Assembly (NCBI GenBank): GCA_964516435.1
Contig: CAZEZP010000102.1
Span: 246 to 64,245 of the forward strand
Source: an uncultured Kofleriaceae bacterium
Lineage (GTDB): Bacteria > Myxococcota_A > Polyangia > HGW-17
Length of the DNA: 64,000 bases
Direction of reading: 5' to 3'
Part shown: positions 1 through 64,000 of the stretch, piece after piece
How the letters are laid out: every line of letters starts with the position of its first letter
Numbering within the stretch: the stretch's first letter is position 1
Made by a program: the position numbers and the translations under genes
The notes under the pieces: generated by a model
What the model was told of the DNA's origin: nothing
The model's input: the letters and a program-made list of their open reading frames with translations, nothing else
The model's database searches: none

Positions 1-194
1 CGCATTCCGAAATGCGCGACGACCGCTTCGTCGCCTACTACGACCTCTTGCATGCGGGCGTATACGAATACGCCTACATGGCCAGGGCGACCACCATCGG
101 CACCTTCCAGGCGCCACCGGTGCGCGCGCTGGAGATGTACCACCCCGAGGTGTTCGGGCGCGGCACCGGCGAAATCGTGGAGGTAGTGCCATGA
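1..194 (+). CDS. alpha-2-macroglobulin family protein, C-terminal fragment (5' end outside window)
   Basis: Frame is open from the window edge. RDDRFVAYYDLL..G.YEYAYMARATT.G.F..PP..A.EMY.PEVFGR matches the C-terminus of bacterial alpha-2-macroglobulins. Confidence 0.75.
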   Translation, partial: HSEMRDDRFVAYYDLLHAGVYEYAYMARATTIGTFQAPPVRALEMYHPEVFGRGTGEIVEVVP

Positions 195-787
195 TTTCCC
201 GGGAACAGGCGCTGGCGCTCCTGCTGGAGCAGCGGCCGGAAGCCTCCCTGCTGCGCCACAGCCTGCAAAGCGAGGCCGTTCTGCGCGCGCTGGCCCGGAA
301 ACTGGGAGAGGACGAGGAACTCTGGGGGCTTTCCGGTCTCCTGCACGACATCGACTTTCCGCAGACGGCTGCCGAGCCCGCCCGCCATGGTCTCCCCTCG
401 GCCGGCATGCTGGCCGGGCATCTGCCCCCGCATGCCGTGGCCGCCATCGTCGCCCACAATCACGAAAGCAACGGCGCCCCCCCGCCGGCAGATTTGTTGG
501 GATGGGCGCTGCGCTGCGGGGAAACCGTCACCGGGCTGGTATTCGCCAATGCCCGCGTGCGTCCCGAAGGCTATGCGGGCATGACGCCCAAAAGCCTGCG
601 CAAGCGGATGAAGGAGAAGAGTTTCGCCGCCAACGTGAACCGGGAGACGGTGATGGAATGCAGGCGGCTCGGGCTGGAACTGGACGATTTCCTGCAGATC
701 GCGATCGATGCCATGACGCAATCTGCCGAAGCCATCGACGCGGCGCTGAAAGCCGCGCAGGGGAACGCACATGGAAATTTCTCGTGA
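191..787 (+). CDS. HDIG/HD-domain metal-dependent phosphohydrolase
   Basis: RHSLQSEAVLRALA..WGLSGLLHDID, AIVAHN, and KSLRKRMKEKSFAANVNRE. Overlaps the upstream stop by 4 nt. Confidence 0.85.
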   Translation: MISREQALALLLEQRPEASLLRHSLQSEAVLRALARKLGEDEELWGLSGLLHDIDFPQTAAEPARHGLPSAGMLAGHLPPHAVAAIVAHNHESNGAPPPADLLGWALRCGETVTGLVFANARVRPEGYAGMTPKSLRKRMKEKSFAANVNRETVMECRRLGLELDDFLQIAIDAMTQSAEAIDAALKAAQGNAHGNFS

Positions 788-1721
788 AGCCGCCGAAATC
801 ATACGGGATTTCTTTCCTCTTTCCGAAATCGAGGCCTGCCTGGAACTGGAAACGGGCCTGGAAGGCAACTGGGGCCAGACGTTCCTGCTCCTGCATCCGT
901 CCGGAGTCTGGGCGCTCACGCGGGGCAGTTACGCCGAGCCCTGCCGCAAGATCCGCATCGATCACCACGTCCCCATGCATCTGCAGCGGCGGCAGTTCGA
1001 GGAAACCCTGGTGTTCGCGGATGCCGACGGCACGTCATTCCAGGTGCGCCTGTATCCGGCGAACATCGAGCCTGTCCGTGCCTTCATCGCGCGCGTGGAG
1101 GAAATGAGGGAGCGCCTTCCCGATCCTGAAAGGGAAAAAAGCGCACCGGCACAGAAATCCCGGCAGAAGACGAAACCCGAAACCGCCACGGCCGCCGCGC
1201 CGAAGACCGGCAATTCACCATTCGGATACGGCGGCCCGGGCGATGCCGTGCGCGGCGAACCCGTGCCCGATGCGGCCGACCCTCTGGACGCCGCCGGCCA
1301 TTCCATGCAGAACTTCTTCGAACGCATCATCGAGCGCATCGGGGATGCGCCGCCGAATCCGCCCCTCTCCGGCGAAAAGCGGCAAACTGCCGAGGATTCG
1401 CCCTCTCCCGATTTCCTGCGTCTCGTGGATACGGGAGATGTCTTCGCCCGCATCCCATCCAGGATGCAGCAGGCGGCCGAAGCCTACATGGCGGCGTGGG
1501 AAAAATATCCGGACCCGGCCGTCGCCCTGAAACTGGCGGACCTGTACGAGCGCCTGCTTCAGCCGGAGCCCCGGCTCCTCTGGCTGGAGAGGGCGGCTGA
1601 AAAAATGCCTCCCGGATCGGCCCGGGATGCCGTCATCGACCGCATCGTCGTCCTCATGGAGCAGCAGGGAACCTCTCCCGAAATCGTGCAGGCATGGAAA
1701 TCCCGCCGCTCGACGAAATGA
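771..1721 (+). CDS. hypothetical protein with Pro/Ala linker and TPR-like helical C-terminus
   Basis: 316-aa ORF overlapping both neighbours, with GC3-biased codons. No family recognised. Confidence 0.65.
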   Translation: MEISREAAEIIRDFFPLSEIEACLELETGLEGNWGQTFLLLHPSGVWALTRGSYAEPCRKIRIDHHVPMHLQRRQFEETLVFADADGTSFQVRLYPANIEPVRAFIARVEEMRERLPDPEREKSAPAQKSRQKTKPETATAAAPKTGNSPFGYGGPGDAVRGEPVPDAADPLDAAGHSMQNFFERIIERIGDAPPNPPLSGEKRQTAEDSPSPDFLRLVDTGDVFARIPSRMQQAAEAYMAAWEKYPDPAVALKLADLYERLLQPEPRLLWLERAAEKMPPGSARDAVIDRIVVLMEQQGTSPEIVQAWKSRRSTK

Positions 1722-2281
1722 ATCCGTGGAAAACGTTCCCAGCCGCCGGGCGAGCGACGCTGGCGTTGCTGCTCCTGTTCGCGGCGGTCGAAATCGCGGC
1801 ACTGCTCGCACGCCCCAGGAACAGGCCAAAACCGCTGGAAATCCGCAGCATGCTCGCCATCGGAGCGTGTTCCGTGAACTGGGCGCTGAGCCTGTTGGAA
1901 AGCGCTCGGGGACCGCTTCTGCCGGCGTGGACCGGCATTTTCGGCGTACTCCTGTTCGCCTCCGGCATCGCCCTGCGGACCGCATCCTTTCTGCAACTCG
2001 GAAGATTCTACGATCCCGCGATCACGCTCCACGAAGGGCACCGACTGGTGCAGACCGGCCCCTACCGGTTCATGCGGCATCCCCTGTACGCCGGCTCCCT
2101 GCTGCTGTTCGCCGGATTCCCTCTGGCATTTTCCAGCGCAGCCGGGCTCGCCTCCTTTTTTCTCCTGGTGATTCCCGTCTTCTCCTGGCGGGTCCGTATC
2201 GAGGAGCGCGCGCTGCGCGGGCGTTTCGGCAGCGCCTGGGATGCGTACGCCCGCCACACCCGACGCTGGGGGCTGTTCTGA
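1718..2281 (+). CDS. isoprenylcysteine carboxyl methyltransferase (ICMT/PEMT) family membrane protein
   Basis: Several TM segments. Motifs H.LVQTGPYRFMRHPLYAG and RVRIEERALR..FG.AW..Y. ATG at 1718 overlaps the upstream TGA. Confidence 0.85.
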   Translation: MNPWKTFPAAGRATLALLLLFAAVEIAALLARPRNRPKPLEIRSMLAIGACSVNWALSLLESARGPLLPAWTGIFGVLLFASGIALRTASFLQLGRFYDPAITLHEGHRLVQTGPYRFMRHPLYAGSLLLFAGFPLAFSSAAGLASFFLLVIPVFSWRVRIEERALRGRFGSAWDAYARHTRRWGLF

Positions 2282-2302
2282 TTGGCTCATTGCCTGGGGA
2301 AA

Positions 2303-2328
2303 TCAGGGAAGAATCTCAGGGAAGAATC
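2303..2328. repeat. perfect 13-bp tandem duplication TCAGGGAAGAATC x2
   Basis: Read directly between convergent genes. Confidence 0.8.
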
Positions 2329-2363
2329 GGAAAAAACAAAAGCCGAACGATGCCGGGAGCGGG

Positions 2364-2885
2364 TCAGCGGCCGTACTTGATCTCGTCCATGAAGGATTCC
2401 ATGCGCACGCCGCCGGCGCCGATGAAGTCCAGAAACTCCCGCAGGTCCACTCCCCCCTGGAGGAGTTTGCGCAGCGCATCGGTTTCCAGTTGGCGCACGC
2501 GTTCCCGCGTGATGTTCATGCGCTCGCCGATGTATTCCAGCGTGTTTTCTCCGCGCTCCGCGATATCCAACGCGCAAGTTTCCTGCATTTCGAAGATGTC
2601 GGAGAAATTTTCGCTCAGGGATCCGTTGCTCTTGACCTCCAGCGCGAGGTGGTAGCGGCAGCGCACATAGGGGCACGGACGCTCGCCGTACTTGCACTCG
2701 GCGCGCGTCGCCGGCATCTTCTCGTTCATCCAGGGCTCGAGCAGGCAACTCTGGCGGCGTTCTTCCTTGGTGAGCCGCTTGGCCAGACGCGTCTTGGGGC
2801 GGGCGCCCTTGCGGCGGGAACGCACCAGGGAGCGGTCGGAAATCTTGCGAACGGAAACATCATGGGGATTGTCGGTCTTCTTCAT
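2364..2885 (-). CDS. stand-alone sigma-70 region 4 HTH protein with N-terminal Cys/His motif
   Basis: TLEYIGERMNITRERVRQLETDALRKL is a region 4.2 HTH. It is preceded by C-x6-C-x4-C-x2-H and a further Cys. No region 2 is visible. Confidence 0.8.
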   Translation of the reverse strand: MKKTDNPHDVSVRKISDRSLVRSRRKGARPKTRLAKRLTKEERRQSCLLEPWMNEKMPATRAECKYGERPCPYVRCRYHLALEVKSNGSLSENFSDIFEMQETCALDIAERGENTLEYIGERMNITRERVRQLETDALRKLLQGGVDLREFLDFIGAGGVRMESFMDEIKYGR

Positions 2886-2895
2886 GGTCCTTCTC

Positions 2896-3408
2896 CTATA
2901 AAGTGGGTTTCGGATTGGTAATTTGCTGATCGATGGTTACCAATTTCGTGATTAGCGTCCTTGCCGTCAGTTCTGCATCCTGCAGATCACGCTCCACCAC
3001 CGGGCGCAGACTCATGTCGAAATGCGGTCCGTTCACTTCCTGGTGCATATCCGAGAACAGCCGTTGCAGCCCGTTGTCCAACTGATTGATTTCCCTAGCA
3101 AATTTCATTGACGCGCGAACGATGTCGTCGATGGTGAGCCCTTCCGCCATCATGCGCTTGATGTCGTTGATGCGCCGCACGACGCTGAACGGATAGAGCC
3201 CCTTGGAGCCGCGGTGCTTGCCGCGGCCACCGGCGCTGACGCGGTGCGAACGCGCCAGAAGCCCCAACTGCACGTACTTGCGGAAGGACGCCTCGCTCAC
3301 GCGAATGCCCCGATCCCGGAAAATGCGCACGACTTCGAGGGTTTCGATGCCGTCCTTGTACTCGCGCTCGAGTTCGTCCAGTTCCGCGTCGCTCAAATAC
3401 TCAGCCAT
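2896..3408 (-). CDS. MerR-like HTH transcriptional regulator
   Basis: VSEASFRKYVQLGLL..GLYP..VVRRINDIKRMMAEGLTIDDI followed by a coiled coil. Confidence 0.75.
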   Translation of the reverse strand: MAEYLSDAELDELEREYKDGIETLEVVRIFRDRGIRVSEASFRKYVQLGLLARSHRVSAGGRGKHRGSKGLYPFSVVRRINDIKRMMAEGLTIDDIVRASMKFAREINQLDNGLQRLFSDMHQEVNGPHFDMSLRPVVERDLQDAELTARTLITKLVTIDQQITNPKPTL

Positions 3409-3729
3409 CGTTCTCTATTCTCTTACGTATGTTCTTCTCTCACGCTTCCTTTTGCGCTTTTCTTTTGAATGGAATCTCTTGAATCGCGCACCTGAACAAT
3501 ATTCCACTGAATTTTCCTCTACAAGGCAAAAGTACATGATTCCAAACGGATGGTGATTCTTTTTCCCTTACATTTGTTAGATTGACAGTTTTCTCGTTGA
3601 AATTACTTCAAAATTTCACACACAAAACCCTTAACAAACATTGTTCCCAGGATTTTCGAAATCGCATCGTTCGAAAAGATCGCGCCGTAACTGGAAACAT
3701 CGAAGAAACATCTTTGGAGAGGAGTGAGA

Positions 3730-3743
3730 ATAACAATTGTTAT
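3730..3743. promoter_or_regulatory. perfect 14-bp palindrome ATAACAATTGTTAT, candidate operator
   Basis: Read directly in the AT-rich divergent intergenic region 3409-3946. Confidence 0.4.
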
Positions 3744-3946
3744 GTCCTTTTTCGGACACACGGAACGAGCAACGAATTGAGCAAAATTTTTCTTGTGGCA
3801 GGTACGGCTTTGGGCTATTTTTCCGAAGCGTCGTTCGACTCCCCCGGATGACGGCAACCGCGTCCGGCCGTTTCCGCTTGACCGGAAACGCATGCAGCCA
3901 TGCAGCGGTAGCATGTCGGGGGCGGATTCTCAAAGGAGGTTTTGCC

Positions 3947-4810
3947 GTGAATCAGCACAACAATCCGAATTCCAACCCCTCCTCGCAGGAACCCCTGGAG
4001 GCCATCATTCGCGAGGCCGGCACGTGGTTCGAAGACGATGTGCAGCAAGCCCAGCACGAAAATCTCGAAAAACTCGAGATGCAGAAGAAGAACCTGGGCG
4101 AAGCCGTCGTCAAGCAGATCCAGGACGAGGCCCGCCGGGAAGTCGAAGAGAAATTTCTGAAGAAACAGCAGGAACTGGAAAACGATTTTCACAAGAAGGA
4201 ACGTTCTCTCCAGGAAGAACTGGAGCGGGAACGCAAGTTGCGCCAGACGGCGGAGGCCAATGCCGAAAAGGCATCCAAGGTGGCGGAAAAGGCCGAAGCC
4301 GCGGCACGCGCCGCCGCTGCCGCGGCATCCAATGCGCCCAACGCGAGCCGCAACCTGTGGATGGGCATTGCCGTGGGCGCCGTGCTGGCCGGCATCGCCG
4401 GGTTCGCCATCGGCTATCTTTCCGGGAAGGGAAATTGCCCGCAGGCGCAGGCCATACCCGCCGCCCCCGTGGTGCAGCCCACCATCGGTCCGGCCGGCAC
4501 GCAGCCCACGCCGGTGGAAGTCATGCAGCCCACGCCGGTGGAGACGCCCATGGTGGAGACGCCGCCCGTGGAGCCGCCCATGACCGTGGTGGAGCCACCC
4601 ATGGTGGAGACGCCGCCCGTGGAGCCGCCCATGACCGTCACCACGCCCATGACGGCGACGACGACGCAGCCCATGCTGCCGCCGCCTCCCATGACCGTCA
4701 CCACGCCCATGACGGCGACGACGACGCAGCCCATGCTGCCGCCACCTCCCATGACCACCACCCAGCCCATGCAGCCCGACATGGGGCTGAAACTGGATAA
4801 CCCGTTCTAG
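3947..4810 (+). CDS. single-pass membrane protein: coiled coil, TM helix, Pro/Thr/Met-rich repetitive tail
   Basis: GTG start after AAAGGAGG. TM segment LWMGIAVGAVLAGIAGFAIGYL. Confidence 0.7.
   Translation: MNQHNNPNSNPSSQEPLEAIIREAGTWFEDDVQQAQHENLEKLEMQKKNLGEAVVKQIQDEARREVEEKFLKKQQELENDFHKKERSLQEELERERKLRQTAEANAEKASKVAEKAEAAARAAAAAASNAPNASRNLWMGIAVGAVLAGIAGFAIGYLSGKGNCPQAQAIPAAPVVQPTIGPAGTQPTPVEVMQPTPVETPMVETPPVEPPMTVVEPPMVETPPVEPPMTVTTPMTATTTQPMLPPPPMTVTTPMTATTTQPMLPPPPMTTTQPMQPDMGLKLDNPF
4501..4757 (+). repeat. intragenic direct repeats with 24-, 51- and 60-bp periods
   Basis: GCAGCCCACGCCGGTGGA at 4501 and 4525. CCCATGGTGGAGACGCCGCCCGTGGAGCCGCCCATGACCGT at 4547 and 4598. A 60-bp unit at about 4628 and 4688. 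Confidence 0.85.
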
Positions 4811-4837
4811 GTGGAGCCAGGACAAGGAGACGACTTC

Positions 4838-6160
4838 ATGTTCAAGCATCTCATTTTCGCCGTTATGATCACATCCTGGATGACGTCCACAACGGCATCC
4901 GCCCAGGAGCCGGCAGACCGCAAGGCCAAGGCGACGGAGCATTTCCAGAAGGGATCGGCCCTCTACGGCGCTGGGCAGTATCTCCAGGCCATCAAGGAGT
5001 TCAAGGAAGCGTACCGGCTGATTCCAAAACCCATCATTCTGCTCTACATCGCAGACATTTATAAGGAAGCCGGCCTCACCGACGAGTCCATCACCTATTA
5101 TCGGAAGTTCCTTGAGGAAGCCCGCATGGACGACCCGGGGCGGCCGAAAGCCGAGGCCGCACTCAAGGAACTGGGGGCGTCCCCGACGGTGCCCGAGGTC
5201 GCGCCCACGCCCGTGGAAACGCCTGTCCAACCGGTCGAAACCCCGGCGCAACCTGCGGAAAAGCCGACCCGTCCCCGCAAGGCCTTCAAGCCGGGCGAAC
5301 TGATCCACACGCCGCTGGAAGAGGCCCAACCCAACCATCCGGCCAAACTGGAAGTGGAGTTGCCCGACGACATCAAGCGCGCCTGGGTCTACCTGTACTA
5401 CCGCACCCAGGGGCAGGATGAATATGTGAAAGTCAAGTTCAAGGTCGACAAGGATGACGTGTATTACTACGTCCTCCCCTGCTCCGTCATGAAGGGGAAC
5501 ATCCTGCAGTACTATATCGAAGCCGTCGGCGTGAGCGGCCGCAAGGTCGCCGGAAGCGCTACAGCGGCGTCTCCGTACATCGTGGACATCAATCCGTCCA
5601 ATCCCCTGCAGCCTGGTGGCCAGTTGAGTTGCGCCGAAGCCGGCGACGTTTCCGGCAGGGAAACGCCGTCCGGAGCCAGCATCGGTGGAACGAGCCCGAC
5701 TCCCGGCACGGGAGAGCCGGTCAAGCGCCGCCCCAAAGTGTTCTACATCGCGCTGGGGACCACGGTCGCCACGGGCGCCATGGTCGGCCTGAGCGTCCTC
5801 TTCGGTACGCTGGCCGCCAACAACGCGGCCAATCTGGAAAACAACCAGATGCTGCCCGGCGGAAACTTGGTAGTGTTCGAAAAGGATGTCGCCAACTACG
5901 AAAAGAGTGGCAAGGGCTATCAGACCACCATGTACATCACCAGCGGGCTGTCTGTTGTGTTGGCTCTGGCCTCCGGGTACCTGTGGGCCGATTATTTTGG
6001 AAAAATCCCGGCAGGGCTCTCCATCAACGCCCGCCTCAACGGCAGCCCAACCGCACCGGCGCCCACGCCGGCTCCGGCCGCCGCAGATTCCGGCGAGGTG
6101 TTCGTCACCCCGCTGGTAGGCGAAGGATTCCTGGGGCTGGGCGGCACCATCCGCTTTTGA
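4838..6160 (+). CDS. secreted TPR protein with Ig-like domain and C-terminal hydrophobic segments ending in Phe
   Basis: ATG after AAGGAGA, signal peptide, TPR (A..HFQKG..LY.AGQY.QAIKEFKEAY). C-terminus VFVTPLVGEGFLGLGGTIRF. Confidence 0.75.
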   Translation: MFKHLIFAVMITSWMTSTTASAQEPADRKAKATEHFQKGSALYGAGQYLQAIKEFKEAYRLIPKPIILLYIADIYKEAGLTDESITYYRKFLEEARMDDPGRPKAEAALKELGASPTVPEVAPTPVETPVQPVETPAQPAEKPTRPRKAFKPGELIHTPLEEAQPNHPAKLEVELPDDIKRAWVYLYYRTQGQDEYVKVKFKVDKDDVYYYVLPCSVMKGNILQYYIEAVGVSGRKVAGSATAASPYIVDINPSNPLQPGGQLSCAEAGDVSGRETPSGASIGGTSPTPGTGEPVKRRPKVFYIALGTTVATGAMVGLSVLFGTLAANNAANLENNQMLPGGNLVVFEKDVANYEKSGKGYQTTMYITSGLSVVLALASGYLWADYFGKIPAGLSINARLNGSPTAPAPTPAPAAADSGEVFVTPLVGEGFLGLGGTIRF

Positions 6161-6174
6161 TTTTGGGAGGCATC

Positions 6175-6837
6175 ATGAAACGCACCATTCTTTTGTTCGC
6201 ATCCTTCCTGATGGCTGGAATGAATGCCTGCTACGAGCCGCAACTGAACGAATATCCCTTCGTCTGCGGCGGCACTGCGGGCCATCCGGAATGCCCCGAA
6301 GGCTATGATTGCTATGGTGGCCAATGCCTGAAGCAAGCTCCGGAGTGCTACTACCAGATGTTTGGCCAGATTCGCGGCGATGCCGATCGCGACTTCGAGC
6401 CAAACAACGTGCCCTGGTTGGCTTATACCCTCATCTGCGGCGACGAGGTCAACCCGAACTGCCCCCGCCGCTACGACGTGCAGCAGCAGTATGTGAACCT
6501 GGCCGTCTGCGCGCAGTACTTCACCGATCCGCAAACCGGCAACATTTATGGTGGCGACCGGGATTTCTACAAGATTTATTTGACCATGGGAGAACAAATT
6601 TCCATCACGCTGAAGTACAACTACCGCTCCGGAGCCGACCTCGACCTCACGATGGGCGCATTCGACTCGGGCAGCAACAGTTGGACCATCATCAAGGAGT
6701 CCCGCTCCACCAACGATGACGAAACCATCGAGCACACGGCCGAATTCACCGGCTGGCACTACATCGAAGTGCGCGGAAAATCCCCGGCCGACATGAATGG
6801 CTACGCTCTGCAGTGGATCCTGCACAGTCCCCAATGA
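6175..6837 (+). CDS. lipoprotein with Cys-rich N-terminus and PPC-like (pre-peptidase C-terminal) domain
   Basis: Lipobox MNAC. GDRDFYKIYL..DLDL..STNDDETI..GWHYIEVRG..Y.L is PPC-like. Confidence 0.7.
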   Translation: MKRTILLFASFLMAGMNACYEPQLNEYPFVCGGTAGHPECPEGYDCYGGQCLKQAPECYYQMFGQIRGDADRDFEPNNVPWLAYTLICGDEVNPNCPRRYDVQQQYVNLAVCAQYFTDPQTGNIYGGDRDFYKIYLTMGEQISITLKYNYRSGADLDLTMGAFDSGSNSWTIIKESRSTNDDETIEHTAEFTGWHYIEVRGKSPADMNGYALQWILHSPQ

Positions 6838-6897
6838 ACGAACGTCTTTTCTCGCTGATTTCACACATCGCTCATCAATGCAGCCAGGAGGTTCCTC

Positions 6898-8601
6898 ATG
6901 TCCAGTCGTTTGGGTGATATTCTGTTGCGGGAAAGCCTGATTACGCCTTCCCAACTCAAGCAGGCGCAGGAAGAGCAGAAGAAATCGGGCAAGCGCCTCG
7001 GCTACACGCTGGCCAAGATGGGAGCCATCGACGAGCAAACGCTGACGTCCTTCGTGGCCAACCATTACGGCGTTCCGCCGGTGGACCTGAAGCAGACCGA
7101 CATCGATCCGGACGTGGTGAAGCTCCTGCCGGAAAACGTAGCGCGCCGGCATCACGTCGTGCCCATCAACCGCACGGGTTCGACGCTGGTGGTGGCGATG
7201 GCGGACCCTTCGGACATCTATGCCATCGACGACCTCAAATTCATCACGGGATACAACATCGAGGTGATGGTAGCCTCCGACACGTCCATCGAGGACGTGC
7301 TCAACCGCATCTACAACACGTCCATGGCGGCGCTCGAGGAATCCCTGTACGAATTCAACCAGTCCGACGTGGAATTCGGCGACAACACCGAGGAAAATGT
7401 CAACGTCCTCGACCTGGAGAAAGCCTCCGAGGAAGCCCCCGTCATCCGCCTGGTCAACTACATCCTGCTCTCGGCCATCAAGAAGGGGGCGTCCGACATC
7501 CACATCGAGCCGTATGAGAAGACGTTCCGCGTGCGCTTCCGCATCGACGGCGTGCTCCACGAGGAAATGCCCCCCCCCATGCGGCTCAAGAACGCCATCA
7601 CGTCGCGTCTCAAGATCATGTCCAATCTTGACATCGCCGAACGCCGTCTGCCCCAGGACGGCCGCATCAAGCTCAAGATTGGCAAGAACAAGGAAATGGA
7701 CTTCCGCGTGAGCGTCCTGCCCACCCTGTTCGGCGAAAAAATCGTCATGCGCCTTCTGGACAAGAGCAACCTGCAACTGGACATGACCAAACTGGGCTTC
7801 GAGCCGGAAGCGCTGGCGTTGTTCAAAAAAGCCATCTACCAGCCCTATGGCATGGTCCTCGTCACGGGCCCCACCGGTTCCGGTAAGACCACCACCCTGT
7901 ATAGCGCCCTTTCGGAACTCAACCAGGTGGACAAGAACATCAGCACGGCCGAAGACCCGGTCGAATTCAACCTTCCCGGCATCAACCAGGTGCACATCCA
8001 CGACGATATCGGCCTCGACTTCGCGGCGGCCCTGCGCTCCTTCCTGCGCCAGGATCCCGACATCATCATGGTCGGTGAGATCCGCGACTTCGAAACCGCC
8101 GAAATCGCCGTCAAGGCCGCTCTCACCGGCCACCTGGTGCTCTCCACCCTGCACACCAACGACGCGCCATCCACCGTCAACCGCCTCCTTAACATGGGCG
8201 TAGAGCCCTTCCTGGTGACGGCCTCCGTCAACCTCATTCTGGCCCAGCGCCTGGCCCGCAAAATCTGCAGCGAATGCAAAGAGCCCATCCCCATTTCCAA
8301 GGAAGCCCTCATCGAACTGGGCGTGCCGGCGGACAAAGCCGCCACCATCAAGAACATCTACAAGGGCAAGGGATGCCAGATCTGCAACAATTCCGGCTAC
8401 AAGGGCCGCGTAGCGCTCTATGAGGTCATGTGGCTCTACGACGAACTCAAGGACATGATCATCCAGGGTTCCTCGGCAGCGGAACTCAAGGCTGCAGCCA
8501 TCCGGCTGGGAATGAAGACCCTGCGCATGAGCGGCATCAGCAAGGTGCTCGAAGGCGTGACCACCATTGAAGAAGTCACCCGCGTCACTGCCGCCGACTG
8601 A
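6898..8601 (+). CDS. pilB: type IV-A pilus assembly ATPase PilB
   Basis: MshEN-like N-terminus RLGDILL, Walker A GPTGSGKTTT, AEDPVE, LRQDPDIIMVGEIRD, LSTLHTND, Zn motif CSEC..CQIC, GYKGR. Confidence 0.93.
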   Translation: MSSRLGDILLRESLITPSQLKQAQEEQKKSGKRLGYTLAKMGAIDEQTLTSFVANHYGVPPVDLKQTDIDPDVVKLLPENVARRHHVVPINRTGSTLVVAMADPSDIYAIDDLKFITGYNIEVMVASDTSIEDVLNRIYNTSMAALEESLYEFNQSDVEFGDNTEENVNVLDLEKASEEAPVIRLVNYILLSAIKKGASDIHIEPYEKTFRVRFRIDGVLHEEMPPPMRLKNAITSRLKIMSNLDIAERRLPQDGRIKLKIGKNKEMDFRVSVLPTLFGEKIVMRLLDKSNLQLDMTKLGFEPEALALFKKAIYQPYGMVLVTGPTGSGKTTTLYSALSELNQVDKNISTAEDPVEFNLPGINQVHIHDDIGLDFAAALRSFLRQDPDIIMVGEIRDFETAEIAVKAALTGHLVLSTLHTNDAPSTVNRLLNMGVEPFLVTASVNLILAQRLARKICSECKEPIPISKEALIELGVPADKAATIKNIYKGKGCQICNNSGYKGRVALYEVMWLYDELKDMIIQGSSAAELKAAAIRLGMKTLRMSGISKVLEGVTTIEEVTRVTAAD

Positions 8602-8696
8602 TCCCCGCTTGTAAATGCCGCCATGCATGCTATATCCAAGCTGCCTGATGCCGATGAAATCATGGGAATGCCTGAAACCCGAGAAAGGAATCTGTC

Positions 8697-11600
8697 ATGA
8701 AAGCCCGAATCCTTCTTTCCTCCCTCCTCGCGCTCGCGCTGTTCTCCCACTGTGACGACGGCGGCAAGAAAAAAACCGACAAATGCAAGGACGTCACATG
8801 CGGCACGAACGCCCACTGCAACGCCGACACGGGCGCCTGCGTCTGCGACGATGGCTACACGGGCGATCCCGACACCGGCTGCACGGCAGGCAATCTGTGC
8901 GACAACGTCACGTGCGGCACGAACGCCCACTGCAACCCGAATACCGGCGCCTGCGTCTGCGATGACGGCTACGTGGGCGATCCTGCCACGGAATGCACGG
9001 CCTCCACGCTGTGCGAAAACGTGACCTGCGGCGCGAATGCCACCTGCAATCCCAATACCGGCGCCTGCGAGTGCAATGACGGCTACATCGGCAATCCGAA
9101 CACGGGCTGCACGCCCGAAGGGCACTGCGAAGCCAATACCTGTTCCGGGCACGGCACCTGCGACGACACGAGTGGCACCGTGGTCTGCACCTGCGACACG
9201 GGCTACGCCGGCACCTACTGCGACACCTGCGACACGGTCAACGGCTATAGTCCCGATCCGCAGAATCCCGGCACCTGCGTCTTCAATCCCTGCGTGCCCG
9301 ATCCCTGCTACGGGCACGGCACCTGCACCGTGGAAAACGGTCTGCCCGTGTGCACCTGCAATACGGGCTACACCGGTGGCAACTGCAACCGCTGCGACAC
9401 CGCCAATGGCTATGAAATCGACCCGCAGAACCCGTCCAACTGCATCCTCAGCCCATGCTGGGGATATGATTGCGGGCACGGCACCTGCACCGTCGTCAAC
9501 AGCCAACCCACCTGCACGTGCGACACGGGCTATACCGGCACCAACTGCGGCACCTGTGATGCGGCGAATCACTACATCGCATCCAACGCCAATCCCGGCA
9601 CCTGCATCCTCGATCCCTGCCGCAACCAGACGTGCTCGAATCACGGCACCTGCTCCTTGAGCGCCACGGACACGGCCGTGTGCACCTGCGCCACCGGCTA
9701 CGCCGGCACAACTTGCAACGCCTGCGATACTGCCAACGGCTATATCGCTTCCACCGTCATGCCCGGCACCTGCATCCTCAATCCCTGCCTGAGCCAGACC
9801 TGCTCCGGACACGGCACCTGCTCCGTCGTCAACGACGCCGCCGCCTGCACCTGCGCCACCGGCTGGACCGGCCCCACCTGCTCCACCTGCGCAACGGGCT
9901 ACACCGGCACCAACTGCGACGCCTGCGATACTGCCAACGGCTATATCGCCTCCACCGTCACGCCCGGCACCTGCATCCTCACTCCCTGCCTGAGCCAGAC
10001 CTGCTCCGGACACGGCACCTGCTCCGTCGTCAACGACGCCGCCGCCTGCACCTGCGACACGGGCTACGCCGGCACCACCTGCTCCACCTGCGACACGGCC
10101 GGCGGCTACGTCGCCTCCAACGCCAATCCGGGCACCTGCATCGTGAACCCCTGCACGGCGTCCACCTGCTCCGGGCACGGCACCTGCTCGCTCACCCTGC
10201 TCGATGACCCGCAGTGCACGTGCGATGCCGGCTACGTGGGCGCTTCCTGCGATGCCTGCGATACGGTCAACGGCTATTTCGAGTATCCGATCGGATCCGG
10301 CACCTGCGTGGACGGCTCGTTCCTCCTGCCGGGCGATCTGACCATCACGGAAATCATGATCCTCTCCACCACCACGCCGGTGGAAAACGGCCAGTGGTTC
10401 GAAATCACCAACACGTCCGCCACGGCCAAGCGCATGGCGGGAATCACCCTGTGGGCCGATGCGGCCAGCGCGGAATTCCCCTCGGATTCCCCGCTGATCC
10501 TGGGTCCCGGCGAGCGCCTGGTGGTGGGCCGCAACCCCGACTTCGGGCAGAACGGCGGCATCACGGTGAACCAACTCATGGCGGGCCTCGCCCTGGTTGC
10601 CAGCGACGGCACGATCGAAATCGAACGCACCTCCGACGGCCAGACCATCGACATCGTGACCTGGGACGGCACCTGGAACCACCAGGCGGGCCGATCGCTT
10701 TCGCTCTCCCCGGCGGCGCCCGGCAACCTGGCCGCCACGCTCAACGACTCCCGCTTCCACTGGTGCTTCGGCGCTGCGACCTACGGCACCGGCACGATGT
10801 ACGGCACGCCCGGCGACCCCAACAACGACTGCCGCGTCACCTGGTGCGGCCTGCAGCATCCGGCCTCCACGACGGTGGACCAACTGAACCCCACCGAACT
10901 CATCTACGGCCAGGTCTACGATGCGCTTTTGACCGTGGGCCAGGACTTCTCCCCGTTCATCACCGCGCAGGTGGGCTACGGCGCGACCGGCACGGCGCCG
11001 GAATCCTGGACCAACTGGGTTTCGGCCGCCTACAACCCGGCCATGACCGGCTCCAACAACGAGGAGTTCATGGGCACGCTGACCCCGGCGCTGCCCGGCA
11101 CGTTCGACTATCTCTACCGCGTCTCCACCGACGGCGGCCTGTCCTACCAGTACTGCTACTGGTATGCCGACGGCACCTCGCGCGGCACGCTCACGGTCAA
11201 CGCCTCCGTGCCCTGCTCCCCGCAGGTGGTCATCAGCGACGTCTACGGAGGCGGCGGTAGCACCGGCGCCACCTGGATCAACGACTTCGTCGTGCTGCAC
11301 AACCGCAGCCTCACGCAGACGGCAAATATCTCCGGCTGGTCTCTGCAGTACACGTCGGCTACTGGAGTTTCTTGGTCTTCGCAAAAACTCAACTTGAACG
11401 GAACCATCCCTCCGGGCGGCTATTACCTGATCAGGCTGGCAGGAGGAACAACCAATGGCGCCGAAATTCCAACGCCTGACGCCACAGGTGGATTCAACCT
11501 CAGTGCAACCGCCGGGAAAATCGCCCTCGTCTCCAGCACCACGGCGCTGAGCGGCAATTGCCCGACGGGACCCCAGATCGTCGACTTCGTGGGCTACGGT

Positions 11601-11795
11601 TCCACAGCCGACTGCTCCGAGGGTTCGGGCCCCACGCTGACCCTCTCGAACACGACGTCCGGCCTGCGGCGCAACGATGGCTGCACGGACACCAACAACA
11701 ACGCGGCCGACTTCGAGATCTTCACCTTCTCCACGACTACACCCGAGCCGCCCAAGAACTCCGCGTCGCCCGCCGTCTCCTGCGGCTGCATCTGA
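8697..11795 (+). CDS. large Cys-rich lipoprotein: 10 EGF/laminin-EGF-like repeats, two lamin-tail-like domains and an Ig-like domain
   Basis: Lipobox FSHC. Three 38-aa repeats, then seven C..C.GHGTC..CTC.TGY.G..C..C units. LTDs LTITEIM..GQWFEI.N and VVISDVYGGGG..NDFVVLHN. Confidence 0.85.
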   Translation: MKARILLSSLLALALFSHCDDGGKKKTDKCKDVTCGTNAHCNADTGACVCDDGYTGDPDTGCTAGNLCDNVTCGTNAHCNPNTGACVCDDGYVGDPATECTASTLCENVTCGANATCNPNTGACECNDGYIGNPNTGCTPEGHCEANTCSGHGTCDDTSGTVVCTCDTGYAGTYCDTCDTVNGYSPDPQNPGTCVFNPCVPDPCYGHGTCTVENGLPVCTCNTGYTGGNCNRCDTANGYEIDPQNPSNCILSPCWGYDCGHGTCTVVNSQPTCTCDTGYTGTNCGTCDAANHYIASNANPGTCILDPCRNQTCSNHGTCSLSATDTAVCTCATGYAGTTCNACDTANGYIASTVMPGTCILNPCLSQTCSGHGTCSVVNDAAACTCATGWTGPTCSTCATGYTGTNCDACDTANGYIASTVTPGTCILTPCLSQTCSGHGTCSVVNDAAACTCDTGYAGTTCSTCDTAGGYVASNANPGTCIVNPCTASTCSGHGTCSLTLLDDPQCTCDAGYVGASCDACDTVNGYFEYPIGSGTCVDGSFLLPGDLTITEIMILSTTTPVENGQWFEITNTSATAKRMAGITLWADAASAEFPSDSPLILGPGERLVVGRNPDFGQNGGITVNQLMAGLALVASDGTIEIERTSDGQTIDIVTWDGTWNHQAGRSLSLSPAAPGNLAATLNDSRFHWCFGAATYGTGTMYGTPGDPNNDCRVTWCGLQHPASTTVDQLNPTELIYGQVYDALLTVGQDFSPFITAQVGYGATGTAPESWTNWVSAAYNPAMTGSNNEEFMGTLTPALPGTFDYLYRVSTDGGLSYQYCYWYADGTSRGTLTVNASVPCSPQVVISDVYGGGGSTGATWINDFVVLHNRSLTQTANISGWSLQYTSATGVSWSSQKLNLNGTIPPGGYYLIRLAGGTTNGAEIPTPDATGGFNLSATAGKIALVSSTTALSGNCPTGPQIVDFVGYGSTADCSEGSGPTLTLSNTTSGLRRNDGCTDTNNNAADFEIFTFSTTTPEPPKNSASPAVSCGCI
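8793..9110 (+). repeat. three tandem 114-bp EGF-like coding repeats
   Basis: GTCAC(A/G)TGCGGCACGAACGCCCACTGCAAC at 8793 and 8907. The third copy is more diverged. Confidence 0.8.
9721..10056 (+). repeat. recent 135-bp direct duplication (9721-9855 and 9922-10056)
   Basis: The copies differ at only three positions by eye. Period is 201 bp. Confidence 0.85.
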
Positions 11796-11841
11796 TCCCC
11801 CACGAAAGGCGCCTGGCGCCGCCTTCGCCCCGCGGTTTTCG

Positions 11842-13287
11842 ATGTCCGCCCCGAAAACGCTCGATCTGAACGCCGCCGAACTGGCGCAGGCCGTGCGCGA
11901 ACTGGACGCGATGCTCGCGGGGAAGCGCTTCTCGCGCTTCGTGGAGGCCTCCCCCCGCTGCCTGCTGTGGCTCGGTCCCGCCTGCGATCTGGCCATCGAC
12001 TGCACGCCGGGCTTCGTGCACGCCTGCGCCGTCTCGCACCGGCGCGCCCGGGGCGAGGTCTCCCCCTTCACCATGCTGCTGCGCAAGCACATCGGGGGCA
12101 CGCCGGTGGCGCGCATCGTGCAGCCGCGCCCCCACGACCGCATCCTGCGGGTGGAGTTCGTCTCGGGCCTCGCCGTCTCCTGCGAACTGACCGGGCGGCA
12201 CGCCAACGTCTTCCTCGTGGACGCCGGGGGGCTCATCCTGGGCTCCTTCTTCCCGCCGCACAGCGTCACGCGCCCGCTGCACCCCGGCGCCCCCTACACC
12301 CTGCCTCCGGAACCGGCCCCGGACGCCGCCGGCCCGGAAACTTCACGCTTTCCCGAGAAGGCGCCCGGCGCCGCGATGGAGGACTACTTCGCCCGGGCCA
12401 TGCGCGCGCAGGCCGCCCGGCAGGCCCATCAGGCCGCAATCACGCAGGTCCGCCGGGAAATCGCGCGGCTTTCGCGCCTCGTGGAGCGCCTGCAGGCGGA
12501 TCGCGACCGCAACCGCGCGCGGGAGGAAGGCAAAACCAAAGGCCAACTCTTCCTGCAGGCCATCGATGCCTGGCCCGAGGGCGCCCGGACGCTTCAATTC
12601 ACGCCCTACGATGCGCAAACCCCAGTGGAACTGACCCTGCCGGAGGGCTGCCGCACGCCGGCGCAGGCGGCGCAATGGCACTTCCAGCAGTACAAGAAGG
12701 CCCGCCGGGGCGCGGAAATCATTGAAAGCCGCATTCGCGAATTTCAATATCAAATCCAATTGCAGAAAGAAAAATTGCAATCGCTTCTTGCAATCAACCC
12801 CGAAGAATTTCAATTGCCTCCGCCGATTTCCCCGCCATCCGCCCGCCCGAAAAAGGCGTCCTCCGGGTCTTCCCCCCGCAAGGCCGATGATTCCGGCATC
12901 CGCACGTTCACATCTTCGGATGGCTTTCCCATCCGCGTGGGGAAATCGGCCGCGGACAACCACCGGCTCACGTTCCAGATCGCCCGGGGCGAAGATCTCT
13001 GGCTGCATGCGCGCGACGTGCCCGGCGCCCACGTGGTGGTATTCGGCGCGCAGAAGGGGGCCGTGCCGGAAACCACCCTCCGGGAGGCCGCCATGCTGGC
13101 CCTGTTCTACTCGGATGCGCGCCGGGAGGGCCGCGGATTCGTGCACGTGGCGCCGCGCAAGTGGGTGCGGCCCGTGCCCCGGCGCACGGGCGAGGTCACC
13201 CTGTCCTCTCCCAGAAGCCTGTTCGTGGAAATCGACGCCGCCGTGCTGCAACTCCTCCAGGCGTCTCGCCCCGGCGCGCAGGACTGA
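11842..13287 (+). CDS. rqcH: Rqc2/RqcH (NFACT, FbpA-like) ribosome quality-control protein
   Basis: NFACT-N motifs PHDRILRVEF and ELTGRHANVFLVD, coiled coil with AQWHFQQYKK, NFACT-R IRVGKSAADN..LWLHARDVPGAHVV. Confidence 0.85.
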   Translation: MSAPKTLDLNAAELAQAVRELDAMLAGKRFSRFVEASPRCLLWLGPACDLAIDCTPGFVHACAVSHRRARGEVSPFTMLLRKHIGGTPVARIVQPRPHDRILRVEFVSGLAVSCELTGRHANVFLVDAGGLILGSFFPPHSVTRPLHPGAPYTLPPEPAPDAAGPETSRFPEKAPGAAMEDYFARAMRAQAARQAHQAAITQVRREIARLSRLVERLQADRDRNRAREEGKTKGQLFLQAIDAWPEGARTLQFTPYDAQTPVELTLPEGCRTPAQAAQWHFQQYKKARRGAEIIESRIREFQYQIQLQKEKLQSLLAINPEEFQLPPPISPPSARPKKASSGSSPRKADDSGIRTFTSSDGFPIRVGKSAADNHRLTFQIARGEDLWLHARDVPGAHVVVFGAQKGAVPETTLREAAMLALFYSDARREGRGFVHVAPRKWVRPVPRRTGEVTLSSPRSLFVEIDAAVLQLLQASRPGAQD

Positions 13288-14133
13288 TCACCCGTCCGTC
13301 TGGCTTTTTCCCCGGAAAGTCCGGGCGATCGGCGACTTCTGCACGTCGAAGCGGGCCGCCATGCGCGCAAGCGTCTCCACGCGATGCGGGGAGCCAGCCA
13401 CCCGCAGAAAGGCCGAAAGAACGGGTTCCGGGACCGCCGGCCGCAGCCGGCACACGCGGGCGAGCGCCTGCCCCGCCTGCCGGATGTGCGCTGGCAGGGC
13501 GCCGGCATCGATGCGGGCGTCGAGTGCGGCGGCAACGGCCAGGCTCAACTCCACCGGCCAGGAACGCGGAAAAAACGCCCGTGCCTCGGAGAGCGCCTCC
13601 GGAACGCGCTCCAGGATCCGGTGCACGTCCTCGAGCCAGCCGGCATCGAGCATCCAGCCGTGGTTGTAGGCGTGCAGCAGCACGAACCCCAGATGCCGCC
13701 CCGGCGCGGGCAGCGGCAGGGAAAACCCGCCGCCGTCGATGGCGATCGCCTCCCCGACGAAGGCGTCCAGCAACGGGCGCGGCGTCGTCCACTCGCGGGT
13801 GAAATCGTGGTGCAGTTCCACCGGAAGCACGTTTTCACGGCGCAGGGTCCAGTGCATGGAGAGATCTTCATCGGGCGGGACCGGGACGTAGCCCTTCTCC
13901 ATCAGCACGGCGACGGCCGCGCCGAAATCCCGCGGGCGAACGAAGATGTCGAGATCCGAAAACCGGCGCGCGAACGGGTCGGGCCACACCCACAGGGCCA
14001 GCCCGGCCCCCTTCACCAGCACCCAGCTAATACCGGCCGCGGCCAGGGTTTCCGACAGTTCCTGGAGTTGGTCGAGCGCTCCCAGCAGATGGAGCCGGGA
14101 AGAAATCGCATCGGCATCAGAAGTCGAAGACAT
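13288..14133 (-). CDS. nucleotidyltransferase family protein (NTP_transf_5-like)
   Basis: VLVKGAGLA..RRFSDLDIFVRPRDF and VELHH. Start placed at MSSTSD. Confidence 0.75.
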   Translation of the reverse strand: MSSTSDADAISSRLHLLGALDQLQELSETLAAAGISWVLVKGAGLALWVWPDPFARRFSDLDIFVRPRDFGAAVAVLMEKGYVPVPPDEDLSMHWTLRRENVLPVELHHDFTREWTTPRPLLDAFVGEAIAIDGGGFSLPLPAPGRHLGFVLLHAYNHGWMLDAGWLEDVHRILERVPEALSEARAFFPRSWPVELSLAVAAALDARIDAGALPAHIRQAGQALARVCRLRPAVPEPVLSAFLRVAGSPHRVETLARMAARFDVQKSPIARTFRGKSQTDG

Positions 14134-14216
14134 GCGCGAACCTCGGGGGGCGAACCGGAAAGACGCCCCCCGCACGGTAGCGGTTCGTGCCTGGATGTGC
14201 AAGCGTCAGGAAGGAA

Positions 14217-15359
14217 TCAGCGGTTTTCCACCGTGATGGCCACGGGAGCCGCGCCGGTATTGGTGAGTACGGAGAAGGAGGCGGCATCCTGCTGCAGCGC
14301 GCCGCGGAAAAACGCCGTCAGATGGCCGGAGACAAGCTGCAAAAACAGTTCTGGCGTGGGGCCGCCAGCGCACACGGTGCACACCATGCCGCAGGAAGCA
14401 TCGGGATCGAGCATGTCGTTGTGGCCGTAGTCGGTGGCCACCACGTGCCAGGCGGGCGCAGCGGAAGCTTCATAGAACTGTACGTGGTTGTCGCCCTCGG
14501 GGGCGCAGGGCTGGTTGAATCCCGAACTCTGCGGCCCCAGGCCGGTGCCCAGCACATAGGAGGGGAACGGGAAATTGAACGGCCCGGTCACCACGCGCTC
14601 CTCCCCGCCCAGAGGCCCGCCGGTGCCATCCACCGGATCCACGCCGGCCACGGCCAGCGCCAGCGCCGGATTGGCCTTGAGTACCATCCAGGCCACCTTG
14701 CCGCCGCGGGAATGGCCGGAATACCCCACCCGCTGCGTGTAGGGGACCACCGTGCCCAGCAGGCCGGGCAACTGTGAATCCACCCAGGCGCGCACCTCCG
14801 CCGCGGCCGCGGCTTCCTCGGCGGTGCTGGGCTTGCCCAGCGGCAGGCCGTCGGCCGCATACATCTGCGGAGCCACCACGACGAAGCCGTGGGAAGCCAC
14901 GTGGGAGAGCATCGTGGAATACCAGGCCGAACTCATGAGAAAGCCATGCTGGAAAATGACCACGGCATACGTGCCGGCCTCCTGCGGATGCCAGATGCGG
15001 ATCAACCTGGGAGCGCCCGAATCGCCCTGCGCTACCTCGCGGAACTGCACGGCCAGCGGTCCGGCAGCGAACGGATCGGAGGTGTCGACGTACACGGGAC
15101 TCGTAGTGTTGTTGGTGTTGTTCGTATTGTTGCTATTGTTTATATTATTCGCATTATTGGTATTGTTTGTATTGTTTACATTGTTTGTATTGTTTGCGTT
15201 ATTTAGATTGTTTGTATTATTGATATTATTTGTGTTGTTTGCGTTATTATTATTTGTATTATTCACATTGTTCTGATTGTTCGACTTGGATGTTCCCGAA
15301 TCGCAGGAAACCGAAAAGAGAACCGCCAGCAACAGAAGAAACCGTGGAAAAAATTTCAT
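14217..15359 (-). CDS. chlorophyllase-like alpha/beta hydrolase lipoprotein with Asn-rich linker
   Basis: Lipobox SVSC, VIFQHG, SHVASHGFVVVAPQ, nucleophile GHSRGGK, AGVDPVDG, YGHNDMLD. Confidence 0.82.
   Translation of the reverse strand: MKFFPRFLLLLAVLFSVSCDSGTSKSNNQNNVNNTNNNNANNTNNINNTNNLNNANNTNNVNNTNNTNNANNINNSNNTNNTNNTTSPVYVDTSDPFAAGPLAVQFREVAQGDSGAPRLIRIWHPQEAGTYAVVIFQHGFLMSSAWYSTMLSHVASHGFVVVAPQMYAADGLPLGKPSTAEEAAAAAEVRAWVDSQLPGLLGTVVPYTQRVGYSGHSRGGKVAWMVLKANPALALAVAGVDPVDGTGGPLGGEERVVTGPFNFPFPSYVLGTGLGPQSSGFNQPCAPEGDNHVQFYEASAAPAWHVVATDYGHNDMLDPDASCGMVCTVCAGGPTPELFLQLVSGHLTAFFRGALQQDAASFSVLTNTGAAPVAITVENR
15105..15281 (-). repeat. (Asn-Asn-X) tripeptide array of 19 units, low GC
   Basis: NNQNNVNNTNNNNANNTNNINNT...NNSNNTNNTNNT read from the translation. 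Confidence 0.9.
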
Positions 15360-15510
15360 GGCTCACCTCCTGCGCGGTAGCCTACCCGTTTTTCCGGCAA
15401 AATCAAGCAACACTCGTTATTTTTTATTTCCCCATGAATTTTCCATGAGCGGGCCATTGGAAGCCGTCCGGAAATCCGGTATGTATGGGACCCGTGCAGG
15501 AGATGGACGC

Positions 15511-16743
15511 ATGACGGACGAAAAACGGAACACGACGAGTTTTGCGGAAATGATGGCCCACGAAAACACCGGTTTCGCACGGCTGCAGCCCGGTGAAAAG
15601 GTGCGGGTCAAGGTCGTCAAGATCGGCCGCGAGTGGGTGTTCGTGGACACCGGCCGCAAGGGCGAGGGCGTGGTGGACGTCCGGGAAGTGATGGACGCCC
15701 AGGGACGCCCCATGGTCCGGGAAGGCGAAATGATCGACGCCTTCTTCCGTGAATCTGCGGGCGGCGAACTGCGCTTCAGCGTGCGCTTGGGCAAGGGCGC
15801 GGGCGCCGATCTTTCCGCATACGAGGACGCCTACCATTCCCGCATTCCCGTGGAAGGCGTGGTGCAGCGGGAAATCAAGGGCGGCTACGAGGTGATGCTG
15901 GGCGGCTCGGTGCGGGCTTTCTGCCCCTACTCCCAGATGTCGCTGCACCGCACGGAGCCCTCGGTCTGGATCAACACCCGCACCACCTTCCACATCGTGC
16001 AGTTCGAGGAAAAGGGCCGCAACATCGTGCTCTCGCGCCGGCAAATCGAGGAAGAGCAGCAGGCCGAGCAGCGCGCCCGCCTGGCCGAGACCCTCAAGCC
16101 CGGCATGGTCGTGACGGGCGTGGTCACCTCCATCCGCGATTTCGGCGCGTTCGTGGACTTCGGCGGAGCCGATGGCCTCGTGCCAAAATCCGAGATTTCC
16201 TACGACCCCAAGGCCGACATCCACCAGTTGCTGGCCGTGGGGCAGTCGCTGCCGGTGCGCATCCTGGAACTGGATTTCCACCGCAACAAGCACCTGCTGA
16301 GCATCAAGCAGGTAGGGCCCGATCCGTGGGAAAACATCGTGGACCGCTTCCCCGCGGGCACGCACGTGACGGGACGCGTCTCGCGCCTGGCCCCGTTCGG
16401 TGCCTTCATCCGGCTGGCCGACGGCGTGGACGGGCTGATGCACATCTCCGCGATGAAACTGGGCAAGCGCATCGGGCATCCGAAGGAAGTGCTCTCCGAA
16501 GGCGACGAGGTGCCGGTGGTTGTGGAAGAGGTCAATCCCGATACCAAGCGCATCTCGCTGTCCTGGGACCGGGAACCGCCCGTGCCCGAGAACGCGCCCC
16601 CGGCGGAACCCGAAGCCCCGTCCTGGAACGAAATCAAGTCCAGGTTCCAGGAATCCGGCGATTCCTCCATGGGGCTTTTCGGGCAACTGCTGCAGAAGAA
16701 ACTCTCCGAATCCCCTTCTTCCCCCAGGAACCGCAAGAAATAG
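15511..16743 (+). CDS. multi-S1-domain RNA-binding protein (ribosomal protein S1-like)
   Basis: Four S1 domains, e.g. [30 protein letters not shown] and [26 protein letters not shown]. Confidence 0.88.
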
Positions 16744-16826
16744 GCGTGGCCGCTTCCATCCGGTCCGTCAGTTCGGGCGCGCGCATGCGTCCATCCTGAA
16801 GCCAGTGGCGATGGGGAGGTGATTTC

Positions 16827-18134
16827 ATGATGTCGTCTGCGGTTCTCATCGGCCTGAACATCGTGACCCTTCTGGCTTTGCTCCTGCTTCTCGCGCGCCT
16901 TTCGCGCCTGACGTCCGGCAGCGCCGGAAACACGCAGAACCTGCAGGATGAGATGCGCAGCCTGCGGATGGAATGGACACAGTGGGGAAAACTCCTGCGC
17001 GAGGAAATCGCGGGAAGCTCCCAGGCCGCCATGGCGCTTCTGCACCAGAACCAGAACACGTTCGCCGAAACCCAGCGCCAGCAGTTGAAGGACGTGCAGG
17101 ACCGCATGAACCAACTGCTGATGGTCGTGCAGAACCAGTTGAACCAGATGCGCGAGGGGATCGAGAAGCGCGTGGCGGGCCTGCAGGAGGGCAATGAACG
17201 AAAACTCGAGGAAATGCGCCGGCTGGTGGATGAGAAACTGCACGAATCGCTGGAGAAGCGCCTTGGCGAATCCTTCAAAATCGTCAGCGAACGGCTGGAG
17301 GCGGTCCACAAGGGCCTGGGCGAAATGCAGAATCTCGCCGCCGGCGTGGGGGATCTGAAGCGGGTGCTTTCCAACGTCAAGGCGCGCGGCACGTGGGGCG
17401 AAATGCAGTTGGGCGCCATCCTCGAACAGGTCCTGGCGCCGGGACAGTATGAAAGGAACGTGAAAGTCAATCCGGCCAAAAACCTTCTGGTGGAATACGC
17501 CGTGCGGCTACCGGGTCCATCCGGGGAACAGGGGGATGGTGTGTGGCTGCCCATCGACGCGAAGTTTCCGCAGGAAGACTACCTGCGCCTGCAGGCCGCC
17601 GCGGAGAAGGCCGACGAGAACGCCGTCCAGGAAGCCGTACGCGGGCTGGAGAAAGCCATCCTCAAGGCAGCCGAAGACATCCACCAGAAATACGTGTGCC
17701 CGCCCCACTCCACGGACTTCGCCATCCTCTTCCTGCCCACGGAGGGCCTGTACGCGGAAGTGCTGCGCAACCCGAACCTCGCGGGCGACCTGCTGGTGAA
17801 GCATCGCGTGGTGCCGGCGGGGCCCACCACGATGGCGGCCATCCTGAGCAGCCTGCGCCTGGGGTTCCAGACGCTGGCCATCCAGCGGCGCTCCGCGGAG
17901 GTCTGGACCATGCTGGGCGCCGTGAAGACGGAATTCCAGAAGTTCGCGGAGCAACTGGGGAAAGTCAAGAAAAACCTGAACGCGGCCATTGGCAACCTGG
18001 AAAGAACGGAAACCCGCACCCGGGCCATCACGCGCGCCCTGAAAAACGTGGAGAAACTGCCCGAAAATCAGGTGCAGACGTATTTTCCAGAAACGCAAAC
18101 GGCCAGCGAAGAGGAGGAAGGGGAGGAGGATTGA
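16827..18134 (+). CDS. rmuC: DNA recombination protein RmuC
   Basis: N-terminal TM, coiled coil, NVKARGTWGEMQL, WLPIDAKFPQEDY, TDFAILFLPTEGLYAEV, GPTTMAAILSSLRLGF. Confidence 0.92.
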   Translation: MMSSAVLIGLNIVTLLALLLLLARLSRLTSGSAGNTQNLQDEMRSLRMEWTQWGKLLREEIAGSSQAAMALLHQNQNTFAETQRQQLKDVQDRMNQLLMVVQNQLNQMREGIEKRVAGLQEGNERKLEEMRRLVDEKLHESLEKRLGESFKIVSERLEAVHKGLGEMQNLAAGVGDLKRVLSNVKARGTWGEMQLGAILEQVLAPGQYERNVKVNPAKNLLVEYAVRLPGPSGEQGDGVWLPIDAKFPQEDYLRLQAAAEKADENAVQEAVRGLEKAILKAAEDIHQKYVCPPHSTDFAILFLPTEGLYAEVLRNPNLAGDLLVKHRVVPAGPTTMAAILSSLRLGFQTLAIQRRSAEVWTMLGAVKTEFQKFAEQLGKVKKNLNAAIGNLERTETRTRAITRALKNVEKLPENQVQTYFPETQTASEEEEGEED

Positions 18135-18146
18135 ACGACAGCCCGT

Positions 18147-19115
18147 TCAGGCTTTCGGAATGACGGCATGCCAGTTCTCCAGCCACGCTTCGACGGAATC
18201 CGGGGAATCGAGGGTGTCGGGGTCCCCCGTGAACGCCCCGCCCGGCCAGGACAGGCGCCATTTCCACTGGGGAACGCCGCCCAGCATGCGCGGCCACAGA
18301 TCGAAACGCACCCGCCCCTGCACCGGAGCGTCGAGGCGCACCGGGAAAAAGCATTGGCTCCAGTGGGTCGCGCCCGATTCCGGCGCATTGGCCAGTTCCA
18401 CGCCTTTTGCCAGTTGCGAGGAGAACCACAGGCCCACGCCGTCGAACGCGCGCGGCGCATCGAATTCCCAGACGGCCGTGAACACGTCCGGCAGTTCGTC
18501 GAAGCCGGGCCGGCCCGCGTAGAGCTCCACGGGCGGCGAAACGCCTTTGGCGGGCAGCGGCATCACCACCTTCGTCTGGAAAAGCGCCCCGGCGAGCCTG
18601 TCGAAGCGCAGCCCGCACATGTCGCCAAGCGCGTGCAGCCGCGCAGAAAACTCCGGAAGTTCCATGCAGGCGGCGTGCAGGCGCACAACGCCGGGAATGC
18701 ACGCCCGCGGCGGGCGCGGCAACAGCCGCAGGAAGTGCGCGTGGATGGCCATGATGTTCTCGTCGATGCCCTGGTTGCCGATCAGTTCGCTCATCACCAC
18801 GTCCACGGGCCCATCGACGGGAGCAGCCGTGAGCGCCAGGATATCGGCATGCACAAACTCCACACGGTCCGAAAGCCCGTTGTCCCGGGCCAGTTCGCGC
18901 GCCTGCCGGAGAATCCGCTCCTCCCGGTCGATGCCGATCACGCGGGACGCACCTGCGCGCGCCGCCAGCATGGCCAGCACGCCGGTGCCGGTCCCCAGAT
19001 CCACCACCACGTCCCCGGGGCGAACCGTGCGCGCGATGGCCTCGGCATAGGCGCGCATGCGCACTTCATCGGCCAGCATGCGCGCATGGAACTGCAAAAT
19101 CGCTTCGATCCGCAT
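18147..19115 (-). CDS. protein arginine methyltransferase (PRMT)-like class I SAM methyltransferase
   Basis: HARMLADEVR, VVDLGTGTGVLAMLAARAGA, VIGID, DVVMSELIGNQGIDE, ATHWSQ. Confidence 0.8.
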   Translation of the reverse strand: MRIEAILQFHARMLADEVRMRAYAEAIARTVRPGDVVVDLGTGTGVLAMLAARAGASRVIGIDREERILRQARELARDNGLSDRVEFVHADILALTAAPVDGPVDVVMSELIGNQGIDENIMAIHAHFLRLLPRPPRACIPGVVRLHAACMELPEFSARLHALGDMCGLRFDRLAGALFQTKVVMPLPAKGVSPPVELYAGRPGFDELPDVFTAVWEFDAPRAFDGVGLWFSSQLAKGVELANAPESGATHWSQCFFPVRLDAPVQGRVRFDLWPRMLGGVPQWKWRLSWPGGAFTGDPDTLDSPDSVEAWLENWHAVIPKA

Positions 19116-19142
19116 GACGTCTCCTGCCTTTTCCTGTCCGCG

Positions 19143-19526
19143 TCAGGAAATGACGCGCTCCATCGTGCGGCATGCCACCACGTCCACCCCCGGCACGCCC
19201 GTGACGTCGCGCAGCAGGACCTGCCCCGCACGCACGGGGGCCTCGGCGCGCAGCCGGCGGATTTCGGCCATGGCCTGGAACAAAAGCGCCTTGGGCAGCG
19301 GCGCCGAGAGTTTCACCGGCAGCCGCTCGTAGATGGCGCCGGCTATCGGCACCGTGGTGGAAAACGTACGCCGCGGGTCGGAAAACTCCTGCCGGGCGTA
19401 CTTGGCGCCCCGGCTGCACTCCTGCCCCTCGATCTCGAGGATGCGGTCTCCCTCGTGGACGAGCCGCAGGGGACACCCGATCGGGCAACTGATGCACACG
19501 TACTGCTGCACCCGGGGCTCGCTCAT
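19143..19526 (-). CDS. DUF1667 family small Fe-S/metal-binding protein
   Basis: [33 protein letters not shown] and RLPVK. Confidence 0.85.
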
Positions 19527-20790
19527 GCTTCACCTCCCCCGCCGGATGCGGGAAGCAGATCGATTTGAAGGCGATCTTCATAGAATTTTTCCAGCAGATC
19601 CGGCTGGATGGTCAGGTGGATCATCTCCGCGGGCACCACGAAGCGCAACTTGCGCTCGAGCAGGTCGCCCACGCGCAGCACGCACGGAGACAGGCGCGTC
19701 TTGGCCCGCATGTAGATGGTGTGCGCTCGGTCCGGCGAGAGCGTGTGCGGCACGCAGTAGCGCACGTTGGCGCCCGGCACCAACTGGATGGTGTCCTTCG
19801 GGCGGCGCAGGCTGCGCGCATGCTCGCCGGCGAAGCGCCCCGCCCGCAGTGCCTCCTCGGTGACGTAATCCACCAGGTCGTGCACGTGCAGCACGTTGCC
19901 GCAGGCGAATACGCCCGGCAGGCTGGTGGAGAGCGTGGAATCCACGCGGGGGCCGCCCGTGACCACATCCAGCGCCAGTCCCAGGCTCTCGGAGAGTTCG
20001 TTTTCCGGAATGAGCCCGATGGACAAGAGCAGCGTGTCGCAGGGCACGTCCCAGGCGCGGGCCATGTCGGGGCGAGCCGCCTCGTCCACGGGCGCCACGG
20101 TCACGGCTTCCACACGGTCGCGCCCATGGATGCGCACGACCGTGGTGGACAGGTGCAGCGGAATGCCGAAATCGTTCAGACACTGCACCACGTTGCGCGT
20201 GAGCCCGTTGGAATAGGGCATCAGTTCGAACACGCCGGCCACCTCCACGCCTTCGAGCGTGAGCCGGCGCGCCATGATGAGCCCGATGTCGCCGGATCCC
20301 AGGATCACGGCCCGCCGCCCCGGCAGGTAGCCGTGGAGATTGACCAGTTTCTGGGCCAGCCCCGCGGTGAAAATCCCCGCCGGCCGCGTTCCCGGAATGC
20401 GCACGGCACCCCGGGTGCGCTCGCGGCAGCCCATGGCCAGCACCACCGCCCGGCATTCCACGGTCGAAAGCCCGCCGCGGGCGGAAAGCACGTGGACCTG
20501 CCGGTTGCCGAAGGAATCCACGGCCAGCCCGGTGACGTAGGCGTTGGGTGCGACGTCGACGTCGTGCTCGAGCACGCGCATGACGAAACGTTCGGCATAC
20601 TCGGGGCCGGTGAGTTCCTCCCGGAAGTAGTGCAGCCCGAAACCGGCGTGGATGCACTGGCGCAAAATCCCGCCGGGCTCGGGCTCGCGCTCCACCACCA
20701 GCACGCGCGAGACCCCGCTCTCGAGCGCCCCCAGCGCGGCCGCCAGCCCGGCCGGCCCGCCGCCCACCACCACCACGTCGTAGCGCCGGT

Positions 20791-20794
<4 letters not shown>
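19523..20794 (-). CDS. pyridine nucleotide-disulfide (FAD/NAD) oxidoreductase
   Basis: [68 protein letters not shown] overlaps the upstream TGA. Confidence 0.88.
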
Positions 20795-22293
<1,499 letters not shown>

Positions 22294-22380
22294 GGTCGCT
22301 CCGTCTGCCAGCCGGGAATGACGTCCGCCGGCGGCAGACGTGATTATTCGGAGGCTTTCTCCCCGATGTCAATGCCGCAT

Positions 22381-23053
22381 TCAGTTGCCGGAAGGTTTCT
22401 GCACCAGCCACAGCGTGTTGGACGACAGCCAGGACGTGCGGATGGGCAGCCACTGGGGCGCCAGTTCCCATTTCTCCTTCACTTCCAGCCCGGCCTTGTC
22501 CAGGAAGAATGTAAAAAGCCATGGCAACAAAGGAGAAACATGTCCGGACGCCTCGGCGCAGAAGGGGTCCTGAATGCGGCGCTTCTGCCGGTAGAAATGC
22601 GTGAACTCGCCCTTGAGCAGGTAGCGCAGGCGGCTGGGCAGGCTCGAAATGTTGGGCGTGCTCAGCAGGCAATGGCCCCCTGGCTCCAGAACGCGCGCCA
22701 CATCCCGCAGGAATGCCTGGGGATTCTCCAGGTGCTCGATGATTTCCAGCGCCAGAACCGTCCGCGCGCTGGCGTCGGCTTCCGGAAGCCCACGGTTCAG
22801 ATCCGCCCGGACGCAGGGAATGCCGGCCGGCAGGAACTGATCCGTGTTGACGTCGCACGCCCGTACCTCGAATCCCATGTCCGACAGGCGCAGGGACGTA
22901 TAGCCGGAGCCTGCGCCAAGATCCACGAGCCGGCCGCGGGGCAGTTTCTCCAGAATGTGGAACACTTTCTCCATAGACTTCCGGATGCGCCCGCATGTGA
23001 AAGGAAAGCCCCTTGTATTCCAGGTATTTCTTGCAGACCTTTTCTTCCGACAT
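22381..23053 (-). pseudogene. class I SAM methyltransferase apparently split by a 1-nt insertion near 22975
   Basis: AAAGGAG-preceded ATG at 23053 encodes MSEEK..HPEV. The catalytic part (MEKVF..LVDLGAGSG..LEIIEHLENP..LSTPN) continues in the +1 frame. Confidence 0.6.
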
Positions 23054-23094
23054 GAAAACTCCTTTTGCTGGAAAATAATAGTATAACAATAAAA

Positions 23095-23253
23095 CTAACT
23101 ACCCAGCACGCTTTGTATGAACATAAAAAGGACAATCAACCCCAGCGGAATGCCGAACGCCACCATGAACAGGCGCCAGGGGGATTGCGACGGGGCTTCC
23201 TGCAATTTTTCCTCTGTTTCTACTTCCACGGTTTTGGATGTATGCTTTTTCAT
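23095..23253 (-). CDS. 52-aa single-TM small protein (absent from ORF track)
   Basis: MKKHTSKTVEVETEEKLQEAPSQSPWRLFMVAFGIPLGLIVLFMFIQSVLGS. GGAGG lies 7 nt upstream of the ATG. Confidence 0.65.
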   Translation of the reverse strand: MKKHTSKTVEVETEEKLQEAPSQSPWRLFMVAFGIPLGLIVLFMFIQSVLGS

Positions 23254-23260
23254 CTTTTTT

Positions 23261-23327
23261 CCTCCACGGAAAATTCAATGCATTTCAATTCAATTTTTTT
23301 AAATATTGAATCTTATTTCCGTGGAGG
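23261..23327 (-). promoter_or_regulatory. 12-bp perfect inverted repeat enclosing an AT-rich core and containing the SD of the small ORF
   Basis: CCTCCACGGAAA (23261-23272) and TTTCCGTGGAGG (23316-23327), with inner ATTCAAT/ATTGAAT. Confidence 0.6.
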
Positions 23328-23852
23328 ACCGCGAGGGATAAAGACGGAAGCAAAAAGCGGTTGCGCGGGATGGAATTCGTTCCGGTCCGGGGATTCCGGC
23401 ATCCCCGGAACAGGTATCCAGATGCACGCGGGCAGCTGGGCCGGGCCATCATGGCCGGGATGCCAGACCCCGCGGGGAAAGGCGCGCACGAACCGCACGG
23501 CCGGCTGGAAGGACATCCGGCCCGCCCGGGAAGCCACAACTGCCGAGGTCTCGCCAGCGGGAGCCGAAGCGATGGTCTCTTCCGCAAAAAAAGTGGAGAC
23601 CGGCAGGCGATGAAAACTTGCCGCGGCCTTTCCGGAGAAGACCAGCAGCAAAGAAATCAGCAGATGGACAACCCCTCTTTTCGCTTTTTCCCAGTTCTGC
23701 GCGGGAATGAGAAAAGAAAGATGCGTGTCCACGAAACCTCGCCGCCGGGAATGCATAACGGCACGGAAGACGATACTCCTCTTTTCAGGCAAGGCAAGAG
23801 ATTTTCCGCCCCATCGCGAATGGAGCGCGAACCGCCGTGGAAAACCGGTGCA

Positions 23853-25970
23853 TCAGCGCAGGCGCCGGCGTGCCCGCAAGCCCCAGAGCAGCAGGAACGA
23901 AAATCCCAGGATGCCCGGCGTGCCCGACAAAGAGGCACTGCCGCTGCTGGAGCAGCCGGAAGCCTTCCCCGAGGAGCGGCATTCCGCAGCATCCTGGCAG
24001 CCGGGATCCGCGCAGTCCACGAGACCGTCGCGGTTGTTGTCGATACCGTCACCGCACAACTCCGGGAGAGAAACGGCGCAGGCGCTGTGCGAAAAACACT
24101 GTGGATCCAGGCAGTCGATCCGGCCGTTGCCATTGTCGTCGATGCCGTTGGTGCAGGTCTCCGGAATCTCCATGCAGCCGGCGAAGGTGGCGCAGAAGGG
24201 ATCGTCGCAGTCCACCCATCCGTCCCGGTCGTCGTCGGTCCCATTGTCGCAGATTTCATTCCCCGGCAGGTTGCAGTTCGGATGCGAGACGCAGTCGGCG
24301 TCGGAGCAGTCGATCAGGCCGTCGCGGTCGTTGTCGACGCGATCCGTGCAGTTCTCTGGCTCCACCACCACGCAGGCCGAATGGCCCGTGCAGTCGGCAT
24401 CGGCGCAGTCCGTGCGGCCGTCGCGATCGTCGTCGACGCCGTTGTTGCAATCCTCGGGGGATGGCGGCGTGCAGGCCGAATCACTGGCGCAGTCAGGATC
24501 CGAGCAGTCCCGCTTGCCGTCGCCGTCGTCATCGAGGCCGTTGTTGCAGTTCTCCGCGGTGATGCAGGCCGGATTGCCCGAACAGTCGGTGTCGGAACAG
24601 TCCCGGCGCCCATCGCCATCGTCATCGAGGCCGTTGTTGCAGTTCTCCGCCGTCCCGCCCGAAGTGCAGGAAATGGACAGCGTGTAGGAACCCGGATTCT
24701 CATAGGTTTCCACGATGAGGTAGTGGGCCGAGGAATCCATGGTGAACGAGATCTGCTCGGTGGCGCCGGCCTGATTGATGGACGCCTCCACGCAGGTGCT
24801 GGGACCGCAGGTTCCCGTGGAATGGATGAGGTCCAGATCCGAGGTCGAGGATGCGAGAGTGAGCGTAGCCGTGACCTGGGTCCCTGCGGCGGCCGTGACG
24901 CGATAGGCGCGCTCCGGCCCGTTTTCGGGATAGCCGCCCGTGCAGGCGGATGGATAGTTCACATACGGCAGGTAGGCGCCCGTCGTGGTGGCACTGACGC
25001 TCTGGCCGCAGGCGATCGCGGCGGCATTGCCGCATGCGTCCTGATTGCAGACGGACTGCGAGGCGCAGGCCGGATCCGCGCAATCGATGCTCCCGTTGCC
25101 GTCGTCGTCGACGCCGTTGGTGCAGTTCTCCGGCGTCGTCACCCCCAGAAAGGAATTGATGTAGCTTTCGAACGCGTCCACTTTCGTGGCGGCGCCGAAA
25201 TAGTCGCACTGGTTGCTCGAGTTCGTCAGCACCCAGGAATTGACGCCGGCCACGTATTCCACGCCGTTGCGCGTCACGAAAGCCGGGCCGCCGGAATCGC
25301 CCTGGCAGATGCCGCCGCGGGAAGAATCCATGAGGATTCCGAGGGAACCCGGCGGCAACTGGGTGTAGCCGACGTTGGGCACGGTATAGTTGCAGAAACC
25401 GGAAGTCGAGCACACGATGACCGGCGGCCGGGTGATGGTGAGCTTGACGCCGCTGGTGCCGGTCTCGGTGAGGCCGAACCCCACGAACTGCAGGTTGGTG
25501 GTGTTGACATCGGCCGATGTCAACTGCAGGCTCGCCGGCAGGGGCGGAATCGGGGTCACGGTGGAGGGCGCCGCCTGGGAGAGCCGCAGCAGCGCGATGT
25601 CGTTGCGGTAGGACTGGGAGGGATCATATCCCGGATGCCGGCTCACCTCCGAAACGGTGCGCGTGGCGTAGAACGAATTCACGTTGTTTCCGAAATACAC
25701 GGTGAACGCCGAGGGCGCCAGGGTGGCGCCGCTGGAATTCACGACGCAGTGGGCCGCCGTGAGCACCACGCGGGAGGAAATCAGCGTGCCCGTGCAGGAG
25801 TTTCCCCAGCCGCCACCCAAATCCATGTACAAATACACGACCGCCTGGTGCCGGGTCGTCGTATCTGCCGTCCCGTATAGAATCCAGGAATCCGGTGAGA
25901 GCGGAAGCGTTTCCTGCTGGCAGGCCGAGAACAGCACGAGCGAAACAACCGCAAGCATCTTTTTATTCAT
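23853..25970 (-). CDS. trypsin-like serine protease with PPC-like domain, eight Cys/Asp repeats and MYXO-CTERM-like tail
   Basis: Triad LTAAHC / DIALLRL / GDSGGP. Repeats E.C.NG.DDD.DG..DC.D..C. Tail SGC..PGILGFSFLLLWGLRARRRLR. Confidence 0.88.
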   Translation of the reverse strand: MNKKMLAVVSLVLFSACQQETLPLSPDSWILYGTADTTTRHQAVVYLYMDLGGGWGNSCTGTLISSRVVLTAAHCVVNSSGATLAPSAFTVYFGNNVNSFYATRTVSEVSRHPGYDPSQSYRNDIALLRLSQAAPSTVTPIPPLPASLQLTSADVNTTNLQFVGFGLTETGTSGVKLTITRPPVIVCSTSGFCNYTVPNVGYTQLPPGSLGILMDSSRGGICQGDSGGPAFVTRNGVEYVAGVNSWVLTNSSNQCDYFGAATKVDAFESYINSFLGVTTPENCTNGVDDDGNGSIDCADPACASQSVCNQDACGNAAAIACGQSVSATTTGAYLPYVNYPSACTGGYPENGPERAYRVTAAAGTQVTATLTLASSTSDLDLIHSTGTCGPSTCVEASINQAGATEQISFTMDSSAHYLIVETYENPGSYTLSISCTSGGTAENCNNGLDDDGDGRRDCSDTDCSGNPACITAENCNNGLDDDGDGKRDCSDPDCASDSACTPPSPEDCNNGVDDDRDGRTDCADADCTGHSACVVVEPENCTDRVDNDRDGLIDCSDADCVSHPNCNLPGNEICDNGTDDDRDGWVDCDDPFCATFAGCMEIPETCTNGIDDNGNGRIDCLDPQCFSHSACAVSLPELCGDGIDNNRDGLVDCADPGCQDAAECRSSGKASGCSSSGSASLSGTPGILGFSFLLLWGLRARRRLR

Positions 25971-26139
25971 GGCGTTTCTCCTTTGGCAGGAAGGACGACG
26001 CAACCCCAACCCGTGTTATTTTTCCCAACGCAAGTACAATGTCAACGCAATTTTTCCTGTGAAACTGAAATTTCACAATCATCTTTGGATTTTTTCGAAT
26101 TCCATTTATCCTTGCCAGAGTCCGAAAAGGAGAGAATCC

Positions 26140-27507
26140 ATGATTCGATTGACGAAAAAATTTTTTTCAGATCTCGGCATCTGGATGCTGTTGCTGGGAA
26201 CGACAACCGGCATTGCATTTCCATTTTTCCTCCATGCGCTGGGGGTACCCACCCCCATTGTTTATTCGCCCTTGTTTTTTGCGCTCTGTGTGGCTGCAGG
26301 CATTTTCGTAGGCTCCCTGAATTTCCTGCTGGCCCGGACCATCGTGGAATCCCGCATCGCCCTGATGAGTTCCAGGATGAAGGACATCGAAAAACGCCTG
26401 CACGAGGTCTCGATTCTCGACGACAACTTCCAGTGCGTGGGCGAGCATTGCCATCTTCCCGTGGATTCGGACGATTTCATCGGAGAGAACGCGCGCACGT
26501 TCAACGCGCTCATTGCCGCCCTGCAGGAAAGTTTCTCGATGCAGCGGGATTACCGTGTCTTCACGGATGTACTCAACCGGCATCTGGAACTGGCCGAACT
26601 GGCGCAGAAGGGCCTGGAAGAGATGCTGCGGCTTTCCGGCGCTTCGGCAGGATTGATCGCCTGCGAATCGGCCGGCGAACTCGTGCCGGCCGCCAACATC
26701 GGCATCCTGGATGTCGAGGCCGTCCTGCGCAACGCCATGGTGAAGCGCACCTTCGAATCCGGAACCTTCCGGTTCCTGGATTTTCCGCCCGAAGTGCGCG
26801 CCGATGGTGTGCTGCTGGCCTTCACGCCGCGGCAGGTGGCCCTGCTTCCGGTGAAATACAAGGACATCCCCATCGGCATCCTGCTTTTGGCCTCCGCCCG
26901 CGGCTTCGACGAGCGGTTCGCCGACCGGATCGCCACGTTCCTGAAGGGCCTGTCCCTGGCGCTCAACAACAGCCTGGCGCATGAGCGGCTGCAGCGCATG
27001 GCGGCACTCGACCCCCTCACGGGCGTCTACAACCGGCGCTTCGGCCAGGTCCGCCTGCACGAGGAATTCGGACGCGCCGTGCGTTCGCACAGCCCGCTGG
27101 GACTGCTGATGCTCGACATCGACCATTTCAAGTCCTTCAACGACACCTACGGGCATCTCACGGGGGACCGCGTCATCAAGAGTGTGGCCTCCGCCTGCCG
27201 GCGCTGCCTGCGTGAAGGCGATCTGCTGGTGCGATTCGGCGGCGAGGAATTCTACGTGGCCCTGCCGGCTGCGGCATGCACGGACCTGGCCGCAATCGGG
27301 GAGCGTATCCGCCGCACGGTGGAGGAGATGAAAATCCCGGAAGGCGAGCGTAGCCTTTCGGTGACCGTGAGTGTCGGCGGCGCGGCCTTCCCCTGCGAAG
27401 GAGTAAACAGCGAGGAGGATCTCCTCCGGCTGGCCGACGAGGCCCTGTACCGGGCCAAGCAGAGCGGACGCAACCGCGTGGAAATCGCCCCGCAAACATC
27501 CGTGTAG
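26140..27507 (+). CDS. membrane-anchored GAF-like/GGDEF diguanylate cyclase
   Basis: Two TM helices, DPLTGVYNRR, DIDHFKSFNDTYGH..GD, I-site REGD, RFGGEEF, ADEALYRAK..GRN. Confidence 0.9.
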   Translation: MIRLTKKFFSDLGIWMLLLGTTTGIAFPFFLHALGVPTPIVYSPLFFALCVAAGIFVGSLNFLLARTIVESRIALMSSRMKDIEKRLHEVSILDDNFQCVGEHCHLPVDSDDFIGENARTFNALIAALQESFSMQRDYRVFTDVLNRHLELAELAQKGLEEMLRLSGASAGLIACESAGELVPAANIGILDVEAVLRNAMVKRTFESGTFRFLDFPPEVRADGVLLAFTPRQVALLPVKYKDIPIGILLLASARGFDERFADRIATFLKGLSLALNNSLAHERLQRMAALDPLTGVYNRRFGQVRLHEEFGRAVRSHSPLGLLMLDIDHFKSFNDTYGHLTGDRVIKSVASACRRCLREGDLLVRFGGEEFYVALPAAACTDLAAIGERIRRTVEEMKIPEGERSLSVTVSVGGAAFPCEGVNSEEDLLRLADEALYRAKQSGRNRVEIAPQTSV

Positions 27508-27588
27508 ATTCTCCGCCCGGCTGCCTTGACTCCTGGCCCCATTCCCCCTAGAAAAAGAATGTCGTCTGCATCTCACGAGGTACCCGAC

Positions 27589-30672
<3,084 letters not shown>

Positions 30673-30737
30673 ATTCATCCGCATCCCCTCCCCCCAGCCG
30701 TTCCTGCGCTGCGGCATTTATGCCAGGCAGAACCAAT

Positions 30738-30774
30738 TATAAAAATTCAAGGTTATAAATATAAAAATTCAAGG
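30738..30774. repeat. 15-bp direct repeat TATAAAAATTCAAGG x2 with 22-bp period
   Basis: Copies at 30738-30752 and 30760-30774 separated by TTATAAA, in an AT-rich gap between convergent genes. Confidence 0.8.
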
Positions 30775-30782
30775 ATCGAAAA

Positions 30783-31919
30783 TCATTCCATGTCGTAGGA
30801 GGCCAGGAATGGAAAGCGCACCGGATCGATGCGGTAATGCTTGGCCAGGAAGGCGGGATTGCGCTCCCGCCAGAGAATTTCTCCGAGTTCGTCGCACAGG
30901 GGGATGAGCATGCGCTCGTGCTCGCAGACGAGCGGGTGCACCTGGTCGATTTCCCCGGTGGAGGTGAAATTGTTGCACCCGCAGTACTGGATGCAGCGGC
31001 CCGCGTAGGCGCATTCGGCGCACACGGCCTTGGGGGAGAGGCTCCTGCGGGACAGGGCCCGGCGCGCCTCCGTGAAGCCGGTGTGCACGTGTCCGATGGC
31101 GTACGAAGCGGCCTCCGGCCGGTCGGAGACGAAACGCACGCAGGGGAAGAGCGTGCCGTCGGGCGCCACGGAAATCTTGGAAATTCCGAAATCGCATGGC
31201 GGATTCTCGAGAAAATCCCCGCGAATGCGGGTCTTCAACTTGTCGTCGATGAGGTTGAGGTAGAAATACTCGCCGGCGCGGGTCTTTTCCAGGTACCACG
31301 CGCCCAGGGCGCGATACTGGTCCGAAAGGATGGAAAACGATGCCCCATCCCATCCCTCGTCCGCGAAATCCAGTTGATGCGCCATGTAGCGGATGCCCTG
31401 GCGCCACATCCATTCGACGGATTCACACAGGCGGGGAGCGGAAGCCGGCGTGATGACGGAGGAAAACACCGTCAGCGGGCAGATGCGCAGGATCTCGGGC
31501 AGCACGGCCGAAAACGCATCGAAACTGCCCGTGCCATCGGCGAACACGCGGGCGGCATCGTGGGCGGCGCGATCCCCGTCGCAGGAAACGGCGAACAGGA
31601 TGGCGTTCTCCCGGCAATACCGGAGAATCTCCGGCGTGAAGAGCAGCCCGTTGGTGGACATCCGGAAGGCCACGGCCTGGTTCTTATGCCGGGCGAGCGC
31701 CTTGGCGTACTCCACGATCCCGCGGATCGAATCGAACCGCAGGAGGGGTTCGCCGCCAAAAAACGAGACGCAGAAACTCTCCCGCCCTTCGCGAGAGGCC
31801 AGTTCCACGGCGGCTTTGGCCGTCTCTTCCGACATGACTTCGCCGTGACCCGACTTAGCCGCATAGCAATATTTGCATTGAAGATTACATTTTGTCGTCA
31901 GATGCAGAATTACTTTCAT
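30783..31919 (-). CDS. radical SAM/SPASM domain protein
   Basis: CNLQCKYCY, FFGGEPLL, STNG, VSCDG. SPASM: CDFG..ISVAPDGTLFPCVRF..CAECAYAGRCIQYCGC..C. Confidence 0.92.
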   Translation of the reverse strand: MKVILHLTTKCNLQCKYCYAAKSGHGEVMSEETAKAAVELASREGRESFCVSFFGGEPLLRFDSIRGIVEYAKALARHKNQAVAFRMSTNGLLFTPEILRYCRENAILFAVSCDGDRAAHDAARVFADGTGSFDAFSAVLPEILRICPLTVFSSVITPASAPRLCESVEWMWRQGIRYMAHQLDFADEGWDGASFSILSDQYRALGAWYLEKTRAGEYFYLNLIDDKLKTRIRGDFLENPPCDFGISKISVAPDGTLFPCVRFVSDRPEAASYAIGHVHTGFTEARRALSRRSLSPKAVCAECAYAGRCIQYCGCNNFTSTGEIDQVHPLVCEHERMLIPLCDELGEILWRERNPAFLAKHYRIDPVRFPFLASYDME

Positions 31920-31928
31920 GAAATATTA

Positions 31929-32939
31929 TTACAATGCAACCTTTTCCTGCGAAGAGGTTGCGGCGGCCGGAATGCGCTGGGCGGCGCTCTCCACGATGCG
32001 CTCGATGAGCCGATCGAATGGAATTCCCCGCAGCCGGCAGATGATGGGCAGGTCCGAATGCTCGGGATTCAGCCCGGCCAATGGATTCACTTCCAGGAAA
32101 CTGGGGCGGCCGGCGGCATCGCAGCGGAAATCCATGCGGCCGGCGTCCCGGCAGCCCAGAAGCCGCCAGATGTCCACGGCCAGGCGGGTGCATTCCCGCG
32201 CCGCCGGATCGTCGACGAGACGGTAACTGACCAGTTCCTCGTACTTCTTCTTGTTGACATAGGAGTAGGCATGGGCTTCGGCTTCCTGGCGCAGGATGAC
32301 TTCCATGATGCCCACGGCCTCGGCCTGCGCCCCTGTGCCCACGATGCCCACGGTGAACTCGCGCCCCGGCAGGTAGGTCTCCACAAGGGCCGGCTGACGG
32401 TAGCGCGCGAGCGTCTCGAGGCAGACGCGGCGCAGGGTTTCCGGATCGTCCACGCGCGACTGGGCATGCACGCCCTTGCCGGTCCCCTCGGCCACGGGCT
32501 TGACGAACAGCGGATAGGGAAGCCGGACGCGCTCCACGTCCTCGGGCGTCTCCACGAGGAAGAAGTCCGGCGACGGGAATCCGGCCTGCATCACCACCTG
32601 CTTGGCAAACGCCTTGTGCAGGGTCAGGGCGTTGACGAGGGAATCCGAGAACGTGCAGGCGATCCCGTACGCCTCGAGCAGCGCCGGCACCTGGGCCTCA
32701 CGCCCGAACCCCGAAAGCCCCTCGCAGATGTTGAACACGAGGTCCCAGCGCTTTCCATCGGCCAACCGGCGCACCAGCGTCTTCACGTGGCCGATGCGCT
32801 CGACCTCGTGGCCCAGCCGCAGAAGCGTCGCCTCGATGGCGTCGACCGTGTCCTCGCGGTCGAATTCCGCGGTTTCCTCTTCCGTGTAACCCATTTTTAG
32901 ATATTCGCTACGCAAATCATACGTCATGCCGATGCGCAT
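31929..32939 (-). CDS. D-Ala-D-Ala ligase-like ATP-grasp enzyme (AEFD subtype)
   Basis: AEFDREDT, DLVFNICEG..GREAQVPALLE, PLFVKPVAEGTGKGV, LVETYLPGREFTV, RMDFR..FLEVNPLAGL. Confidence 0.85.
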   Translation of the reverse strand: MRIGMTYDLRSEYLKMGYTEEETAEFDREDTVDAIEATLLRLGHEVERIGHVKTLVRRLADGKRWDLVFNICEGLSGFGREAQVPALLEAYGIACTFSDSLVNALTLHKAFAKQVVMQAGFPSPDFFLVETPEDVERVRLPYPLFVKPVAEGTGKGVHAQSRVDDPETLRRVCLETLARYRQPALVETYLPGREFTVGIVGTGAQAEAVGIMEVILRQEAEAHAYSYVNKKKYEELVSYRLVDDPAARECTRLAVDIWRLLGCRDAGRMDFRCDAAGRPSFLEVNPLAGLNPEHSDLPIICRLRGIPFDRLIERIVESAAQRIPAAATSSQEKVAL

Positions 32940-33012
32940 GAAAGAACCTCTCGTTTCCTTTGTTTTTTATTGCGGGGTGAGGATGGAGTGCAGCATTGCC
33001 GTTTTCGCAGCT

Positions 33013-33040
33013 AGTGTAGGATGCCGCCGGAAGTTTGCAA
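33013..33040 (-). promoter_or_regulatory. candidate sigma70 promoter TTGCAA-N16-TACACT for the ATP-grasp/radical SAM operon
   Basis: Read on the minus strand about 75 nt upstream of the ATG at 32939. Confidence 0.4.
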
Positions 33041-33177
33041 CGGAAAAATTTCAAAAAATGCGGTCCGGAAAAACCGGCCCCAAACACGCGTGGCATGGGG
33101 CGCGGTGGCCTTCATGCAGGGAAAACAGCTTGCAAACGGGACGTTTTTCCGAATGAATGGGGCCCCGGAGGAACGCC

Positions 33178-33945
33178 GTGATCGATACGCATTGCCATCT
33201 GTTCGACGATCCCCTGCGCGAGTCTTGGACGCAGGTGCTGGCAGAAGCCGCGCAGGCGGGCTGCACCGGCGTGGTGGTCGTGGCCACCTGGGCCACGGCA
33301 TGGGAAGAGATCGCCGGCCACCGCACGGACGTGCGCGAAATCCTGCCCGATTCCCGCGTGGCCGTGGGACTTCATCCCTGGTACGTACACCAGGTGCCCG
33401 CGGACTGGCAGGAAAGGCTGGAAACCTTGCTGCCCCGGGTGGACGCCGTGGGCGAAATCGGCCTGGACCGCGGCGAGCGGGCCCCGGCGATGGAACTGCA
33501 GGAGCCCGTCTTCGCCCGGCAACTGGAAATGGCCGCCGCGCATGGACTGCCCGTGCTGCTGCACGTGGTGCGCGCCCACGATCTCGTGCTGCACCATCTC
33601 AAGGCGTTCGGCGGAAAACTGCGCGGCATCGTGCACGCCTTCTCCGGTTCGCCCGAAGACGCGCGCGCCTACGTGGAGCGAGGCTTCCTGCTGGGCATCG
33701 GCGGCGGCATCACCCGCGAGAACGCCCACCGCCTGCGCCGCATCGCCGCCAAACTGCCGCATGAAGCCATCGTGCTGGAAACCGACAGTCCATACCTGGG
33801 CACCGAAACCGTTCCGGCAGGCGCCTCGCGCCCCGTGCACGCGGCGCAGGTGGCCGCCCGGCTCGCGCAGGAACTCGGACTCTCCATGGAAGAAACCATC
33901 CGCATCACGTCGGAAAATGCCCGCCGGCTGTGGGAGCGTCCATGA
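33178..33945 (+). CDS. tatD: TatD family deoxyribonuclease
   Basis: IDTHCHL, VGLHPW, VGEIGLD, LLHVVRA, VHAFSG, LETDSPY. Confidence 0.9.
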   Translation: MIDTHCHLFDDPLRESWTQVLAEAAQAGCTGVVVVATWATAWEEIAGHRTDVREILPDSRVAVGLHPWYVHQVPADWQERLETLLPRVDAVGEIGLDRGERAPAMELQEPVFARQLEMAAAHGLPVLLHVVRAHDLVLHHLKAFGGKLRGIVHAFSGSPEDARAYVERGFLLGIGGGITRENAHRLRRIAAKLPHEAIVLETDSPYLGTETVPAGASRPVHAAQVAARLAQELGLSMEETIRITSENARRLWERP

Positions 33946-36029
33946 TCCGCAATAGCCCCGTCCTGCAGGCGACGCTCGTGTTTTTCGCCGTCGTGGCAGC
34001 CTATGTGCCGCGACTGGGTTCCTACGGACTCTTCGATCCGTGGGAGACGCACTACGCCGAAGTCGCGCGCACCATGCTCCAGCGCGACGACCCGGTGTCG
34101 ACCTACTGGCAGGATGACGGGTTCTATTCCAAGCCGCCGCTCCTCTTCTGGATGCAGGCCGCCGGATTCCGCGCGGCCGGACTCAACGGCCCAGACGGCC
34201 CCGACAACGAGTTCACGACGGACGAGCGCCCGGAATGGGCCGCCCGATTGCCCGTGGTCCTGCTGGCCGCCCTGGCCGCGGCGGGGGTCTTCCTCTTCCT
34301 GCGCCGTCGGGCGGGGCCCTATCCGGCCCTGTTCGCATCCATGGCACTGGCATTCGCGCCGCATTTCGCCCTGGTAGCCCGCCAGAGCATCACCGACATG
34401 CCTTTCCTGGCGCTCATGACGCTGGGCATGCTGGCCTTCTTCGAGGGTTTCCTGCTGGAAGATGACGCCGAACCCGCATCCTTCTTCCGCCGGAGTTCCC
34501 CGCGCCGCCCGTCCGGCTTCGAATGGGCCTCCGCCGCAGCGATCGCACTGCCGGTGCTCGTGCAGTACGCCGTCTTCGCCCCCCGCGTGCAGGCGTCGTT
34601 CGCCTGGAACGGCCGCCCGGTCACGCTTTCCGGCTGGCTCGTGTTCTCGCCGTACGCGCTGCTGCTGGCGGACGTGCTCTGGGGCATCCTGCGCGGGCAC
34701 TTCTCCCCGGCCCGCCTGTGGATCCTCCTGGGCGCGGCCCTGTGCGCCCTGGCCGTGCTGGCCAAGGGCTTCGGCGCGCTGTTCATCCCGGCGGCCGTGT
34801 TCCTGCTGTACTTCCTGCTCACGGGCGAATGGGAGCGCCTGCGCCGCTTTCCGCTGTTTCCGGCGCTGTGGGTGGTGGTGGCCATCTCGTTCCCCTGGCA
34901 CCACGCCATGATCGTCCGCCACGGGGATGCGTTCTTCCAGGAATACATCGTGCACCATCATTTCAAGCGGGCCGCCGAGGGCGTGCACGGTGAGCGGGGG
35001 ACGTTCGCCTACTACCTCAACCAGATGCTCTTCGGCCTCCTGCCCCTCTGGCCGGCGCTGGCGGCGTCGCTTCCCGCAGGACTGCGGCGGCTGCGCGAAT
35101 GGAAGCCCTCCGGCGAAAACCGCCTGCTGCTGCTGGCCTTTCTCTGGATGGCGGTCTCGTTCTTCCTGTTCTCCTTCATGCTCACGAAGTTCCACCACTA
35201 CATCCTGCCGGTGGCGGTGCCGGCGGCCATCTGGACGGCGCTGGCACTCTTCGGCGGGAACCGGGAAGAAACGCCCGGCCAGGGATGGCGCCCCCGCTTT
35301 TCGCCGGCGCTCTTCACGGGATTCGCCCTGCTCGCGCTCACCGTGCGGGAAACCGTGCTGGATCCGGCCCATTTCATCAACCTCTTCATCTACAAATATG
35401 AACGCCTGTTTCCGTACGAAGACTGGATGCCCTGGGCCATGGGCGCTTTCGGGGGGCTGGTCCTGGCAGCGGCCGCCGTGCTGGTCTTCTGGCGCAACCG
35501 GAGCACCTGGACCGCTTTCCTGCTGGCGGGAGCGCTCTACAGCCTGCACCTGCTCGTGCTGTACATGCCCGCCGTGGGGCCCCACTGGAGCCAGAAGCAA
35601 CTGCATGCCATCTATTTCCAGTGCCGGCGCAACCCCGGCCAGCGCCTGATCGCCTGGCAACTGAACTGGCGCGGCGAGAACTTCTACTCGAAGAACAAGG
35701 TGGTCCCCCTGATGGAGACAGACAACAAGGAATTCCTGGAATACCTGCGCCGCTACCGGGCAAAAACCCGCGAGGAAGTCTCGGCCCGTTTCATCGTGCT
35801 GGAGGCCTCCCGCTACCAGCGCCTGGTGAACGTGCTCAACCAGGAACTGTACACGCGCTATCCGGAAATCTACGATTACCGCCGCGGAGAGGAACTCGTC
35901 ACCATCCTGGGCCCGGGATGCCGCGAAATCCCGCCGGTGTTCGTGGCGCACCCCGTTCAAACGCATTACAAGGTTCTTTCGACCCCTTATGTGCACAATA
36001 AATTTCTGATGGTCCGCTTGACACTGTGA
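33942..36029 (+). CDS. ArnT/PMT-like (GT39/GT83, GT-C fold) membrane glycosyltransferase
   Basis: DPWETHYAEVARTML, YSKPPLLFW, AVLAKG, PWH..F..EYIVHHHFKR, TKFHHYILP, many TM helices. Confidence 0.85.
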   Translation: MIRNSPVLQATLVFFAVVAAYVPRLGSYGLFDPWETHYAEVARTMLQRDDPVSTYWQDDGFYSKPPLLFWMQAAGFRAAGLNGPDGPDNEFTTDERPEWAARLPVVLLAALAAAGVFLFLRRRAGPYPALFASMALAFAPHFALVARQSITDMPFLALMTLGMLAFFEGFLLEDDAEPASFFRRSSPRRPSGFEWASAAAIALPVLVQYAVFAPRVQASFAWNGRPVTLSGWLVFSPYALLLADVLWGILRGHFSPARLWILLGAALCALAVLAKGFGALFIPAAVFLLYFLLTGEWERLRRFPLFPALWVVVAISFPWHHAMIVRHGDAFFQEYIVHHHFKRAAEGVHGERGTFAYYLNQMLFGLLPLWPALAASLPAGLRRLREWKPSGENRLLLLAFLWMAVSFFLFSFMLTKFHHYILPVAVPAAIWTALALFGGNREETPGQGWRPRFSPALFTGFALLALTVRETVLDPAHFINLFIYKYERLFPYEDWMPWAMGAFGGLVLAAAAVLVFWRNRSTWTAFLLAGALYSLHLLVLYMPAVGPHWSQKQLHAIYFQCRRNPGQRLIAWQLNWRGENFYSKNKVVPLMETDNKEFLEYLRRYRAKTREEVSARFIVLEASRYQRLVNVLNQELYTRYPEIYDYRRGEELVTILGPGCREIPPVFVAHPVQTHYKVLSTPYVHNKFLMVRLTL

Positions 36030-36132
36030 TTTAAATATATTGCAATCATATTGCATTAATTGCAGCATACAAAAAAATGTCCGGATTTTTGGGGTTGAAG
36101 AACGGGAGATTTCCGACTATCAAGGAAAGGCC

Positions 36133-36936
36133 ATGAAGCGGACGCTTTTTATTCTCGGCTCACTCCTCTCGCTTCTCCTGGGATTTTCGGGGGCCCCGGC
36201 GACGGCCCGGGCGGCGGATCCTCCGCCGGATGCCCGCTGCCTCAAGGAACTGCGCGCCGCCGGCGTGAATTTCAAGGTGGGTCCCGCCGCCACGGGCATC
36301 CGCACGCCGGTCACCATCCTGGATGGAAAAGTGGGTGCCATCCAGTTCATGCACGGCAACCTGGTGGCCAAGCCCCATCTGGACTGCCGGCTGGCTTTGG
36401 CCCTCTATCGCGTGCATCCGATCTTCTCCGCCAACGGCGGCATCACCAAGGTCATCGCCGGACTCTTCTACAGTTACCGGATGGTGAAGAACTCCAACCG
36501 GCTCTCCCAGCACGCATCCGGGCTCGCCATCGACATCTACGGCCTGCGGCTGGAAGACGGCACCTACATCTCGGTGGACTCGGACTACGAAAAGGGGCTG
36601 GGCGCGGGCTCCGCCTGCGAGGGAACGGCCAAGACCCGCGCCGGGCGCATCCTGCGGCAACTGGCCTGCGATCTCGACCGCAGCCATTTCTTTTCCGCCA
36701 TCCTCACGCCGGATTCGGACCGGGAACACGAGGATCATTTCCATCTGTCCGCCTGGGGCACGGATGAAAAACGCACGCGGAAGAACCGGACCGCCCTGGT
36801 GGAGCCGCAGAACTTCGCCACGGCCTGGGTGCGCCAACTCCCGCTTTCCGCAAGCCCGTCCATCCAGCGCGTCTGGAGCGTGGTGCAGCAGCGGCGCAAG
36901 GCCAACGTGAAACTGATGCGCCACAAGAGGCGCTAG
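36133..36936 (+). CDS. extensin-like C-terminal domain protein
   Basis: Signal peptide, LDCRLALAL, LSQHASGLAIDI, HEDHFHL. Confidence 0.75.
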   Translation: MKRTLFILGSLLSLLLGFSGAPATARAADPPPDARCLKELRAAGVNFKVGPAATGIRTPVTILDGKVGAIQFMHGNLVAKPHLDCRLALALYRVHPIFSANGGITKVIAGLFYSYRMVKNSNRLSQHASGLAIDIYGLRLEDGTYISVDSDYEKGLGAGSACEGTAKTRAGRILRQLACDLDRSHFFSAILTPDSDREHEDHFHLSAWGTDEKRTRKNRTALVEPQNFATAWVRQLPLSASPSIQRVWSVVQQRRKANVKLMRHKRR

Positions 36937-36999
36937 CGTCCGGGCGCGTCACGTTCCCGGCTTCGCCCGAAGTCTTTCGCCGTAGGAAGGAGGCTCTTC

Positions 37000-37419
37000 A
37001 TGGAACATCCCCGCATCGCACAGGTCAATGAATACATCCGCCGCTTTTCCGAGAAGCTCGGCATCCCCCTGCGGCCACTGGACGAAACCGGCTACACCTA
37101 CATCGCCCGAGGCTCGGCCGTCCTGGGCATCAACGTGTTTCCCGAGCAGAACGTGCTGGTGTTTCTGGCCTACATCATGGACCTGCCCGAGGGGGACTGC
37201 CTTCCCCTCTTCTCGAAACTGCTGGAGTTGAACCTGCTCAAGACCAAGGACGGCGCCTTCGCGGTGGATTTCGGCGAAAGGCGGATCTACCTGCGGGCCC
37301 TGCGCGGCCTCGAGGGGCTCGACTACGAAGAGTTCGTGGATCTGGTGCGCACGCTCTCCGAAGTGGCCGACGAGTGGGACGACCGGCTGAAAGCCGAGTT
37401 TTCGAAACCTGCAAAATAA
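37000..37419 (+). CDS. CesT/YbjN-like (type III chaperone fold) protein
   Basis: 139 aa, acidic, LF..LLELN..GAFAVD..IYL..L..LDYEEF..L..VADEWDD.L pattern. Confidence 0.7.
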   Translation: MEHPRIAQVNEYIRRFSEKLGIPLRPLDETGYTYIARGSAVLGINVFPEQNVLVFLAYIMDLPEGDCLPLFSKLLELNLLKTKDGAFAVDFGERRIYLRALRGLEGLDYEEFVDLVRTLSEVADEWDDRLKAEFSKPAK

Positions 37420-37635
37420 TTTTTCATCGGCCCAGCATTTTCGGCGCTTTTTTTCTGCATTCACATCCGCGCTCGAGGCGGCATGGTGGCCGCCGCACGA
37501 ATTCCGGAGAAACAGCCGATGCCGGCGAGTGCCGGAACAGCGAAACCGGAAATCAGGGAAACTGCCCCGTGAAAACCTTTCCCGGCATTCGTTTCCGCGC
37601 ATGCAGAACACGTTAAAACCCATGCACTTCGCAGC

Positions 37636-37707
37636 TTGACAGGCCATGTCTTCCGTGAAAAAGTGCCTCGCGTGGCACTTCCCACGAACTGATGGAACGG
37701 CCATCAG
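37636..37707 (+). promoter_or_regulatory. TTGACA-N17-AAAAGT promoter candidate overlapped by IR AAGTGCC-N6-GGCACTT and followed by hairpin CTGATGG-N5-CCATCAG
   Basis: Read directly upstream of the DUF1232 gene. Confidence 0.45.
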
Positions 37708-37736
37708 GGAACCGAAAGAAGAAAGGAATCACGACG

Positions 37737-38267
37737 ATGACGGAGACCGAACTGCTGCAGAAACTGGAACCGTGGGTGAAGAACCTGGCCGAGGACACGC
37801 AGGTCATGCGGCGGGCGCTGGATTCCGCGGGCATCACGCGCGAAGCCAAGAAATTCATTCTGGGCGGACTTTCCTACATGCTTCGCAAGGTAGACATCAT
37901 CCCGGACTATCTCGGCGGCATCGGCGTTCTGGACGACGCCGCGGTGATGCGCGTTTCCGCGCGTCTGGCCAAGGAAGCCGGCGCACCGAACACCGACGCG
38001 GCCTTCGACCGCCTGGCGCAGGACGATTCCCTGGTGCGCGAACTGTTCGCCGACATGTATGATGCGTTCGTGAACTATGTCCGGCGCCTGCCCGAGGAAC
38101 GCATCCGCAACCGCAACGCGGACCACATCCTCGACGAGGAAGGCTGTCTGGACCAGTTCGACCGCGAACTGGAGGACGAAATCCGCGGATACAGCCCGAA
38201 GCCGCTGGGCGACAACGAGCGCACCATCCGTGAATTCCGCTCCTTCATCAAGTCCAAGGTCCGCTGA
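37737..38267 (+). CDS. DUF1232/YkvA family protein
   Basis: LSYMLRKVDIIPDYLGGIGVLDDAAV. Confidence 0.8.
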   Translation: MTETELLQKLEPWVKNLAEDTQVMRRALDSAGITREAKKFILGGLSYMLRKVDIIPDYLGGIGVLDDAAVMRVSARLAKEAGAPNTDAAFDRLAQDDSLVRELFADMYDAFVNYVRRLPEERIRNRNADHILDEEGCLDQFDRELEDEIRGYSPKPLGDNERTIREFRSFIKSKVR

Positions 38268-38372
38268 CGCCTTCATGCGTGAACATTCCAGGGCATTGCG
38301 ACGTATCGGCAGAGAGCGTTGCCGGGGGTCGTCGAATCGCGCCACATTCTTCCCCGCAAACCGGAGTCGAAC

Positions 38373-41330
38373 ATGATGCAGTTTCTCCTCGCGCTTGTGT
38401 TGTTCCTGCAGTTTCCCGCGCAGACCGGCAATCCGGCTTCAGCCCCACCCGCCAATGCCCAGGGCCAGCCGGCCCCCCAGTTGCTGCATCTGAAACTGAC
38501 CATCGCCAAACTGATGGACCGATATGTGGACCCCGGGCGCATCGATCCTTCGCGCATGCTGCTGTCCGGACTCGATGCCATCGCCCGGGAAGTGCCGGAA
38601 GTGGTCGTCCGGCCGGACAGCAAGGGCAACCTCGTGCTTGAAGTAGGCGCCAACCGGCTCACCCTGGCTGGCACCATCCCGTCCGGATGGGATCTCATCG
38701 CCTCCTTCACCCAGGTGTTCGGGTTCCTCGCAAAGAACCTGCCTGCCGACGCCCAACTGGACAAGATCGAATACGCGGCGATCGCCGGCATCCTGGAGAC
38801 CCTGGACCCGCACACGACGTTCATGACTCCCGAAAATTTCCGTGAACTGCGCTCGCAGGCCAGCGGCTCGTTCGGCGGCCTGGGCATCGTCGTTTCCATC
38901 TGCGACCAGAAACTGTCCGTCGTGAAGGTCATGGAGGGAACGCCCGCCGCCCGCGCCGGCCTCATGCCCGGCGACCGCATCCTGCGCATCGGCGCGCAGA
39001 CCACCGAGAACCTGACCCTCAACGAAGCCGTCTCCCGCCTGCGCGGCGAACCGGGAACACCGGTCTCCATCCTGGTGTCACGTCCCGCCTGGAAGCAGCC
39101 CAAGACCATCACCATCGTGCGCGAAACCATCTCCTACGAGAGCGTCAAGCACCGCGTCTTCGAGTTCTCCGGCACCAAACTGGGCTACATCAAGCTCAGC
39201 GCCTTCCAGATGCCCACGGCCGCCATGGTGCGCCAGGCGCTCGTGGACATGAACAAGGAGAACGTGGCCGGGCTGGTGCTGGATCTGCGCGGCAACGGCG
39301 GCGGCCTGCTGCACGTGGCCGTGGAAATCTGCGACTTCTTCCTCGACAGCGGCATCGTGGTGGCCCAGGTGTCCAAGAATTCGCGGGATCGCCGCGAAGA
39401 GCGGGCGCGCGCGCAGAATACGCTCTTCCGCAAGCCCGTGGTGGTGCTCGTGGACGACAATTCCGCATCGGCGTCCGAAATCGTGGCCGGAACGCTCAAG
39501 TATTCCGGCCGCGCCGTGCTCGTGGGCCGGCGCACCTTCGGCAAGGGCTCCGTGCAGGACATCATCGATTTCCCCGGTGACACGGCGCTCAAGGTCACCA
39601 TCGCGCAGTATCTCACCTACGGCGACGTCTCCATCCAGGGCGTGGGCATCGTCCCGGACGTCGAACTGCACCACGTGCGCCTGGATCCGAAGCGGCGCAC
39701 GCGGCCCGTGCTCTATTACACGGCCGGGCGCGAAACCAGCTCCGAAGCACAACTGAAGAGCAGCCTGAACGCGGCGCGCACCACCCCCAAGGGCAAATCC
39801 ATGTACATGGTGTTCGCCCTGCAGCCGGAGCCCAAGACCCCGCCGTTCGTGTGCAACTTCTGCGGAATGGATCCCGACGAGGCCGAACCCGCCGAGGATG
39901 AGGAATATCCGCAGGATGCCGCCGTGGATCTGGCCGCCGGCATCCTGGTGCATCAGAAGGGGCTCTTCGTCGCCCGGCCCGCGCTGCTACCGCAGTTGGC
40001 CAGCGTCATCGAGAACTTCCAGGCCGCAGCCGACAAGGAAATCGCCAGGAAGATGCAGGCGTTGTTCAAAATCGACTGGACCCGCAACGATACTGACAAG
40101 CCGATTGCCCTGGAAGCCCGGCTCACGGTGGTGGACAACGGCCGCACCACCGGATGGGCCAAGGTCGACGCGGAAGTGAAGAACACGGGCAAGACGCCCG
40201 TGCACCGCCTGCGCGGCGAAATCCACTCCACCAATTCCCGCTTCGACTTTCAGGAAGTGCTCTTCGGCATCCTCAAGCCCGGCGAAACCGTGAAACGCAC
40301 GGTGGAAGTGAAAGTTCCGGCCGGGCTATCCGCCCGCACCGACCGGCTGGAACTGATCCTGTTCAGCCATCTGCAGGAACTGGGCGTGAAGACTTCCACG
40401 CTGATCTCCACGGGCAAGACGGCCACGGCCCGCCTGCAGGTTGCCGCGGCCTTCGCCGACAAGGATGGCGATGGCATCCTGGCCCCGGGCGAGACGGGCA
40501 CCTTCCGCATCCGGGTGAAGAACGTCGGCGACGGCCCCACCTACGATGCCAACGTCGTGCTCAAGAACCTCACCGATGAAAACGAGGTGCAACTGGCGGC
40601 CTCGCGCGCGGACCTGCGCAACCTGGCGCCCGGTGAGACCCGGGAAATCGCCTTCCATGTGAAGGCCAACACGAACACCGGCTCGCAGCCCTGGAAATTC
40701 CGGCTGGAAATCCGCGACTGCAATGTCAACACCAGCGTGGACATTCCGTGGAACGTGAGGCGCAAGGACAAGGCCCTGCCCGCCATCGCGCAACTGTCGG
40801 GCACTTTCGTACTGGCCAGGGAAACCGACGTCTTCGACACGCCATGGCCCGACACGCAGAAGCCGCAGGGGAAACTGCCCGCTGGTTCGGCACTCAAGGC
40901 CCTGCGCGAAATCAACGGGTTCGTGCAGGTGGCGCTCAATCCCAAGCAGACCGCCTGGGTGCAGAAGGACGCAGGCGCCCTGCAAAAGATGCCGCCCAGG
41001 GATGCCCGCATGGCGGAGCATTTCGTCTACACGCCGCCGGTCCTGCAACTGCCGCCCGCGCCCGAATCCGTCGTCACCGGAAAGACCTTCACCGTGCAGG
41101 GAACCGTAGAGGACCCCGACGGCGTCAAGGACGTCATCGTGTCCGTGACCAACGTCAAGGCCAACGTCTTCCTGAAGAAAGTGGCCTACGTGCCCCAGTC
41201 GCCCAATACCGCCAAGGCCCCGTTCTCGGTGGAAGTCCCCCTGCAGCCTGGCGTCAACATCCTCTCGATCACCACCCGGGACCGCTTCGACGCCCAGGAG
41301 AGCCGCAACCTGATCGTGGTCGCCCAGTAA
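38373..41330 (+). CDS. S41 carboxyl-terminal processing protease (PDZ) with long C-terminal Ig-like extension
   Basis: LDPHTTF, FGGLGI PDZ, LDLRGNGGG, NSASASEIVAG, GRRTFGKGSVQ. Confidence 0.88.
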   Translation: MMQFLLALVLFLQFPAQTGNPASAPPANAQGQPAPQLLHLKLTIAKLMDRYVDPGRIDPSRMLLSGLDAIAREVPEVVVRPDSKGNLVLEVGANRLTLAGTIPSGWDLIASFTQVFGFLAKNLPADAQLDKIEYAAIAGILETLDPHTTFMTPENFRELRSQASGSFGGLGIVVSICDQKLSVVKVMEGTPAARAGLMPGDRILRIGAQTTENLTLNEAVSRLRGEPGTPVSILVSRPAWKQPKTITIVRETISYESVKHRVFEFSGTKLGYIKLSAFQMPTAAMVRQALVDMNKENVAGLVLDLRGNGGGLLHVAVEICDFFLDSGIVVAQVSKNSRDRREERARAQNTLFRKPVVVLVDDNSASASEIVAGTLKYSGRAVLVGRRTFGKGSVQDIIDFPGDTALKVTIAQYLTYGDVSIQGVGIVPDVELHHVRLDPKRRTRPVLYYTAGRETSSEAQLKSSLNAARTTPKGKSMYMVFALQPEPKTPPFVCNFCGMDPDEAEPAEDEEYPQDAAVDLAAGILVHQKGLFVARPALLPQLASVIENFQAAADKEIARKMQALFKIDWTRNDTDKPIALEARLTVVDNGRTTGWAKVDAEVKNTGKTPVHRLRGEIHSTNSRFDFQEVLFGILKPGETVKRTVEVKVPAGLSARTDRLELILFSHLQELGVKTSTLISTGKTATARLQVAAAFADKDGDGILAPGETGTFRIRVKNVGDGPTYDANVVLKNLTDENEVQLAASRADLRNLAPGETREIAFHVKANTNTGSQPWKFRLEIRDCNVNTSVDIPWNVRRKDKALPAIAQLSGTFVLARETDVFDTPWPDTQKPQGKLPAGSALKALREINGFVQVALNPKQTAWVQKDAGALQKMPPRDARMAEHFVYTPPVLQLPPAPESVVTGKTFTVQGTVEDPDGVKDVIVSVTNVKANVFLKKVAYVPQSPNTAKAPFSVEVPLQPGVNILSITTRDRFDAQESRNLIVVAQ

Positions 41331-41626
41331 TCCCCATCTTTTCGACGCCAACTCACCATCCCCAGTCCACGGATTCCCGCGGGGAACGCAAAATGCGAAA
41401 AAAGAATCCGAAAGATCGCAACGCGGCGGCGAGTCCTCCCCTGTCGGGGAAAACAAACTTTTGCACAATGCCCCAACCCGATTAGTATTCTAAATTTGAC
41501 TTACTTTTTCCGCCTGTAGCGGGGGCGGGAAAAAAACGGTTGCTTTCCTTGAAAAACCTGCATATGAAAAGTCCGTTCCCGCGACAGATTGCGAAAAGAA
41601 ACGGCGCGGGTTCCGGAGAAATCGTC

Positions 41627-44179
41627 ATGCATCTCACGAAATTTTTGTTTTTGTCTCTCCTGACGGCTTCATTCCTTTTCTCGGCCTGTGACGACGGCGG
41701 CAATAAGAAGGAGAACAATACGAACAACCAGCAGAATACCTGCGATGACCTCGACTGCGGCGCACACGGCGTCTGCCGCGAGGGAGGCACGGGACCGTAC
41801 TGTGAATGCGAAACGGGCTACCAGGGCACGCACTGTGATACTTGCGCAGCCGGCTATGAACCCCAAGGCGATATGTGTATCCTTCCGGAAGACCCGTTCT
41901 TTGGCACACCGGTTGTCGATGGCACGATCACCGTGGGCGCGGGCGACTGGAGCGAGGGCCAGCGGGTGGGTACCTGCGAAACCCCCTCCGACTGGGGCGC
42001 CAACGTCCTGCATGCCCTCTACGTGGCCTATGACCAGACCAACCTCTACATCGGCGTAACTGGCTCGGTGGAAGCCCAAAACGCCCTGGCCGTGTACATC
42101 GACACGGATTACGGGCCTTCCAGCCGCGGGCTCTCGGCTCTCGGGTCGGCCACCGACAACGATGGCGCGCTGGACAACGCCCTCTCCTCCGTCATCACCA
42201 TCGCGCATACCGCCTTCCGCGCGGACTGGGCCGTGGGCACCAAGGGAATGGCCTCGGCGGGAAGCGCACTCTCGGACAACGCGGGCTGGCGCGATGTCGC
42301 CACGGATCCGGCCGACTTCCACTGGAAATCCGGCGTGCTGGTGTCGGGAAGCGCCGGGTTCGAAGCGGCCATCCCGCTGACCGACCTCTTCGGCGGCCTG
42401 CCGCCGGATGGAACGCAAGTGGCCGTGTTCGCCCGACTGGTCAACGAGGACGGACAATATCTGTCCAATCAGACAGTACCGATGGACAGACCGGAGAGGC
42501 CCGACACCGTCAACGAGGTGGCCGTGATCACACTGCGTTCCGGTCAGACCAACCCCTGCGACCAGGACGGTTTCTGCGAAGCCGGCGAGAATTTCAGCAA
42601 CTGTCCCGATGATTGCCCCATGACGGGCGAATGCGGCGACCCCAACGAGTTCCTGTGGGAAGACGCCGTGATGTACTTCGTGCTGGTGGACCGCTTCTTC
42701 GACAGCGACGGCCAGCGCCAGGAAGTGCCGGGGGTAGACTGGGCCGCCCAGTTCCAGGGCGGCGACTGGAACGGCGTGACCGCCAAGTTGTCCTACCTGG
42801 CGGATCTGGGCGTCAACACCCTGTGGCTGTCGGCTCCCTACAAGAACCGCGATCTGCCGGGAGCGGCCATCGACCCGGGCAGCGATTCCCATCTGTACTC
42901 GGCCTATCATGGCTACTGGCCCTCCCCCGCCAACATCGACTATTCCGACCCCAACAATCCGCAGCCCACCCCCACCGTGGAAAGCCGCCTGGGAACGGCC
43001 GCCGACCTGCACACGCTGGTGGATTCGGCGCATGCCGAGAACATGTTCGTGCTCTTCGACTACGTCATGAACCACGTCGATGACCAATCGGGCCTGTATG
43101 CGGCCCACCAGGACTGGTTCTACCGGGAGAACGGCAATCCCGTGCTGTGCTCTCCCAACTACTGGAACGACCCGTACTATGGCACCCGCTGCGCGTTCAC
43201 GCCGTACCTGCCGGCCTTCGACTACTATCAGTCCTGGGTGCGCCAGTGGTCCGTGGCCGATGCCCTGTGGTGGGCCCAGGCGTACGGCATCGACGGCTAC
43301 CGCCTCGACGCCATCAAGCACGTCCCGATGGAATGGCTCACGGAACTGCGCACAGCGCTCAATGCACGCTTTTCCAGCCCTGCGGGCGGACGCTTCTACC
43401 TCGTGGGCGAAACCTATGATTACGACAACCGGCAGGTGCTCAAGAATTTCGTAGACCCCGCGACCAAACTGGACGGCCAGTTCGATTTCCCGCTGCGCAA
43501 GCGCATCTGCGACGCCATCTTCAAGCGCAGCATGAGTCTGGACGACCTGTTCAACTTCTGGAACGAAAACGACAACTTCTACGGCCCCGGCTCGCTCATG
43601 TCCACCTGGATCGGCAATCACGACATCCCGCGGGCCATCCACTTCGCCTCCGGACAGATCGACGACTGCTACCAGGGCTCCTGGGTGGGCAATTCCTGGA
43701 ATCCCGGCGCCTTCCAGCAGCCCGGCGACGCCGCCCCCTACGAGCGGCTGGCGCTGGCGTTCGGCCTGCTTCTGACCAACCGCGGTGTGCCCCTCATCTA
43801 CTACGGCGACGAAATCGGCATGGCCGGCGGCGGCGACCCGGACAACCGGCGCATGATGATGTGGGACGGCCTGAATGCGCATCAGACCCAGTTGCGCGAA
43901 ACGGTGCGCCGCCTGCTGCAGATCCGGCGCGAGAACATCGCCCTGCGCCGCGGCCGGCGCGTCACCGTCACGGGCGGCTGGGACACGTTCGCCTACAAGC
44001 TCACGGGCTGCGGCGAATCCGAAGACGTGTACGTGCTCGCCAACCGCTCGGACAATGCGGCTTCCGTCTCCGGACTCCCCGCCGGCACCTGGCGCGAGCT
44101 GCTCACCGGCGGCACGCAGACGGGCGGCTCCCCGGTGGAGATTCCCGCCCGTAGCCTGCGGATCTTCAAGGCCAACTGA
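41627..44179 (+). CDS. GH13 alpha-amylase family lipoprotein with EGF-like and DOMON/CBM9-like domains
   Basis: Lipobox FSAC, EGF CGAHGVC..CEC.TGYQG..C, GGDWNG, YHGYW, DYVMNH, catalytic RLDAIKH / VGE / NHD. Confidence 0.9.
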   Translation: MHLTKFLFLSLLTASFLFSACDDGGNKKENNTNNQQNTCDDLDCGAHGVCREGGTGPYCECETGYQGTHCDTCAAGYEPQGDMCILPEDPFFGTPVVDGTITVGAGDWSEGQRVGTCETPSDWGANVLHALYVAYDQTNLYIGVTGSVEAQNALAVYIDTDYGPSSRGLSALGSATDNDGALDNALSSVITIAHTAFRADWAVGTKGMASAGSALSDNAGWRDVATDPADFHWKSGVLVSGSAGFEAAIPLTDLFGGLPPDGTQVAVFARLVNEDGQYLSNQTVPMDRPERPDTVNEVAVITLRSGQTNPCDQDGFCEAGENFSNCPDDCPMTGECGDPNEFLWEDAVMYFVLVDRFFDSDGQRQEVPGVDWAAQFQGGDWNGVTAKLSYLADLGVNTLWLSAPYKNRDLPGAAIDPGSDSHLYSAYHGYWPSPANIDYSDPNNPQPTPTVESRLGTAADLHTLVDSAHAENMFVLFDYVMNHVDDQSGLYAAHQDWFYRENGNPVLCSPNYWNDPYYGTRCAFTPYLPAFDYYQSWVRQWSVADALWWAQAYGIDGYRLDAIKHVPMEWLTELRTALNARFSSPAGGRFYLVGETYDYDNRQVLKNFVDPATKLDGQFDFPLRKRICDAIFKRSMSLDDLFNFWNENDNFYGPGSLMSTWIGNHDIPRAIHFASGQIDDCYQGSWVGNSWNPGAFQQPGDAAPYERLALAFGLLLTNRGVPLIYYGDEIGMAGGGDPDNRRMMMWDGLNAHQTQLRETVRRLLQIRRENIALRRGRRVTVTGGWDTFAYKLTGCGESEDVYVLANRSDNAASVSGLPAGTWRELLTGGTQTGGSPVEIPARSLRIFKAN

Positions 44180-44198
44180 CCCGCACGGAGGTGGAATC

Positions 44199-46343
44199 GT
44201 GCATCATTTTCGCCTGCCTTTTTTGTTCTTCTTTCTGGCGATGAACGCCTGCAGCCCGCATGGATCCCCGGTCTCCTGCCCGAAGCCCGCCGCAGTGGTG
44301 GCCCCGCATGAGAGCGGTGTAGCACAAAAAAATCAAGAGGAAGCCATGCCCGCAAATGAAAAAAATACGCCCAATCCCCGGATTCCCGCGGCGCTGGTGG
44401 AGGAAGTCATCCAGAAACTCAAGGGCGGCAACGAGAATCCCGCGGATCACGAACGCATCGAACGCGGCGTGCGGCAGGCCGCGGACCTCTGGGACACGAC
44501 CCGGGACGGCGCCCCCGAAACCTTCGCCGCCTTCTGCGAAACACACTTCGCCCCGGCGGGGCCCGCGCTCGACGCCCTGTACGAACGCCTCGCCCACGCG
44601 CTGGAGGTGCTCAAGGGCCACAATGCCCGCATGCGCCTGGACCTGAGCCGCCGGGTGCAACTGGATCTGGGCGAAATCCTGCCCATCGACCGCTGGCTGG
44701 CCGAATACGAACCCTCCGCCCATCTGATCGACGACCTCTTCGCCAACAGGGTGGCCTTCCTGACCATCCTGAACTTCCCCCACTACACGCTGGAAGAGAA
44801 GAAAGCCCTGCATGCGAAATGGAACCGCCGGCAGTGGGCCCATGCACGGCTGGGCGACGTCTTCACGGCCCGCGTGCCGGCCGCCGTGCGCCAGACCATC
44901 GAAACAGCATTCACGCAAGCCGATGACTATATTTCAAATTATAATATTCATATGGGAAAAGTTATAACACCTGAGGGAAAAACGCTTTTCCCGGCCGACA
45001 TGAAGCTCATCACACACTGGAATCTGCGCGATGAAATCAAGAGCCGCTATGCGGACCGGGAGAACGGGCTGACCGCGCAACGCGTCATCCTGTCCATCAT
45101 GCGGCGCATCGTGGACCAGAGCATCCCCGTGGAGGTCATCGACCGCGGCGAGTTCACATGGGATCCGGCGGCCAACCGTCTCACGCGCGACGGGCGGGAG
45201 CTCACGGGCACGCCCGAGGGCGAACGGCGCTATGCCGTGCTGCTGCGCAACTTCCAGGCCGTTCGGGCCGAAGACGCCTTCTCGCCGCGCCACCCCACCT
45301 ACATCCAGCGGGTGTTCGACCGGGACCTCGAATACACGGAAACGGAAATCGAAAAGCTCTTCGTGGAACTGGTTTCCTCCCCGCTGGCGGCCGAGGTCGG
45401 CAAAGTCATCGAAAAGCGGCTGGGACGCAAACTGGAGCCCTTCGACATCTGGTACGACGGGTTCAAGGCGCGCGCCTCCCTCTCCCAGGAAAAGCTCACC
45501 GAAACAACACGCAAAAAATATCCGACGGCGCAAGCCTTCTCCAGGGACATCCCGCGCATCCTCAAGCAACTGGGGTTTCCCCCGGACAAGGCCGAATCCA
45601 TCGCCCGCCGCATCGTGGTGGATCCCGCCCGCGGCGCCGGCCACGCGTGGGGCGCGCTCATGCGCTCGGATGTGAGCCACCTGCGCACGCGGATTGGCGC
45701 CAAGGGAATGGATTACAAGGGCTACAACATCGCCGTGCATGAACTCGGCCACAACGTGGAGCAGACGCTCACCCTGCAGGACGTGGACGAATACCTGCTC
45801 ACGGGCGTGCCCAACACGGCATTCACCGAAGCCTGGGCCTTCATCTTCCAGCACCGCGACCTGGAACTGCTGGGCATGCCAGCCAGAGACCCGCAAGCGG
45901 CCGTGCTCGACGTGCTGGACAATTTCTGGTCATCCTACGAAATCATGGGCGTGGCGCTGGTGGACATGCGCGTCTGGCGCTGGCTCTACGCCCACCCGGA
46001 GGCGAACGCCGCCCAGTTGAAGGATACCGTGCTCGCCACCGCCCGGGACGTGTGGAACGCCTATTATGCCCCCGTCTTCGGCACGAAGGACGAAATCCTG
46101 CTGGCCATCTACAGCCACATGATCGACTATCCGCTGTACCTCCCCGCCTATCCCATCGGGCATCTGGCGGAATTCCAGATGGAAGCATTCCTGCGCGGCA
46201 AGGTCCTGGGCCGCGAGATGGCGCGCATCTGCGCGCAGGGACGCCTGCTGCCGGATGCCTGGATGCAGGGTGCCGTGGGTGCGCCGCTCTCGGTGAAGCC
46301 CACGCTGGAAGCCACCCGGCGCGCGCTGGATTCGCTTCGCTGA
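44199..46343 (+). CDS. uncharacterised lipoprotein with HExxH..E gluzincin-like motif
   Basis: Lipobox MNAC. AVHELGH followed 26 residues later by E in NTAFTEAW. Confidence 0.7.
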   Translation: MHHFRLPFLFFFLAMNACSPHGSPVSCPKPAAVVAPHESGVAQKNQEEAMPANEKNTPNPRIPAALVEEVIQKLKGGNENPADHERIERGVRQAADLWDTTRDGAPETFAAFCETHFAPAGPALDALYERLAHALEVLKGHNARMRLDLSRRVQLDLGEILPIDRWLAEYEPSAHLIDDLFANRVAFLTILNFPHYTLEEKKALHAKWNRRQWAHARLGDVFTARVPAAVRQTIETAFTQADDYISNYNIHMGKVITPEGKTLFPADMKLITHWNLRDEIKSRYADRENGLTAQRVILSIMRRIVDQSIPVEVIDRGEFTWDPAANRLTRDGRELTGTPEGERRYAVLLRNFQAVRAEDAFSPRHPTYIQRVFDRDLEYTETEIEKLFVELVSSPLAAEVGKVIEKRLGRKLEPFDIWYDGFKARASLSQEKLTETTRKKYPTAQAFSRDIPRILKQLGFPPDKAESIARRIVVDPARGAGHAWGALMRSDVSHLRTRIGAKGMDYKGYNIAVHELGHNVEQTLTLQDVDEYLLTGVPNTAFTEAWAFIFQHRDLELLGMPARDPQAAVLDVLDNFWSSYEIMGVALVDMRVWRWLYAHPEANAAQLKDTVLATARDVWNAYYAPVFGTKDEILLAIYSHMIDYPLYLPAYPIGHLAEFQMEAFLRGKVLGREMARICAQGRLLPDAWMQGAVGAPLSVKPTLEATRRALDSLR

Positions 46344-46478
46344 CCGCTTCCTCCAGTTTTCCGTCCGTCGGGGCGAAATCCGCGGCCAGCTTGACTTTTC
46401 CCGGAATCGCGGCAAGAAAAGAAAAGCTGCCCGTTTCCGTTCGTGATTCCCATTTTTGCAGCTACTGGAGGAAACCCC

Positions 46479-47249
46479 ATGAAGAATCTCGCGACCTTCC
46501 TTTGCGGACTCGTCCTCTGGATCGCCGTGGAACCGGCTTCTGCCCAGCAGCCCCCGTGGCTTCCGCCGGCGCCGGCTCCCGTGATCTCCGCCGAATCGCA
46601 CGTCCTGCCGCCCGACATCCGCGCGGACGAGTCCGACGTCATCCTGCGCAAATTCGGCTTCGGCGCCGAGTTCCGCATGAATGTGGTCCCGGAATTCTTC
46701 CTCAACCTGTTCCTGCGCGCGGCCCACGAGGTGAAGAGTCCTTCGTTCGCGGGAAAATTCATCTATCGCACCCGCACCACGGACGTGGTCATCAAGGGCG
46801 CCTACTGGGACATCCAGGCTCCCGACGGTAACTGGATGGGCATCAACCACGACTGGGAAGACATGGACTACGTGGAGTTCAAGAACTTCCGCTTCGCGTG
46901 GGGACAGATCAGCGTGATGTGGAACCAGCCGCTGATCACGGGCCTGTATTTCATCTACGGCGGCGGCATCGGCGCAGGCGCCGTGCTCGGCGACATCTAC
47001 ACCACGCCAGCCTATGGCTGCACGGCCGACAACTGGCGCGATGCCTCGACCACGCCCCTGATCGGCTGCTGGCACTCCTCCCTGGATCCCGATCGCGAGA
47101 AGGAGGACATCCCGGGCGTGATGGCCGCGCTCGAAGCCACCGTGGGGCTGCGCTACGATTTGTTCTCCAACGTGAGTTTCAAACTGGAAACCGGCCTGTT
47201 CCTGCCCGGCTTCTGGCACGTCACCGGCTCCGTGGAACTGCTCTTCTGA
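46479..47249 (+). CDS. secreted, probable outer-membrane beta-barrel protein
   Basis: Signal peptide, alternating amphipathic strands, C-terminal Phe (VTGSVELLF). Confidence 0.6.
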   Translation: MKNLATFLCGLVLWIAVEPASAQQPPWLPPAPAPVISAESHVLPPDIRADESDVILRKFGFGAEFRMNVVPEFFLNLFLRAAHEVKSPSFAGKFIYRTRTTDVVIKGAYWDIQAPDGNWMGINHDWEDMDYVEFKNFRFAWGQISVMWNQPLITGLYFIYGGGIGAGAVLGDIYTTPAYGCTADNWRDASTTPLIGCWHSSLDPDREKEDIPGVMAALEATVGLRYDLFSNVSFKLETGLFLPGFWHVTGSVELLF

Positions 47250-47353
47250 TCGCCCTGCTCTCCCCGTCCCCGTTTCCCATCTGAAAACGGAAAGGGCCGA
47301 AAAGAAAAAATTTTCGCATACCCAGCGTCTCCATTCCAGATGGAGACATCCGG

Positions 47354-48379
47354 TCAGGCATCGGCATCGAGTCCCAGCGCCACGAAGATCACGGCCAGCG
47401 CTTCCAGCAGTTCCGATGGGATGGGCTCCTGCTCGTCGATCTCGCACAGCGCCCTCGCCAGCCGCGGGTCCTGCACCACGGGCACGCCCGCACGGCGCGC
47501 CAGCCGCTTGAACTTCCGGGCGGCCTCGCCACGGGTCCGCGCCAGCACGAAGGGTTCACGGGATTCATCCATTCCAACGGCCACGGCGACATGTTCGGGA
47601 TTCACGATCACCACCTTCGCCTGGGAAACGAGCCGATGCTCCGGGGGCATGGCCAGCAGGCGCTCGAAAAAACTGCGGCGCTGCATCCGCACGTGCGGGT
47701 CGCCTTCCTGCTGCCGGTGCTCCTCCTGGATTTCCCGGCGGGTCATGCGCAACTCCCGCGCATGGCGCCACAGCACGATCCCAACGTCCATGGCGGAAAG
47801 CAAGAACAGCACCCCGAACTGCATCCACAGCAGCCGGCGAAAGAGTTCGGCAAAACGCGGCAGTTGCGGATCCGCCTGCAGAACGAGCACGTCGCCGCGC
47901 ACCATCCACAGCAGCAGCATGCCGCCCAGCGCCAAAAAGAGCACGAACGGCAGCGCCACCAGGGCATCCGTCAACGCCCGGCGGCTCCAGATTTTCCCGA
48001 GTCCGCGGGAGGGCGACAGGTTTTCCCAGCGGGGCCGCAGGCGAAGGAAGTTGGGCACCAGACCCGTCTGGACCCACCCCGCGAGCAGCGCCCCGGCTAC
48101 CCCCAGCACCCAGAAGGGCCACGAAACCCGCACGAACACACCGGCAGCTTCGAACAGCATTCTTTCCGGACTTTCCATCTGCAGCGAAAATGCCCGCCGG
48201 GAAAAATCCGCCAGCGCCCAGGCTGCCGCCTGCACCAGCGCCGCGAAAAACAGCACGAACAGGCAATGATGCAAGAGCGGGGAAACCTTGCGCGAATACG
48301 CGACCTGCCCGCGCTTCCATGCCTCCCGCTTCCGGCGGGGAGTCGCCGGTTCGCTGCGTTCCTGGGCCTCATCCGCCAT
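47354..48379 (-). CDS. FlhB/SctU (EscU/YscU) export switch family protein, NPEH variant
   Basis: ERSEPATPRRKREA..RGQVAYS, four TM, MTRREIQEEHRQQEGDPHVRMQRR, VIVNPEHVAVA, GVPVVQDPRLARAL..EPIP.EL.EALAVI. Confidence 0.82.
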   Translation of the reverse strand: MADEAQERSEPATPRRKREAWKRGQVAYSRKVSPLLHHCLFVLFFAALVQAAAWALADFSRRAFSLQMESPERMLFEAAGVFVRVSWPFWVLGVAGALLAGWVQTGLVPNFLRLRPRWENLSPSRGLGKIWSRRALTDALVALPFVLFLALGGMLLLWMVRGDVLVLQADPQLPRFAELFRRLLWMQFGVLFLLSAMDVGIVLWRHARELRMTRREIQEEHRQQEGDPHVRMQRRSFFERLLAMPPEHRLVSQAKVVIVNPEHVAVAVGMDESREPFVLARTRGEAARKFKRLARRAGVPVVQDPRLARALCEIDEQEPIPSELLEALAVIFVALGLDADA

Positions 48380-48439
48380 GCGGGTCCTCCCTTCCTTCAG
48401 GCATCATTTTCGGAAAAGCGCAGAAAAGGTTGCCACGAA

Positions 48440-50926
48440 TCAGCGAACCTGGAACGTATCGTCCAGCGCGAGGTTGCGGGCCAGCACGCGCACGAACTGG
48501 CCGATGTACGAGGAGCCGCCGCTGGAATCGGCCATGTCGAGAATGTAGAGATAGCCGTCGGGCCCGGCCCCGACCCACGACGGAAACCGCACGGCCACAT
48601 CCTTGCCGAAACGGCCGAATCCCGCCAGGACGTTGAACTGGGCCCGGTACTGCACCGGGATTTCCGCAGTTTCATCCATCGTCATGCGCAGGGTGAAAAA
48701 TGGTGTGACTTGCTCGCCACCCTGGCGGGGCAGCCGGTAATCGAACGTGCCCGGAATATCCGCGCAGGCGCGCTGCGGCCCCACGGCTTCCCGGTATGGC
48801 CGGTACGGCGTTCCCGACCCGGTCAGCACGAAACTGCCATGGGAGCGCACTTCATAAATCTGCGGTCCCGAAAGGCACCAGAAAGAATTCATCTCGGGCC
48901 AGAGCGCGCCGACGCACGTGCCCAGAGTCTCTCCCTCGGCCCTGCGGCACACGGCGCCCTGCTTCCAGCCGAAGACCCGGCAATCCAGATCCGACGTACA
49001 GGTCGACGGCGCGTGCGTTTCCCGGTCGGCATATTCCAGCGGAGCCAGCAGCAGGGCATCGGCCCACACGTCCGTCACGAGGAATTCCCGATCCGATGCC
49101 AGAAAACGCGAGCAGGCATTGGTGAAATCCTGGGCATGCTCCTTCGGGAAGCACAGTCCCGGCAGATCCTGGCGCTGCATGGGCGTGCGGCGGCACACCT
49201 GATCATCCAGGCAATCCTCCGAGGAATCGCAGCCCACGATGCGTAGCACGTCTCCTGCGCGCACCCCAGCGGCGCAGTAGTTGGCGCCCATGTCATAGAA
49301 GAACAAATCGGGAGCCGAGGAGGCATCCCGATCCGCCACGCCCCAGCGCCGGGCGGACCCCGGCAGCACGCCATCCCACACGAGGCTCCAGGTTTCAGAA
49401 CGCATGAAGTAGCCGTCCATGTCGTGCAGGTGCAGCCCATCGTCGAAGGGAACGATTTGCGGAAGGCCGCCGGAGGGGAGCGTGGGGGAATCCTCGATGT
49501 AGTAGGAAACCGGCGTTTCCATGCGCGGACGGCCGCCGGAAGAGGAGTTCTCCCCGATGTCCACGGCATTGCGGAACCGGTGCGCCAGCACTTCCTCCGG
49601 CCATGTCTGGACCTCGCCTGCGCCCAGCCGGTAATCGAACACGTCCTGCGTGAAGGCTTCATCCAGATTGAGAACGTAGAGCACGCCGTCCCAGGACACC
49701 GCCGCGCCGAAGATCCCCAGCAGCGTGGTCTTTTCCCGGGGATCCTCGTTTTCCGTGTTCTCCGGGCGCTCGAAGAAGGCCACATCCTGGAGCGGCCGGT
49801 TCTCCGAGAGTTGGATGCCGGGCGAAAGCGCCAGAAAATGCCGCGGCGCCGTACCCACGGGCAGGCATCCCCGCTCCGGCGAATCGATGCCGAGAGCCGG
49901 CAACTGGCGCGTATCGGCCTGCGTTTCGCACTCCACGCGATCGGACAGCCGCACCACCCGGATGTCGCCGGCGTTCGTCACGGCATACAGGAAACGGCCC
50001 CAGCGGGTCTGCGGCGTGATGCGCAACCTGCCAAACCCGCGGGTTTCCCCGTCCAGCCGCACGGGTTCCGCCGCCAGCGGTTCTCCCGAATCCGCGTCCA
50101 GGTCCAGCGCCAGCAGGACATCGGGCGCATCGGGAGAATTCGCGTTGAGCCCCACGAACAGCGTGGTGGATTCTACCACCAGGGGCATGGGACTCCAGCG
50201 GACTGGCGAGGCATCGGCTGTGCCGTTCTCCTCCGGACAATCGGCCATGGAAAGAGGTTCCAGATACGGAGATTCGCCGGAAAGCCGGTAGGCCGACACC
50301 ACCTGCCCGGAGGCATCCACGCGCGCCAGCGCCTGGCAGCCCGGAAACGTCAGCCATGCATCCGGAAAAACGCCCTTCGTTTCGATGGCGAAGGGAACGG
50401 AAGAGAGAGGTACGCCCTGTTCCGTCAAAGGCATTGTCGCGGGCGCTTCCGCCGGCGTCTCCCCCCGAGCCATGGCCAGAAGGGCCGACACGGGCACCCG
50501 CACCAGCCGCGACGGACGAAAGGCCGCCACGCTCACGACGCCTGCAGCGTCATCATAGGCCATGTCCTGCAACTGCATGCCCACGGGAAAGAAGTTGTAG
50601 CCTGGAGAGAGGGAATCCAGATCCACCAGTTTCTTTTCCTTGAGATCCACGAGCGCCAGTTCGCCGCGGGCCGAGAGCGCAATGACCGCGAAATTCCGCG
50701 TATTGGAGGGATTTTCGCTGCACGATTGCCGGGTTTCCCTCTGCCAGTGTCCCGCATCGTCCTTGCGGGCGCAGAAGAAAATGGCGGAAACGGGGCGCTC
50801 CAACTGGCGTTCGGGAAGTTCCTCGGAACTGTCGTCACAGGCCGAAACCAGCCCGAGAGCCCAAAACGCCACGAGGACGCCGCCCCAATACGACCAGCCC
50901 CGCACGGGGAAAAATGACATGCGCAT
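48440..50926 (-). CDS. uncharacterised large lipoprotein
   Basis: Lipobox VSAC, beta-rich and Cys-containing, 828 aa with coding-type GC3. Confidence 0.7.
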   Translation of the reverse strand: MRMSFFPVRGWSYWGGVLVAFWALGLVSACDDSSEELPERQLERPVSAIFFCARKDDAGHWQRETRQSCSENPSNTRNFAVIALSARGELALVDLKEKKLVDLDSLSPGYNFFPVGMQLQDMAYDDAAGVVSVAAFRPSRLVRVPVSALLAMARGETPAEAPATMPLTEQGVPLSSVPFAIETKGVFPDAWLTFPGCQALARVDASGQVVSAYRLSGESPYLEPLSMADCPEENGTADASPVRWSPMPLVVESTTLFVGLNANSPDAPDVLLALDLDADSGEPLAAEPVRLDGETRGFGRLRITPQTRWGRFLYAVTNAGDIRVVRLSDRVECETQADTRQLPALGIDSPERGCLPVGTAPRHFLALSPGIQLSENRPLQDVAFFERPENTENEDPREKTTLLGIFGAAVSWDGVLYVLNLDEAFTQDVFDYRLGAGEVQTWPEEVLAHRFRNAVDIGENSSSGGRPRMETPVSYYIEDSPTLPSGGLPQIVPFDDGLHLHDMDGYFMRSETWSLVWDGVLPGSARRWGVADRDASSAPDLFFYDMGANYCAAGVRAGDVLRIVGCDSSEDCLDDQVCRRTPMQRQDLPGLCFPKEHAQDFTNACSRFLASDREFLVTDVWADALLLAPLEYADRETHAPSTCTSDLDCRVFGWKQGAVCRRAEGETLGTCVGALWPEMNSFWCLSGPQIYEVRSHGSFVLTGSGTPYRPYREAVGPQRACADIPGTFDYRLPRQGGEQVTPFFTLRMTMDETAEIPVQYRAQFNVLAGFGRFGKDVAVRFPSWVGAGPDGYLYILDMADSSGGSSYIGQFVRVLARNLALDDTFQVR

Positions 50927-50929
50927 CGC

Positions 50930-52255
50930 TCAATCCTTTCCAATGCGTTTCGGCGTACCGAACCGTCCCAGCCGGCGCCAGACGCCGTCGGAGAAGGCGA
51001 CCAGCGCCAGCGTGCCTTCGGCGAAATTCACGACGTACATCCCCGTCCCGCGGGACTCGGGGAAGAAAACGAACTCATGGGGCCCGAGGCCCACGCCGAT
51101 CCGCTGCACCCAGGAAGACCGTTCCGGATCCAGTTCCAGGATTTCCCCTTCGGGAAACGAGGTGACGAACAGTTTTCCATCCGCCCCATGGACCTGCATC
51201 AGACCGGGCTGCGAGGAGACTTCCGTGGTGCCCGCTGGCAGCAGTTTCGTGCGCGCCTGCGCATCCGTGACGACGTCGAACGTAGCCACGACGGGCGGAT
51301 AGCGGATGGCCGCATGCAGCCGCGATCCATCTGGAGAAAAGGCCAGTCCCCGCACCTCCGCGCCGCTCTCGTAGGGCCCCCACGGACTCTGCAGGTAGTA
51401 ACTGCCCACGGGGACGACGATATCGCGCCCCAGGTCGGGAACGTACTGCCATGTGTACCAGGCGATTTCCGACGCGTAGGAATTGGAAACGAAAAACGTG
51501 GAATCGTCCGCCCCAGGGCCGCGCACGGCGTCGTAGGAACCCACGTATCCGTTGGCATTGGGCGACAGGCGGGCATCGACCACCGAGGCGACCACCGGCG
51601 GCTCCACGGCGTAATCCACCACCGTCAGATACGGACTGTTCAGATGCGTCACCACGGCATAGCGCAGATCGTCGAAGGCCAGGATCCGGAATGGATCCGC
51701 CGCCAGTCCGTCTTCCTTCGTCAACTTGTGGGAAGAGCGGCAGTCCCGCGGCCAGGACGCGTCGCATCCGGCGCCGCAATCCAGGCATGTCACCTTCCCC
51801 GAGGCATCCTCATAGACGTCCACCCACGTCAGGGACGGCTCCGCACGCACGGACACCAGCAGACGGTACGCCATGGAGGAGCCTTCGGGCGCCGGCAGGA
51901 CGACCATGCTCCCCGCATAGGAGCCCAGCCGCACCACGGTGCGGATGAGCGTGTCGTCGAGTCCGCACACGAACTGATCCGGATTTCCCGGGTCCAGCGC
52001 ACAGGCGTTCGAAAGCGGAGCCGCCGCCATCTCATGGATGCGGTCGGCGTCCAGCGCCATGAGCGTGGAGCCGTTGTAGCGCAGATCGGAATTGCCATTG
52101 GTGACGAAGAGGGTCTTTCCCGAAGGGGAAAGTTGCAGGCCCGTCGGATAGAAGAAGATGTCCCTGGGCGGATCGATGCCGGCGATGTCCTTGGCGCAGC
52201 CAGCCAGTCCCGCCACCATCAGGAACAGGGAAAGGAAAGAAAAGGCTCGATGCAT
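50930..52255 (-). CDS. YVTN/beta-propeller-like lipoprotein
   Basis: Lipobox LAGC, FFYPTGLQLSPSGKTLFVTNGNSDL, RGLAFSPDG, MYVVNFAE. Confidence 0.7.
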   Translation of the reverse strand: MHRAFSFLSLFLMVAGLAGCAKDIAGIDPPRDIFFYPTGLQLSPSGKTLFVTNGNSDLRYNGSTLMALDADRIHEMAAAPLSNACALDPGNPDQFVCGLDDTLIRTVVRLGSYAGSMVVLPAPEGSSMAYRLLVSVRAEPSLTWVDVYEDASGKVTCLDCGAGCDASWPRDCRSSHKLTKEDGLAADPFRILAFDDLRYAVVTHLNSPYLTVVDYAVEPPVVASVVDARLSPNANGYVGSYDAVRGPGADDSTFFVSNSYASEIAWYTWQYVPDLGRDIVVPVGSYYLQSPWGPYESGAEVRGLAFSPDGSRLHAAIRYPPVVATFDVVTDAQARTKLLPAGTTEVSSQPGLMQVHGADGKLFVTSFPEGEILELDPERSSWVQRIGVGLGPHEFVFFPESRGTGMYVVNFAEGTLALVAFSDGVWRRLGRFGTPKRIGKD

Positions 52256-52328
52256 GAATCCACCTGCATCCTTTTTCCGGCCCACCACCCGCGCCGCAAG
52301 AAGCCGGAAACGGGCGGTTTGCCACCCA

Positions 52329-52640
52329 TCAGAAGTAATCCCCATTCATCGGGTCGTGCGAATCCCGGGAATTCGGGGAAAACGGCGCCGCCTGGTTGCG
52401 CATGTGCCGCCCCACGAGGAAGACCACGAACCCGCCCAGCGCCATGAGGACCCATTTCGCGTTGGGAGTCAAGCCCGACAGGTAATTTCCCGGCGTGCGG
52501 AACCAGAATCCGCTCTGCAGCACGTCGAACGAGAGTTGGTGCGCCTTGTGCAGCCCGTAGGCATTCCAGCCGGCCCACCCCATGAGCGCGAGCCCTGCCA
52601 GGAGCACCAGAAGTCCGCCGTATTCCCAGAATTCCTTCAT
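52329..52640 (-). CDS. small two-TM membrane protein
   Basis: Two hydrophobic segments. Start overlaps the glyS stop. Confidence 0.6.
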   Translation of the reverse strand: MKEFWEYGGLLVLLAGLALMGWAGWNAYGLHKAHQLSFDVLQSGFWFRTPGNYLSGLTPNAKWVLMALGGFVVFLVGRHMRNQAAPFSPNSRDSHDPMNGDYF

Positions 52641-54697
52641 GCCAGTGCCGCCAGGATCTTGAAGTCGGCAATCCGCCGCATCAGGGCATCGAGCCGGAAC
52701 AGCAGCGCCAGCCGGTTCTGCCGGATGCGCTCGTCGTCCGCCATCACCCGCACGCCGCGCTCGTCATCGAAGAACTCGTCCACGTCCTTCCACAAAGCCA
52801 CCATCTCCCGCAAGGCCCCCGCGTGATCCTCCCGCGCCAGACGTTCCTCGCACGCCTGCCGCACCCGCTCCACGGCCGCATGCAGGTTCCGCTCCGCCGG
52901 GTGCTCCAGCAATGCCGGATCCACCTCGTCCGTGGCACGCTCGGCCTTCTTGAGGATGTTCATGCGCCGGTACAGGCGCACCAACTGCACGAATTCCGGC
53001 GTGTCGGCGAGGCCCGCCAGCGCCGAAAGCCGCTTGCGCGCCTCCAGCGGCCGGTCGGCGCCCACAGCCAGAACGCTCTCCACCATTTCCTTGGGATGAT
53101 TCTCGCCCAGCAGGCCGCGCAGACGGTCCACCACGAACTCCTGCACCTGAACGGGATCACAGGGAAGCGGCAGCGAGGCACAGGCCTGCGCCACCATTTC
53201 CGAAAGCGAAAAATCCAGACCGGACTCGAGCAGGATGCGAAGCAGCCCCAGTGCCGCCCGGCGCAGGGCGAAGGGATCCGCGGAGCCGGTGGGCTTGAGA
53301 CCCGCCGCCACGCCGCCGCACAGCGTGTCGATCTTCTCGGCCAGCGCCAGCGCGCGGCCCAGATCCGTCGACGGCAGCGCATCCCCCGAGAACCGCGGCC
53401 GGTAATGCTCCTCGATGGCCTGGGCCACGGCCGGATCCTCCCCCTGCACGAGCGCGTAGGCACGCCCCATCTCGCCCTGCAGGTCCGGAAACTCGTACAC
53501 CATCTGGGTTTCCAGATCCATCTTGCACAAAAGCGCCGCCCGGTCGGCCGCGGCCGCATCCACGCCCATGCGATGCGCGAACCACGCGGCCATCTTCCGG
53601 ATGCGCCCGATGCGCTCCCACATGGTCCCCAGTTTCTGGTGGTAGACCATCTTTTCCATGCGGATGCGGCGGTCCTCCAGGCGGGTCTTGCGGTCTTCGT
53701 CCCAGAAGAAGCGGGCATCGGCCAGGCGGGCGGAAAGCACGCGCTGGTTGCCGGCCAGCGAGGATTCGGGGCGGCGCAGCGGAGTTCCCAGTACGGTGGC
53801 GAAACGCGCGGCCAGCCGGCCATCGGACTGCCGGAACCCGAAATAGCGCTGATGCTTGCGCATGGCGCTCAGGATGACGGCCTCCGGAACCGCCAGGAAA
53901 TCCGTGGAGAAACTGCCCATCACCAGCGTGGGATGCTCCACGAGGCAGACGACCTCGTCCACCAGCCCCTCGTCCTCGATCCACGTCAATCCTTCGCTGC
54001 GGGCGGCCTGCGCGAGCGCCTCCACGATGACTTCCCGGCGGCGCAGGGAATCCACCATCACGCCATGGCGCTCCAGCAACGCCTCGTAGTCGCGCGCATG
54101 GCCCAGGTCCTCGCCTTCCGGCGAAACGAAACGGTGCCCGTGCACGCGCCGGCTCGACTGCAGACCATGAGAGGAAAACTGCAGCAATTCCTCTCCCAGC
54201 AACGCCACGATCCCACGCAGGGGGCGCGAAAACGTCCACGGTTCGGCGGTCCAGCGCATGCTGCGGGCGAACGGCAGCCTGGCGATCCACTGGGGCAGGA
54301 TGCCGGCGAGCACCTGTGCGCTAAAACGCCCCGTCTCGCGCAGCGTGGCCGCCAGGCACAGCCGGCCGCCCTTTTCCGCGCGATGGGTCTCTTCCAGCGT
54401 GCAGCCCGCCTTCTTCAGGAAACTCTCACCGGCGCGGGTGAGCGTTCCCTCGGGCGTGAGCGCGACCTCCACGGGAGGGCCCACCAGTTCGGTTTCCAGG
54501 TCTTCCTGCCGGTCGGCGATGCCCTCCCCCACCAGCGTCAGGCGTCGGGGCGTGGTATGGGTGGTAATCGCCTCGAAATCGATGCGCGCGGTTTCCAGGA
54601 ACGACAGGAACAGGCGGGGCGCCTCCTCCTGGAAGCGCATCTGCTCGGAAACGGGGATTTCCTCGCAAAACAGTTCCACGATCAAGCGTTCAGCCAT
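52637..54697 (-). CDS. glyS: glycine--tRNA ligase beta subunit
   Basis: [71 protein letters not shown]. Confidence 0.95.
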
Positions 54698-55574
54698 GGG
54701 ACACCCCCGAATTCAGCAGCGGATAGCCGAGTTCCTCGCGCTGGGCGAGATAGGCGGCCGCGGCCTTGCGGGCCATGGACCGCACCCGCAGGATGAAGCG
54801 CTGCCGCTCGGTGACAGAGAGCGCCCCGCGGGCGTCGAGCACGTTGAACAGGTGCGAGCAACGCAGGGCCGCCTCGTATCCGGGCAGCACGCAGCCGGCG
54901 GCGAGCGCGGCGTCGCATTCGGCCTCGTACTGGTCGAACATGGCCAGGTGCATGGCCGTGTTGGCCACCTCGAAATTGTACTTGCTCAGTTCCCATTCGT
55001 CCCGGCGGTGCACTTGCCCGTAGGTCACGCCCGGCGCCCACTGCAAATCATAGACGTTATCGACATTTTGCAAAAACATTGCAATACGTTCCAGACCATA
55101 TGTCAATTCAACGCAGACTGGATTGCAATCGAAGCCGCCAACCTGCTGAAAATACGTAAATTGGGTAACTTCCATGCCATCCGCCCACACCTCCCAGCCC
55201 AGTCCCCAGGCGCCCAGCGTCGGGCTCTCCCAGTCGTCCTCCACGAAGCGGATGTCATGGTCCAGGGGATCGATTCCCAGACGGCGCAGGCTGTCCAGAT
55301 ACAGTTCCTGGGAATTTTCAGGACATGGCTTCAAAATCACCTGGAACTGGTAATAGCGGCCCAGGCGGTTGGGATTCTCGCCGTAGCGGCCATCGCCGGG
55401 ACGGCGCGAAGGCTCCACGTAGCAGACGTTCCACGGCTCGGGCCCCAGCGCCCGCAGGAAAGTGGCCGGATTGAACGTTCCGGCGCCAGTTTCGATGTCA
55501 TAGGGCTGCCACAGCACGCAACCCTTCTCGGACCAGTAGCGAATCAGTTCCAGGATGACGTTTTGAAACAGCAC
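54690..55574 (-). CDS. glyQ: glycine--tRNA ligase alpha subunit
   Basis: [71 protein letters not shown] start at 55574. Confidence 0.96.
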
Positions 55575-55806
55575 GGGACCTCCTTGGCGTACCCTGTTGC
55601 GCATTCCGGGAACGAAAACAGCCCGGCGCGGCGGATTTTTCCCATGAAATCCCGAAAAATACAAGGAAAATCCAACCGCATCGCGATCCCGGCCGTGCGG
55701 CCTCCGTCCACCCCTCCTAAAGCACCGGCATCATGGAAATCGGAACGCTTTTCTGCTATCAATCGGCCGGCGGACGCTTCCGAGTCCGCACGAAAGGACG
55801 GTTCCC

Positions 55807-55965
55807 ATGCGCCGAGTCATCTTCTGGTTGCTGCTGCCGCTTCTGGCCCTCACGGCCGGCTGCTATGACAAGACCACCTGCTGCCTCGTGGACGGCGGTT
55901 GCGACGCCGGAAACGACATGTCCGCGGATGCCGATGCCGGCGGCGACGCCGATGCGGACCGCTGA
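55807..55965 (+). CDS. 52-aa lipoprotein with CC-x5-C motif and acidic tail (absent from ORF track)
   Basis: MRRVIFWLLLPLLALTAG-CYDKTTCCLVDGGCDAGNDMSADADAGGDADADR. AAGGA RBS and lipobox LTAGC. Confidence 0.7.
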   Translation: MRRVIFWLLLPLLALTAGCYDKTTCCLVDGGCDAGNDMSADADAGGDADADR

Positions 55966-56147
55966 CGCGCCCACGCGTCTCCCTGCGATCTCCCGCCCGA
56001 ATGCCCGTCCCAAGGAAAAACCCCGCGCACGGCCACGAAAGCCATTGACGCGCCAATGCATCAGCCCATGCTGCCGAAGTGATTTCTCGCCTGAATTTCG
56101 CATTTGCACAAAACATGAAAATTTGCTAGCAGGCTGCAGGAGGCGCC

Positions 56148-56510
56148 ATGACGAACGCGCACAAGCAACGACTTCGCGCACGTGCAGAAATCTTCAAGGC
56201 CATGGGGCATCCCTCGCGCCTGCTGATTCTGGACATACTCGCCGAACGCGACTGCACGGTCACGGAACTGATGCAGGCCGTGGGCGACAACATGAGCACG
56301 GTGAGCCGCCACTTGAGTGTCCTGCGGGCGGCCGGGCTCATCGACGGCCGGCGCATGGCCAACCAGATTTTCTACTACCTGAAGATTCCCTGCATCCCCC
56401 GCTTCTGCCAGTGCATCGACGCCGAGGTGCGGGCGCACCGGGAAGACAATGCACGGCAACCCTGTTCACAAGAATGCTTTCTGGGAGGTCCACCATGTCG
56501 AGAATCCTGA
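56148..56510 (+). CDS. arsR: ArsR/SmtB family transcriptional repressor
   Basis: AEIFKAMGHPSRLLIL..CTVTEL..STVSRHLSVLRAAGLI..R..NQIFY and a Cys-rich C-terminus. Confidence 0.85.
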   Translation: MTNAHKQRLRARAEIFKAMGHPSRLLILDILAERDCTVTELMQAVGDNMSTVSRHLSVLRAAGLIDGRRMANQIFYYLKIPCIPRFCQCIDAEVRAHREDNARQPCSQECFLGGPPCRES

Positions 56511-56734
56511 ACATCCTGGGCACGGGATGCCCGAAATGCCGCAAGCTCGAATCCAACGTCCGCGAAGCCGTCGATCGTCTCGGTCTTTCCGACGAAGTGA
56601 AGAAAGTCTCCGACATCGATGAGATCGTGGGTTTCGGCGTGATGATGACGCCGGCCCTGGCCATCGATCGCGAGGTCGTCGTCACCGGACGCGTACCTTC
56701 GGTGGAAGAACTCGAGCAGATCCTCCGGAAATGA
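56495..56734 (+). CDS. small thioredoxin-like redox-active disulfide protein (MTH895/ArsE-like)
   Basis: ILGTGCPKC..GVMMTPALAID.EVVVTGRVPS. Confidence 0.85.
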   Translation: MSRILNILGTGCPKCRKLESNVREAVDRLGLSDEVKKVSDIDEIVGFGVMMTPALAIDREVVVTGRVPSVEELEQILRK

Positions 56735-57258
56735 GCCCGGACGCGAAAACGCTGCCAGAAAAGTCCGGCAAGGAAACCGCCATGCAACGGCTTCGCATCG
56801 TGGCCGTGGTGGCACTGTTCCTGTTCATGCTCGGCGGAATCGCCACCGCCGCCATGCGGGAATACGGGAAACGCCCGGTCAAGCCATCCCTGCCGGCGAC
56901 ATCCGGGGATGGGACGGGCCCCGTGGCGGTGTATTACTTCCACGGCTTCCAGCGTTGCGCCGGCTGCCTGCGGACCGAGAAGATGCTGCGCGAAGTCCTC
57001 GAGGAAGCGTTTCCGGCCGAAATGAAGGCCGGCACTGTGGTCTTTCGAGCCGTGAACGTGGAAGAAATCGAAAACGTCGACATCGTGGAGCGCTTTTCGG
57101 TGACGGCGCGCCACCCCGTGGTGGCGGACGAGAGGCGCGGCCCCAACGGCCCGTGGAAGGAAATCGCGCGCATTCCGGGCGAAAAGGAAGAACTGCGGAA
57201 AGTCGTGGAACCCCTCGTCCGGTCCATGCTGCAGGGCGAAGCAGGAGAATCCCGATGA
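56731..57258 (+). CDS. ArsF-like thioredoxin-fold membrane-anchored protein
   Basis: N-terminal TM/signal and VYYFHGFQRCAGCLRTE. Alternative start at 56782. Confidence 0.75.
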   Translation: MSPDAKTLPEKSGKETAMQRLRIVAVVALFLFMLGGIATAAMREYGKRPVKPSLPATSGDGTGPVAVYYFHGFQRCAGCLRTEKMLREVLEEAFPAEMKAGTVVFRAVNVEEIENVDIVERFSVTARHPVVADERRGPNGPWKEIARIPGEKEELRKVVEPLVRSMLQGEAGESR

Positions 57259-57935
57259 CACTGGCGGCTCTGCTCCTCTCGGCGGCGTGGCTGGGCATCC
57301 TCACGGCCATTTCCCCATGTCCCCTGGCCACCAACATCGCGGCCGTCATGTTCATCGGGAAAACGGTGTCCAGCCCCGGCCGCGTGTTGTTCTCCGGGCT
57401 CATGTACACGCTGGGACGCGCCCTTTTCTATGTAATCCTGGCCATTCTCCTGGTCTACGGACTCCTTTCGGCGCCCCACGTCTCCCTGTTCCTGCAGAAG
57501 TACATGATCATGGCCATGGGCCCCGTGCTGATTCTCGCGGGAATGTTCCTGGTCGGCGTGCTTTCCCTGCCGGCGGGCGGCGGCGCCTGGACAGCCCGGC
57601 TGGCGGGACGCCTGGGCTCCGGCCCCGCGTCGGCCTTCGCCCTCGGCTTTCTGTTCGCCTCGGCCTTCTGCCCCGTTTCGGGCGCCATCTTCTTCGGCTC
57701 CCTCCTGCCGCTCGCCCTGCAGACTTCCTCTCCGGAAATTCCCGTGCTGGCCTTCGGCATCGGCACCGGGCTTCCCGTATTGGCGCTGGCGCTGGCACTG
57801 GCGCTGGGCGTTTCCTCGTTCTCCGCCATCTTCCATCGAATCACGCGGGCGGAACGCTTTCTGCGCCTGGCGACGGGACTCGTTTTCTTGGGGATCGGCA
57901 TCCATTTCACGCTGGCCTATCTGTACCGGATCTGA
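57255..57935 (+). CDS. ArsG-like / CcdA-DsbD-type membrane protein
   Basis: LGILTAISPCPLATNIAA, YTLGR, AFCPVSGAIFFGSL, GIGTGLPV, about six TM helices. Confidence 0.8.
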   Translation: MTLAALLLSAAWLGILTAISPCPLATNIAAVMFIGKTVSSPGRVLFSGLMYTLGRALFYVILAILLVYGLLSAPHVSLFLQKYMIMAMGPVLILAGMFLVGVLSLPAGGGAWTARLAGRLGSGPASAFALGFLFASAFCPVSGAIFFGSLLPLALQTSSPEIPVLAFGIGTGLPVLALALALALGVSSFSAIFHRITRAERFLRLATGLVFLGIGIHFTLAYLYRI

Positions 57936-58092
57936 GATTCCCCCGATTTTCCGGGGCGAAACATGCGCCACCCTGCGAAAAAAATGATTTCCCGAACTCC
58001 TGGCTTCCATCCAGCTTGCCATCCCCCGGAAATTCCGATATGGCTTTTTCGTCGCGCTTCGCGATTCAACCCATTGCAGGAAGGAGTTGCCC

Positions 58093-58725
58093 ATGAAAAA
58101 ATCAATGTTCCTCACCCTGGCCCTGTGTCTTCTCCCCTTCACCGCCCTCGCGCAGGAGACCGCCGCCGCGGACACGCCGCTGACGGCCGGCACCATGTCC
58201 CTGATGTTCAGTTTCGGCAGTTACGGCACCAACTATGGGCTCACCAACGGCGCCTTCTTCTCCGCCGCGCCCAATGAGGACATGGACCCCATGACCATCC
58301 ATGCCCAGTATGGGCTGGGGGGACGCTACTACCTCAGTTCGCAACTGGCCGTTCGGGGAACGCTGCTGTTCGGCACCACCAGCCACGACACGGAAGGCAA
58401 CGAGGAATCCTACACCCGCTTCGGGCTGGCCGGCGGCGCCCAGTTCCATTTCCTGAACTCAGGCAAGGCCTCGCTGTACGGCGGCGGCATGCTGGCGATC
58501 TACAGCGGCTCCTACTCCGAGGACGGCGCGGACGACCTGGACATCATGGGCTTTGGCGTCTACGGCATCCTGGGCGCCGAATACTACATCTCCAAGAACC
58601 TGAGCCTGGGCGCCGAATACACGCTGGGTCTCACCAAGGTGTCCGCCGAGCAGGGCCCCGTTGATTCCGACTACTTCGATTTGAGCATCCAGATGTTCTC
58701 GTTCAACCTCGGCTTCCACTTCTAG
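58093..58725 (+). CDS. outer-membrane beta-barrel protein
   Basis: Signal peptide, GLGGRYY, GILGAEYYISKNLSLGAEY, C-terminal NLGFHF. Confidence 0.8.
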   Translation: MKKSMFLTLALCLLPFTALAQETAAADTPLTAGTMSLMFSFGSYGTNYGLTNGAFFSAAPNEDMDPMTIHAQYGLGGRYYLSSQLAVRGTLLFGTTSHDTEGNEESYTRFGLAGGAQFHFLNSGKASLYGGGMLAIYSGSYSEDGADDLDIMGFGVYGILGAEYYISKNLSLGAEYTLGLTKVSAEQGPVDSDYFDLSIQMFSFNLGFHF

Positions 58726-58776
58726 CCGGGTTCCCCGAACGCACGCAAAGTTGATTTTGGATTCGATCGATTTTCC

Positions 58777-59436
58777 TCAGAAACGATAACCGAACTTGAG
58801 GCCAAACCAGGGGACGTCGATGCTTTCGCCATCGATGCGCAGGTGCGCCCAGGCCCCCTCGACGGCGAAGAGGAATCCGCCGCGCCCGCTGTACTGGACG
58901 CCGAACGGCACATACGTTCCATAACTTTTCGCCTCTTCCTCCCCGTCGACATAATCGTGCAGGACCCCCACCATGAGTCCCGTGTAGGGCGTCCAGGTCT
59001 TGCGCGGATTCTCCCCCCCGAAATGGTAGGTGGCTCCCGCATATTTCGTGAGGGGCCCAAGGCCAGCCTCCAACTGGATTCTGGGCGTCACGAAAGCCGT
59101 CACGGAAAAGCCTATCAACGCCGGCCCTGCGTAGTTGAAATTGATGGAGAACGGCCTTTCGGAACGCGGATTCCGGTATACCTTGGGCGGCGCAGGCAAT
59201 TGGGCCACCTGGGCTGGCGGCGCCATGGCGGGAATCGCGCAGGCCGGCACGCACGGGACGACCACGCAGGTTCGGACCTGCGGACAGCGCGAAGAGGGGG
59301 CCGAGGGACACGCGAAACGCCCCTGCGCGGCAGGCGGCGCTTCCACGATTTCCTCCGGCTCGGCCGGTTCTTCCACGATGACGGGGGGAGCGATCTGGGT
59401 CAGCAGCACGATGAAAATCCAGGATGCAGCGTACAT
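58777..59436 (-). CDS. probable outer-membrane beta-barrel with Cys/Pro-rich N-terminal linker
   Basis: Signal-like N-terminus, amphipathic strands, C-terminal FGLKFGYRF. Confidence 0.6.
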   Translation of the reverse strand: MYAASWIFIVLLTQIAPPVIVEEPAEPEEIVEAPPAAQGRFACPSAPSSRCPQVRTCVVVPCVPACAIPAMAPPAQVAQLPAPPKVYRNPRSERPFSINFNYAGPALIGFSVTAFVTPRIQLEAGLGPLTKYAGATYHFGGENPRKTWTPYTGLMVGVLHDYVDGEEEAKSYGTYVPFGVQYSGRGGFLFAVEGAWAHLRIDGESIDVPWFGLKFGYRF

Positions 59437-59710
59437 GGTCGTTCTCCTTTCTGCATGAAGCGTCTGAAATCGGTCCAGTGACCCGCAGCCATAATCTCCA
59501 TGCGCGCCACTGGAAAGCCGCCCGCGCTCCAAGCAAATCAGATGCCAAATTTCCAAAATCGGGGATCTGTCGTCCGATTTCGCGAAAAATCGACCAAACC
59601 GGCCGCCCGCGCCCCAAACGGGATTCGTTTTCCCCCACTCTTTTTGCGGTGCCCGCGACAAAACTGTCAGGGAAACCCGACACAGCGACCGGCCGCGGAT
59701 TACACACAGA

Positions 59711-60736
59711 TTACAAAGATTTCAGGACTCGCCGCATTTCCTCTCCGAAATGCGTCATGCTGGCGAAACGGCGGGAGGGATCCTTTTCCAGCGCCTGGAG
59801 CACGATGGACCCCAGTCGAGCGGGAATTTCGGGAACGAGGGTACAGGGATCGGGCGCCGGTTTGGATACGTGCGCCTGCAGCAGGGCCATGGGCTGCCCC
59901 TTGAAGGGCAGTTTGCGGGTCAGCATTTCGAAGAGCACCACCCCCAGATTGTAGATGTCCGAGGCTTCCGTGATTTCGAGGCCCTGCGCCTGCTCGGGAG
60001 ACAGATACGCCGGCGTTCCCATGGCCATGTTCTGGGTGATGGTCACCAGGGTGGAGGAATTGCGGAACTTGGCGAGGCCGAAATCCAGGATCTTGACGTG
60101 AAGGCGATCGCCCTGGTTCAGTACGTACAGGTTGGACGGCTTGAGATCCCGGTGCAGGATGCCGGCGGCATGCACGCGCGCCATGCCCTCGGTCACCTGG
60201 ATGGCCACTTCCAGCACGGAAGCCAGGTCCCGGGGCACCCGCCACTGCCGGACGTAGGCGGCCAGGGCATACCCCGAAAGCAACTCGAACGCCTGGTAGG
60301 CCTGCCCCGAATCGGCATCGAGCCCATGATCCATCAGGTGGATGACATTCGGATGCCCGAGCGCGGACACGGCCGCCGCCTCCCGGAAAAAGCGGGCGCA
60401 CGAATCGAAGACGGCATCCGGATTCTGGCCATACACGCGCAGCAACTTGAGCGCCACCCGCCTTCCGCTCCGGCCATCCACGGCTTCCCACACTTCCGAT
60501 GAGCAGCCGATGCCAATCAACTTTTCCAGCACGTAGTCTTTCACGTGCTGCTTTTCGCACATGGACTTCCCCCGGGGATTGACCTTGACCAGGCGGGAGT
60601 CATCGGCCTCGCAGAAGCGCACGTCGCTGGAATAGATCCGATGGCATGTCAGGCACAGCCGGACATAGTCCGGAACGTTCTGGACCTTGATGCAGGATGG
60701 ACACTTTCCATGGGAATCAGGCTTCTTCGTATTCAT
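59711..60736 (-). CDS. Hanks-type Ser/Thr protein kinase with N-terminal Cys motifs
   Basis: IGIG, VALK, HRDLKPSN, DFG, GTPAYLSPEQ, SDIYNLG. No TM segment. Confidence 0.9.
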   Translation of the reverse strand: MNTKKPDSHGKCPSCIKVQNVPDYVRLCLTCHRIYSSDVRFCEADDSRLVKVNPRGKSMCEKQHVKDYVLEKLIGIGCSSEVWEAVDGRSGRRVALKLLRVYGQNPDAVFDSCARFFREAAAVSALGHPNVIHLMDHGLDADSGQAYQAFELLSGYALAAYVRQWRVPRDLASVLEVAIQVTEGMARVHAAGILHRDLKPSNLYVLNQGDRLHVKILDFGLAKFRNSSTLVTITQNMAMGTPAYLSPEQAQGLEITEASDIYNLGVVLFEMLTRKLPFKGQPMALLQAHVSKPAPDPCTLVPEIPARLGSIVLQALEKDPSRRFASMTHFGEEMRRVLKSL

Positions 60737-62129
60737 CGCGCAAACCCAGTTCCTTCATCTTCAGTTGCAGCCCCTTGCGGCTGATGCGCAATTTCTGCGC
60801 GGCCCGCGTCACGTTCCCTTCCGTCTCCGCCAGCGCCCGCAGGATGATCTCCCGCTCGATCCGGGAGGTTTCCCGGCGGACCATGTCCTTGAGGCCGTCC
60901 GACCAGTCCATGTCCTGCTCCTGGCGTACTGGAACCGCCGGCTGCACGGCCATTTCCGCAGGAAGGTCGGAAAGCCCCACCACCGGCCCTTCCGAAAGCA
61001 GCGCCAGTCGCTCCATGAGGTTTTCCAGTTCGCGGATGTTGCCGGGCCAGGGCCACTCCACGAGCCGGGCCTTCACTTCCGGCGCCAGCACCAGTTCCGG
61101 ACGGCCGAGACGCGATTTCTGACGGGAAAAAAACGCCTCCATGAGCAGCGGGATGTCGCTCTTGCGCTCCCGCAGGGGGGGGAGATGAATGGGAACCACG
61201 TTCAGCCGGTAGAAGAGATCCTCCCGGAAGCGTCCCTGGGCCACCATCTCGGTGAGATTGCGGTTGGTGGACGCGATCACGCGCACATCCACGCGGCGCA
61301 TGCGCGAGGAGCCCACGCGCTCGAACTCGCCTGACTGGAGCACGCGCAGCAACTTGGCCTGCATGGGAAGCGGGATTTCGCCGATTTCATCGAGCAGCAA
61401 CGTTCCCTGATGGGCCATCTCGAAACGCCCGGGACGCTCGGAGATCGCTCCGGTGAACGCCCCCTTCTCGTGCCCGAAGAACTCCGCCTCCACCAGGCTT
61501 TCGGGAATGGCGGCGCAGTTGACGCGCACGAAGGGCGCATTGCGCCGGTCGCTCAAGGCTACGATGGCCTGCGCCACCAGTTCCTTGCCCGTGCCGCTCT
61601 CTCCCTGGATGAGCACCGTGGAGGACCCCTGCGCCACGCGCTCGAGCACCCGGAAGAGCAGTTGCATCTGCGGACTCTGGCCGATCATGCCATGCCTCCC
61701 GGGAAATCCTTCGGCATCGATGGCGGAGGCGCTCTGGCGCATCCTGCGGCACGTGAGCACGGCCTTCTCCAGGGTCTGCAGCAGCCGGTCCCGGTCGAAG
61801 GGCTTCTCCAGGTAGTCGAAGGCGCCGGCCTTGACGGCTTCCACGGCATTGCCCACGGAACCGTAGGCGGTCAGGATGATCACCGGCAATGCAGGATCCG
61901 CCTGCCGGATGCGCTGCAGCAGGGCGAAGCCGTCCATGCCCGGCATGCGCAAATCGGTCAGCACCACGTCCAGGGGCGCCTGCTCGCGCAGAATCTTCAG
62001 TGCAGACTCCCCGTCGGCAGCCGCATGGCACTCGATGCCGGCGAACTGCAACTGGGTGCGCAGCACCATGCGCAGGTTGGCCTCGTCATCCACCACGAGC
62101 GCCCGGGGCGGCGGCTGCAGTGTCTTCAC
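60717..62129 (-). CDS. sigma-54-dependent response regulator (NtrC family)
   Basis: Receiver [53 protein letters not shown], Fis-type HTH. Confidence 0.93.
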
Positions 62130-63085
62130 GGCGCATCCCCCCCTTTCTCCGCGTCATGCCGCTCCCAGGCCTCCACGATGCGGGCCACCAGGGGATGCCG
62201 CAGCACGTCCGCGGCCGTGAAATGCACGAAGGCGATGCCTTCCACGCCCTGCAGAATCCGCAGCGCATGAATCAGTCCCGACGTGCGGCCGGCAGGCAGG
62301 TCGACCTGGGTGACATCGCCGTTGACCACGCATATCGAGCCCTCGCCGATGCGGGTGAGAAACATCTTCATCTGCTCGATTGTGGTGTTCTGGGCCTCGT
62401 CGAGAATGATGAACGAATTTTTCAGCGTCCGCCCCCGCATGAAGGCCAGCGGCGCGATTTCGATGGTGCCGTCGGCCATCATGGCACGCGCGCGGGCGGG
62501 ATCCACCATTTCGTGCAGGGCATCGGTGAGCGGGCGCAGGTAGGGATTGACCTTCTGCTCGAGATCCCCGGGCAGAAATCCCAGTTTCTCGCCGGCCTCC
62601 ACTGCGGGGCGCGTCAGGACGATGCGGCCCACGCGGTGCTCCAGCAGCGCGGATACGGCCACGGCCATCGAGAGGAAGCTCTTGCCCGTCCCGGCGGGAC
62701 CGATGCCGAAGACCAGCGGGTGGGACTGCATGGCCTCGACGAATTCCCGCTGCCGGGGCGTGCGGGGAACGATGGATTTTCGCGCACCCGACGGCGTAAA
62801 GATGGGACGCGGCGCGGGTCCCTCCGACTGGCTTTCCATTTCGGCCATGAGCAACTGGACGTCGGACTCCCGGGGAATCTCGCCCGTGCGCGCCAGGCGG
62901 TGCAGCCGCTCGAGCACCCGCATGCACTTGTGCACGGCATCCGGAGGCCCTGACACCGTCACGCTGGGTCCCCAGACGCGGCAATCCACGCCCAGCCGTT
63001 CTTCGATGCGGCGCAGGTGAACGTCGTTGCCCCCAAACACCAGCACCGCCATTCGTTCTTCGAGGGAAAAGGTCTGTTCATCCAT
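62126..63085 (-). CDS. phoH: PhoH family ATPase
   Basis: [54 protein letters not shown]. Confidence 0.92.
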
Positions 63086-64000
63086 GGGCGGACGGAAGTG
63101 TACCCAAAATCTTCGGAAATTCCAACTCGGGAACCTGGAAGGGATCCTCGGGATAGGCCCCCGAGAAGCAGGCGGTGCAATAATCTTCCCTTCCGCGGCC
63201 AACACCTGCCACGGCATCCAGAAGCCCATCGTGGCTCAGGTAGCCCAGGGTGTCGGCCGTGACGAAGGCCGCGATTTCCTCCGGCGTCTTGTGCGCGCCG
63301 ATGAGTTCCTCCCGCGTAGGCGTGTCGATGCCGTAAAAGCAGGAGTGGGTGACCGGCGGCGAGCAGATGCGCAGGTGGATTTCCCGGGCGCCGGCGTCCC
63401 GGATCAGCCTCATGATCTTGCGGCTGGTGGTGCCGCGCACCAGCGAGTCGTCCACCACCACGACCCGGCGTCCCTGGAGCACCTCGCGCACGGGAGACAA
63501 CTTGAGCTTGACGCCGAAGGATCGGATGCTCTGGGACGGCTCGATGAAGGTGCGCCCCACGTAATGGCTGCGAATCAGCCCCAGTCCGAAGGGGATTCCG
63601 GAAGCGCGGGCATAGCCGATGGCCGCGGCGATGCCGGAGTCGGGAATGGGGATGACCACGTCGGCATCCACGGGATGCTCCTGGGCCAGCCGCTCGCCGG
63701 AGCGCACCCGGGACGCATACACGCTTTCACCGAAAAGGGCCGAATCGGGCCGCGCAAAGTACACGTGCTCGAAAATGCACTGGGCACGCCGCTGCACGGG
63801 AGGGAACGGAAAACTCGAATGGATTCCGCCATCGTCCACGACGATCATCTCGCCCGGCGCCACTTCGCGCTCCAGTTTCGCGCCCACCAACTGGAAGGCG
63901 GCATCCTCGGAGGAAAACAGGACGGCATCGCCCAGCCGGCCCATCACCAGCGGCCGGTACCCCCACGGATCGCGCACGGCCACCAACTTCTGCTCGTTGA
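63078..64000 (-). CDS. purF: amidophosphoribosyltransferase (5' end outside window)
   Basis: [67 protein letters not shown]. Confidence 0.95.

What the first reader, a model, noticed from the sequence alone, without database searches (positions are those of the whole stretch)
15105..15281. (Asn-Asn-X)n post-lipobox linkers: a shared array of N-glycosylation sequons in three unrelated lipoproteins
Seen: 19 NNx units containing 9 NNT and 1 NNS right after the lipobox of the hydrolase. Shorter versions sit at the same position in the giant Cys-rich lipoprotein (NNQANNLNNTNNANNSN, about 27679-27729) and the amylase (ENNTNNQQN, about 41711-41737). They persist despite strong genomic GC pressure. 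Established: N-X-S/T is the N-glycosylation sequon, and some deltaproteobacterial PglB enzymes do not need the -2 acidic residue. Inference: a lineage-specific glyco-linker or surface-export tag. A GT-C-fold glycosyltransferase is encoded at 33942-36029, but no link is shown.
Basis: partly seen in the sequence, partly recalled or inferred. Interest (0 to 1): 0.62.

Follow-up and report, generated by a model that had tools for sequence, protein, structure and literature searches.

The report
Asparagine-rich tethers on Myxococcota lipoproteins
In this uncultured Myxococcota bacterium at least 69 membrane-anchored lipoproteins, not three, carry a floppy asparagine-rich (Asn-Asn-X)n spacer just after the lipid-anchor cysteine, and it looks like a lineage-specific form of the known disordered lipoprotein tether rather than an N-glycosylation array.

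Summary
The whole genome holds 73 (NNx)n tracts in 69 genes. Every tract lies behind a lipobox cysteine, and most start 6-12 residues after it, following a stereotyped C-D-D-G-(S/K)-K-K leader.

The trait is lineage-restricted. It occurs in 13 of 14 genomes of the window's family. In a 300-genome sample of the phylum it occurs in only one other family.

The N-glycosylation reading is not supported:
- STT3/PglB is absent from all 14 family genomes, and a GT41-type N-glycosyltransferase is absent from this genome.
- Thr is enriched at X here (51%), but Ser is not.
- The closest orthologues of the hydrolase carry NNI/NNV/NNL linkers with only 1-2 sequons.
- Congeneric genomes differ in whether NNT or NNI dominates.
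- The nearby GT-C gene is conserved across the class, including 26 genomes that have no tracts.

AlphaFold models the tract as disordered. More distant orthologues carry acidic low-complexity linkers, or cysteine-rich stalks, at the same position.

My best reading is an uncharged, disordered tether that grows by in-place duplication. It sits on enzymes and adhesins that act outside the cell, and it may form part of a sorting module. Thr O-glycosylation remains possible but has no evidence behind it. The strongly A/T-shifted synonymous sites inside the tracts are unexplained.

The parts
15303..15359 (-). Lipoprotein signal peptide of the hydrolase, MKFFPRFLLLLAVLFSVSC, ending in the lipobox Cys19
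   Evidence: Translation; lipobox regex.
15282..15302 (-). Short leader DSGTSKS between the lipidated Cys and the tract. It is a variant of the genome-wide C-DDG-(S/K)-KK leader.
   Evidence: position-specific composition of the 62 tract lipoproteins.
15105..15281 (-). (NNx)19 Asn-rich tract, residues 27-85, 25% GC. It contains 9 NNT, 1 NNS, 3 NNA, 2 NNI, 2 NNV, 1 NNL and 1 NNQ units.
   Evidence: TRF finds period 9 and period 45 repeats. AlphaFold pLDDT is below 50 with no secondary structure.
14217..15104 (-). Chlorophyllase-family alpha/beta-hydrolase domain, including the stop codon
   Evidence: Pfam PF07224, E = 1.4e-62; pLDDT about 97.
27589..27645 (+). Lipoprotein signal peptide of the 1027-aa MopE-repeat protein, MLKIVRISMVFALLFLAAC
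27679..27729 (+). Short Asn tract NNQANNLNNTNNANNSN, starting 11 residues after the Cys
   Evidence: TRF period 9.
41627..41710 (+). Signal peptide MHLTKFLFLSLLTASFLFSAC plus the canonical leader DDGGNKK of the alpha-amylase lipoprotein
41711..41737 (+). Minimal Asn tract ENNTNNQQN
33930..36029 (+). GT-C-type (PMT_2/ArnT-like) membrane glycosyltransferase. I examined it as the proposed partner and found no link, so I do not count it as part of the feature.

Best explanation
The (Asn-Asn-X)n tract is an intrinsically disordered, uncharged, low-complexity tether. It separates the lipid-anchored N-terminal cysteine from the folded cargo domain in a large subset of this bacterium's lipoproteins (at least 69, about one in seven).

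It belongs to a modular N-terminus with four parts: signal peptide with lipobox, a short leader of consensus D-D-G-(S/K)-K-K, the (NNx)n tract of 9-60 residues, and the cargo. The tract arises and changes length by in-place duplication of 9-nt units. Constraint acts on overall composition: Asn pairs, with X drawn from T/I/A/V/S, and almost no charged, Pro or aromatic residues. Individual residues are not constrained.

Inferred function, by analogy with the disordered N-terminal linkers of E. coli outer-membrane lipoproteins:
- It gives the cargo reach and freedom from the membrane.
- It provides the unstructured segment that lipoprotein sorting machinery handles.
- Because the carriers are hydrolases, phosphatases, proteases and adhesin-like repeat proteins, leader plus tract may mark lipoproteins that act at or beyond the cell surface.

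Shown here: position, prevalence, composition, predicted disorder, lineage restriction, interchangeability with other linker types, and absence of N-oligosaccharyltransferases. Inferred: the spacer and sorting function and the cellular location.
For: - Prevalence and position: 73 tracts in 69 genes, all behind a lipobox Cys, with a modal start 6-9 residues after it.
- Disorder: AlphaFold with a 67-sequence alignment gives pLDDT below 50 and no secondary structure for residues 21-85, against about 97 for the catalytic domain.
- Interchangeability, hydrolase: among 98 lipobox-bearing homologues the same slot holds N-rich (8), acidic D/E-rich (57) or other (32) low-complexity linkers, 7-267 residues long with a median of 60.
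- Interchangeability, second protein: homologues of L063 carry a Cys-rich repeat stalk in place of the tract.
- Weak residue-level constraint: a protein 99% identical (P0001) differs from the window protein only inside the linker, at 4 positions. Orthologues at 76-79% identity have 10-17 units with X mostly I/V/L.
- In-place growth: NNx units within one gene share identical DNA more often than units from different genes (19-22% vs 11%). Leaders of unrelated genes share no long DNA stretch. Paralogues on C25 and C75 differ by 3 units.
- Cargo class: GH114, GHL10, GH44, GH57, esterase, chlorophyllase, trypsin, metallophosphatases, and MopE/DUF4215/TSP3/EGF/VWA repeat proteins. BamD and three OmpA/Pal-like lipoproteins have neither the tract nor the CDD leader.
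- Leader association: Asp at +2 in 47% of tract lipoproteins vs 13% of the others, Fisher p = 3e-9.
- Precedent: about half of E. coli outer-membrane lipoproteins have a disordered N-terminal linker longer than 22 residues. It is needed for correct Lol-dependent sorting and can be replaced by an artificial unstructured sequence (bioRxiv 10.1101/2021.01.05.425367).
Against:
- A generic spacer does not explain why Asn in particular is used, nor why Thr reaches 51% of X in this genome.
- It also does not explain the unusual synonymous sites in the tracts: GC3 of 0.53 against 0.80 in the next 50 codons, and ATA/ACA/GTA codons enriched 6- to 25-fold.
- Low AlphaFold confidence is only indirect evidence of disorder.
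- My lipoprotein and gene sets come from a home-made ORF caller and a lipobox regex, and contain some false positives.
- The housekeeping comparison rests on only four proteins.
Confidence: 0.62

Rival explanations
1. N-glycosylation array: each N-N-T/S unit is a sequon that an oligosaccharyltransferase modifies in the periplasm, or that an NGT-type enzyme modifies in the cytoplasm. This would give a glycan-coated stalk.
For: NNT is formally N-X-T. In this genome 327 of the 1140 tract Asn residues sit in a sequon, and Thr makes up 51% of X.
Against: - STT3/PglB (PF02516) is absent from this 97.5%-complete genome and from all 14 genomes of the tract-bearing family. The same search does detect weak hits elsewhere in the class and in archaeal controls.
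- GT41 (PF13844) is absent from this genome.
- Ser is not enriched (1.2-fold; T:S = 7:1).
- Orthologous linkers in sister species have only 1-2 sequons in 40-54 residues.
- In congeners G002 and G005, NNI runs outnumber NNT runs.
- No acidic residue sits at the -2 position, which Campylobacter-type PglB needs (my own knowledge).
Confidence: 0.04
2. O-glycosylated stalk: the Thr (and Ser) residues of NNT units are O-glycosylated by a PMT/ArnT-like GT-C enzyme or a PglL/Wzy_C-type O-oligosaccharyltransferase. This would stiffen the tether and protect it from proteases, as in the Thr-rich N-terminal linkers of mycobacterial lipoglycoproteins.
For: - Thr is 10-fold enriched at X, and TT doublets are the commonest two-residue spacer.
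- The genome encodes a PMT_2/PMT-like GT-C enzyme and two Wzy_C proteins above the Pfam cut-off.
- There is precedent: PMT-dependent O-mannosylation of lipoproteins in Mycobacterium (PMC5341126 and PMC5673659, listed; I read titles and abstracts only).
Against: - The GT-C enzyme is conserved in 39 of 41 genomes of the class, including 26 with no tracts. Its neighbours are TatD, an extensin-like protein, CesT and an S41 peptidase, with no sugar-donor genes.
- Its best curated match is ArnT, a lipid A modifier.
- Wzy_C proteins are ubiquitous O-antigen ligases or polymerases.
- Thr is replaced by Ile/Val/Leu in orthologues and in whole congeneric genomes, so hydroxyl groups are not required for the tract's conserved role.
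- Ser is not enriched.
- T, I, A and V are joined by single transitions (ACN, ATN, GCN, GTN), so the X spectrum also fits drift from an NNT founder unit.
Confidence: 0.14
3. Dedicated sorting code: the C-DDG-x-KK leader together with the Asn tract is a lipoprotein export signal that a lineage-specific machinery reads to flip or release these lipoproteins at the cell surface. This would be analogous to the Bacteroidota LES.
For: - The leader is stereotyped: +2 D 47%, +3 D 50%, +4 G 40%, +6/+7 K 32-37%. It is strongly associated with the tracts.
- The cargo acts on external polymers or looks adhesive.
- BamD and Pal-like lipoproteins lack both elements.
- Acidic residues within +2 to +4 occur in 57 of 98 hydrolase homologues across lineages.
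- The Bacteroidota LES is likewise a short acidic motif with a polar or basic residue at +2 to +6: K-(D/E)2, SDDDD, SDDFE (PMC5080379).
- The same architecture recurs independently in a second family, f28.
Against: - No localisation data exist.
- Many lipoproteins have the CDDG-KK leader without a tract (for example window 48440-50926, and several). Some tract proteins lack the leader, including the MopE protein with C-KGEAGVYKPDA. Leader and tract are therefore separable, and the tract itself need not carry address information.
- In Enterobacteria, Asp at +2 means inner-membrane retention (my own knowledge), so the opposite location cannot be excluded.
Confidence: 0.2

Closest known systems
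Intrinsically disordered N-terminal linkers (tethers) of Gram-negative outer-membrane lipoproteins such as RcsF, Pal and NlpD (El Rayes et al., bioRxiv 10.1101/2021.01.05.425367)
   Same: The position is the same: directly after the lipidated Cys and a short sorting motif, ahead of the globular domain. The length range is similar (over 22 residues in E. coli, 9-60 here). Both are predicted to be disordered and tolerate sequence change. In E. coli an artificial unstructured sequence can replace the linker.
   Different: The composition here is extreme and periodic, with about 60% Asn in NN-x triplets. The tract is encoded by diverged 9-nt repeats whose synonymous sites are AT-shifted. It is shared by at least 69 proteins and confined to two Myxococcota families. 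Whether Lol needs it has not been tested.
Bacteroidota lipoprotein export signal (LES; Lauber et al. 2016, PMC5080379)
   Same: Both are short, position-dependent motifs rich in Asp/Glu with a Lys or polar residue at +2 to +6 after the Cys. Both occur on surface-acting glycoside hydrolases and binding proteins, and both are absent from periplasm-facing lipoproteins.
   Different: The residue order differs: D-D-G-x-K-K here, against x-K-D-D-E or S-D-D-D-D. The phylum differs. No surface-exposure data exist for this organism. The LES has no Asn-repeat extension.
O-mannosylated Thr-rich N-terminal linkers of actinobacterial lipoglycoproteins, such as M. tuberculosis LpqH/19-kDa antigen, modified by PMT (PMC5341126, PMC5673659)
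   Same: Both are Thr-containing low-complexity stretches right after the lipobox, in a genome that encodes a PMT-like GT-C enzyme.
   Different: Asn dominates here rather than Thr/Pro/Ala. Thr is dispensable in orthologues. The GT-C enzyme is closer to ArnT than to PMT and does not co-vary with the tracts. No glycan evidence exists.
Poly-Asp/Asn post-lipobox tethers noted earlier in this scan in Lernaellota-type genomes (findings e1-358392 and e1-1383804)
   Same: Both are genome-wide, lineage-specific, low-complexity strings placed directly after the lipobox Cys and interpreted as flexible tethers or possible address tags.
   Different: Those tethers are polyanionic and Asp-dominated. These are uncharged and Asn-dominated with a strict NN-x period. 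The phyla differ.

Membership tests
Bacterial lipoprotein (Lgt/Lsp substrate) | N-terminal signal peptide with a basic n-region, a hydrophobic h-region and a lipobox [LVI][ASTVI][GAS]C | tested here: met
   MKFFPRFLLLLAVLFSVSC, MLKIVRISMVFALLFLAAC and MHLTKFLFLSLLTASFLFSAC. All 73 tracts lie behind such a motif. The test was by regex only, with no SignalP run and no experiment.
Intrinsically disordered N-terminal lipoprotein linker | A segment between the lipidated Cys and the globular domain that lacks stable structure | tested here: met
   AlphaFold gives pLDDT below 50 and no DSSP secondary structure for residues 21-85, and about 97 for the domain. This is a prediction, not a measurement.
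Intrinsically disordered N-terminal lipoprotein linker | Sequence is replaceable and length is variable among orthologues | tested here: met
   Homologues carry N-rich, acidic, other low-complexity or Cys-repeat linkers of 7-267 residues at the same position.
Intrinsically disordered N-terminal lipoprotein linker | Required for correct Lol-dependent sorting | not testable with these tools
   This needs genetics and cell fractionation.
PglB/STT3-dependent N-glycoprotein | An STT3-family oligosaccharyltransferase encoded in the genome | tested here: not met
   PF02516 gives 0 hits in this genome and 0 hits in the 14 family genomes. Archaeal controls were positive.
PglB/STT3-dependent N-glycoprotein | The N-X-S/T sequon is conserved, with both Ser and Thr favoured | tested here: not met
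   T:S = 188:26, with Ser enriched only 1.2-fold. Orthologues have 1-2 sequons. NNI runs outnumber NNT runs in G002 and G005.
HMW1C/NGT-type cytoplasmic N-glycosylation | A GT41-family N-glycosyltransferase is present | tested here: not met
   PF13844 gives 0 hits in this genome. Caveat: no control genome with a known HMW1C-type enzyme was in the control set.
PMT-dependent O-mannosylated lipoglycoprotein | A GT39 protein O-mannosyltransferase is present | tested here: inconclusive
   The ORF at 33930-36029 matches PMT_2 (31.9 bits) and PMT (26.3 bits), just over their cut-offs. Its best curated match is ArnT at 83 bits, against a cut-off of 567.
PMT-dependent O-mannosylated lipoglycoprotein | Enzyme and substrate motif co-occur phyletically, or pathway genes lie nearby | tested here: not met
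   The GT-C enzyme is present in 39 of 41 relatives, 26 of which have no tracts. Its neighbours are unrelated to glycosylation.
PMT-dependent O-mannosylated lipoglycoprotein | Glycan attached to Thr or Ser of the linker | not testable with these tools
   This needs mass spectrometry.
Bacteroidota-type lipoprotein export signal (LES) | A conserved acidic motif at +2 to +6, specific to one class of lipoproteins | tested here: inconclusive
   A D-D-G-(S/K)-K-K logo appears in tract lipoproteins, with Asp at +2 in 47% vs 13% of the others. It is absent from BamD and three OmpA-like lipoproteins. The order of charges differs from K-(D/E)2.
Bacteroidota-type lipoprotein export signal (LES) | The motif is sufficient for surface exposure | not testable with these tools
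   This needs reporter fusions and surface labelling.

The most novel reading that the evidence does not exclude
Two Myxococcota families have independently evolved a two-part N-terminal address for lipoproteins. The first part is a short acidic-then-basic leader (C-DDG-x-KK). The second is an uncharged (Asn-Asn-Thr/Ile)n stalk. Together they would send degradative enzymes and adhesins to the cell surface or into vesicles by an undescribed export route. The Thr-rich versions might be O-glycosylated. The A-rich, rare-codon encoding of the stalk might act as a translational pause that helps targeting.
Probability: 0.15. Interest if true: 0.72.

Novelty: new variant of a known kind. Interest (0 to 1): 0.42.

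Why it matters
Lipoprotein sorting rules outside Proteobacteria and Bacteroidota are poorly known, and Myxococcota deploy very large lipoprotein repertoires (about 500 lipobox ORFs here).

A stereotyped leader plus an easily recognised Asn stalk on about 70 exo-acting proteins gives a simple sequence marker. It could be used to predict which lipoproteins of these uncultured bacteria act at the surface, and it supplies a natural series of tether lengths and compositions for testing how linker chemistry affects sorting.

It also serves as a caution. A dense array of N-X-T motifs in a bacterial protein is not evidence of N-glycosylation when no oligosaccharyltransferase is encoded and orthologues drop the Thr.

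Tried and rejected
- PglB-type N-glycosylation: rejected. No STT3 in this genome or in 14 family genomes.
- NGT-type N-glycosylation: no GT41 enzyme found.
- A link to the GT-C gene at 33930-36029: rejected on phyletic distribution and gene neighbourhood.
- A mobile or recombining 'signal peptide plus linker' DNA cassette shared between genes: rejected. Unrelated genes share only 15-24 nt matches over the lipobox/CDDG codons.
- Hypervariable perfect microsatellite (a contingency locus): not supported. Adjacent units with the same amino acids share identical DNA in only 22% of cases, no more than random pairs of units within the same gene. TRF reports 69-78% matches for the window tract.
- Replicating the orthologue comparison with a second protein (L063): only 4 homologues were returned, because low-complexity words saturated the candidate list. 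Those four were still informative.
- Literature: full-text searches combining 'asparagine-rich' with lipoprotein, linker, lipobox, signal peptide and low complexity found no paper describing such linkers.
Full report
**Observation**

The minus-strand ORF at 14217-15359 encodes a 380-aa protein. It starts with MKFFPRFLLLLAVLFSVSC, followed by DSGTSKS and then 19 NN+x units. I count 9 NNT, 1 NNS, 3 NNA, 2 NNI, 2 NNV, 1 NNL and 1 NNQ. These occupy residues 27-85, which map to 15105-15281.

The tract is 25% GC in a 64% GC window. The protein is a chlorophyllase-family alpha/beta hydrolase (PF07224, E = 1.4e-62).

- 27679-27729, in a 1027-aa MopE-repeat lipoprotein.
- 41711-41737, in an alpha-amylase lipoprotein.

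**Scale of the feature**

The window belongs to a 3.88-Mb, 63% GC, 97.5%-complete assembly. I called genes with an iterated codon-usage model, which gave 2613 genes. A lipobox regex marked 499 of them.

Tracts defined as (N≥2, then 1-2 other residues) repeated at least 3 times occur 73 times in 69 genes. Sixty-five tracts lie in regex-positive lipoproteins. The remaining eight also sit behind a visible lipobox, or at a contig edge. A six-frame scan that did not depend on gene calls gave the same picture and added a few paralogues.

Most tracts start 6-12 residues after the Cys and run for 9-60 residues. A minority are inter-domain linkers deeper inside lipoproteins. None lies in a cytoplasmic protein. 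So this is not three proteins. It is about one lipoprotein in seven.

**Composition**

At single X positions flanked by NN (n = 367), the residues are:

| Residue | Share of X |
|---|---|
| T | 51% |
| I | 12.5% |
| A | 10% |
| S | 7% |
| V | 7% |
| K, D, P and the aromatic residues | ≤0.5% each |
| R | none |

Thr is 10-fold enriched over the proteome and Ile 2.9-fold. Ser is only 1.2-fold enriched. T, I, A and V are joined by single transitions (ACN, ATN, GCN, GTN). The spectrum therefore fits an NNT-type founder unit that drifts under a filter excluding charge, proline and bulky residues. It would equally fit a preference for beta-branched or small residues.

**The leader**

Tract lipoproteins share a stereotyped leader: +2 D (47%), +3 D (50%), +4 G (40%), +5 S/K, +6 K/S, +7 K. 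Asp at +2 occurs in 47% of them against 13% of the other lipobox ORFs (Fisher p = 3e-9).

The leader also occurs without a tract, for example at window 48440-50926 (C-DDSSEE). The MopE protein has a tract without the leader. The two elements are therefore separable.

**Lineage distribution**

The DNA pattern for (NNT)3 is present in 13 of 14 genomes of the window's family, across four genera. It appears once, weakly, in another family of the same order. It is absent from 26 further genomes of the order and class.

In a 300-genome sample of the phylum it occurs only in one other family, f28, in 8 genomes. There too the tracts lie directly after a lipobox and a short acidic/basic leader, for example C-GGDDPKEK-NNTNNTNNTNNT and C-GDDAEKT-NNGTNNVTNNNT.... 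Control patterns gave zero hits everywhere.

Named relatives are uncultured Myxococcota or 'Deltaproteobacteria' MAGs, such as HGW-Deltaproteobacteria-22.

**Test of the glycosylation reading**

- *N-glycosyltransferases.* STT3/PglB is absent from this genome and from all 14 family genomes. The same search finds weak hits elsewhere in the class and clear hits in archaeal controls. GT41 is absent.
- *The GT-C gene.* The ORF at 33930-36029 is a weak PMT_2/PMT match, and its best curated match is ArnT. Homologues occur in 39 of 41 relatives, including all 26 genomes without tracts. Its neighbours are TatD, an extensin-like protein, a CesT-like protein, DUF1232 and an S41 peptidase, with no sugar-donor genes.
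- *Other candidates.* Two Wzy_C proteins exist, but this family is ubiquitous.
- *Sequon conservation.* This is the most telling point, because the sequon is not conserved. Hydrolase orthologues at 76-79% identity carry NNx linkers in which X is I, V or L, with 1-2 sequons in 40-54 residues.
- *Runs in other genomes.* Counts of pure (NNT)3 against (NNI)3 runs are 85:2 in this genome. In congeners they are 31:13, 7:5, 1:5 and 2:8, and in other genera 51:3 and 51:0.
- *A near-identical protein.* A protein 99% identical from another sample differs from the window protein only within the linker: N to D, T to L, V to A and A to T.

What is conserved, then, is the Asn pair and a small or aliphatic X, not a hydroxyl group. 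N-glycosylation by any known route is effectively excluded. Thr O-glycosylation is not excluded for this species, but it cannot be the conserved role of the tract.

**What it most likely is**

AlphaFold, run with a 67-sequence alignment, models residues 21-85 with pLDDT below 50 and no secondary structure. The catalytic domain scores about 97.

Among 98 lipobox-bearing homologues of the hydrolase, the slot between the Cys and the conserved YVG.GDPY start of the domain is always filled by a variable linker of 7-267 residues (median 60). The linker is acidic in 57, N-rich in 8 and of other composition in 32. Homologues of a second tract protein (L063) have a Cys-rich repeat stalk in the same place.

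This is how a spacer behaves. It matches the disordered N-terminal linkers described for about half of E. coli outer-membrane lipoproteins. Those linkers are needed for proper Lol-dependent sorting and can be replaced by artificial unstructured sequence of adequate length (bioRxiv 10.1101/2021.01.05.425367).

The tract-bearing proteins include:
- glycoside hydrolases (GH114, GHL10, GH44, GH57);
- esterases, a trypsin-like protease and phosphatases;
- Cys-rich or adhesin-like repeat proteins.

BamD and three OmpA/Pal-like lipoproteins have neither tract nor CDD leader. Together with the acidic leader, this recalls the Bacteroidota lipoprotein export signal (K-(D/E)2, SDDDD; PMC5080379). It keeps open a role in sorting to the surface, but nothing here shows where these proteins are located. 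In Enterobacteria, Asp at +2 means inner-membrane retention (my own knowledge).

**How the tracts evolve**

NNx units within one gene share identical DNA more often than units from different genes (19-22% vs 11%). Recent paralogues on C25 and C75 differ by three units. Orthologues range from 10 to 19 units. All of this points to in-place duplication and deletion.

Leaders of unrelated genes share only 15-24 nt, so no cassette is being shuffled between genes. Most units have diverged at synonymous sites, so the tracts are not fresh microsatellites.

**Unexplained**

Synonymous sites inside the tracts are far from the genome's usual codon usage.

| Measure | In tracts | Comparison |
|---|---|---|
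| GC3 | 0.53 | 0.80 in the next 50 codons; 0.81 genome-wide |
| AAT share of Asn codons | 51% | 31% |
| ATA share of Ile codons | 74% | 3% |
| ACA share of Thr codons | 34% | 6% |
| GTA share of Val codons | 52% | 5% |

T-ending X codons are almost absent. Amino-acid choice cannot explain this. Possible causes are relaxed codon selection in a linker, slippage that favours A-rich units, or selection for unstructured or slowly read mRNA 35-60 codons after the signal peptide. I tested none of these.

**Prior knowledge**

Full-text searches found no paper describing Asn-rich lipoprotein linkers.

Earlier notes from this scan describe poly-Asp/Asn post-lipobox tethers in another phylum. They also record the same AT-rich Asn/Thr linkers in another window of this genome and in one further genome. 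I treat these as leads that agree with my reading, not as independent evidence.

**Verdict**

The feature is real, striking and genome-wide. It is a new compositional variant of the known disordered lipoprotein tether, coupled to a candidate sorting leader. The N-glycosylation sequon interpretation is not supported. Interest is moderate.

Noticed in passing
genome-wide; in the window at 41690-41710 (DDGGNKK) and in the lipoprotein at 48440-50926(-), which starts C-DDSSEE: A stereotyped post-Cys leader C-D-D-G-(S/G/K)-K-K is common among this genome's lipoproteins, both with and without Asn tracts. It is absent from BamD and the OmpA/Pal-like lipoproteins. It is a candidate sorting signal, and the order of its charges differs from the Bacteroidota LES.
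   Followed up: partly
window 15105-15281 and all 73 tracts in the genome: Synonymous positions in the tracts are strongly A/T-shifted. GC3 is 0.53 against 0.80 immediately downstream. ATA, ACA and GTA, all rare in this genome, are the main Ile, Thr and Val codons within the tracts.
   Followed up: partly
whole genome: About 499 of 2613 predicted genes (19%) match a lipoprotein signal-peptide pattern. This is an unusually large share even allowing for false positives. Many are Cys-rich repeat proteins (MopE, DUF4215, TSP3, EGF).
   Followed up: no
window 14217-15104(-) and homologues P0001-P0120: Chlorophyllase-family (PF07224) lipoproteins are widespread in uncultured Myxococcota, Bradymonadia and Phycisphaerae MAGs: 621 homologues at E ≤ 1e-10. 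Their substrate in non-photosynthetic, possibly predatory bacteria is unknown.
   Followed up: no
G000:C25:~145200-145320 and G000:C75:~20750-20830: Two nearly identical paralogous lipoproteins (…AMKTLLALA[FC]LLAFVTAC-NVGSSSKT-) carry NNT runs of 15 and 12 units. The repeats are near-perfect AATAACACC units and look like the most recent tract expansion in the genome.
   Followed up: no
window 36022-36936(+), overlapping the end of the GT-C gene: An extensin-like_C (PF06904) protein starts 8 nt before the GT-C stop codon and is followed by a CesT-like chaperone gene. The GT-C enzyme and the extensin-like protein may be co-translated partners with an unknown envelope function.
   Followed up: no
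L087 (G260:C184:3800-4700): In a genome of family f28, a lipoprotein has an NNT tract interrupted by a masked or N-filled stretch and followed by a (TTP)n run. Pro/Thr and Asn/Thr linkers appear to coexist in one protein.
   Followed up: no
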